In this document: piece by piece, positions 1 to 64,000 of the stretch
How positions within the stretch are numbered: the stretch's first letter is position 1
Layout of the letters: each line of letters opens with the position of its first letter
NCBI GenBank assembly: GCA_951406725.2
Contig: OX597825.1
Coordinates: 37,758,001-37,822,000, forward strand
Length of the DNA: 64,000 nt
DNA from: Octopus vulgaris
Lineage: Eukaryota
Direction of reading: 5' to 3'
Position numbers and translations under genes: made by a program
Notes under the pieces: generated by a model
What the model saw: the letters and a program-made list of their open reading frames with translations, nothing else
Told to the model about the DNA's origin: nothing
Database searches by the model: none

Positions 1-396
1 TAAAATTAGATCGATAAACTTACGAGATACACTTCGAGTTTTACACTTACATGAATAAAATTTTGCAGTAAATGGGTAACATTCGTAAAGAAGTAATGTT
101 AAATTTATACATTTTTATGGTTATAGTGGAATTATACACTTAAATTATTCGTTAATTTACTTACTGGGCTACGATAGAATTCTGAAATTGATAAAAATAC
201 AGTAGTTCACATAAATGGATATAGTTAATGCAAAAATATAGTGGCACACTTCAACTGCTGCACTTGCAATAAAAGTGGGACATTTAAACTGTTGCAGAAG
301 AGTAAACTTGGAATGGTGATAACTTTCATTGGAGTAATAAGCTTAAAATTACTTTCAAAATTTGATACCAAGCCATATTTGATCACTTAGAATAGC

Positions 397-438
<42 letters not shown>

Positions 439-791
439 AAAGGTAAACAATGAGGCATTATTATTTCTTTGAATGCTGGCATGAGTGTGTGTCTGTACAT
501 GTAAGTAACACGCACGAGTGTGCGTGAGTGCGTGCGTGTGAGAAATCGTGTGTGAGTACATGTGTAGTGTGGTCGAAAGTGCACTGTTGTTGGCGTTAAT
601 AAGGCAGGTTTTATTTGGAGCCAAATAAATGGTACCGCGTATATCCACAAGCTGGGGTATAACGAGAATATTTAAGCAAGGAAACAAAGTATGGGTCAAT
701 TTCCTTTGGTAAAAGAAGGCACTCCACTTCCTGAAAATTGGAAATGACCGTTCAGTTGAAGGAAAGAGACACACAAATTGAAACACAAATG

Positions 792-875
<84 letters not shown>

Positions 876-877
<2 letters not shown>

Positions 878-1090
878 GTTGAAATTTACAGAAAAATAAA
901 AGACGAAGGCAGGTGTATAAACATCAAGTGTATAAACATCAAGTGAGAAATTCATTTAAGTTTCGATCCTACGCTCTTCAACAGAGACGAACACGAGAAA
1001 ATAAGCAGACAGAGAGAGTGTGAGAGAGAGAGGGCGAGAGAGAGAGAGAATATAAAACTTTTGGAGTTATCCATCAATCATGGCCACAAA
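876..1090 (-). mobile_element. Short TA-flanked repeat with degenerate minimal hammerhead motif (family shared with 38640-38860 and 50610-50815)
   Basis: Minus strand reads CTGTTGA-A-GAGC-gtag-GATC-GAAA-CT-TA at about 953-990. The context resembles the two other copies and it is bounded by (TA)n. Confidence 0.5.
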
Positions 1091-1115
1091 GGTATTGATT
1101 GATTGATTGATTGAT

Positions 1116-1160
<45 letters not shown>

Positions 1161-1169
1161 CATACATAT

Positions 1170-1385
1170 ACATTCGATGCTTTCTTCCAAAGAATCTAAT
1201 GCGCTTGGCTTAGATTTTCCTTTGGGGCTGGCCAGGTCGGAGCAATCTCAAGATTAATCAGCCGAAATTGCGAGGATGATCCGGTTCTTGACTGAAGATT
1301 GAAGGCTTCGAATGTCCCGTCCGTATTTTTTGTATCGTCTTCTAAATGTTTTGCCTTCTTGTCCCAGTTAGTGTTTTTTTTTTAC
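1170..1385 (+). repeat. Interspersed repeat between (TA)n tracts; relatives at 37205-37310 (-) and 57730-57920 (+)
   Basis: Shared block gccgaaattgcgaggat...ccggttcttgactgaagattgaaggcttcgaatgtcccgtcc...tgtatcgtc...atgttttgc is recognisable by eye in the other copies. Confidence 0.5.
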
Positions 1386-1391
1386 ATATAC

Positions 1392-1456
<65 letters not shown>

Positions 1457-1872
1457 AGTATTTGTATATATATGTATATGTATTTGTGGTCATATGTCTA
1501 CATACGAGGGCCACACACATGTGCGTGCACATACGCTCGCATGTGCGCAAACTCGCAAACACACATATGCTCGTGTGCTTGCTTATATATGTACATATGT
1601 ATATATGTAAGAATCTATATCTATGTGTGTGTGTATATATATATATATGCGTGATTATAAGTATATGCGTATATACACATACATGTATATATATATATAT
1701 AAGTATACATATATATATGCTCAAGTATGACCGTAGCCAACTGCATGGCAACAATAAGGAATATATATATTTATATATATATATATATATATACATATAT
1801 CTATCTATCTATCTATCTATCTATCTACCTCTCTTTCTGTCTTTGTACATTTAGATATATATATATATATAT

Positions 1873-2125
1873 TATATTTGGCACCTGAATGTGTCTAACC
1901 CTTAAGGGCTGATGTTGCTGTAGCTTGTAGCCCCAGGATGACATCTCCTCAAGCTGGTTATTGACACACTATCAGATAATATGTCAATAGCCTGCTGGTA
2001 GAGATGTCTTCCTGGGGCTACAAGCTACAGTAATATCAACCCTTAAGGATTAGCCACATTTAGGTGGCAAATATACTTCCCGATGTCGTGCATCTACTGT
2101 TTATACCTCGCCCAGAGATTTATTA
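1873..2125. mobile_element. Fold-back element: imperfect inverted arms 1873-1966 / 1982-2075 plus one-sided extension 2076-2125
   Basis: tagcttgtagccccagg matches cctggggctacaagcta, and further arm matches extend this; flanked by TA/TG microsatellites. Confidence 0.75.
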
Positions 2126-5100
2126 TAAATGTATATATGTGTGTGTGTGTGTGTGTTTGTGTGTGTATGTATGTGTGTTTGTGTTGGTGTGTGTGTGTGT
2201 GTATGTATATTTATATATAAATATATAGATATATATACTCTATCAGACACTCATATATATATATATATATATATATACGTATATCATACGTGTAAATGCT
2301 GTAAATGCGTATATGTGAGTGTGTATGAATGTATGTATATAATGAGTTAGGTGAGAGGAAACGACGTGTATATAATGAACAAGGGGCGTCGTGTGAGACA
2401 TAAATAACTCTGCTGGCTGGACCTTGTTGATCAAAGCTAACTTATCATTAACACATTACGTGCTATCTCCAAGTTTAACTAATATCATTTAACACTTCAC
2501 TACTTTTCAGTCTGGTCGGACAGGATATTATTTTGAAATTAGATAGTAACTGAGAAGCATTTTCGAAAAATATAATGCTACGGCTTGCAGAGCGTTATTT
2601 TATCAATATTTGCCTGAAACCGATAGCTATTTCTGTCAAAGTGGGCTGTGATATATGAGCTTAAGAGTGAAACTATTAAGGCGATATAAAGTAAAACAGT
2701 AAAAAAAAGGAAAGAACGATCAAGAGCAGGGTATTTACTACATCATTTCTTGATCATTGACATAAAAAATAGAAAATTGCTGTTCAATATTTAAGATGTA
2801 TTACCCAATATGTACATATTTGTCGTTATTGATATTTCTAACAATATCTTCTTGGTTGATCGAGTGGCGTGTTATGGAAAAAAGTATTAAAAGAAAAAAG
2901 TGAAAATGAAAGGCGGTTAAATATATGCAGGAAAAAAAGAATAGAAATATAAAAATTTAATATTACTAAGCTCCAGGCGTCAACCTTGGGTGGTGGGTCT
3001 CAATACCATAATTGCATTGGTCGTGCTAGATTGATGTAGATATAAGTTTCGATCGTCAAATATGTCATACAAACCCTATGAATCATAATAAACTTCACAT
3101 TTTCTTATATGCACATCGAAGTCATTGGGTAATAAATGTCACTATTAAATGCACTGAAAATACTGTTATAACTAGCAATGCAACGTATCAAATATTGATT
3201 TATTTACTTGTTTATGAATATATTGATGTATTGTGCATATATACCGAATATTAACGGTGGCTATGTGTGCCATCACTAATATTTGACGTATAGAACAGAT
3301 ATCTGCTACGTGTCAACGCCCGAATTGAAGTGATATTACTCCAGAGTGCAATTTCTGCGAGTAAGATTCTATAATGATTGAATACAGTGCGTTTCATAAC
3401 ATTCACTTCAGTTCATTGTGTTAAAGGTCAAAGGCAACTACAGATTTTAAAATACTCTTGGATATTAAGGATTTCCTATGATATCTAATACATATGTGAT
3501 ATATTTTATAAACTCACTGGTAATTATGTATGATATCTTAATTATTGTTTCTATACTATGGGAATATCGGAACACAGCTATAAAATATTACTCAGCTGAA
3601 AATAGAAAATGAAACTCTTTTTGCAGATCTTTGAGACCAGAGAAAGATATGGTATCGTTGTAATTTAACCACGGGTTAATCCTGAACAGGAAAATCTCTA
3701 CTCTAAAGCAATCCACTCATAGCCACCTTGTCTTATATTAAGGCAACCAATGTCCCTAGTCAATTACAAAACAAAAGAAAACAGAGTGTAACTTAAAGCT
3801 AGATCTGTCAGACATTTCTAGCATGCGGATACAATCCTGTTGATGTTAAAGTGAGAATCTGTTGGCTTTCACTTAGCTAGCAGAATATCTTGAAACGGTA
3901 AGTTATTGACTGAAATAGATGATGAAGAAATTCACTTCTAAATATTTCGACGCCATATATACCTCATTAAGCTTTGAAAATATGTATTCCACAATAACAT
4001 TACTGGATATTACTTTTTGTCTGTGGTAATTCAACGCAATTGTTATCAAATGTCGGTTGGAGGTTAGATAAAAATAATTGAGGGAAAGTGCTCTGTCTGC
4101 AATTTCATGTAGAGTAATAAACAGAAGTCTATGAGGAGAAAATACAGTTACTTCTTTTATTGAAGTGCTAACAGTTCTACGCTGGAAAGAATACATGTCA
4201 CACAAACATCTATTTTAAGTACGTCGGTTACGAAAGATCGAACATATCTTAAATAAACCATGTTATTCATTAAAAGAAAGCAGGAGAATGAAATTTAGAA
4301 AATGATATCAAAAGATTGTCCAAGAAAGGAAAAAAAACAAATACACGTTTGCAGGCAGAAAAAAAGAATACGGTCAAATACACATACATTCATATAAGCA
4401 TTGGTTTGTAGAAACACACAGACACACATACATCGTTCGCGAACACACACACACAGACACACACACAGAAACACACACACACACATACACGTACAATCGT
4501 TTAAAGAACGTCGTACAAAACATTTTTTCGTGACGAAGTATCAGTTTTAACCGTACACAATGTAAAATGGAATATCTGTAACATACAGTTAAAAAAAGTT
4601 TGGTATTCTCATTTCATTTGAACGTATATAACAGTACTTACATAATGCCAAATGCACGCGCGCGCATACACACACACAAACGTGTGTGTGTATATATCAT
4701 TGTTAGAGTTTTCAATTGTTCCATTGTAGTCATAAACATAATACTATAACTTTCTCTTAAGATATATACATACATGCGTATACACAGACACACTGATATA
4801 TACAAACACACTTATGCACACTTCTATATATGTCTGCGGCACGTGCGCACATACAACTTTCTTTGTGTCAATTTAATATGACGCACAGTTTAAGTGTCAT
4901 TAGTTTGGTGAATAAATTAGGCACATGTTTGTCTTTATCATAACTTACTATTGTTTTTATAAAACCTTCATAATCGATGTAGAGACATGCTATTTGTTGG
5001 GGTAAAATAAAAAGAAATGAGAACTATTTATATTTTATCACAATTTGGATTGACTGAAAATTCGTAACACGAAAAGGTCTATCTTAAAAATGGTCATATC

Positions 5101-5289
5101 CCATTCAACCTATTCCACCTAAAAGAATTCCTGAATCCCCGGTTTATATCTATATATTTCCTTTTTAACATGGATAAAATGAAGCTATTCCATTTTGTCA
5201 TACAAGCTTTATTGTGAAAGAATTATGGAAAACTTATTAGAACAATATACACCGTCTAACCAAATAGCTTCCAAAATTGTTTATTCGAC

Positions 5290-5445
5290 TTTTTGTTCTA
5301 CATTCAAATCTCAGTGAGGCCACTTTGTTATTCCCCACTTAAAAGTTGATAACTAATGCTACCATTTAAGTATGGATTCATTGTAATAGGCTCATCAAGT
5401 CTCCAAACAATTTTAGCCTTGTGCCTAAGCTATTAAGAATTACGT
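5290..5445 (+). mobile_element. Highly decayed SINE (family B, as 58866-59075)
   Basis: ttcaaatctcagtgaggccactttg ... gccttgtgccta resembles the B-box region and tail of the better copies. Confidence 0.4.
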
Positions 5446-5724
5446 TAGTTTTGTAACATATTAGTAGTTGTCCATTTGATTATCATTTGTTCCGCAGTCT
5501 TCAACATCATTTGAACGAAAAAACATGAATTCTGTAGGTGAGGTCAGAACAGTACTGGAGGAGTATTTTTCCTCACGGACAAGTGAATTGCAAGTGTACC
5601 AGATAGATGGAAGAAAATCGTAGAAAATGAAGGAGAATATATTTTAGATTTTCCAAAAACTTTCTGTTTCTTAATTTTGAAAAATAAAAGGATAAAAATC
5701 CCCATTCTTTATGGGGTGGCCCAG

Positions 5725-5792
<68 letters not shown>

Positions 5793-6473
5793 ATATATAT
5801 ATATATATATGTGTGTATGTGTGTGTATGTATATGAATATATCAATATATATATATATACGCATATATATGAATATATATGCATATAATGTATATGAATA
5901 TATATGCATATAATGTAAATTTAATACACATATATGTATATTTATGTATATAGATGTATAAATACAGAAATATGTTTGTTCTTCTAGAATGTAATTGTGT
6001 CCGTCTGTATATGTGCAAATAAATGAGAGAATCTAAAGGCATATTGACTTTAGGAAGTGATATGATATTTTTGGTTACAAAGTTTGACCATTAAACCCAT
6101 CGATTCTCAAACGTCTTCAAAAATTGGCAAATATATTGCTCTGCCGGAACAACTGAATCTCAAAGAATTACATCTAATTATAAAGAAAAAGCCAGCAGCA
6201 ATGTTCTACTGAAGTTTTCCAATAAAACTTCAAGAGGTAAAGCACGCTTGTTTTGTCATTTGTCCATTTAACCATTTATGTATCACTTTACTACTCTACC
6301 TCAGAATCTGTCTCCCATTTCATCTCTGTATGTCGATATATCTATATACAATTGCATACTTACACACATACACACACACACAAACATTGGTCCATCAATA
6401 CACACATATATATGCGAATACATATATGCATACATACACACACACGCGCGCTCATACACACACACACACACAT

Positions 6474-6532
6474 GGCGGTGCCCCAGCATGGCCACAGCTC
6501 ATGAGCTGAAACTAGAATGAATCAATCAATCA
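6474..6532 (+). mobile_element. Very short 5'-truncated copy of the CR1-group LINE 3' end
   Basis: ggcggtgccccagcatggccacagctcatgagctgaaac matches the LINE 3' end at 15476-15513, followed by an (AATC)n tail. Confidence 0.7.
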
Positions 6533-6611
6533 AATACATACATATATATATATATATATATACATATATATGTATGCATATGTATGTATGTATATATATA
6601 TATATATATAT

Positions 6612-6879
6612 AAGAAATATTGAGTTTCTAAATCGCTCGTAGAGAGGTGTACGGTGGTGGAGCGATATAATGGTTGTATACTGTCAATCTAACAAGAACG
6701 TGACAGTAGGGGGTACTGTTCCGGCAGTTGGGGGTGTTTGTCTCCCCTTCGTATGTGTATATAAGGACACAGGATAAAATGTGTCGAAGCTGTCAGGAGG
6801 CGTTCGATGCCTCCTAGGGCTATATAACGGTGGTGTACCCCCTACTGTCACGTTCTTGTTAGATTGACAGTATACAACC

Positions 6880-6886
<7 letters not shown>
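6612..6886. mobile_element. Fold-back element: perfect 52-bp inverted arms 6665-6716 / 6835-6886, GC-rich loop, left-side extension
   Basis: atataatggttgtatactgtcaatctaacaagaacgtgacagtagggggtac and its exact reverse complement; loop hairpin aggaggc-gttcgat-gcctcct; (TA)n on both sides. Confidence 0.8.
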
Positions 6887-6917
<31 letters not shown>

Positions 6918-7325
6918 CCATATATGCAGATGTACGAGCTTACATATGTATGAACGTGTGTTTGTATCTATATATATGCATATATATATGCTTGCATATA
7001 CCCTGGAAATGCCATTAAACTGCGTCGTCTATTGAAGCTCCAGCTCATAAGTACTGGAGTTGTGGGGATCGTGGAGTCACCACTTACCATTATTCCCAAA
7101 TTCGTTCTAACCCGGAACTGTTGTACCTATCAGGTTCCTATTTAAGGGTTACATAGATGTCCCTGGTGTAGAGGAGGCTCACGTTAGTTTGAGAGAGCTG
7201 AGAAGAAGGCAACTTTTCTAGGAGAAATATGCTCTGACATAAAACTTGCTGTCAAAATAGTATAAGTCGTCTTGCAATGGTTGTCACGGGATCCCTCTCT
7301 CACGACCGACAGAGTTTCAAAAAAT

Positions 7326-7780
<455 letters not shown>

Positions 7781-8376
7781 TGTGAAAACAAAGGCTGAAA
7801 ATATTCAAATGATGTATATTCATGTATAAATATATAAATATTTGTATATTAAAAGAAGAAACTTACACAACTACTCAGAATTAAGGGGTAAATGTTTGGT
7901 AATAAAAGTTCGACAGCTTTTTCGCGGGACTCGGAACTACATCATAATTCAGGCAGATGTAATTCGCAAAATGTCGTGATTATGCAACCAATAGTAGAAG
8001 CGTATACACATTCGGTAGATCCGATCATCGTCTTCAGCGTGCGGAGGTAAGTGCCGAACATTTCAAAATCATCATGCAGGGAAATCTAAAGGTAAATTTC
8101 CTGAAGGGAAAGGCAAATAGAAGTATGTGGAGGGAAGAGGTAGGCCAACCGTTGGGGGTGTAGGCAGTGTTATAGCAGGTAAAGGGTAAGAAGGGATAGG
8201 AGGGTCAACTGAGGAACAGGGAAAGCGTGAGTGATCGGCGTATTGACAGAAGTAGAAATGTGGAGAGTTGGGAGATGAGTGGGAGGAGTGGGATGGTAAT
8301 ATTGTGAAGGGTGATCATCGTTGTTGGTTTCGACAACAAATACTAATAGGGATGATGGAAAAGGGGATATGTTGTA

Positions 8377-8436
<60 letters not shown>

Positions 8437-9327
8437 CATCTATGAGTGTGGGTGTACGTGATGTGTGACTGTGTGTTTGGGTGTGTGTGTATGTGTGGGT
8501 GTTTGTGCGAGGTTCTTATTGAGATATAACTCACACATAATTTGGTAGAGCAATTTTCCATCGTGAAATCTGCATTATCTCTTCAAAAAAAAAAAAAAAA
8601 CCCATACAATAAACGTTCAGTATGCTGTGGAGTCACCTGTGCCTGTGCAATTGAGTAAACTGGTTACAATAGTCTCTGGGTGTGCAAAGAAAGAGTTTGA
8701 TAATAAAATTATAATTAGTTAACAGTGCACATTTGGAGACACGTAGCTGCGTATCTTACAATCCTATAAGCTGCTACGTTACACGAACAAAGAAGCAGGT
8801 GGATTTTGGTTTATAAATTATATTCTTATAATAGACAAAAAAAGTATATCAGTCAGAATACTTAAGCATGCAGAAAAGCTAACATGTAATATTTCATATA
8901 AAGCTGGTAAATATATGAGTGTCTATTTTTTTAATTCTTTTGCATATGAACACTTAATATGCAATTATATGAAGAGGATAATTTAAACTTCAGACAAAAA
9001 ATTATTTCATATACTTTCTGTTGCATTTTTTTCTCAAATTATATACATGCACTGTTGTGTGTATGTATATAGGTACACACACACACACACATATATGTAT
9101 ATAGATGTGAATATATATATCCATATATAAACGTATGTGCGAATTGGCTTATACGCATCTGTTGTGTGTACAAAACTTACATTGATGCGAGTTTAATCAC
9201 TACCTATGTATGTTTTGATCATGAAGGTGCTTTCAGAATATGTGTGTATGTATACACACACAGACACAGACACAGACACAGACACACAGACACACACACA
9301 CATATATATATATACATGTATATATAC

Positions 9328-9366
<39 letters not shown>

Positions 9367-9439
9367 AAACGAAGCACAGCAATAATTGGTCCATAATAAG
9401 GTATGTGAAACCATACAATATAATTTCCGGGGGATGACG

Positions 9440-10112
9440 TCTCTACTCCGAGGAATCTCTGTCTATTCTGTGGACTAACGAGAAAATAATTAATAGAATT
9501 TCTGAACGACTCTCGGGAAGCCTACACGGATATCAATGTACTTTTGCACAATGCAGTTGGAATTAATTTTGAGTAACCGGTAACTTACTTAATTTACTTT
9601 AAGTTATGGATGACTTAAGTTTACTTTTAATCTCCCCATTCGTATAAACACCAAATTGATAAATAACTCGACTTGTGATCATAGGTGCACCAAACCTCAC
9701 GTGTGCATATGCTCACATTTTTGCAGATGCTTGTATGAGCGAGTATACTCGCGCCATAGTGCTTGCCCGAGGGAGTTTTTACATCCATACATGTAAACGG
9801 TTATTTTTAATACTTTTCTCGCTGGATTGCGTGTTCGTTTCTCTTTTTGTCATAATAGATTTTGTTTTTGATCATCTATATAAAAGAAGATATTTCCTGC
9901 GTCTGGCTGCTATTTCCTTCTACAAAAGGGAAAGTTACATTGCGGAACATTCATTTTAACGAGTCGTATTCATGTATCACCCGACGAGATACATCTGCTC
10001 CTGAACCACTTGTTGAGTGCCCCACACAGGAGGAATCGATGCTAGATGTGCCAAAACGATTGTCGTGATTAGTAATATTTTCTCGTATATTCTATCTTCT
10101 GTCTTTCATTTG

Positions 10113-10146
<34 letters not shown>

Positions 10147-10386
10147 TTTCGATTTACTGGAGTGTATGTATATATGTATGTATATATATATACATACATA
10201 TATACATGCACTCCAGTAAATCGAAACGATCGTATATGTCACCCCCATCTTTGCTTTTTACTTTCTTGTTACCTATTTAATTAAAGACATCCCAGCGTAA
10301 ACCACGAGTTTCCCATTGTTATTATATCCATTTTATTCTCTTATGCACACACACACACACGCACGCACAAACACACACACAGACAG

Positions 10387-10445
<59 letters not shown>

Positions 10446-11264
10446 CATTTGGTCCATATATATATCTCTACTCCGAGGAATCTCTGTCTATTCTGTGGAC
10501 TAACGAGAAAATAATTAATAGAATTTCTGAACGACTCTCGGGAAGCCTACACGGATATCAATGTACTTTTGCACAATGCAGTTGGAATGAATTTTGAGTA
10601 ACCGGTAACTTACTTAATTTACTTTAAGTTATGGATGACTTAAGTTTACTTTTAATCTCCCCATTCGTATAAACACCAAATTGATAAATAACTCGACTTG
10701 TGATCATAGGTGCACCAAACCTCACGTGTGCATATGCTCACATTTTTGCAGATGCTTGTATGAGCGAGTATACTCGCGCCATAGTGCTTGTCCGAGGGAG
10801 TTTTTACATCCATACATGTAAACGGTTATTTTTAATACTTTTCTCGCTGGATTGCGTGTTCGTTTCTCTTTTTGTCATAATAGATTTTGTTTTTGATCAT
10901 CTATATAAAAGAAGATATTTCCTGCGTCTGGCTGCTATTTCCTTCTACAAAAGGGAAAGTTACATTGCGGAACATTCATTTTAACGAGTCGTATTCATGT
11001 ATCACCCGACGAGATACATCTGCTCCTGAACCACTTGTTTAGTGCCCCACACAGGATTAGTAATATTTTCGTGATTAGTAATATTTTCTCGTATATTCTA
11101 TCTTCTGTCTTTCATTTGCTATATATATATATATATATCGTTTCGATTTACTGGAGTGTATGTATATATGTATGTATATATATATATACATACATATATA
11201 CATGCACTCCAGTAAATCGAAACGATCGTATATGTCATCCCCACCTTTGCTTTTTATTTCTTGT
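9440..11264 (+). repeat. Near-identical tandem duplication (about 9440-10270 and 10465-11264) of a pLTR-like unit carrying a degenerate hammerhead
   Basis: Both copies start tctctactccgaggaatctctg (offset 1025); ORFs 9675 and 10700 differ by one residue; hammerhead-like motif at 9976-10069. Confidence 0.9.
9976..10069 (+). ncRNA. Degenerate type I hammerhead ribozyme with long stem II
   Basis: Stem I ATCAC/GTGAT; core CCGACGA; stem II GATACATCT/AGATGTGCC; AAAA in place of GAAA; stem III CGATTG (near-palindromic CGATCG); cleavage triplet GTC. Confidence 0.6.
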
Positions 11265-11399
11265 AATATTTTGAATTCGCCTTAAATGGTCCTTTTACAT
11301 ACTGAACACTACTTGGTGAAATTGATTAATAACTAATTAATTTTACCACACACACACACTCAATTGTTGATATATATATGTATATATATATATGAATGT

Positions 11400-11690
11400 G
11401 TCATTTTGACTGTGCTTTTCCCCCACAGTCGGTGATGGTGCTTTTACGTCACCGTGACCTAGTAGTTCGGCAAAAACCCTATATAATAACTACCTGTCTG
11501 AAAAACGTACTTACGTCAACTTATGTGTGTGGGTGTGTATACATAAACATGGCCTAGAGGTCACGTTGTTTCATTAACGTCGTTACAACGCGTGTTCGTT
11601 TACCTGACCGTTTGGTGCGTTCTGTTTTTGAGCAAAACAAAGCAGCAACGAAGCATGGCCACAGTCTAGAGACAGAAACAAGTGAAAAAT
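11400..11690 (+). mobile_element. Decayed family A SINE fragments
   Basis: ggtgcttttacgtcaccgtgacctagtagttcggcaaaa and tail agcatggccacagtctagagacagaaacaagtgaaaa. Confidence 0.5.
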
Positions 11691-12359
11691 ATATTTTTGA
11701 ATATAGTTATCTCTGCATTAATGTATGCAGCCTCACATATACACTCACACACACTCACGCACAGAAACAAACACCCACTCAAAGATATTTGTATATATGT
11801 TTACATGAACAGGCATATGTGTGTGAAGGGTGCATCACGTTATATCTTCAGCAGAAACGATTCTTATTTTTCATAACAGAATGAAAGGCGAACACATGTG
11901 CAATACTGACGCATTCATCTGGTTGTGCGTATGTGAGTGTTTGAGCGTGTATATTTGTGTGAGCATATAGAAATGCACATGTTGGTGAAGGGAAATTGCA
12001 ATATTGCATATTATTCCCTATATGTAACGAAATAAATATTTATTGAATCAGCACAATGAATGAGAAGGGGATTGTATGTATAACAAATTGACAATACACT
12101 AAATCATAACACAATGTTTGCAATTGCGGATATGTAAAACAAGCAGCAATGACTTCGTAAGTCGTAAATTTCTCGTAAACATGGGACTCAAAAGCATTCA
12201 TCTGCATATGCATATATGCATTTATTTAGGCATGGATATTTGTTCATTTACCTATATGGTGTTCTGTATTATAACTATATACGTAACTGCTACACACACA
12301 CCCGCGCAGACGTATACGCACGCATTCACTCATACACACACATGTATATTAACATCTGT

Positions 12360-12408
<49 letters not shown>

Positions 12409-12719
12409 GTGTGTGTGTGTGTGTGTGTTTATAGGTATGCATGCATATTATATATATATGGTAATATGTATACACAGACATACACATATACGTATATAAT
12501 GCACACACCAAATATATTTTTCTGCGCGCGTGTGTGTACGTGATGGATTCTCATTCCCACATATATTATCAACTACTACAGGTTTTGTATAGGATTATAT
12601 ATCAATAGAAGTGTTCCATAGTAACATAACCTCATAGTAATTTGCTTTGTATGTGGAAATGAAACAATTTTCTTAAATTCTGCTCGTGTGTTAAATTGAG
12701 TAATTGAAATCGATCAATC

Positions 12720-15677
<2,958 letters not shown>

Positions 15678-16159
15678 CGTGCGTGTGTGTGCGTAGAACA
15701 AGCAAGAAGTGTTTTAGCGGAAATATATTTGTAGATACTGGTGATTGTTAATACAATAAAAAGGAATAGACAGCACAACAAATATCAGATATGTGTAGAA
15801 AAGTATTTTCTAAAGTTTATTCTCTCTCCCAATTCTTAGTGAGATCATTAAGGATGGAGTGGTGTCGGTGGCATGCTAAGCTTTGTACTACATATCATTG
15901 TGGTGAAAAAGTAAAGGGGCCTTAAAATAATATTTTTATTGATTCATAAACCTATATAATGCACGATATCAAACAGCATTATATGTATATGTTTCTAGAT
16001 ACACATGCATACGTACATACATACATACATACATACATACATACATACATACATAAATACATACATATAAACACACACGTACATATATAACTATTTAGAA
16101 TTTATATGAATCTACGTGCATATATATGAATATATATGTGTGTGTATGCATGTATGTAC

Positions 16160-16217
<58 letters not shown>

Positions 16218-16975
16218 GATTTTCTTCCAGTAAAAAATAGATAGAGAGATAGATAGATATAAATATAAATATGAATATGCATTTATGCGAAAACACAAAC
16301 ACACAAGCGTGTGTTTGTGTGTGTATGACGTTAGATTATATATATATATATATATAGATATATATATACGTATAAAAGAATACGAAAAACCATATAAGGA
16401 AAAAAGAAATCATTACTAAGCATAAGAATATTCTTCAAAAAATATGTGATAGAGAATTTTTTTTTATATATGAATTGTAAGTATACAACCATGAAGAAAT
16501 GGGAATAAATGCAAATTGTGTGTGAGCCTTTATTCAGGTTTCGAAAGACGAGAACTTGGGCTTCGCTGTTTTGCATTTCCCATTGGTATAAAAATGTAGC
16601 GTTCAGAATAGTAGCAGTAACAGTGTTACAGAATTTAAGAGGAAATTATACAGCGGATCAGAAGAAATATTCTAGCTGTAACCGATTTAGTAGCATGGGT
16701 TACACTTAGAATTTGGTACAAATGTTGTTTAATATAAACATTACTTCAATTCTGTAACATGAATATTATTTAAAACCGTCTTGATGACTCAATGTAATGA
16801 TTCTACTTATATGTAAGCAATTATCTCTCTCTCTCCCTCTCTCTCTATCTATCTATTCATACATACATATATGTGTGCGTGCATATATATATATATATCC
16901 CTCCCTCTATCATATTCTCTCTCACTGTCTCTGTATCTATCTGTCTATCAAGATCTATGTCCTTAAATGTAGAAC

Positions 16976-17018
<43 letters not shown>

Positions 17019-17103
17019 AATAAACATATATACATATATATACACATATATATATATATGCATTTAAGCATCTGTATACATACATGCATATATACATACA
17101 TGC

Positions 17104-17632
17104 ATACAATGATTTGGGATAGCGAAGAGAAACTGCGTGTGGTTGTGGAAATTAGCTGCGCAGTAAATATTACCTTACAGCTGAAGATCAGCTTAAAAGA
17201 TAACACCTACGCTAAGCTATTGAGAAATCTGCAATTATTATATCCAGACTACACGTTCAGGTTAATACCTGTAATTATTGGGCCAATGGGATATGTAACA
17301 CACTGCCTAATTATAATCTCGAGAAATTAGGTTTCTCAAAACCAGAAAGGAGAAAGCTGATTCGAAGACAACAGATCCAATCTATAATTGGAATTGTAAA
17401 AATCTGTAAGACTTTTCAGAATATTATCATTTAAATATATATGAGCATGCCTAGATGTGCAAGTATATGCATGATACGACATAGATAAAACAAAACATAC
17501 AAATCTGCACGTATAAATACATACAAAAGGACCCTGTTGAGGCAGCAGAAGTTCCAGTGAAGATGCCTTCGATCTAGGTTGGAAAATGGCTCTTTCTCTA
17601 TTGGCGAGAAATCTTGAAATAAAACTGAATAA
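17104..17632 (+). mobile_element. 5'-truncated R4/Dong-type non-LTR element: restriction-like endonuclease C-terminus and 3' UTR
   Basis: IWDSEEKLRVVVEISCAVN...KISLKDNTYAKLLRNLQLLYPDYTFRLIPVIIGPMGYV fits the RLE pattern (E-x-S-C ... K...Y ... P-h-h-h-G-x-x-G); AATAAA at about 17618; embedded in microsatellite. Confidence 0.75.
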
Positions 17633-19037
17633 TATGTATACATACCTACAAATATAATCGTGTGTGTGCGTGTGTGTGTGTGTGTGTGAGTGTGAGTGTG
17701 AGTGTGTGTGTTTGGTGTAGTACAGTATCACACATATGTATATTACGCATATTTATACATATTAATATCCACAAACACCTAAGCCTCTATGTCTGCGTAT
17801 GTGTGCACATTCATAGACGACATATATGTATATACATATATGTGTGTGTTTCTATGTACATATTCATATACACATTTATATACATCGTCATTATATGTGT
17901 CTTATTTACACGCCAGTTATAAATAGATGTTATTATTTCAGTTTCGTCCTTGATGACATGATTTAAACATCTTATTCAATTGTATCATTTGTGTAAAATT
18001 ACGTAAAGATTTTATTAATCAATGACGTTTGATTATGAGCCGTTGAAACACCTGAAGATCATGCTAATTGAATTTTGAAATACGATTCCTATCTTAGTTA
18101 CGTACTTTTCTACACATTTTGCCTGTTACGTTTCTGTTAGTAACATTTTATACGTTACAAACACCGTACTGCTATGGATATTGTATAATAATGCTAAATT
18201 ATTGTCTTGTCATTATATCACTTAAGTACTCAGTGTTCAAAATAAGAGCTACTAATAGTGTTTTTGCCGTAGAGACCCTGAGATTAGACAGATTTATATG
18301 ACATGCGTTGTATCTCCAAGCAATGAGGTTAAACCTGCCTAATCTAAGTATATCTATGACTAGAGACTATTAGCAATATGTTCTAAATGCGGTGTACATT
18401 AAATGATATTTATCTCTCAGTAGATGGAGTACATTATTTTGTTGATCCTGCCTTAACAGATCCGTAAACTGTAAGTGGGAGCTCACATGTGTTTGTGTGT
18501 CACGTGTACCTCTGTGTATTAGTGTGTGTATGTGCATAAAAGTTTCTTCACAATTGGAGTACACTGTCGGGAATATTTTCCCATAGCCTTATTTATTTTT
18601 TCTTTTGTATCCGTTACTTTGTTTTTTATGCTTCCCGTTTTTAAAAGGTATCATGGAGAAGCACTAATACACACACATAAATATAGTTGTTTAAGGACAT
18701 ATAAATATGTAAGCACCCCTGCATTCCTATGTAACCTTCAATACATATGTATACCTGTACACTTCTAGGTTCATACCTCTATGGAGAAAGCTATCATCTA
18801 GGTGTATTTGGTTGATACATATACAGGTAAATGCGGGTATACACCTATACTGATATATTATATAAATAGCTATGTAAGATGCATATTTGTGCACTCCAAT
18901 TAATAATTCAGAATAGCGTATTCTATATTAATCTATGATTTTCTTTTAAGCCGAATATTTCTTAAAAGAAGGCTTCTAACATTAATTTAATTCTGATTTA
19001 CGCCTTGTGACAAATTAAATATGTTTTCTCTATAGAC

Positions 19038-19437
19038 ATTATTTTCTACCCTACGCACAAGACCCGACATTTGGGGGGAGTGGGGGGTAATCGATTAGAT
19101 CGACCCCAGCACGCAACTGGTATTTACTTTGTTCACCCCGAAAGGATGAAAGGCAAAGTCGACTTCGGCAGAATTTGAACTCAGAACGTAAAGACAGACA
19201 AAATACCTATTTCTTTACTACCCACAAGGGGCTAAACACAGAGGGGACAAACAAGGACAGACAAACCGAACAAATCGATTACATCGACCCCAGTGCATGA
19301 CTGGTACTTAATTTATCGACCCCGAAAGGACGAAAGATAAAGTCGACCTCGGCGGAATTTGAACTCAGAACGTAACGGCAGACGAAATACGGCTACGCGT
19401 TTCTCCCGTCGTGCTAACGTTTCTGCCAGCTTGCCGG
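19038..19437 (-). mobile_element. Dimeric tRNA-derived SINE, family B
   Basis: Two tandem units each with atcgaccccag...actggta...accccgaaagga.gaaag..aaagtcgac.tcggc.gaatttgaactcagaacgtaa; head ggcagaaacgttagcacg on the minus strand. Confidence 0.9.
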
Positions 19438-19962
19438 TTTAATGAAACCAAAATATTATAACGCAACAGCATTCCATACACACGTCATGTAGATTAGCAA
19501 AAAAAAAAAAAAATTCTGTCAACAAAATGTTTGCCTGAATCACAACTTTCGCATGGACCCTACAAAATCACAATGCTGAAAATGTTGACACCCACTTTAC
19601 ATAGAAGTGCACTAGAGCCCAACGATTGAAGAACCCTTAATTTATAAAAGAAGAATAAGTACTTGCAGCATACATTCTTCTACACCCAGTAACTAAAAAC
19701 ATTTTTCCCACCTTCCTTTCTTTATTCCTCTTTCAAGACATCGATTTCTACTTCATGTTTAATATCATGTCTGACTCTCGCTTAGCTTCTCCACTAACCA
19801 AAAACAACCAACAATAAAAGTACCATGCGTAAGGCGTTAAAACCGAAGGGCATTACAATCTGATGATGAGTAGTTAGCTAAAACATCGAAGTTACGGTTA
19901 CCAGTTCTTTAAAAAAAATTTATACATCCATATACTTGACGCGCACACATATATTTGATCTA

Positions 19963-20616
19963 TACAGGGTGTTTTGGCTAGATATGACAGTTTGAATACA
20001 AGGAAAAAAAACATGATATCCCTTCCAGAAATAAATGTATTTTTACAAATCAATAAATATCAATTGGATTATTGCTTTGAGATAACTGTTTAACGAAAGT
20101 AGCCGCCCTCAGCTTTCACCAATGCCTCAAGACAGTCTTGGAATTTGGCATGTGCGTCCCCCACTCTTTCGTTAGGATTATCTTTGAATAGCTTAACATT
20201 GGTGTCGCAGGCATAAAAGTTAGTGCCTTTCTTAACCGGTGCCCACACATAGTAATACAAGGGATTATAACCGTGAGAATTAGTAGGTCAGAAATTCGCG
20301 CGGATAAAGTTGTAGAAATTCTTCAACAACCGCTTCAGATTCGTTCAAGCAATCTGAAGCAACTTCAGAGAGTCGTTTGAATTGTACCTAAGTACCTGTT
20401 TCAAGAGGTGGAAACCTGTTTTAAGACGTGCAAGACGTGGCATGACATCACGCTCAGTGGAAACACACACAAGGATCTCAACAGTTTAAAAAAACTTGGT
20501 TCTCATGATACTTTGGACATCACATGGAATGTAGGCAAGCCACATGTTGTTCTGTGTATTATGTAACTGATCCTGGATGAAGTCCTTTTCATTTGAGAAG
20601 AAACAGATCATCCCTG

Positions 20617-20620
<4 letters not shown>
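19963..20620 (-). mobile_element. Truncated Tc1/mariner (maT-like) transposase relic with one terminal inverted repeat
   Basis: Minus strand FFSNEKDFIQDQLHNTQNNMWLA and YNPLYYYVWAPVK; end sequence TA-CAGGGTG at 19963. Confidence 0.75.
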
Positions 20621-20669
<49 letters not shown>

Positions 20670-20678
20670 CATCCCTCG

Positions 20679-20730
<52 letters not shown>

Positions 20731-20972
20731 AGGAATAACTTAACAAGAAATTGTCAGGTAGATAGCGTGAAAAACCTCATAAGAGAAAAAATTTCGAAAA
20801 TAATTATTTCTTATTGAACATAGTAATTTATATATAGAGGGCATTATACATACATGCCAGAGGGCATTATACATACATGCCACACGCTAAGAGGGACAAT
20901 TAGTCATTTCTACCAAAAATTTTACTAATCCCACCGAATGCAATTTTTCAAAGTAAGACATTTAAAAAATAT

Positions 20973-21020
20973 AGACCTGTATCACAGTGATTTCATACTT
21001 ACGTATTCATCAGCAGGCCT
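20973..21020 (-). ncRNA. Type I hammerhead ribozyme (minus-strand copy)
   Basis: AGGCCTG-CTGATGA-ATAC gtaa GTAT-GAAA-TCAC t GTGA-TA-CAGGTCT on the minus strand. Confidence 0.85.
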
Positions 21021-21150
21021 GGAGGTATCATAAATAAACGACCCTGCCTCGCTTAAGCCGATCAGCTAACTGATCAACATCAACGAAGCACATGGGTGAG
21101 TTTACATATATTACATCCGGTAAATGGCAGACTTTTACGAATTGCATTTC

Positions 21151-21198
21151 GGGCCTGCTGATGAATACGTAAGTATGAAATCACTGTGATACAGGTCT
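21151..21198 (+). ncRNA. Type I hammerhead ribozyme
   Basis: Stem I GGGCCTG/CAGGTCT; core CTGATGA 21158-21164; stem II ATAC-gtaa-GTAT; GAAA 21177-21180; quasi-palindromic stem III TCACtGTGA; predicted cleavage after A21191. Confidence 0.85.
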
Positions 21199-21466
21199 AT
21201 ATTTTTTAAATGTCTTACTTTGAAAAATTGCATTCGGTGGGATTAGTAAAATTTTTGGTAGAAATGACTAATTGTCCCTCTTAGCGTGTGGCATGTATGT
21301 ATAATGCCCTCTGGCATGTATGTATAATGCCCTCTATATATAAATTACTATGTTCAATAAGAAATAATTATTTTCGAAATTTTTTCTCTTATGAGGTTTT
21401 TCACGCTATCTACCTGACAATTTCTTGTTAAGTTTTCCTTATTAAGTAGTTGTCCTTAATTGCAAA

Positions 21467-21513
<47 letters not shown>

Positions 21514-22281
21514 TTTGTAGCAGTATGTATGTCAATGTGTATGAGAAACATATGTATCTTATATTGGTTTCGATGATATGATCTATGATCTATTAATTAA
21601 AATCTTTAATTCCTCAGTGTAGTGTCGAATAAATAGTTATTTGGTTTCCTCTCACATAACCTTGTATCTATAATATAAACAGCTAACAAATTATGACAAG
21701 ACTGTCTGTTTTAATTGCAGAAGCAGTCTATCTTGTGAGTTTTCACTTAGTTTTCCTCTATAGAATTTCATTCACATGCCTTTGATTGGGCCTAGGTTGT
21801 GGCATATTTTAACCATTTATCGTATATTCACCAGTACAATGTAACAAAAATGTAAGTCGTAAATGAGTCCACACTTCACTGGCGAGAAAATAATCTTCAT
21901 CACTCAAAACACTAGTGCACACAAAGACACTCACGCACATATATCTCAGAGTCAAACGTAATGCTCTTTAGAAATCGCGCGGCTTTACTTATATATATAA
22001 TGAAGAGGGAGACGACAAATGCATTTACGGTAAAAGAGTGAAAATGGATGGACACCACGCAGAAAAGTTGCAGAGAATCTCAACCCGTCATCAATTGTCG
22101 ACCAAATATCATTACTGTTCCGAAAGCCTCTGGCAATATTGTTTAATGTAACGAGATGAACAGCGTACATTCATACATACATACATACATACATACATAC
22201 ATACACACATACATACGTACATACATGCATACATACATATATAAATACACACACCTATATATTTGTACATACACACACACA

Positions 22282-22346
<65 letters not shown>

Positions 22347-22659
22347 GTGTGTCTGTGTATGCGCGTATGTATGTATATATGTATGCAAGCCAGAGGCATA
22401 ACACTCTTGAACGTCGAATGAATGACCTATAGGATATTGCTGCATAATTTCCCTCCATCTTTACATTGTACTTTAAGAAAAGACAGAATAATGCATTTGT
22501 TACTATGAAAATATTTAAATTATATCGAAAATAAATTGCATACTTTTAACAAGAACGTCCCTTATCGTCGATCAGTAAGTACATATTACTATTTACATGC
22601 TATATTATTTTGTATATTTAATAAATCTAAATATGTATGTATATGTGTGTGTGTGCGCG

Positions 22660-22690
<31 letters not shown>

Positions 22691-23658
22691 CTGTGTGTGT
22701 ATATACAGCTGATGCCTCAATATGAAGGATATTGTCACGCGTAGTCACAGCAAAAGCCCATTCCTAGTTGTAACTGTCAAGACCTTGAAGCTTGAACGCT
22801 TCCTGTTTGTTTGATAAACATACTCGTTCATGAAACCCAATTTGCAGCTGTGGTCTAAGACTACATAACTGAGAAAATCAACAACATGTGTTTATACGAA
22901 AGTAGTTTCAAAAGTTATTATGCAAATCATTATTTTACTTTCCGACACATTGATAAATGCAAAGCCAATAAGTTGGCTAACCATATATGAGCTCTGAAGA
23001 CCATTTACACATCACATGCAATCAAGGGGAGAATCATAGAACAATCTACGCTATATATAAATGGATCAAAGAGAAACAAGTTATGTATATCTAAAAGATC
23101 GCAAAACCATTTTTGATTCAAGAATTCCACCGCAATATTTAATTCCAGATCCGAAATTTTAAAGAAATGCTAGCATATGTGCAGGTTTTTTGTCGAGAAG
23201 GAGGACACAACCTCCTCAGAATTGCTTAGCTAACAGAATTTGGCCTCTTTCACTTATATTATTCTGAAGCAGATACATTAGCTATGATTTCTACAGTCAA
23301 AGATGAATATCTTGGCTTTCTTCCTTTTCTTATTTTTGTTTTCTTTCTTATCGTTCCGGTTTTGTTCCTCTTTTTCGCATTTCTTTTTTTGTTTTACTTT
23401 TCGGTTTTTATCTCATATTTTCGCAGAGGCCAGATTTCTGATTTTATAAAAGATCTAACGTTATGAAGTACCCCGACAGACTGCTTGAGGATACATGCTT
23501 TTTTTTATATAAATCTGGCAATTCAATATATCTTAAAGCATGAAACTATTTGTAGCTCTTTTGTAATTGTGTACATTAAATGATGTATAAGATATGATAT
23601 AATATAATATATATACATATATAAATACATACATGTATATATATATATACATACACAC

Positions 23659-23701
<43 letters not shown>

Positions 23702-23983
23702 GATGCGTATATATACATATACATCCACACACGCATCCATACACACACACACTCACACACACACATAATTCTGCTTTCTCCCTCTGTTTTTCTCTTTCTC
23801 TTTCTCCATGCTCACATACCACATACATGCTTAGATATGCGGACAAACATAGACACAGGCGGAAACACGTCTTATTTGAAAAAGAATTTTCCATATCTTT
23901 TATAATATAGAAATAACGATGTCTTATACACTGTATCTCGATCTATTTATCTTTGTTATAGCAGTGCCTATCACCTTCAAATG

Positions 23984-24020
<37 letters not shown>

Positions 24021-25210
24021 TACATATATACGTGTCTGTGTATGTGTGCACGTGGGCGCGCGCGTGTGTGTATGTGTCTGTGAGTGCGTGTTTATATACT
24101 AATATAATGTACATACACTCATGTTTCGTTATATGTGTTTGTGTGTGTATTTTTTCGTACGTATATGTGAATTCATTCACATGAATACTATTTGAAAATA
24201 TATCTCTGTGTTATGTACATCACATAAATATCAAGTTTGATTATTAAATAAGAATACATGAGAGCATGAAAATGTTTTCCGATTATTTAATATTGTGAAA
24301 GGAATGAAATAAATGATCTAAAATATTTGTATATTTTTTTCTAGATGAAGAATATAATAATACGTAAAGACTATCTCATAGATCTAAAATATACTATTAT
24401 TTTGAATTTTAGATATATTAATAGCAAGATTTATCAAAAGATCATTCTATTTCGTGAATCTTCTAATACAAGTTTGATTTTTATCAGAACATTGAATCAT
24501 TTCAAAATCGCCATTATGATAATAATGGCTTATATTTATTATTAAGTTGAACATCGATGTTCGTTCCTTTTTTCACTAAAACCGCTCAAGCCATCATCTA
24601 TTAGCGTTGATGCTGCTGCTGTTGTTGTCGTTACAGTTATTGTTAAAGTTGCTTTTGTTGTAGCGGTGATGATGATGGTTCCTGTTTTTAAATCGATCAT
24701 TTCAAATTTCAGAGTAAAATACCTAATTTCCTAAAATTGCTGTAGGAATTGCTTTGCCGTAAATATTATTATAAAGAAAGTACCTTATCAGTTTTGCCTT
24801 ATCCGATGGTTTATGATAGTATCAGAGGTCTGGCTGTGTCCGTAAAAATATATCTCGTGAAAGAGCGTTTATCTCAAATTTTATAGCTAATATGTAGTAT
24901 TCAACTTCCGATAAGAATTGACTAAATGATTCATTAGCTTGTTTTATTCTCTTTAAGATTTCATCATTGGGTTTACGTGACATCTCCTCTTCCACTCATT
25001 CTCTGTCCCTTCTCTTATTTCTCTTTCAAATCCCCAGCACCTCACCAACACCACCAGATACTAAGTTCGTGAAACAATTATTGTTAAATGAGATTTACAA
25101 GATCTTGGTGCATCGCTTAATGTTTATGAATATATCATTATATTTAGGAGACATCAAATCTGAAATACATTCTATTCCATTTCAAATATATATGTGTATG
25201 TATTTATATA

Positions 25211-25785
25211 CATATAAATATAGTGTACATATAAACACATACGAGGTATCCATCATAGGATACCTAGCACACTAGAAGGAATAGCCAAAATCCAAACCAC
25301 TATTAGAGATAAATTTCGAAGGGAATGAAAAATAAAAACATTTACCATCTATCTCGTGGATCATGGTTTGGATTTGAAAAATTATAATATATAAGCACGG
25401 GGCACATGTTGGATTGGCTCGTGCTTATATGTTTAATCTAGGCGTACTTGTTGATGAAGACTTCGCCTAGGAAATTATTTTATTTGCTAACATAAAGTCA
25501 GAAACCATGGTCCAGGACATAGATGGTAAATGTTTTTAATTTACATTCCCTTCAAAAGTTATCCCTAATAGTGGTTTTGATTTTAGCTATTCCTTCTAGC
25601 GTGACAGGTATCCTATGATGGATACCTTTTGTGTGTTTAAATGTACACTGTATTTATATGAATAATATAATAGTTTATTGACTAATTTTTCTATACGCTA
25701 GGCCACTGGTAGTAAAAATTTCTAAAGATTTTCTGACCCTGAGATTATTAATTATATTTATATATATAATTAATAATCTCAGGGT
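25211..25785. mobile_element. Older fold-back element: diverged arms 25211-25369 / 25502-25660, right extension ending in a small palindrome 25737-25785
   Basis: aggtatccatcataggatacct / aggtatcctatgatggatacct and aaaaacatttaccatctat / atagatggtaaatgttttt; loop contains two further hairpins. Confidence 0.8.
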
Positions 25786-25792
25786 AAAAAAT

Positions 25793-25864
<72 letters not shown>

Positions 25865-26157
25865 TCAGTAATAATGTAGGGTGAAATTAATTAATTTGGA
25901 ATAATTATCAATTTCACCATGTAGATTTCGGCATGTAAAAGCCCCATTTAAGGAAGGTTTAAGTAATACTAAGTAATTAAGGGTTCAGCAACGATTTGCC
26001 TCACCACACACCGAATTTAGAAATAGCAGTCAAAGAGTTATAGCTATTCCTTTCTACTAAAAGGGAGATCTCAGTAAAGCCACAGCACCTGAAAGGCAAA
26101 CACAGACAGGCAAGAGAGAAAGAAAATGACGACAATCGATCATACAATAAAAAGTCG

Positions 26158-26248
26158 CCTACGGACGTACGTTTCGAAATCAAGTTTTAGGAAAGCATAA
26201 GAATTAGATAATCCTGTCTTACCCAACTTCTTTTCTCATCAGCGTAGG
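26158..26248 (-). ncRNA. Type I hammerhead ribozyme (minus-strand copy)
   Basis: Reverse complement of 26266-26356 in the left arm: cctacggacgtacgtttcgaaa...tttctcatcagcgtagg. Confidence 0.85.
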
Positions 26249-26265
26249 ATACTACAATTATGAAT

Positions 26266-26356
26266 CCTACGCTGATGAGAAAAGAAGTTGGGTAAGACAG
26301 GATTATCTAATTCTTATGCTTTCCTAAAACTTGATTTCGAAACGTACGTCCGTAGG
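26266..26356 (+). ncRNA. Type I hammerhead ribozyme with extended stem II and palindromic stem III
   Basis: Stem I CCTACG/CGTAGG; core CTGATGA 26272-26278; stem II GAAAagAAGTT...AACTTgaTTTC; GAAA 26339-26342; stem III CGTACG; GTC triplet, predicted cleavage after C26350. Confidence 0.88.
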
Positions 26357-26544
26357 TGACTTTTTATTGTATGATCGATTGTCGTCATTTGCTTTCTCTC
26401 TTGCCTGTCTGTGTTTGCCTTTCAAGTGCTGTGGCTTTACTGAGATCTCCCTTTTAGTAGAAAGGAATAGCTATAACTCTTTAACTGCTATTTTTAAATT
26501 CGGTGTGTGGTGATGCAAATCGTTGCTGAACCCTTAATTACTTA

Positions 26545-26641
<97 letters not shown>

Positions 26642-26651
26642 TGTGTGTGTG

Positions 26652-27920
26652 TACAGGCTGCGGTGAATAAATTCTCGTCTAAATTACGCAGAAATTAAAA
26701 TAACACTGACAACTCATTTTAACAGATATATTTACAAAAGTTACATACAAATATCGTGGAATACTAACGAATACATTTATTTAATAAAAAAGCCATTGAC
26801 TTCTGCCACAGCCTCCAGGGACTTCGGAATTTCCTGCAACTCTTCTAAACGATCCCCTTGTTTAACTTGGTAAGTGTGGCCATAATAATTGCCTTCAATG
26901 CATCTTTGGTCTTACAAAAGGTTTTGTTGCTCTCTCGCTCAACTGCGCCCCACACATAATAATCAAAGGGATTGCAGTCTTTGGTGTTAAGTGGCAAGAT
27001 GTTACGTGTGATATGGTCGCAGAAATTGTCTGATATCCATGACTGGGTTCTCCTACTTGTGTAGCGTAGTACAGAGTTCTGTTGATAAGCAGAGGGTCTT
27101 CAAGCAGCCACCCCGTTGACTCCGGGAAGCATCACCTCTTCTAGGCCCAGGATGTAGGCCTCTCTGTTGAGTCTGAGTCTGTGTGGGAAGATGAATATAG
27201 GCATAACGTCGCCATCACTAGTGATCACTCCAAACACCATAATCTTGACTGAAAGTTTGATTTTTATCACGCTTGGTGCATGTTTTGGGGACACGGAACG
27301 CGAACGGTTGTTCGGTGTGCACACCATTTGATCCTGGGAGAAATTTGTCTCGTCTGAGAAAAACCAAAGCATATTCGGTTGGAGGGGATGCTTGAGTTTG
27401 TTCAAAGCTTCGTAGCACGGTTTCTCCTCTTGTCCTTGACTGCTTGGGATATCAATTGACTCTTTCTCACCTTGTATGAAGAATGCCAAGTGTCTTCATG
27501 CACTACGTGCCTGATAAGAAACTGAGGCGCTCACATGTCCCTCGCGATGGAGCAGACTGACTTGGAGGTATCGTTATCAAACGTGGCCTCGATCTCATCA
27601 ACAAATTCAGGAGTTCTTTACCTATCAGAACGTTCTGAGTGAAATTTCCGAGATGCAGTACCTTCCTCATCAGTAATTGATTCATCCACCTCTTTCTGAA
27701 TTCTCAGCACTGTCCTCAGACTGATGCCCAAACACTCTGAAATGATGTTTCCAATTTTCGCAGAGTGATTTGTGTTATGGTGGTGCTTTTCTCACAGACG
27801 GTGCGCAGCTGACCCTACTTTAGTGTGTAGTTGACAAAATAAAAAAAAAACAAACAAACAATGTGCATGCTCAAAATTAAAAATACAGAATGGCAACTGT
27901 TTACTCATCGCATCTTGCAT
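26652..27920 (-). mobile_element. Decayed full-length DD37D (maT-family) Tc1/mariner transposon with imperfect TIRs
   Basis: WFFSDETNF, IMVFGVITSDG, then YQQ(N) followed 37 residues later by D in DCNPFDYYVWGAV; ends tacaggctgcggtgaataaa and the reverse complement tgcaagatgcgatgagtaaa; contains stops and frameshifts. Confidence 0.88.
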
Positions 27921-30900
27921 ATATATATATATATATCTATTTGCACAGGCACACAGACATAGGCACACGGACATACGCACACTGATACACACACACAGAA
28001 GACTAAAGCATAACGACACACTCGGTCAGGGAACAAACACCATCTATTTTCCCATCCAACTGCATCTAAATAAGAATCGGTGAGTCAAAACATAGACTGG
28101 GTGTCATGGATGGAAGGGATTTAATCCTCAATTGCTAGATTGTATAATATCGGTGAGTAAGCAACGAAAGCAATGGGTTTCGTTTCAATTAAGTTTCTCG
28201 AGCTGTTCGTATGTGAGATTTGTTTCTCGCTTATTTTGACTGACTTTTCTATTTACTGAGTTGGTGTCCATTAGTATAAACTAGATGATCATGAATAAAC
28301 TAGTTTGATCAAGGAAGAACCCAACACAACACCAGCCGGTAATACATCTATACCATAGAACCATAGATTTGTGACCAATAGCGAGTCCATTCACCTACTC
28401 ATTCCGCATTTTCTCAAAGTTTTTGTAGAACAAATAGAATACTCTATGTTTTCACAAAAATTATTAAGAATATGTATGAATATATATGAAGAGAAAAAAG
28501 AATTATAACCTTGTTCTAAAATTGTTTAATGGATATTTTGACTAATTTTTAATCTACATAAACTGTAGGTATTAGCAACTACTAAGATAAGCGATAGCAT
28601 GTTCCTTCTCTTCTTGTGACCCAGTTCTACTCATCTTTTTCGATAAGAAGCCATGTTGTATAATTTTGACATCACATCGTTATATTACACCGGGCTTGTG
28701 CACTACAGGAATCAGAAATCTTCCGTTCTGATTAAGCGATCAATAAGCTGTTGCAGGACACATTTCTTCATATTAATTATTAATTTCTAATTAAAAGAAA
28801 AAATCCAACACTTCCTTTTCAATATACTGTTTATAATTTATTGGGGAAAAATAAGCCAGTAAATCAAATAATTGCAAAGTGACAAACATCGAGAAAGGAG
28901 GGTGCGAGAAAGAGCGGAAGATGGAGGGAAAAATTAAGTGAAGACTGAAACTGTATGTATCAATTAATTATTTTATATATCTTCTAAATAATAATTATTA
29001 TGTTCATGTAGTAAACATAATACGATCACCGTGCATCTTTGGGTGTTGGTTGGGTTAGAGATGTAATGGGATTAAAACTGCCAAGCATAAATCTATTATG
29101 GTATTTCAGCATCTATTTTAGTTTTTGATTTGTTAAATTAATGTTTGTCGGAAGAGGAATGATTCGTTCTGCAGGAGTCATTGAGGTCGTAAATAAATGT
29201 CCATAATAGTTGCTTTCTGGCTCTAAAGTGTAATAGCTTCTGGAATTCGGCAATATATTTCTATTTATTCCAATAATAACATTAATGTTGAAGTGTGTGA
29301 AGCAATGGGAAATATTAATATTTTCGATTTAGAAATTAAAGAGGAAATGAAAACAAAAAATGTTTTCATAATTTGTGAAGCGGGAAGTGACCTCTTTAAG
29401 CAACACAGTCCAAGAAATATTTTTCTTTCCCAAATCTTTTTGTCTCATCGTCTCAACTGAATAAGAACATTATTTGCAAACAGGGTCGTAGTGTGAATAC
29501 TTGTTTCTGAAGCGAATTAATTTTATATACACTGTTATTTTCACTGGGAAAAGTGTATTATTCATCGCACTTAAGAATTGAGGCTTCTTCATCATGATAT
29601 ACTTTTGTTTGGTGCGGTAAGTTACATTGAAGAAGAAGTATGCTATTTAACTTAAGGAAGAGCCTCTGCGTCGATAATTGAACAACGATAAGTAGTAACC
29701 AGTTTTCCTTGAAATCAGTCATGAAAATAGAAATGATATATTGTATAATTCAATGAAAGAGATATTATGCCTGAAAGCGGAGACATGTTTATGGCAGGAA
29801 AATCGTCGATCTCAGATTTTCTCAGTCAGGGATAAATGGACTCAAATGAATAACAATAATACTGTAAACTACTGGCAAAGCGAGACGTACATACATTATC
29901 TCAATTCTTGGTTGATAGGAGATAACTCCCTTAATTGCATTCAGCTAAAAGTTAATTGTCACAAAATTCCACCTCGCTCTGTTTTATGTGACAAGATACA
30001 TTGATTTAGTTGTAAGATTTCGGTGCAAGTAGGTCTTAAAGTAGTAGCAAACTATCATATTTACACCAAGTACTGATCTCATTAAAGATATGAATGGCAT
30101 AAATTTACGTTATCTCCTGATAATTACACCGTATTTGTGTATCATGAAAATAAACCGAAGTCGTTTGAATGGGGCTCTAATATTGGGCAAATACGTTTTG
30201 TTTCCTTTCACGTGTATCCAAGAGAAATTAGCGCTAAATGCGAGAGATTAGAAGGAACAAGGGAGATGCATAAATGGGTAGGGAATGAAAAGGGGAGAGA
30301 AGGGGTGAGAGATAGAGGGAGGAAGAGAGAGAGTGCATAAGCATTGTTTGCTTACCTATTTACTCCATGAGAATATTAAAGCAAGTTATATTGTTGTTTA
30401 TTCCTGGGATGTCACTATTCTGTCAGATATATGATGAACTGCAGTTAGGATCCCTTCTCTTTCATATATTCTGTTCCAAAAACGAGGCCACCGAGTCAGT
30501 TTGATTGTACTCGTATTCCACTGCGTTTCCTGCAGAGATCATCTATTAGATATTCGTGATTACCGTTCATATTATTTTTGATTTAAATAGTATTTGGCTA
30601 TCGGGCTATTCATATCCTTAATCCATTCCCAGATATCACATAACCTATGTCCTTTATTTCGACGAACAAAAAAGCAACTGTAGTGACATTCTTCTCATTC
30701 ATTTTGAAGAAAAATGCGACAGATATTATTACAATAAATAACATTGTGCTTATACATTGAGATTTGTCATATGTAACCCACGAATTCCTTTAGATCAAGC
30801 AAAAAATTGATTCTCTACCCCCATTCTTCTATAAAGTGAATATCAAGATTGATGGCGGCGCATAGAGGGTGTAATATCGTTATTGAAAGGAGGCAATGAA

Positions 30901-31329
30901 ATACATCCTGGCGAAATTGTTTCGTATTCTGACATTAACAGCTACGATGCTCAATATAGGATCCACTCGAAATGTACATACCACACAAACATTCAATAAA
31001 TAGTTTTAACATTCTCATACTGTAGATTCCTTGCAATAAACTGCCCTAGCTTTAACAAATTCATTCAATTTATGTCGTTAATCTGAATCAGTCCACTGAA
31101 GAAATGACATGGAATGTTCATAGCATATACAGAACGAGCGAAATTTTAAATGTCTAGTTTTGCCACTGCAGTGAAGTGTATTGTGAGAGTACTATTTGAG
31201 AGATTATCAATTTCAGAGGAATATATACATCTTTGAAGGAAATATTTCTGAATGTCACATCAAAAGTTTCTCAATGTATTGAAAAATGACATGTCAAATC
31301 TCTTTTATTGAATGTAATACTGCAGATAG

Positions 31330-32110
31330 GTAAATCAATAACTAATGGTAAAGTGCATGCGCAGGGTCCTAATACCAACAGGACACATAGAACAAAAAGT
31401 TAAAGAAATAATAGAAAAAACCCGGAAGTCAATCTCAGTCACTGCAAAGGGCCTCAAGGTTTCAGAATACACCTTCTTAAGAGTTGGGCATGAGGGCATC
31501 CACTACGCGTTGCATGTAATGTGGCAGGGTCAGTTGATATTGAATGTGGCAAAGCGCTTGCAAAACAAGTTAAAACACAAACATCAGGACCGAAAGGTAA
31601 ACGATCATACATACTAAGTTGTCAGGAACTGAGACGGTTCTGAGAATTGTCAGAAACGGGAGAGAGATGCCATGTCTCCTCACCTACTTTTCACCGGGCT
31701 TAAGAGAGTCAATGTCACTGTCTACAACAAGGTGCGAGGCTCCGAATTGACAGAGTACTCAACGGAAGACCGTACGTCTTCCAGCAAGGCATTCTATTTC
31801 GTACAACCTCAATTCACTGGAATATTATGTATGGTGCATAGAAGAGAGAGTGAGTTCAACCAACTGCCACATAACACCATACAATCTCTTAAAGTCAGCC
31901 ATAACCAGCACCTTGTCCAAAATTGAGAACGATCATCTAATTCAGGCATGTCAAGACCTCCAACCCAATATTAAAGCAACCATTGACGTTAATGGTAGAT
32001 TCATTGAATAGGTGTGATAAAAAGATTTACTCGATGATTTCTACCAATTTATTTTCAAATACAACAGTTCATTCATGTGCTATGCGCTTTTTTTTTGTAA
32101 ATTCATACAA
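31330..32110 (+). mobile_element. Highly decayed maT-like transposase relic
   Basis: KVKEIIEKTRKSISVTAKGLKVSEYTFLRVGHEGIHY (HTH region), tacgtcttccagcaag (YVFQQ), C-terminal ..IDVNGRFIE*. Confidence 0.65.
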
Positions 32111-33339
32111 GTAACACAGTCTGATTGATTATATGGATTATATGGCATGCGGTGTCTGCCCGTAGAAAGGAGTGTATTATGTTAACTTACATATACTTGT
32201 ACTTTGAAAGCCCATTTTGTAAGCATAAGAAGCTAATTTGTGTGACTTGAATTCTGTTTAAATATCGCATGTTTGTATGAAAGGTGCAAACAAGCAGTTG
32301 TATGTACACTTGCATGTGCTTACATATTTATATAAGCTTTTGAATATATGTGAGAAAATGTAATCACTTTTATATGTGCACAAACGTGAGTCTCTAGTGG
32401 AAAGTCTACATGCACACATAAATATCTTTGCAGTAAGGAAATCAAAAGTTTCAAGAGGTATCACTCTTGAACATCTAACTGGGGAGGGAAGCTTTAATTA
32501 TTTCCTAAAATACAAAATTTATACCAAGATTTACACTGGTTTCTATATTCTCCTATCGCCAATTTGGCTACGTATAAAATATTGATTGCTTTTCATAATA
32601 TAGTCACGTCACACCAATTTTCAAAAGAAAAGTACTACTCTGAAAAGCTATGTTTATGAATAACACTTTCAAAATATGTTCCCCATTTTATGTTTATCTA
32701 TCTCCTCTCTTTATAAAACAACTTAAGCTTATAAATACATAGCTTTACCCATCTAGCGTGTTCTCCCAGAAATACAACATACAAGATCACGTTCTCTCTC
32801 ACGCAGCATACAATCAAAGCATAATATCAATTCCAAAGATTTTTTCTTTATGAACAGTATTCTGTACTTTTTTTCTCAAACCATTCATGTTTTCAGTGTT
32901 CGTTTCGTATGAAAGATTATTTTCGTGTTTTTATATTTCTTTTTCGTATATGAAAAACTACACATGGTAGATTTTCTCGATCTAATCTGTACTACAGCTC
33001 GAAGATTGAAATCGTGAAAATCAGCACAAGGCTTTGGAAGTATTATACTTCTAATACATACTAAAAGTACATATATACATATAAAGATATATATATACAT
33101 ATGCATCTGTGGGTGTTTATGTAGGATGTAGAAATAACTAAATGAAATATGTATGTTCTTTTATTTTGCATATATTTACACATTAACAATATATAACACC
33201 TGTCTAATAATTTGGGTAATTATTTAACATATTTCTTATATTTTGATATGAATCAATTTGTATTTCTCTTTTCAGAAATATTTGTTTGCAGCTACAACAT
33301 TGATAACAATAAAGGTGCAGAAATAGCGTGATTATCGCA

Positions 33340-33404
<65 letters not shown>

Positions 33405-33468
33405 CATATGTATATATGTATATATACGTATACATACATACATGTGTGTGTATGTGTGTATGTATACA

Positions 33469-33509
<41 letters not shown>

Positions 33510-34099
33510 GCATATATACATACATATGAATATACACATGTATATGCACATACATACAGACACATACATCTAAACATACATACATATACAATTTTATTCT
33601 CGACTACATTGTTCGGTTCCTTTCTTTAGTTCACATACAATTTCACGTGAAGAATGAATACATAAGAATAACGCATAAGTTATTAGGAAATATTTTTCGT
33701 ATGTGTTAGACAGTAAATAATGTATTCTCTTAGTTACTGTCTGGTATGCATCAATTTTTTTTCTTGAATGTTAACTATGTTGCAAAGTGCGCAAGTGTTG
33801 ACAGTGGACGAATGACGGAGTATGGATAAGAAGACTGGTGCTTGAGGATGTGAGAATTGGCATGTGTTTGCATTCAAAATCGATATGTACTATATTCGAT
33901 TTTATTTATATATTTTTCTCTATTGTAATCAAAGTATACACATTAAACAAATACGCTTATACACGTACTGAACATAAAATATCCCCAGGCATGAAAATCA
34001 AACATACCCATGCATATACATATAGGTCCATACATGATTATATGAACAACAAAATACTCAATGTATATGTAGAGCCTTATTATATCTAGCTGGTCGCTG

Positions 34100-35770
34100 C
34101 CTGTCTCATGTTTTATCAAGATTTCCCTATTATACCATTATTATGAAGTGTATATATCCGAGTATATGAAAATCCCTATCACATAAAGAACTCCGTAACA
34201 AGGACAACAATTTATCGTAGAAAATAATTATTCTACCTTTAATGACATATTACGACAAAGTCTGTGACTGTGATGCGGAGGAAAACAGTCCCTTGTTTTG
34301 CGAATCTAGTTATAGGCTACCTATAAATTACATTTTATATTAGGAGAAATATGGAGCCTATTTTCCCATATACATACAAGAAACCTGGTGCAGGTACTTT
34401 GACTATTGTTTCATTGAAGGAAGGCATAGATAAAGTAAAATATTTTGAAACATTCGTTAATGAAATTAATAAAAGTATTCAATTCACAATGGGACATAGC
34501 CAGAACCAACTCCCATTTTAGGCATTCTTTTGAAGAAAATCAAAACAGCAAAAAATAAATGGACATTTATTATACACAAATGGAGTTCAAATAGTATCTT
34601 CAATCCACTTCATACTATCAAAGACACAGCTGAATAAATTTCCTTTATATCCTACCCAAAATCATTTGTGCTATAGAATCCAATACAAACACCCGTAACA
34701 TAAGACTGAGAACTGAAGAATATACCTGTTGGCAAAAATTACTTGCTATGTTTCATAGATAATGGAATGTAAGTAGCCAAGAAATTCAGTATCCAGTAAC
34801 TCGAAACAAATAAGGTGAAGAAATACGTGAGAAATGCGTGTCCTACAATACATGACCTAGTATCGCCAAAGCTAAAGGGCTCCAACATCATATTCTAAAA
34901 CATATCGTTACTAATAAAGGACCGGGGGGTAAACCATATCCAAACTTACCACCATAAAGTGTAAAAGACAATTTAAGCAATGGAAAATATAATAACAAAG
35001 GACTAACTTCACACAATAACTAAAAAATCAACAATAAATATAGAGAATACCCATCTGTAGTATATGTTTTAATTTGAGAGAAAGTTCAATGATCCGCTTC
35101 AAAGAAGAACACACCTAAACAATAATGAATAACTTTACTTGTGGATCTGAAAACCAAAACTATGCAAAAGAAAAAAAATCCTCGGGGTTTATTCAATTTG
35201 GTCATTGGTCAGAAAAGATACGATTTACGATATCCATGACACTGTGTAGGTCGTAAATTAGAATAAGGAACTACAAGCAAACAGCATTATGTATAATGTG
35301 GCAGAAAAGCAGTGAAAACAACCAATGCCTACGATTTTTCCCTATATATAAGTTCAGTGCTAATATAACTCAGCCTCATATAAAAGTTGTATATAACAAA
35401 ATACCAACCGTGTTTAAGTTCTTGTTGCAGAGAAAGGGAGACAAACACCACTAGCTCTGCTACAAGTCTTACTAAATTCAAAAAATTCGACAACAGCTTT
35501 AGAAACTGAGAGCCATAACTGCTGCTGCTAACACCAATAGCCCTAACTGCTGGTCCTTTCACTAAGAGACGGCTTTTATTGCTGTTAACTGCTACCCAGT
35601 TACAATCAAGAAAAATCCTGCACCGTACGATCTCTATGAGAAAAACATGTCATTTACCAGAAATGATATTATGAGAGATTGAATAATTCAATTAAATTTA
35701 TTTCAATTTATTTATTTTCTTTTTTTGTTTCAGCGTGACTTCAACGTCTTATTAAAGCGATATAAACCAG
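34100..35770 (+). mobile_element. Penelope-like element relic (RT palm/thumb, GIY-YIG, 3' pLTR-like region)
   Basis: Fragmentary translations WCRYFDYCFI, NKSIQFTMGHSQNQLPF, MDIYYTQ..YLQSTSYYQRH and NFTCGSEN; similar to 55020-55750. Confidence 0.7.
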
Positions 35771-36199
35771 TTGCTGCTTAGGAATGTAAATGCTGTTATA
35801 CTATTTTTCCACGATAAAGTTCACAATGAAAATTGTTTTTACTTCTTCAATATAAATTTCCGCGTGCGAAATCACTTAAACTTTTATATATAAATAAATG
35901 AATATGTGTGTGCGTATGTATATATACATAACGGCAAGACTTCAAAAGACGATTAAATGGTGAGTGGAGAGACAGAGGAAGTAATAAGAGAAAAGAAGAA
36001 CAGTAGGAGATCGAAAGAGAAAACGAGTAAAAGAGAAAAGGAAGCAATGGCAGTGTATTATAAGTGTATGTGCCTTTGTGTGTGTATGTGACTGAGTGTG
36101 CTGGAGAAACTGGGACATAGAGAGTGGGAGGGAGGAGGTGGAGGAGGGGAGAAATAAACTGAACAAGGTGTACATGCATATGTATATATATGTATGTAT

Positions 36200-36248
<49 letters not shown>

Positions 36249-37150
36249 AACATATATATATGTATGTATATTTATTTATATCTACATATGTTATGTAAGT
36301 ATATATGCTATATTATCTTTCATGAATTCTTTTCAGATGCAGTGGACTATGTTTAGGTGTCGTATTCAATACATGGTACAAAATAGACTTTATATATTTA
36401 TTGGAGATAGATCCAATGATTATTTGTACAGTGTAGTTTGCTTCGTGTATATTTGGTAATACTATGACATACTGTAAAGTCTGGAATAACAGTATATCTC
36501 TATGTGTGCAGGTGTTTGTGTTCTTGCGTGTGTGTGTATGTGTTTTTATAAATGAGAGTGTCGGTGTGTGCATGTGAGTATATGCTTGAGTGCGTTTGTG
36601 TATTTCTGTGAATATGCATGTTTACGGTTGCTAAGTAAGCACTATTGGTATCATGGAATGCAATACAACCAATTGTATTACTGGATTGTCGACAGCAAGT
36701 CGTCTAACGTGGCAATATATACACATGAGTTGATTATCGATAAACGAAGCTGGTTGCAAATAATTGCCATTAGAAAATAGTTGAACTCCGCGCACAAAAA
36801 ACGTCTACCTATCTATAGTTCAGGGTTAAATTCCAGATTGGCTACGATCACGTTGTAGTATCACTAGTTTTGTACCCTTTATAATTTAATAAAGCTTGTC
36901 TCTATGTGAATGTAGGTTTCTTAAGCAAAACGTGTTGAAGGAAATATGTATATTTATTCGTACATGAATGTTCACATAATTTCGTCCTTAATTAAAATAA
37001 GTGGCATACTTAAAAATAAATTCTAGGGAAACATTATTGCTTAAAGACTTAAGGTAGAAAATATGGCTGCAGCCCAATGACTGAAGTACGTAAAATAACA
37101 TCATATTACTGCTCTCACACACACTACAACTACTACTACTACATGCTATG

Positions 37151-37189
<39 letters not shown>

Positions 37190-37204
37190 GTGTGTGTGTA
37201 TGTA

Positions 37205-37312
37205 TGTATTAATACAAAAATGAGCCAAGAACGCAAAACATCCAGACAGACGATACATAAAAACAAGGACGGGTCGTTTGGAGTTTTCTATCCTTAGTCG
37301 AATTCCAGGTTA
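37205..37312 (-). repeat. Copy of the 1170-1385 repeat family
   Basis: Minus strand cgactaaggatagaaaactccaaacgacccgtccttgtttttatgtatcgtctgtctggatgttttgcgttcttgg. Confidence 0.55.
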
Positions 37313-37371
37313 TATATATATATATATATATTAGTTAGGGTTTTTTGAATATTTATCTATCCATCTCTCTG

Positions 37372-37456
<85 letters not shown>

Positions 37457-37490
37457 GTCTGTCTCACTGTCTATCTATCTATCTATCTAA

Positions 37491-37543
<53 letters not shown>

Positions 37544-38639
37544 ACTATATATATATAATTTTATCACTCCACTAGTTGCTAATGTGTGTTTGTGCACGTG
37601 CGTGAAAGTTTGTACCTTTGTGTGTGTATTTGCATATGTGTATTATCTTATATCTGTCTGAGGAGTATAGTGAAATAATTTTAAATATTAATATTTGATA
37701 TTATCCGTGTCTAACATCATATATCAAAAACAGAGACTGTTTGGCAGCTGGACATTGACACAAGTAAAATCTCTCCTTACAACGAATTCTCCTCAATTAC
37801 ATACGCAGCGTCTTGTAGAAAACAAAATAAATATATCAGAAGTTATAAATCGTGGCCATTTCCCAAATTCCTTAATAATATTGCATATATTGATATAACT
37901 TGGAACATCTTGTTAAAAGATATTATAAGGAAATCTGACTTGGCTTCATGTACAAAAATATGAATATATGATATACGATTGTAAGTTTTCAGTGCATACA
38001 CACACACACACACACAAACACACTCACACAAACACACACTCACACACACATGGTGTAATCCAGGTTCTGTTTAAGTACATCAAGTGATATACAACAACAT
38101 GAAATTGTTTACGGTAAACAATCACATGGCATTTCCTCTATTGAGTAAATCCTGAATTCGCTTGTTGAGATTTTATGGAGTATACAGATTGTATATTTAA
38201 GATATCTTAATTCTTAACCTCGCTCAAATATCCTAATGCTTCATTTCACTGTGAAATCCTAATACTTCACTAAATTCTAAAGCCTCGTAGTGGCAACATC
38301 TTGAATAACAATGCATGAATATGTTTACTTTGGATGAACTCATTTTGCAATTGAACCAACAGGATGCAACTGCATGCCATAAATTTGGATACCTATGCAG
38401 TTGAAACACGTTTCGGACCGAGGTTTCAAGTTTATATATTGTGTGTAACACTGTAATAAACAAGGTTTGAGGACGTGGAATTATCGATTCTTACTTTAGC
38501 GTTTATATATATATATATATATAACTTTACAGATGTTTCTACCGTTAATCGGTTATATTTACATACCGAATTCTACCAGTAAATAATTGTTGTTGTTTTT
38601 TTAAAACCATTATAGGAATTATTTACTCTTATTATATAT

Positions 38640-38860
38640 ATATGTTGAGTATGTTTACCTCGTGAAGACCACTCGCGTTTTTTTTCCCTCTGTCCTCCCA
38701 CCTCGGGATCTTTCTTTCTCTTATGTTTCCGACGAAGAGCTCCGCTCGAAACGTCATACCCTCCTTCTTCCCTTTTTTCCTGAGCGCCTAATAATACTTT
38801 AATTGTTCCACCTCTTTGCGTTGTTGTCTTTTTTGTTTTCTTGTTTGGATTAACTTTATA
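38640..38860 (+). mobile_element. Short TA-flanked element with minimal hammerhead motif at 38725-38759
   Basis: GTTT-CCGACGA-A-GAGC tcc GCTC-GAAA-CG-TC-ATAC; homologous to 50610-50815. Confidence 0.65.
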
Positions 38861-39120
38861 TATATATATATATAAATAGATATATATTCATTATTTGAAA
38901 TCAGGTCGATTGAGTCATCTGGCAGTGTCCTGTTTAGTTATATTTTTTTACTGTTAATTCTCACCTGTATTCAACTAATTAAAATGCTTTTGGGGATGAT
39001 GTAACACTTTTGTTCATCTATGACAAGCACCTCTGAAACAAGTGTGTGTTGTGTATATATATATATATATATAAATGTGTGTGTAAATAATATACATTCG
39101 TATATATATATAACAATATA

Positions 39121-39322
39121 ATAAATAAATAAAACATATGCATATATACATACATATATGTACATACTTATATCTATATGTATATACACATGCATATATG
39201 AGTACAGGACACCACAAATAAACGTAGAACACAACGAGAAACGAAAACATAAAATCAAACAAGGAAACGTACTTTTTTTAACAACGAAAAAACAGAGTAC
39301 AGGACAAACAATACAAGGAAAA
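39121..39322 (-). repeat. Interspersed repeat, second copy at 47525-47730 (+)
   Basis: ggtgtcctgtac..atatatgcatgt.tatatacatatagat.ta.gta.gtacatatatgtatgtatatatgcatatgttttatt is shared by both copies. Confidence 0.8.
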
Positions 39323-39436
39323 TGAGTGTGTTAAATTATAAAGTACAAAACAATAAACGACTCTTCCCAGACACAACAGAATATGCTTCAACACACGAAC
39401 TCACGTAAAGAATCTTACAAACCAAATCACAATATG

Positions 39437-39472
<36 letters not shown>

Positions 39473-39511
39473 CATATATATATATATATATATATTTCAT
39501 ATATATTTCAT

Positions 39512-39550
<39 letters not shown>

Positions 39551-39554
<4 letters not shown>

Positions 39555-39924
39555 GTATATGAAGATATATGTATGCATGTTCACATGAGAAAATATAAGA
39601 GGCTACCTTCGGTCAGATTTGACCATGCGTTGTATCTTTGCTGTTTTCAGCTCCACTGGAGCAGTGTCTCCGGTGGCTCTTCTTCCAGATGCTAGCTACA
39701 CATAGGGAATATCCTTAGGGATAAGGCCACCATATATATATATATATATATATAAAATATATGGTGGCCTTATCCCTAAGGATATTCCCTATGTGTAGCT
39801 AGCATCCGGAGACACTGCTCCAGTGGAGCTGAAAACAGCAAAGATACAACGCATGGTCAAATCTGACCGAAGGTAGCCTCTTATATTTTCTCATGTGAAC
39901 ATGCATACATATATCTTCATATAC

Positions 39925-39928
<4 letters not shown>
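39551..39928. mobile_element. Fold-back palindrome with a (TA)n centre; arms identical except for a 15-nt indel
   Basis: Arms about 39551-39735 / 39759-39928; tggctcttcttccag is missing from the right arm. Confidence 0.85.
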
Positions 39929-39994
<66 letters not shown>

Positions 39995-40099
39995 GTATTT
40001 TCGAGAAAATATTCTGCATAAAATGTTATATGAAAAGCCTTTGCAAAATGAGGTAGAGATAGAGAACTTTTGAGAACTGACATCCTGGTGAAGAACAAT

Positions 40100-41521
40100 G
40101 TCATGTAATTGTTAGTGTGTTTCTCTTTGTTGGAACTGATATGTGTGAGAAGTGGAAATTCCAAAAATTATTTGAAAATACCCGAGAAAAGTAAGTTATT
40201 ATGGGTGAAATCAATAACCATCTGAATCGGAGATTGCTGTTTTGGTTAGTTGTATCATATCACTTAACGCAATGGCGTTTCTTTGGATAAGTTCTAAAAT
40301 CTCTCCATACAGTGTAACAAAACTTATAAATACTGCTAAAAAATACTTCAGCATTTTTCTTCTCTGTTTTGTTGAGATTTACAAACTGTTGTGGCTGTAT
40401 TTATCTTGAAGATAAACATTATATTTTCAGTATTTTTACCGCATGTGTTTACCAAGAGTTATGCAGATATCCAGCATTTATAAGAAACTTGTATACTTGA
40501 AGTGCAAATTCTTTGTGGTTCACTATGCGCTAATGATTTGTTGATATATATTTTGAATTTCCCATTGTATATTGATAAAGTGAAGTTTGGCATGGCTATA
40601 TTGACGTGTAATTTCGAGATATCTGTTAATATAAGTGGAATTTAGGAACCAAGTTTCCGTTCCATCTACAGAGGAGAGGGTGATATTGGAGATGAAAGGG
40701 AAAAGGTCATTGAGATAAGGGAAGATTAGTGTAGTGGACGAAACTGAACCCTAAAGCTCAACAGCCTTGTAATAGTTAGAGAGGTTTCCATGAGTGTGAT
40801 ATGTGTTGGAGCTATCTCATTAAGAGTCAATGATCCAGGAAAATTAAAACTGATTCATTCACGGTCTTATGGTTTATTTAAGAGATTTGCATACCCATGA
40901 TTCTCAAAAATCTTGCTGATATGACGTGTAACAGCAAATAGTATTTCTTTGAATTTTTCAGAGAAAAGGCTAAATGGTAAAGAAATAACAAGGTACTTTT
41001 TGTATATTTGGTTTTATGAAAGTTTTGTTTATGTTTATTTAGAAGTGAGGAAGATTAAAAGTGATACAGGAGGTTATTGTTTAGATCTGCTTGCATAACT
41101 TTCCCTGTGTTGCAAGGGGGTGCGACAGAACGGTAGACGGTAAAGTTAGACGTTCTGTCTTTTATGAGAATGAGACAGACCCAGACTCTTTCCACTGATT
41201 AGGGTCTATCCTCCAAAACATATTTGACGCGCTTGGTTTGAAGTTACCATAAATGTCCACGTGGATGTCTATAGCTTGGGTTAGGCAAATAGGATTATGT
41301 CTGTAGAATGGTGTGTAGTAAAATAGAAATATATATTTTAGAGCGCATGCCCTATGGACTATGATGCATAGTAAGTAGCTAATATGGAAAATACCTCTAT
41401 GAAAACACTGCTTGGAGAACCATCGTGATTGTGAAAAGGATTCTGTAAATATACCACAAGCATTCTTGACAAAGGCTACAGTTTGGGAAAGCGAATAATC
41501 CCGCACGCTATGCAATGTCAT
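40100..41521 (-). mobile_element. Possible very old Penelope-like relic
   Basis: Weak motifs in the expected order on the minus strand: IIVHRACAL, LVISLPF, KIFENHGY, RIVNHK, REILELI, DSDGY. Confidence 0.35.
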
Positions 41522-42999
41522 GAAGTATCATTCATGCAAGTTATTAGATGGACTGTATGTGCCAGAATATTGAAAAGAAAATGACTAGGAATTCACACCC
41601 TACAGATGAGAGGAGAATCAAATGAAGAAAAATGAAGTTTAGTGCGTAATGAAAGTATATGTGTGTGTATATATATGTACCTGTATATAGTTGCTAGTGC
41701 GCATATTCGTGAATTTGCTAAGAACATACTATTGGTTTTTGTCAAGCAGATTAGCATAAACATAATTTACTGGTGATCGGCGAGCACTTATTCTATGATT
41801 AGATTTGAACTCGGTCTTCTTCTCAAATCATCAAGCAAACTACCTCGATGGGCTGGGGTGGGGAGTGAACATTCAAAATAGTCAATATTGTCTCCAAGTA
41901 AGTTCAGTTGAAACACCACTTTTGTATACATTACCACATCACGTTTCGACTGTTTGTTTTCTCCCCTAATAACTGTTTTAACACAGTTTAATATCCCATA
42001 TAGTTATTTTACTTTGATGCAGCCTTTTACAACATTTTACACTCGAGGACAATTATGTCAAATCAATAATTGCCAGCATTTACGTTTTAAATGTATTCGA
42101 ATTTGGTGCTGTTAACACTTGGTGATATATTCCTCCATGTTTATTTGCAGTGAAATGAGGTATTATAAATCCTTCTATTTACTTTTTTGGCTTATTGCAT
42201 AACATGTTCACGAAAATATTACGGTTAAAAGTAAAACATTTGGTCCTGCCGTTCGCCTATTGCCCTGGAATATAGCTTAGGAATTTTTGTCTCTATTTCA
42301 ACACAGTGGATAATATATTTTCATGTTTTTGTTTTAGATATACTAAATCCAATTGCACTGAAATTACGTTAAGATTTAATTAGATGTATTTCAGACCCCG
42401 ACAAATTTATTTTATAGACTCCACATGCTAACTTATAGTCTACGCCACATTCTGAAATAGTGAATGCTTAATAGCGTCAGTGTATAATTGTTTAATATTG
42501 ACTTCCACTATGACACGATTCTAATTATTATCGCGACGGTTGTTAGTCTATCGAATCCAACCAAATTTTAAGCTATCACATACACTATTAATGAATGATG
42601 AAAAGAAATTCTGTCTCAATGAAAATTTAAATCTGAAAGTAAGTTAAATGAGCACGCTTAGCAATTGTGACAATATGTGGATGTTTAAATGTAACTTGTT
42701 TCCGTAGATTCAATACTTTTAGCATAAATATTTTGCTATGGTGCAATCAATATTGTTATAATCAAGCATTTCTATTTTCTACTTTTATATATTATATAAT
42801 TTCTATGTGCATACAAACCTAGATACATAAGCACACACACACTCACATACATATATATATACCTATATACATAAGCACGTATATATAGGTATGTGTGTAA
42901 CCCATATGAGAGTTATATGTTTGTCTATGTACGTCTAAACAACTGTATCTATTTGAATGACACTTCAGTTATTGTCAACACTTCATTCCTCCGACATAT

Positions 43000-44150
43000 A
43001 AACACAATTTTTATTTGTTCAACTCGACATCACCTCTTATAGCACATAACCACTCCCATGAATAAATTATTAAGATAACGTGAAATGGAGCACGCTCTTC
43101 TCCCCACTACAAAACCATAACACTCACAATTAACTTTCTGCTACTTGTGATGTTCATTGTCTCCGAAACTAATTTACTCACAAAGTCTACAGTTTTTACA
43201 CTACTCTCTTAGATGTTATTCAATTTCCGATTAGGTCTCTAAGCATAATTGTTTACAAAACGCAATATTGTGCACCCAAACACTCGTTACAAATAGACCA
43301 TATCTTCCCTTCCCCAGTTATTAAAATGACTCATCATTCAGTAGCAGTATACCACACCAGTAGCAGAAAATCAAAATTATCCAGTTGTGTCCATGTAAAT
43401 TTATATTTCTTCAATCTATCTGCAAATACATAAAGACGCCCACATTAACTTCACACACACTACGTAGCTCCCGTAGACAATGATATTTCCTACGAGGAAA
43501 TATTCTATTTCTCAAAATTTCCTATTCATTTCTCGTCTGGGAATTAGTTTGAGACGTTAAAATTTCTAATACAACCGTAATCTTTTCAATACAAGAAAAA
43601 TATTCCGTTCTCTCTACAAATATATAAGGTTCTACATTTCTTCAGTTGGTTTAACGCCCCCTGGACTAGGCCAATTAACAACAAACTTGTAAATTTGCAT
43701 CAGCTAAATTTGAATTAGAAGAGTTTCTCCCTCTTATAGTAGATGATCACCAGGTATACAGGACGTGATTTGAGCAACACTAATTGCGTTTTCTTAAATA
43801 CCCACTGAAAGATGTTGACAACAGCTGTGGCAAGATGAACAAGAATAATGTCTCTTCTAACTCTTCCAGACGGATAGAACACGAGCTTGAAAACTTTATT
43901 TGCACTGAGAAAGGAAATACCATTTCCGGCATATGACAAGAGATTGTAGAGAACACATTAATTGTAACTACATGAAGAGTTTGCAATGCAGATTTGCACT
44001 GACAATGTCGAAAATTTCACCAGTTTTCAGTATCCCTTGAAATGTTGCTAAGGGATTTTTTAACCCCCCCCTCCTTATGCTTCAGATTATCTCCTATTTA
44101 GCTTAGGCTAATGACTTGGTTGCTTGGATTTTTACAGGTGACATTAAGCG
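43000..44150 (+). mobile_element. Very decayed non-LTR RT N-terminal fragment
   Basis: DNDISYEEI, TPPGLGQL (APGPD-like), and weak GK..RII and LDVAK-like segments. Confidence 0.35.
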
Positions 44151-44479
44151 AAGGAAAAAATATGCCATGGTTTAAATTTGCATTTATCCTTATACTTTTT
44201 CTCCCGATTATATTTGGTAAACATATAAATTACATATGGAAATCTACATGAATGCTAATACGCACGCGCGCATATACACACAAACACACACACACACACT
44301 CACACTCACACACAGTGTAAATAGATATAAATGAACTCAGACACAGATGTGTGTATATATGTGTGTGTTTTCCAAGAGTACAAGTGTTGTACTCTACTTA
44401 ATAAATCAAAAGAAAACGCAGATCCTAGGTGTAAGCAATTTTGTGGACTTCTAAACTCCATTTTGGTCGTAGATGAAAT

Positions 44480-44910
44480 AACTGATACTATTCAACGAAC
44501 ACCTTGAATTCTGCATCCTCAATAGAAGACGAAGTAGCGGCAAGAATGAAGTTAGATGCTGGTAAACCACTTGGTGAATTCGTTCTTTGGCGATAGTTTT
44601 GTTACGCAGAACCTACGAAGCTTGGAATGATAGTGATCTTCCAGAGGATTGGAAGGGTGTCTTTCCTCTCTCTAAATGGAAGGGAGTCAGAATAAAGCGT
44701 GGCAGTCTTAGAAGTATCGCTCTGTATACAGCTGTCTTAATGTTCTGGCAAGTGTTCTTATCCGATTGAATAAATAGCCTGTATTTGCAATCCTATCTAA
44801 ATCTCGGTGTGCCTTCCTTGATTTTCATAGCAAGACAGATGCAGGAGAAATGCAATGGTCAGAATGTGGCTCTTGTTCAGGTTTCATTAACTTAACAAAT
44901 TAGGTCTTTT
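44480..44910 (+). mobile_element. RTE-clade LINE RT fragment
   Basis: WNDSDLPEDWKG..P..KWKG..RGSLRSIAL and FIARQMQEKCNGQN match RTE RT domains 0-2. Confidence 0.7.
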
Positions 44911-44960
44911 ATAAGGAAAATACTCCGGCTCACTCTTTAAGTTGTTTATATATAAATTCC

Positions 44961-45307
44961 TTTATTCTTTTACTTGTTTCAGTCATTTAACTGCAGCTAT
45001 GATGGAGCAATGCCTTTCGTCGAAGAAATAGACTCTAGGACTTATTTTTTGTAAGTCTAGGACTTATTCTTTCAGGTCGTTTTGCTGAACTGCTACGTTA
45101 CGGGACGTAAACACAAAAACATCGTTTGTCAAGCAATGATGGGGGACAAACACAGATACACAAACATGCACATACACATATTAGGACGGGCGTCTTTCAG
45201 TTTCCGTATACTAAAACCCGAAGTTATAGTAGAAGACACTTGCCCAAGGTGACACTCATTGGGACTGGTTGGGAAGCAAGTATTTTACCACACAGCCACT
45301 CCTGCGC

Positions 45308-45309
<2 letters not shown>
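44961..45309 (-). mobile_element. Family A SINE with internal deletions
   Basis: Head aggcgcaggagtggctgtgtggtaa and tail actgaaacaagtaaaagaata on the minus strand. Confidence 0.85.
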
Positions 45310-45349
<40 letters not shown>

Positions 45350-46394
45350 CATATATATGAATATATTTGTATATGTATGTATATGTATATCTGTATATAT
45401 TTGTGCGTATGTGTTCGTTTCTTTGTGTGTATATAATATGAATAAACAAAAGGTGATATTAATAATTAGTCAAACTATATGTCTCGGACTCGATTGAAAA
45501 CTTCACTTATAGAAGAAATCCAGTTTCATAATGGAGCTCTGGTATTATATTGGTTCAATACTATAGGAAATTTCATTAGAGTTTATCTGAAACTCAGATT
45601 AATACGTTTTGGCAGATTCCATACTTTAATTACAAAAAAAGAAGAGATATTCATCTCTATTTTAAAATAGTGAATATTCCTTGTTCAACCATATCCTTTA
45701 TATATATTTATATATATACACACACAAATATACATTAATATGCATATACATACTTATATTTGTATGTATATCTCTGTGGATGTATATTAAATATATAGAT
45801 AGTGAGATAGTGTGTGTGTATTTATACATGTATATATGACTGAGAGTGTGTGTGTATGTGTATGTACGTGTATATGTGTGCGTGTGAGTCTTTGTGTGTG
45901 TGAAGTAAAAATCAATTTTGATTCTTTACGAAGAAGAAAAGAATATATTAGAAATTGATAAGCTTTGTTAAAAACAAGTTCCTCCAGTCTCTTCTCTCTC
46001 ATTCTTTCTTCTCACAATCGATGATACGTTAGAATTGAAGGCATAAATGGATGGTGCTTGTGTAGGATTTCAAATGGGCAATATTAATTTCGTTTCCTTT
46101 TTTCAAAATCGAAAACTTGAAACGCAAATTTTAGATTAGTTGATCTCCACGAAGGCAGCAACCATCCTGCTCCAAACTTGTTGAATTAAACAAAAAAGTA
46201 AAAAGAACAACAACTAATTCTATGAATGTAAATATGAGAACGAATAAACAAAAACAACACGAAGATTTAATAAAAAGTTCCAATAGATCCATCAAAGCAA
46301 CATCTATTTTTTTTCTCTGGAATGTTATTTACATATTTGATAATAATAACAAACCTTCAAACACACATGCTTGCGCGTACGTACACACCCACCC

Positions 46395-46427
<33 letters not shown>

Positions 46428-46474
46428 CTCATACATATATACACACATATATACATATATTACATATATTTATG

Positions 46475-46562
<88 letters not shown>

Positions 46563-47219
46563 CCTCCATGCCGTTCTATATTTATATATAAACCTACGAA
46601 TATGCGTTAGAACAAAAATAAGTGGCTGACGATGATTTGTTATTTGATCTTGGATTAAACCATTCTTCCGCATGCCTATGCATTATTATTGAAAAGGAAT
46701 TCTCGGTATTCATTTGGCATTTGCAATTCAGTGTTTTTGCAGCCGTTTTTCAATTCCAATGTCAGCCAGATGGAACATCGTAGAAAGAACTACTCTAAAC
46801 AGTATGATCGATTTATGTTACGTAGTGAAAACATCTGGCAAATTGTGACAGGTATTACGTTAGTATATACGTATACTTATATACATAAAACAACACTTAG
46901 ACACTCACGCACACAGAAACATACACATACGCAGAAACTCACACACTCACACACATATACACACTTATACATATGGGTTCCACCGCCGGGGACTGATATG
47001 TTTCTGACACTTTTGTGGTGTGTTTTTAGCATTATCCATCTATCGAGATGCTTTCTAGAGGCGGATGCCTGATATTTTTACTGTTCCTTCATAACAAGTA
47101 GGATATAGATATTGCAGTTTGACACTTATAATGCTTTCTTCGTTAATAACTAATTTACATACTTGCATATACCCTCACACACTCTTACACACATACATAC
47201 ACACACATATATATGTATA

Positions 47220-47730
47220 CGCAGGTGTAGACGGTATTCTATTCCTTTCTTATGTCGTTGTTCTCACGCGTTCAAAATAATATCTCTTTCGTTCGGCTTT
47301 CGTTCGTATAACTGTTGTTCTACTTGTCCTGTCGTTTACTGTTTTTATTTTTATTTGTATTTTTACTATCTTGATTTGTTTTTACTGTCCTGTTTTTGTT
47401 ACCACTTTTACCCCTCCGCAGAAAATCTCAAATTATTTGCGGGAAGGACCGTTTCATCGAAGTCGCGTCTCGCCTTTACCTTCGGAACGCGGAGTAGACG
47501 AAACGAAGGCGGTTGTAGAAGGGGAATTTTTCTTGTGTCGTATGTCTTGTACCCTATTTTTTCGTTGTTTTAAACAAATGTCCGTTTCTACGGTTCTGTT
47601 TTTATGTTTTCGTTTCTCATTATGTTTGACGTTTTTTTGGTGTCCTGTACCTATATATGCATGTATATATACATATAGATGTAGGTACGTACATATATGT
47701 ATGTATATATGCATATGTTTTATTAATTAT
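47220..47730 (+). repeat. Longer copy of the 39121-39322 repeat, with a GC-rich structured core (47410-47525)
   Basis: 3' 200 bp match the reverse complement of 39121-39322; ends in (TA)n. Confidence 0.7.
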
Positions 47731-48429
47731 ATATATATATAAAGGGCAAACTATGGCTAAAAGCTAAAATATAATTATCTCGGCTGGAAAATCTTTAGTT
47801 AGCGTTTTGCTCAGCTGGTGGTAAACAATTGCAAAAACAAGAGACACATGCCTCTAAAAATCAGCCAACTGTAATAGATATATAGATAATATACTTGAAG
47901 ATAAATATATATGAACGCACGGTGGAATAATGATTGAAATATCTTTATTGTCAGCTTGTTTGTATATAGATATAACACGAAAAAATAGCTGCAATTTTGT
48001 ACATCTACCCCTCAATATCCACAAGTTTCTGAATTCTGTTGTTCTCAATGAATGATTCATCAGAAAAATAATGTTTTACTGCACTCTTTGTCAGAGACTT
48101 ACTTTGAATGTTAAGCCTGTTTACGATTACACTTGAAAGTGTGCTTTTCACGAAAATTATATGAGCAACATACACGAAAGACTTGTGTGAGTGTTTATAT
48201 GTATGTATGTATGCATATAGATATGTATGTATCTATCTATCTATATACTGAGGAAAAGAGAGAGAGCGAGAGAGAGAGAAATATATAGATAGATACAATT
48301 AGCTAGCTAACTAGATAGTTATAAATATATATATAAACATAAATATTTGCAACGAACATCATTACTAATAAAAATCAAGCCTCAAATATATTACTAATAG
48401 GTGAGTAAATTACTTTTAAAATATCAATA

Positions 48430-48484
<55 letters not shown>

Positions 48485-49932
48485 ATATATACGAACACGT
48501 AAAATTATATATAAATTTTCTTTTAACCATTAAGTATGCTATGCAATATTACATGGTTTTCTTATATGAACTAAGGAAACCAATCTACTATATATCGCTT
48601 TACAAAAATAAATATTAATAAAATCATATTAAATTCCAATGCTATATTAATATCAAGGTCGAAACTTATCCTTTTCTGCTACTCAACAGTGAAAATCTAC
48701 TTTTGACAAACGGAAATGCAAAAGCATTAGTTGCCGACACGAAATGAAATATTTCATTTATCTATTCTCGTATTATTTTCTAAAAAAATTTAAATCGTTT
48801 GATCTTTTAATCTGGCTTTGATGTTTAGAATGTGGGTATTAAAATATATATTAAAACGTCACCATTTTTAATATATATTTCATTGATGCCATCTTCATAA
48901 AACGGAAATATTTTTTCCCCTTTATCATATTTTGGACGTAAAAAAGTGGTGTTACATAATGAATTTTTAGAAAATGTTTTTAAGTCGGATTATGTGGAAT
49001 TTCTTCAGAATTCATATCATTCCTATTCTGAATAAATACACAGCGTGGACTAGATAATATGATAATCAAAGAGAATCTGATTAATAACAAGTTATTCTAT
49101 TTATGTATACAGATTTGCCTTCTCTTCATACCTACATATATATTTTTATGTATATATAAAGGAATTTTACTTCAAAAGATTAACTATCTCAACTGATATG
49201 CACCACTAGAAGCAACTGAAAGAGCGTGAAAGAATTTGCGTGTTAGAGGATAAAAATAAAACAAGAAGAAAATAATGAGTTTCCTTTAATATTTCTTGAA
49301 ATATAGACAGCTTTGCAGACCATAGACAATACTTTCTTCCCAAACCATTTGAAAATGCAATTCGCTTGTTTGATACTAACTAACTTTCGAGTATAGCAAT
49401 TTGAATACGAAAAGAAATGCGTTGAACCAAAATCATTCACGATGAAAATTATTCAGTTTTTTAGGTGTTGGTATTAACTTCATTTTCTCTAAAATTTCAA
49501 TTCATTTTATGGGAGGATTTCTTGTTTTCAAGATAGTAGTATTACAAAATGCTTGTTTTAGGATTAAATTCATCTATATATATCAAACAAATGATTGTGT
49601 GTGTGTCTGTCTGTGTGTGTAGTACGTATGCATTTCTACAATTTTCAACCGAGTTTCACCAAACATTTACACACACATTACTTATGTACCAGGGATGGTC
49701 ATGCACTATAACATTTTGTCCTGCGAGAAACCGGGAAAAACGTGTTTTACACGGGTTTTTCTCTTAAAAAACTTCAGCTGTTTCCAACTCTCCCCTTTTA
49801 CTTCTGCAGTTTTCAACCAATTCTCTCCGTTTTTATTTCTCTCTTCTCTCCCTTTTTTGTAATTCTCTCTTTCTCTTGCTTACACATAATCTCTCTCACC
49901 CTCTCTTTTACGCTATATTAGTTTCTTTCACA

Positions 49933-49994
<62 letters not shown>

Positions 49995-50609
49995 AGCGCA
50001 CTCACACACTAACTTCTGTCTACAATTCGACATCCGTGTATTTCAATTAGTTGTGCATAAAAATCTCTGTCCTCACGGTTTTTGTACGTTTTCCTTTAAA
50101 AATAATTTAGCTATTTTTAATGTGTGTTAAAATTCAGTTTTGCTTCATCTGCTTAAAATTGACTTCTGTGTATTTCAAGTTCGTCGTGCATAAATATATG
50201 TGTCTTAAAGAATTTGTAAGTTTTCCTTAAAACATTACTTTACTTATGTAAAGATTTGTGCACTATGATTATTTTAATACGTTATTTACATGTCCTCCTC
50301 TATTGAGAAATGTGCGTACGGTCTTGCATGCGTACGGTCTTGCATGCGTACGTATGACCGCTGTGGGCCACACACAGCCGATAAGCCTTTATTACTAACT
50401 GATATGATTTCAACCACGCCACTGAGCGGTCATGCGTTAGAAAAAAGCTATCAAGTTTTTCACTCATGCTTTATATATGATTGTATATGTATATATATAT
50501 ATGTATGTATGTATGTATGTATATATGTATGTATGTATGTATATATGTATGTACGTACGTACGTATATATGTATGTATGTATGTATGTGCGTATGTATAT
50601 ATATATACA

Positions 50610-50815
50610 TATAGCTAGATGTGGACCGTTAGCGAGTTGTTCCTCCGTTTTCCTTTTCTCTTGGACATTCCTCTGTCTCCTGTTTCTGAAGAAGAGCATT
50701 GACCGAAATGTAAAACTACCTATCTTTCCTTCTCTGAGCGTCTGCTAATACTTTGCATGTAGCACGTGCTCGCGTTGTTTTTTTTTTTATTCTTCTTCGT
50801 TTGTTTTTTATTACA
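50610..50815 (+). mobile_element. Short element with degenerate minimal hammerhead at 50682-50716
   Basis: GTTT-CTGAAGA-A-GAGC att GACC-GAAA-TG-TA-AAAC; homologous to 38640-38860. Confidence 0.6.
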
Positions 50816-50830
50816 TGTAGATTTGTACAC

Positions 50831-51032
50831 GTGTGTGCATCTGTGTTTGTACTCCTACCATTGCTTAACAACCAATGTTGGTGTGTTTACTTCGCCGTAA
50901 TTAAGTGGTTCGGGGAAAAGAGACCGATAGAATAAGTACTAGGTTTATAAAGAAACAACGAGGTCAATGTGTACGACTAAATTCAGTACACCAGCATGGC
51001 CGCAGTCAAATGACTGAAACAAGTAAAAGAAT
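50831..51032 (+). mobile_element. 3' half of family A SINE
   Basis: gaaaagagaccgatagaataagtactagg ... ccagcatggccgcagtcaaatgactgaaacaagtaaaaga. Confidence 0.85.
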
Positions 51033-52395
51033 TAAAAAACTGTCATTTTAATCCCGAGCATCGCCGGATTTCTCTACTAGCTGTTTTATAAATCACATTT
51101 ATTAGTTTCACTGTTAATAATTAGAATTATGTTTTATCAGATTTTAGAAACATGCGACTCTTGCAATAAGCATCAAAGTCGTTATTAATCCTTTCAATAG
51201 GCATTAATATTGTTATCGGTGGTTGATTTAAAAGATATGATTTTTATAACCGAATTTGTTATTTAAGTACTCCTATGAGAAGAGTTGCAATCAATAGTGC
51301 CTTATATTTTAATCCATTTTAATAAGTTTGCATCCATGTTAAATTCATTCAAGTTCTGTTATACTATGTGATTTGGAAATGAATTAAATATAAAATCTTT
51401 AATACAAAACCTATAAGATTACAATTTATTAATCAGACAACAAGGCTACATATTTTGGGTACTTGCTTGTGTAGTTGATTAAATAATATTCAATATTTGG
51501 TTAGTGCATTATACTGACCCTCTGGGGAGAAAGGCAAAGGCTAATATTGGATATATTTACTTTACTGACTTTGTATCCACGACCATCAAGATAAAGGCTT
51601 TTATCGTAACAAAAATAGTAATGTCATATTAAAATCTTGTTTAACGAAAGAGCGACAGATTATTGTGTATCAATTATGGTAAAGCAAATCAGAAATAGGT
51701 ATATTATACCACAGGAAAATAATAATATTTATTATCTTGTTATAATTTGCTTACTCATTTCGGCCAAACATATATGTAGCCATGTAATACTTATTTATCA
51801 GAGTTCCTATGTTCAACTGTTCTTGTAATTGAGTAGAACAACAATTAAACTATTGCGATTTATGAAGCAAGTCTAATATTACATTTGTTTTTATAACTCT
51901 ATTTTAGTATAGTACATCCCGCATTCACACACGAAGTTATAAACAATAACATGTAAAAAGAGAGGTGAACACCTTTTAGACAGAAATGTCAGGCTATTTC
52001 AACCCAATATCTACATACTGTCGTTTATAGTTTTATGTGTGTAATTTAAGATATTATTTCAAAAACAAAACAAAGGTAAAAAAAAAGAAAATGAATTACA
52101 TCACGTTCTCACAAAGTTTATGAAATTTTTGTGACGTGTGTTGTTATTTAATATGGAAATATACATGACGTTAATATATCTGTTATAATTTATTGAGGAT
52201 ACATAACAGAACCTCTGAACTTACATGAATTTAACAAAACCATAAACCACGCAACAAATAGAACATTAAATGTATATTGGGGGCCGATATGAAGAAAGAT
52301 CTCCCGTTTCAGAATCTTATCTTAAAGCAAATAGCAATGAATGATAAAATGCATTTCAAAAACTCTCTCCCTCTCTCTCTGTCTCTCTCTCTATC

Positions 52396-52427
<32 letters not shown>

Positions 52428-52430
<3 letters not shown>

Positions 52431-52450
52431 AAATATATAGGTATATATAT

Positions 52451-52488
<38 letters not shown>

Positions 52489-52600
52489 TAGGTGTATATA
52501 TGGATATATATATATATATACAAAATATATAGGTATATATATGGATATATATATATATATACAAAATATATAGGTGTATATATGGATATATATATATATA
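52428..52600. repeat. Compound minisatellite (4 units of aaaatatataggtRtatatatggatata(TA)n)
   Basis: Unit visible four times, with alternating ggta/ggtg variants. Confidence 0.85.
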
Positions 52601-52624
52601 TATATGTATCTATCTATCTATCTA

Positions 52625-52659
<35 letters not shown>

Positions 52660-52672
52660 ATCTATCTATCTA

Positions 52673-52741
<69 letters not shown>

Positions 52742-53179
52742 GGTGTGTGTGTATTTATGCATGTGATGCATTTCTGTGGACATATATGCATATCGGAGTA
52801 TATGATTCAAATGATAAATATTTTCATGGTATTAAAGCTAAATTCTAAATATTGCTTCTAATCCTACATACTATGATATTAGCAGAACAAAAGAAATAGG
52901 ATGAAAACCATCTCGTAGATCTTTTGTAAAAATATCTTTAATTCTTTTTAATAACCAATATGTATATTAACAAGCACTAAATGGAAAGCCTAATTATGAA
53001 CTTGAAACATTAGAATAGTATTAAAATTTTCACATTTTCAGTCAAACATCTTGGAATCAATGTATTTATTTTAGCATAAATAAATATATATATAGATATG
53101 TACACCCCACACATATACAAACACACACATATCTATATACAAGTACATGCATAAAACACACAGACACAGACACACACAT

Positions 53180-53269
<90 letters not shown>

Positions 53270-53270
<1 letters not shown>

Positions 53271-54490
53271 AATGTCAAATGATAAAGATGAGTGCTCAAC
53301 ACAACATTAGTGGATACAATACTTTGAATTGTGTATTAAGTTTACCATTGGATTTATGCCAGAATGTGGGAATATATATCCTCGTGTTTAGAAAAATGTT
53401 CAAGACGATCATATGGATAAAAGTGTTCGTCTCCATTTTGGAGACCACAGCCTAGTTTAGTTCGCGGAGATTCTCTTAAATTCCTATGAATAAAACAATG
53501 AATCAAGGACATTAGACCTTTTAAATATTTGTCGCCCTCGGTTCTTTTGGACAAATTGTTGTGTGGTCAATTTGCATTAAGTTGTTTCTGTTCTGGGTGT
53601 GGTGTTCTTATACTCGTGTACTGAGGCTTGGTTTCGACATTGAGGCATATTTCTTTTGTGTGTGGAGCTTGTGTACTATATATATGTTCAGATTTAAAGT
53701 TCGGAGAAGGGGCTGTCCTGGTGGGGTTACCGTCGCAGATGGTAGCTCTTCTATGAAGTATATGAATGTAAGATATTGTTTGTGTATGCAGTAAGAGAAA
53801 GTTTTATCCCTTATGTTTAGGATGATATCAGTTGATTGTATAATGTTTAGTTTTTCAATAATACAAAATTCAGATTTGGTATCCTGTCCTCTGTACTTTT
53901 TGGCATGAGCAATAATTTCTCATTCTATCTAGGTGTTGCTTATTCTACCTTCTTTCGATGTCTATATCATATTTGACAGGGATGTTGCATTTTTTAAAAC
54001 ATTTTTGTCTCTAATTGACACCAGCTGTTGAGTATACCTTTCCTTGAATGACTTGCACGCCATTCCCTTATACATATTCGCTACTCCGTTGGGGTCCATG
54101 ATCTTGGCCTTGTATATGAGTTCAATCTCGAGAAATTGTTTTTAGAGGTTAGCAGTCGGGGATTTACATTAGCATTGTCTTTTTGAGATGTTTCTGGTGT
54201 ATTTATATTTATTGAGATTTAGTATTATTGACCCTACATTGGGGAGGCAAATATAACTAACTTCAACAATGTTTCTGTTGAAGATCTTATGGCATTTGTG
54301 TTTTTCTATTAGTTTTTAGAGTGTCCTAGCTACCTTACTAGCCATATTCATACCTTAAGATGGATTAAACCATAATATTTTCCTATGTCTGAATCTTCTT
54401 GATCTATTTGTATATGGTTTAATGTGTTATATGCTATTCTTAAAGTTGGACCTTTGTAATGCAGCATTATAGTATGGGATAGCTTTTTCC
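53270..54490 (-). mobile_element. Penelope-like element 3' relic (GIY-YIG endonuclease plus 3' region)
   Basis: Minus strand RHRKILWFNP, HKIFNRNIVEVSYICLPN and LIYKAKI..MYKGMACKSFKERY. Confidence 0.78.
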
Positions 54491-54803
54491 AAAAGTGTAC
54501 ACATACGCGCTTGTGTGTCTATTTAACTCGGCATATAAGAGAGTGTATATGGGATCATAGGGCAGCCAGTTTGGGTACGGAAGAATCTATATGTGGGTAC
54601 TAGCATAAATAATATTTCACTGCATTGTAAGTTTTATTTTTCTTCTTTACCATATTTTATTGAATTAGTCCCTCTCTTTGTCTATGAAAACGAAATCGAG
54701 TCCGTCACTCACCATTCCTGTGCAACAGATTAGACATCCTGTCACAAAGGGCATGCGTGGTATGAGTGAAACAGTGTCTATTTAACGAGGCAGATCTTAT
54801 AAC

Positions 54804-54902
54804 ATCACCTGAAGACATGCAGATACCACGACGAGTTGCACATCAGCCTACCCGCGAGAGATCGATGCAAGTTGCGTCGAAATGGTTGTTGTGAGCAATA
54901 AA
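54804..54902 (+). ncRNA. Degenerate type I hammerhead, homologous to 9976-10069, followed by AATAAA
   Basis: TCAC-CTGAAGA-...atcgatgc...TGCGTC-GAAA-TGGTTG-TT-GTGA; flanks resemble those of the 9976 motif (tttaacgag upstream; tcgtatatt...tcatttg.tatata downstream). Confidence 0.55.
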
Positions 54903-55014
54903 ATTTGTCGTATATTACATTTTTCGTTCCTATCATTTGTTATATACATGGAGACACACACAAACACACGTACATATATATACATACACACACACACATA
55001 TATATATATATATG

Positions 55015-56150
55015 TACTAAAACTCCACTAATCAATAGGAATTACCCACAATCCTTAATCGTCAATACGATCCAACGAGTCCTTAAATTCAATATACAAG
55101 AACTTAGACTACCAACACCAAAGAAGGAAGAAAAATTCAAAACCCTGCCTTACATCTCCACAAACAACCCACATAACAGTGAGGCCTTCAACATTATACT
55201 CCATACCACAACTCTACACAAGAGTATTACGACAAAGATGAATCAAATCCTCGAAACAACACCATGAACATAAGTAAGAGACAACCAAAACTAATGAAGA
55301 GGACTTTAACCCAGGCCAAATTACACTCAACAATAGCCACAAAGACGACAGTAAAAATGTGCTGGAGGCCAAACTGTGGGATTTGTAACAACGTAATAGA
55401 AAGATCAGAACACCGATTGGAACAAAGCCAAAAATTTAGCATAAAAACGAACTTTACATGTGCATCGGAGAATTTAATTTACATGCTCGGGATGCAAACG
55501 GCAATATATTAAACACCCAAAAACTGCCTACGTCAGAGGATGGCGGTGCACAAATCCCACATTAGAATTCCGGAATACTGGAAAATATCTGTCAGCAAAC
55601 ATATAGACAGATGTGCATCCAATAAATATCCCAAATTCACAACTTTTCCATAATATAAATTCAAAGACAGTGCTACTCAAAATGAACGCATTAACAACGA
55701 AATGTATTTCATAAGAAACTATTGACCGAGTCTAAATTCGTTGAGCTCGGATCACTGAAACTATATGCATATTATGCATAAAAAATAAATATAGGAGATT
55801 AAATAACTTCCTTTCTGTGAAGTCCTTAGCTGAGATAATATTACGACAAGTATTATTGCTACTACTACTTATTTTAATTCTACGGCCACTCCTTTTGAAA
55901 ACAATTTGGACCACACTACTAGATTAACCATCACAGACAACAGCTGAAATTACTACTAGCAATGCCACGAAAATTAATGGAAATTACCACGTGCTCTTAC
56001 AGGAAAAAGAAAATGTCACTATGAACGTTTATTTTATTAATAATCTAATTTTCTCTTCATATTTTATTCAAGTAAATATTCTTGATAAGGATTATAAATA
56101 ACCGAAACATGTAAAACAAAAACATGTTTTTTTAATTTCAGGTCATTCAG
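55015..56150 (+). mobile_element. Penelope-like element 3' relic (thumb, zinc linker, GIY-YIG) with decayed hammerhead at about 56078-56117
   Basis: LINRNYPQSLI, TLPYISTNNP, CWRPNCGIC and TNFTCASENLIY; downstream ttgataa-GGATTATaaATAACC-GAAA-CATG-TA. Confidence 0.8.
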
Positions 56151-56341
56151 GTTTTTAAAGATGAGAAGATTTCGCCGATTGATCAGCCAGGAGGAGACGT
56201 TCTGATAAAAGGGTATAGGGGATATGGTTAAATGGGTGTTGATAGATAATAGACAGACTAGAACAAAAACTATACGGTCACAAAAAATTATATGAAACTA
56301 AATGTAATTGTTATTCCAAGTAAATTGCTCTACACGTCTGC

Positions 56342-56422
56342 GGCTCCGACGAAGGTATAAGGAGTTATTCGGGCACTCATCTATGAATCCACTGCATAAT
56401 ATAGTAGAAACATCTGTAAGAG
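56342..56422 (+). ncRNA. Degenerate hammerhead motif in a TA-terminated repeat
   Basis: CT-CCGACGA-A-ggtata...atatagta-GAAA-CATCTG-TA-AG; stem III is near-palindromic (CAGCTG-like). Confidence 0.4.
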
Positions 56423-56561
56423 ATTATGACGTTCATTTCTCTGTCATTTCTGTTTTCTCATCACCGCTCTGAACTTGACTAATGCTTCGTTCAGAAGCAT
56501 ACGTATATTGAGTTCTTCCCTAAGATATTTGTATCACCTAAATCTCTCTTTAATATATATG

Positions 56562-56638
<77 letters not shown>

Positions 56639-57059
56639 TTATATATATATATGTATATATGTATATATATATGTGTATATATATATGTATGTGAGTGCGT
56701 GCGCGTGTGTGTCTCTGTTAGTAAAGGTAAGATCTAAAGATCAAGGTGTAGGAAGTTATTAAAATTTTTAGCAGTCCATAGAAGGCATAAAAAACAACTC
56801 TCAATAATAATAGTGGTTTATTGACGTAGGATGTTGTAAGTTTTTCCCATATCAAAGTTCGATAAACGGAAAAAAAGTTGTATAGTTTGTATAGTTTGTG
56901 GTTAGCAGCTGGTGTTGCTTGTGAATGCGAATAAAATCCCAAAATTAAGGAACGGAGCAGATAAAATCTAGTTACATATGTTTCATAGCTGCGCAAACGA
57001 GGGGGTAAACTGCTAGCTACTCTTCGGGCAAATGATACCTTAATCAAATGAAGTTTATA

Positions 57060-57917
57060 GTGTCGTGAAGGGAGGCCATGTTAACTCGTAGGAAACCCAA
57101 TCGAAAATGCTCAGAAAACACAGAGTTGGAGAACAAAAGGGAAGGCATATTCACTCTCTCTCTTTCTCATTCCTCTATCTCTCTGATTTCATTTTCCCTC
57201 TCGTATTCTTTAACCTCTTTCCCCCTCCCACTTATAAATCAAACTCTTTTGCTTTCCGTCCTCACGTATCTCTCTTGTACCTTTTTCTCTCTCTCTCACC
57301 CTTCCTCTCATTTTTTGTCCCTCTGATTTCTTTCTCCACTCTCCTATTCCTTTGTCTCTCCGCCCTTTTCAGTTGTTCCCCCCTTACTACGTGATCGCTG
57401 TCTGGTTCAAGCATTGTCGTCCTTTTTTGGCCGGCCGCCTTTGAGGTTGGTCGCATCTGTTCTGTTCTGTCCTGCCACCCGGTCTGTATGCATTTTTCCA
57501 TTTCCATTTTCCTTTCGTTAGCTTACTACACGCGTGACATAGTCGAAAGACATAGTTTGTTTTGTTTTATTTTTGTTGTAATTGAATAATTATTTTCCCT
57601 TTGTTGTATAGCCGTAAGGCGTTTGTTCATTGAATATGTATAATTCTATTTCATATATTACGTTCGTCCGGTGATCGAACGTCACTTTCCTTTGTTTACT
57701 TATTTGTTTTTGTATATGTACATTCGTTTGGCTTTCCCAGAAGCTTAATGCTTTTAAGTCCTGGCCCAGCCGGTTTCGAGTAGTATCAGAGATAATTGGG
57801 CGAAACTACGAAGACATTCCGGACTCCGACTAAAGAGGCAATTGGCTGCGAACGATTCGTGTATCTTGTTTTGTCCTGTTTGCCGTTGCTGTGCTATCGT
57901 CCTTTCTTCCGCAAGCT

Positions 57918-57920
<3 letters not shown>
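57060..57920 (+). repeat. Pyrimidine-rich interspersed repeat ending in (TA)n; 3' part related to 1170-1385
   Basis: ataattgggcgaaactacgaagacattccggactccgactaaagaggcaa aligns loosely with attaatcagccgaaattgcgaggatgatccggttcttgactgaagattgaa. Confidence 0.45.
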
Positions 57921-57955
<35 letters not shown>

Positions 57956-58865
57956 CTGTTTTTTCATGAAAAACCTGTTGACTTTTGGAAAATTTCTGAC
58001 TTTTGAGATTAACTCCTCTCCTCGTTTAGAGTTACCCTCAATTACAAGTAAGCGGTTCTTCTACTCACTGTGGGGGTAGAGATAACTATATACCTTTACT
58101 CATTTGTGTTGTACAAATACATACAGCTAGTCATTATGAGTCATTTCCTGTAACCTTGGTTTTCGTTTCTGATATACACACTCACACATAATATATGTCT
58201 ATTTGTGTCTCTGGGGATGGTTATATTTGTGCGTGTGACTTTATATGCATATGTGCGTGTGTATGTGTGTGTGTGCTTCTCTGTATGAATGCATATATAT
58301 ATATATTTATAAATTACGTTTTATTTGACATTTGAGTATTTTTCTGAATCCTTGAGTGCATTGTTAAAACAAGTGTGTGATCAAAAGCTAATCATGCAGG
58401 AGGTTAGAGAGTGAAAAATATAATTTCCGCTATATGAATAGCTTAGCTTTTGCCGGCAGTCACTTCAGATTTTTCTAGATATAAATTTAGTAGTACAGCC
58501 TTGTAAAGAAAGAGATTCTTGTTTTGATAATTCAGTTATTACGATAATAATTGAGACAGAAACTATCGAAAGAATAACGGGGAGAAAAGAGGGAGAAAGC
58601 AAAAATGTTGCACTAGGAGACAGTTGGCTGCAATTTAGGAAAAAATAGTGTTTCGGGCATTTGCTTGATAAATATAATATACGTTAGAAAGTCGTAACGG
58701 TTCATTGAATTAATAGAATCGATAAAAACAATATTTACGCCTTGCAACATTCGTCCAAATTTCTGAGTAGTGAATTGCTGTATATTTTGAAATTCTCTGT
58801 AAAATAATTTAAAGTACTAAAACCTCGGAACTATTTAGTTGTGTGTTAACATTAGTTCGAAATTC

Positions 58866-59075
58866 TGCGAGCTGCCAGAATCGTTAGCATGCTGGCTAAA
58901 ATGCTTAGCAGCATTTTGTCTATCTATACGTTCTGGGTTCAAATCCTGCGGGAGCTAATTTTTTTATCGATCCTTTCCTGATCGATAAAATTGAACATTG
59001 AACATTGTGGTCGATATAATCGACTTACCCACACTCCCACAAATCGCTGGCCTTGTGCCAAAATTTGAAACCAAT
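58866..59075 (+). mobile_element. Family B SINE (monomer)
   Basis: gcgagctgccagaatcgttagca head, B-box ggttcaaatcc, gtcgatataatcgac, tail ggccttgtgccaaaatttgaaacc. Confidence 0.8.
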
Positions 59076-59621
59076 GCTTATTCTAACAGATAATGATTAT
59101 TGTTATAAGATATAAAATCAATTTTTGATGACTTTATTGCTGTTTAAATACACAGCATTTCCTGTTGCCTTCTCTGAAATATACTCGAACATATACCTTC
59201 GTATTCTGGCACAATAGGGGGTGATTTAGGGTATATTGGCAGTTATGTCTCGCAGGTGTGCGCTGTTCTAGAGGCCCCCTCACAATCTAGTTATTATTTT
59301 TAAATGTTTGATTTCGTAAAGATTTTGCGTGCTGATTAGATGAAATCAGTAATTTGATTGAGAGCAGAAATTGCATGCTGCTTATATAATCAATAATGCA
59401 TATTTCGGTAGTATAATTAATTCTCACTTCGACTAGCACTAGAAAAATAGAAATCTGATAAACTGAATGCGTTACTCACGATAACGCGCCCTCCTATGAA
59501 ATTAAGCGGGCTTCAGAGATAATGCTTAACGTCGAGAAATAGGAGACAGTTACCAAATTCTGTGCGCCACCTGTGAGTGAATATATGTGCCTGTCTATAT
59601 ATGTGTATTTACACAGACACA

Positions 59622-59654
<33 letters not shown>

Positions 59655-59689
59655 ATATGAATATGTATAGATAAGCAAATATATGTATG

Positions 59690-59732
<43 letters not shown>

Positions 59733-62700
59733 ATATATATATATATGTGTGCTTGCAAGATATATGTATATATTTCAATATATATATGTGTATATATATA
59801 TATATGTGTGTTTATATGAATATAAATACACGCTCAAACACACAGATAAACACATACGTACAAGCACGAACAACCATACTTATTAATTTTATTTAAAATT
59901 AGATATGGTAAAATATGTATTTCAAAGTTATTTGATGATTAACTTTGCGATTAAATAAAGATATGAGCTTAGTTCAAAATCAAAAAAATAATGCTAGTTT
60001 TAGAAAATGAATACGCTAGTTCACACCCCACCAAACCGCCCACACAAAAAAACGCCGCAAGTTCCAGACACTCAAGTTGAGGTAACATTTAATTTTGTAG
60101 TACTGAGGGATATAGGGTTTTAGTAAATACGTCTAGATATTTTTTATTTATTTGTTCCACCAAACTCCCGGATTACATTGAGATGTTTCAATTATAGTGC
60201 AAAAACAGAATTAACTTAAATATTCAGAAAAACTGCATGTTATTAATTTGTTCTTATACTATTAGTAAACTCGCTTTTACCTTCCAACCGAAATTTTGGA
60301 AGGACTTAAGCATTGCTGGCCACTCCCGGCATGGACACGAGAATTTATGTACATGCTAGTATCTGAAAAGAACATGTATAAAGCCACGTGTGCCTTTTGC
60401 ATTGCTAGGAAACAGTATTATTTCATTCGACACATGTTGGTATGTATATATGAGAAAATATGTTGTGTACTCTCTGGGGTAAAAGAAGTTTAAAACTTGA
60501 ATACTTGCGAAGAGGATGAAACATTTTAATGCATTTCTTATTGTTACTATGTTGTTAAATAGTAACTATATTGATGACTGTTATCATAAACACTGCTCAC
60601 CATAATTTTCTCACGTAGAATGGATGTACGAGATTAATTCAACGTAAGAACAGTATTGATTTTATCACCCTAAGACTGATAAAATGTAGATTAAATCCAC
60701 TTAAAAACGAATATAAATCTTTAGATTTTCCAGTTGCTAATGGTGATACATTAGTGGAATACTTTTAGAACTACTATCACGTAAGGAAGAATCCAGTTGT
60801 TGCCGATCTGACAGAAACAGAAGCCAAATCTTCTGCTTGTTACATCCTACTACCATAGATGCCGAACTACTAATTTAAATACTATCATATGTCCTTCTAA
60901 AAAACTGGATATTCATATCTGAATGCCATTTGCTAAGCACAGTTAAATGCAAGGTTGTGTTGGGTCCAAGCAACAACTAAATGGTTATTTATGAAAACAA
61001 AGTACGTTTGACTACCTCTTATATACAACACATTTTATGGCTTATAATATCTAAATATATCTAGTAGCAAACAGGAATATATAACAGTGAACTAAGACAT
61101 CAAAAACATCCCAGCTCTGCTTATATCTGTTGCTGAAACTCAAGCAAAAAGAACGTTACAATCCTCCATTATGACACCCTATCAATACCTAGAACACAGA
61201 TGCTGTCTCTTCATCTGAAGTTTTAAGCTTCGTACCACTTCAATGCAATATCAATTGATTCATCTGTTTCACTATCATGTATGGACATGATGCAATCTTC
61301 CTTAACCAAATCCGTGGTTTACTGCGACACACTTCCTCTTCATGTATTTACGGGAATTTCAGTGATATAGCTAAAATTTGAATGCTTAATTTTCATGTAT
61401 AAAAACACACAAACTGGAAATGCTAGGTGTCATTGGTGTGTTCCTTGTAGTTTGAATGAATGCTTACACAAAATATGCACAGTGTGATGTATATTAAATT
61501 ACAAGACTAAATAGGAAGTACTTCGGGATGTATATTACTGAAAACAAGTTTTCGAAAGCAAGGTGTATGATAGATTTTTGACTGTAATAAAATCAATGAT
61601 TAATCAGCTCAAAAACAAGTTGTAGTATATATTAATCTTCACCTAACTGATAAACGTAAATGAGGTACATAATTTATAGAAATAAATTAAAAAACCTTAA
61701 TTATAAGCATTTGGTTGATGGCATATGATATGCATATTCCATAAAACATATTAAACTATAAATCTTTCACATCCAATTTTACAAGTGAGTGAAATATGTA
61801 CATTTTGTTGAAATGACCAAAGAATATTACCTGCACATAATGTAAGAGTCATATACTAATGAATAGTGGTTAATACAGGTAGAAATTACTCTCCAAGTCA
61901 AAGCAACAAAATTTCTGCCTGCATAAGAATAATTATACAAAACTTTTACGACAATGACAAATTGGGGGGGTATTCTAAAAGATATACAATACATTACTAC
62001 GTTCTAAACTTACTGATTTTGTGATTCCATCAGCCTAACCTATATCATGTTCAATACCTTGCACAATTTTAAAACAACATAAAACTTATCACAAAACATT
62101 ATTTAAAAGATGGGTGGGAAAATATTTGGTATCCTGAGGGCACTTAAATAATAATAACAACCTGATAGCAGAAAAAAGTAAAACAGAAAAATGTTATATA
62201 ACGATTTATAGCAGTAAATCATTTTCATTTAAAAAGGCTAAGTTTAGTCATGTGTTTAAAATATGTTCAAAAATAAACAGTATGCAGAACACACACACAC
62301 ACACACACACACACGCACTCATGCACGCACGCACACACGCACAGACACACACGCACGCACACACACACATACACACACAAAACACTTACATGCATGTATA
62401 AATAAACGCACACACGCACTACTTTATTGTATGCTTTTCTTATTCATGTGATATGCTGTTATTCTTTACGCAACGGTAGTTTTAAATATAAGCTTTTGTG
62501 TGCTCTTAAAAGGGTAACATGTAATATAATTACTATCCATATTTAGTTTGTCATCAATTTTTACTTCAGAATTGTAAATAGAATCAAGTTATAGAAAGAA
62601 GATCTTTGATAGCTGAGGTCATGTTTTATTATGCTTCATCTCATTGGCATTTTCCCTTTCTTATAGAATATGAACTGAGTTTTAGTAATTTCAAATATAT

Positions 62701-63040
62701 ACTAAATTTCAGTTTTAAACCTATTTATATTAGATAAATTTCAAACACAAATTAAAACCGTGGTAGAGAGAGAGGGAGAGAGAGGGGAGAGAGAGAGAGA
62801 GAAGTTGAAAGTTTTAAAAATATAAATATAATTTGATATGAAACAATTTTGAAATTATCTTAAATATGAATAAGATCAAATTATAACATAATTTTACATG
62901 ACTTAAATTTTTGTGAATTTTCCTCCATTGAAATATCTGTACGCAGTTTACCAGTTTAATGGGAATAAGATTAAAACTGAATAACATATATCCATCAATC
63001 CATCCGTCCATCCATCAATCTATCAATCTATCTATCTATC

Positions 63041-63426
63041 AGGAGTGGCTGTGTGGTAAGTAGCTTGTTTACCAACCACATGGTTCCGGGTTCAGTCTCA
63101 CTGCGTGGCATCTTGGGCAAGTGTCTTCTACTAAAGCCTCGGGCCGATCAAAGCCTTGTGAGTGGATTTGGTAGACGGAAAATGAAAGAAGACCGTCGTG
63201 TATATGTATATATATGTGTGTTTGTGTGTCTGTGTTTGTCCCCCCTGGCATTGCTTGACAACCGATGCTGGTGTGTTTATGTCCCCGTTACTTAGCGGTT
63301 CGGCAAAAGAGACCGATAGAATAAGTACTGGGCTTACAAAAGAATAAGTCCCAGGGTCGAGTTGCTCGAGTAAAGGCGGTGCTCCAGCATGGCCGCAGTC
63401 AAATGACTGAAACAAGTAAAAGAGTA
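63041..63426 (+). mobile_element. Full-length family A tRNA-derived SINE inserted in (TCTA)n
   Basis: A-box tggctgtgtggtaa, B-box ggttcagtctc, cttgggcaagtg, LINE-like tail ggcggtgctccagcatggccgcagtcaaatgactgaaacaagtaaaagag; tatcta repeats on both sides. Confidence 0.92.
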
Positions 63427-63659
63427 TCTATTTATCTATCTATCTATCTATCTATCTACCTATCTATCTATCTACCTACCTACTTATCTCTATACGTGTG
63501 TTTGTATGTTTATAGTTGCGAGTGTGTATGACTATATCTATTCGTAGTTTGTGTGTATGTGAGTTTGTTTCCATTGAGGAAGTTGTTATTTGAAAGAAAA
63601 TATTCAATTATAGTTATCGAAATAGATATTTGATTATTTACAACAAAAAAATGAAGTCA

Positions 63660-63825
63660 GCGGTTTGGCAACTCATTTAGCGCGTTGGATACGATGGTTA
63701 GCATTCTTTCGTCGTTTTTTAACTCCAAGGATATTATTCCCCCGATGTCAACATTGTCACTCATTCTTTCGAGGGTACGTAAATAAGTGCCAGCTTATAG
63801 TCGATATAATCGACTAGTCCCTCTG
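63660..63825 (+). mobile_element. Decayed family B SINE
   Basis: cattctttcgagggtacgtaaataagtgccag...gtcgatataatcgactagtccc. Confidence 0.5.
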
Positions 63826-64000
63826 CTGCAGCAGTAAGGGTTATTGAGAAGTTTAATAAATGCCCATTAAAATATTAGCTTTTTTTCTATTGATGAGTTT
63901 CATATTTAAAAATAGAAGGGAAATCCAAAATGAGGACCCTTTTTCTCATATTTTAGATTATGGATAAATGTATGAAATACATTGATATGGATGAATAATG

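Follow-up and report, generated by a model that had tools for sequence, protein, structure and literature searches.

The fold-back at 25861..26548 of the 64,000-nucleotide stretch of Octopus vulgaris DNA analysed here (contig OX597825.1, positions 37,758,001 to 37,822,000; the window) consists of two inverted arms that lie within (TA)n and each bear a hammerhead motif. It raises the question of what kind of element this is and which enzyme wrote it into the genome. For animal retrozymes the mobilizing enzyme is still argued from co-occurrence and phylogeny in the sources that we compared (PMC7229834; bioRxiv 10.64898/2026.07.22.740005). The original prediction proposed an ORF-less, ribozyme-containing element mobilized in trans by a Penelope-like element (PLE) and forming a hairpin class distinct from tandem retrozymes. 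We favor, with moderate confidence, an abundant ORF-less hammerhead repeat that is likely a pLTR-derived non-LTR retrozyme and was likely written into (TA)n by a PLE RT/GIY-YIG protein acting in trans.

The inverted arms span 25966-26250 and 26264-26548. They are 285 nt each, lie 13 nt apart and are 98% complementary, differing by six substitutions and no gaps. The arms have diverged by 2.1% (95% CI 0.8-4.5%) and each has private changes, which speaks against a fold-back made in assembly, although the whole locus is spanned by no contig. A 105-nt extension (25861-25965) is present on the left side only, and (TA)n tracts abut the fold-back at both ends (25796-25860 and from 26546), confirming the arms, extension and tracts as first described. 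Any target-site duplication is masked, both ends being within (TA)n. In the window, 65 runs of at least eight TA units make up 2134 of 64,000 nt. The features of the locus are collected in Table 1.

Table 1. Features of the fold-back and its flanking tracts, in window coordinates
Feature	Position	Strand	Evidence or remark
Left (TA)n target tract	25796..25860	.	32.5 units, 100%
Long arm, 403 nt, 36% GC, near one family unit: 13 nt upstream, hammerhead, body, 105-nt extension	25861..26263	-	Complete coverage of the 29 bins in each of four runs
One-sided 3' extension ("tail"), family sequence	25861..25965	-	Contig depth; longer than the canonical 30-40 nt
Long-arm type I hammerhead, predicted cut after C26164	26158..26248	-	Descriptor scan
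Splice-donor-like GTAAG(A) within stem II	26217..26222	-	Apparently kept in diverged family copies; sequence just downstream varies
13 nt upstream of long-arm stem I (apparent spacer); inversion junction 26263/26264	26251..26263	-	Covered by contigs of the family (X1 summed depth, 26805)
Short inverted arm, 285 nt, head-to-head with long arm, without extension	26264..26548	+	Inverted-repeat comparison
Short-arm type I hammerhead, predicted cut after C26350	26266..26356	+	Descriptor scan
Right (TA)n then (TG)n tract	26546..26652	.	Repeat scan

The 13 nt between the arms are not a neutral loop. In repeat-family contigs (described below) they form part of the minus-strand arm, upstream of its hammerhead, and fold prediction indicates that they can lengthen stem I when the core is constrained. 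Since family contigs cover both this apparent spacer and the extension, the element is best described as a long arm of 403 nt accompanied by an inverted copy of 285 nt. Both arms share six of seven departures from the family majority in run X1, which indicates that they were copied from one template variant in one event. The fold-back is one real, aged event. Its predicted stability is ordinary relative to shuffles (z -0.34). The longest ATG frame at the locus is 28 amino acids and no RT/GIY-YIG ORF was found there. For the 61-codon open frame of the arm there was neither a match to a longer protein nor a Pfam family that reached the cut-off. The fold-back is not an autonomous PLE at this locus.

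Each arm carries at its inner end, facing outward, the motif CCTACG-CTGATGA-60 nt-GAAA-CGTACG-TC-CGTAGG, with the CUGAUGA core, the GAAA element and the GUC site present in both. The helix sizes are canonical, comprising a 6-bp stem I, a 4-bp stem II base with G10.1-C11.1, and a 2-bp stem III with a palindromic loop; the likeness to the minimal PLE hammerhead that had been suggested does not hold. A descriptor requiring the exact core and stems of at least 4 (I), 3 (II) and 2 (III) detected four complete hammerheads in 64 kb, two here and two in a second fold-back, and none in each of 10 block-shuffled windows. An outward-facing complete type I hammerhead in each arm was therefore upheld, and the cut site expected after C26350 agrees with the descriptor position. 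The earlier suggestion of an Rfam check gave no such support: a search over the window yielded no match at the gathering score, and none of the 20 rows at E ≤ 10 was a hammerhead. Rfam probably misses the motif owing to its long insertion in stem II. The miRNA-precursor rows obtained, all below the gathering score, reflect the perfect hairpin. Stem II, described at the outset as unusually long at about 60 nt, is indeed long but is not unique: the 60-nt distance from core to GAAA recurs in a decayed family (54811 and 9982).

The fold-back belongs to a repeat family found in public sequencing runs. The stretch or part of it is contained in 20 of the 24 listed runs, which cover 10 studies and four organism labels. 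The family was analyzed in four of the 24 runs, as contigs only. None of the runs that contain the stretch is recorded as RNA, X8 being RNA by guess, and this has no bearing on expression. Contigs aligned to 25861-26263 numbered 1402, 913, 35 and 349, with every one of the 29 bins covered in each run, indicating many genomic copies. Hundreds of variant family contigs were present per DNA run. Summed depth reached ~10^6, compared with tens to hundreds for single listed pieces, although summed depth is not a copy number. These data indicate that the family is a very abundant and diverse repeat. Exact-pattern scans of metagenome contigs and viral contigs gave no match. Elsewhere in the window, a diverged lone copy of the extension piece lies at 11280-11347 (77% identity, E 4e-11). 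In one X3 contig, 25985 is connected to 25970 over a TA-rich stretch, which suggests that further copies terminate around 25966-25970 in (TA)n as well; separately, an X1 contig joins 26073 back to 25975.

Comparison of family contigs permitted an assessment of ribozyme conservation. No variable site was found among the 31 positions of the core, stem I and stem III, versus 12 of 60 in stem II (P 0.004). Against the 37 variable sites in the whole 403-nt stretch, the 0 of 31 has a P of 0.045. This apparent conservation is partly biased, as diverged copies are clipped at 80% identity. Several family alignments break at 26159, the edge of stem I. Contigs have loose ends at 26206 and 26225, around the donor-like GTAAG. 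With one compensatory pair, in one contig, the conservation and covariation looked for at the outset are present but modest and biased by alignment.

Long inverted repeats set in (TA)n are a typical feature of MITEs derived from Tc1/mariner elements. The fold-back could on that account be a foldback or MITE-type DNA transposon with a chance ribozyme-like motif or, given that no contig spans the whole stretch, an assembly artefact, and the failure of Rfam to find a hammerhead would count in favor. We consider both extremely improbable. The arms differ at six sites with private changes on each, the 105-nt extension means that the repeats are not terminal on one side, the descriptor had no match in 10 shuffles, and the core is conserved with one compensatory pair.

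Predicted folding of the isolated motif gave pairing probabilities of 0.92-0.99 for stem I and 0.80-0.83 for stem II. The stem I probability dropped to 0.16-0.17 with 136 nt and to 0.05 or less in whole-arm folds. In the monomer the pair probability of stem III was ~0, while the stem III palindrome formed a predicted self-dimer of -9.8 kcal/mol, and such self-pairing points to cleavage that would depend on dimerization. Dimer-dependent cleavage has been described for metazoan type I motifs (PMC4209133). Read-through RNA of either strand would behave quite differently, folding into a 285-bp duplex of -525 kcal/mol in which the hammerhead stem probabilities are 0.00. Because a read-through strand folds into this duplex, the ribozymes at this locus are predicted to be silent, and the locus is predicted not to be a source of cleaved RNA.

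The organization of the family outside this locus was examined through contig joints. Two head-to-tail joints, 26263->25878 (record 31) and 26210->25861, were listed in X8 only, both with the intervening sequence given as "between: not known". Each leads, in the sense of the element, from the family 3' end into the sequence that immediately precedes the hammerhead. Of the 397 nt of record 31, 126 lie on the side of the hammerhead, 71 on that of the tail and at most 200 in between, from which the unit size is calculated to be 386-586 nt. Such a unit leaves no room for an RT-EN ORF. No core changes are listed for record 31, and the compensatory stem II change, A-U to G-C at 26233 and 26178, was assigned to it via its depth of 14.7 and the distance to the contig end. 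The head-to-tail evidence thus comprises two of 35 contigs in one of four runs, and contigs cannot show strand, ends, circularity or transcription. The remaining three runs, in which most of the listed pieces fall short of 150 nt, gave a depth of 0 for both joints. Both joint-bearing contigs are diverged variants and not the present copy, which shows no tandem and has just 13 nt upstream of its hammerhead; the locus alone consequently fits a non-autonomous and an autonomous template alike.

No strand-change joint at the fold-back junction (26263/26250) was listed in any of the four runs. A contig of X1 (record 8) extends 33 nt beyond 26263 without continuing into the inverted arm. Provided that such joints are detectable on short contigs, no identical hairpin therefore recurs at the 3% listing level. 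These observations bear on a distinct class of hairpin elements, transcribed and retrotransposed as a fold-back unit, to which the sharing of one fold-back shape by two unrelated hammerhead families within a single 6-kb stretch would lend some weight. Strand-change joints on short contigs might escape detection. Nevertheless, in addition to the lack of such joints, read-through RNA sequesters both ribozymes and the shape is the known insertion footprint of PLEs, and we regard this explanation as very improbable. The proposal of a hairpin class distinct from tandem retrozymes is not sustained, since head-to-tail units exist, no fold-back joint was listed in four runs and the geometry has already been published. 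With its ribozymes duplexed and predicted to be silent, the hairpin would be a by-product and not the replicating form.

The geometry of the fold-back closely resembles that of PLE insertions. Craig 2021 (PMC8557442) describes an adjacent inverted 5'-truncated copy with a 30-40 bp tail at one end, and states a preference for (TA)n in the case of the Naiads. According to Arkhipova 2013 (PMC3846280), head-to-head is the most frequent inverted arrangement, and pLTRs act in cis for mobilization in trans. Cervera 2014 (PMC4209133) reports "dual min-HHRs ~100-700 bp apart in opposite strands" and regards them as probably truncated PLEs. Like EN+ PLE insertions, the fold-back has a head-to-head inverted copy, a one-sided extension, a hammerhead in a terminal repeat, a microsatellite target, and two hammerheads close together on opposite strands. 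Unlike EN+ PLEs, it has no RT/GIY-YIG at the locus, its tail is 105 nt rather than 30-40, and its hammerhead is canonical, not minimal. As head-to-head inversion, one-sided tail and (TA)n target together form the published PLE footprint, the fold-back shape itself is ordinary: the hairpin is an already described footprint, and a new element class is not supported. Of the original prediction, the ORF-less character stands (longest ATG frame of 28 amino acids and ORF-less head-to-tail contigs), and mobilization in trans by a PLE is likely from the PLE-type geometry.

The same geometry would be expected if the fold-back were the dead-on-arrival end of an autonomous PLE, whose RT stopped 13 nt upstream of the hammerhead and left a pLTR, tail and inverted copy; the head-to-tail contigs would then be a derived subfamily or partial tandems. 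The arrangement is exactly that of truncated PLE copies as described (PMC8557442, PMC4209133), the tail of the second hammerhead fold-back (20728-21472), an unrelated one, measures a canonical 30 nt, and stem II contains a splice-donor-like motif. Summed depth falls towards the hammerhead end, as 5' truncation predicts, although depth is a poor measure. In Xenopus, 24 of 57 retrozyme families are reported to be homologous to known TEs, nearly all of them PLEs (Li 2026), and both forms can therefore coexist. However, the sole two upstream sequences that could be placed are the family's own 3' end and not an ORF, the hammerhead helices are of canonical size rather than minimal, and the arm's longest open frame has no long protein match, although this last is weak evidence. 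We judge an extremely truncated autonomous PLE less likely than the retrozyme reading but a serious rival to it.

The retrozyme reading, which we prefer, is consistent with further features of the family. Metazoan non-LTR retrozymes are described as 150-450 bp in length, 350-390 bp in the mussel Mytilus galloprovincialis, with a GC content below 50%, and PLEs as a strong but unproven candidate for their mobilizer (Cervera and de la Pena 2020, PMC7229834). The octopus family resembles them in its type I hammerhead with a short palindromic stem III, lack of an ORF, GC content below 50%, unit of ~0.4 kb, high abundance, and head-to-tail junction in family contigs. It differs in that, at this locus, a single unit is accompanied by a partial copy in inverted orientation and there is no tandem, and in the 60 nt between core and GAAA. 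Insertions with an inverted copy and tail are not described for retrozymes in the results and discussion of PMC7229834. The retrozymes of Xenopus share homology with pLTRs and are found both as solo monomers and in arrays (Li 2026, bioRxiv 10.64898/2026.07.22.740005), and the reading preferred here for the octopus family, as a non-autonomous PLE derivative, is of this kind. The evidence of Li 2026 is co-occurrence and phylogeny, and in the accessible text the insertion footprint is unused ("tail" appears 0 times and "inverted" in one reference title). For Poseidon PAc of Anolis carolinensis, Frangieh 2024 (PMC11167929) reports nicking of AT-rich DNA and two internal RT starts downstream of the hammerhead that define the tail. 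Unlike PAc, which is autonomous with an ORF starting at stem II, the ATG in the octopus core opens just six codons as read from the sequence. PLEs are given as 6.83% of the O. vulgaris genome in PMC13282606, whose accessible text leaves ribozymes unmentioned; Goubert 2022 (PMC8969392) was also among the comparison literature. We found no description of a cephalopod or octopus retrozyme or hammerhead family in the literature outside subscription papers, Repbase and the supplement of PMC7229834.

The fold-back could have arisen as follows. Tandem copies elsewhere would be transcribed and cut by the hammerhead, probably as dimers formed via the palindromic stem III, and the cleaved monomers may circularize. 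A PLE protein would nick AT-rich DNA and begin reverse transcription inside the RNA at alternative sites, two such start sites 105 nt apart yielding the short and the long 3' ends. The inverted head-to-head second copy would be made during integration, as in ordinary PLE insertions. More tentatively, we propose that the family, probably a cephalopod one, is a very high-copy retrozyme with a conserved splice donor in its 60-nt stem II, expression as a circular RNA of ~0.4 kb and routine integration by PLE enzymes. No partner ORF is linked to the repeat family.

Two elaborations of this scheme were considered and set aside. A long arm that corresponds precisely to a single lap around a circle, with the opening at a hairpin, received only marginal support: the head/tail duplex has a predicted energy of -6.0 kcal/mol, which ~4-5% of nulls attain, better sites are present elsewhere, and the direct head/tail junction folds differently from the proposed circle-opening hairpin. 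As to a possible retained intron in the terminal repeat, the donor-like GTAAG appears to be kept in family copies. The candidate acceptor near 26090, and with it a spliced ORF, depends on a change at 26089 that is private to the long arm, 99-100% of the family depth and the short arm differing from it. No splice or skip joint was listed in the four runs.

The fold-back behaves like a PLE insertion; its membership of the retrozymes, drawn from two contigs, is likely. A probable retrozyme with a PLE insertion footprint makes the proposed link between retrozymes and PLEs testable. If the family is an ORF-less tandem or circular unit, then its insertion bears a PLE-specific signature of head-to-head inversion, one-sided tail and TA target, and it supplies the in vitro PLE assay of PMC11167929 with a concrete template. 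Were the more tentative reading of a retrozyme routinely integrated by PLE enzymes true, its insertions in (TA)n with inverted copy and tail would provide direct evidence, from structure, that animal retrozymes are mobilized by PLE proteins and not by LINEs, and RT start sites would be readable from genomic 3' ends (25966, ~25878 and 25861).

The window contains other elements of related kinds. The second hammerhead fold-back in (TA)n, at 20728-21472, is unrelated to the first and lies ~5 kb away. It has 292-nt arms (99.7%), a 132-nt spacer and a 30-nt one-sided tail, with compact type I motifs at 21158 (+) and 21013 (-) that have a GTAAGT donor-like loop II. On the minus strand its spacer has an open frame of ~43 codons that stops immediately ahead of stem I, and the 40-codon frame gave one weak match only, to a repetitive protein (E 5e-4). 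The third family, with the decayed hammerhead of 60-nt core-to-GAAA spacing, occurs at 54795-54950, 9980-10125 and 11005-11130, and its copies end ~45 nt downstream in (TA)n. Copies at 9440-10282 and 10465-11277 form a 94% direct duplication. Fold-backs beside or centered on (TA)n without a complete hammerhead were observed at 1873-2075, 10143-10230, 11137-11226, 25207-25664, 39474-39998 and 25735-25786. They may represent PLE ends that are older or shorter, or else MITEs.

Two broken Penelope-like ORF remnants were found, at 55000-55760 (+) and 53600-54700 (-). Within the first, 55183-55509 (+) matched one protein of the GIY-YIG type (E 2e-14) and another that is RT-like (E 6e-9), with RVT_1 just under the Pfam cut-off, and such enzymes therefore probably once existed in this genome. 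The minus-strand remnant presumably corresponds to a PLE thumb/endonuclease region, judging from its motifs. Comparison of the fold-back with the ends of the PLE-like remnants (53268-53800 and 54661-54960) by blastn and nhmmer detected no similarity. A broken frame at 26660-27500 (-) has motifs that we take to be those of a mariner/Tc1 transposase; its 27103-27495 frame had no Pfam match. A broken LINE-like element is present at 13350-15450 (+), in which the frame 13639-14277 has an endonuclease domain (PF14529, E 4e-10).
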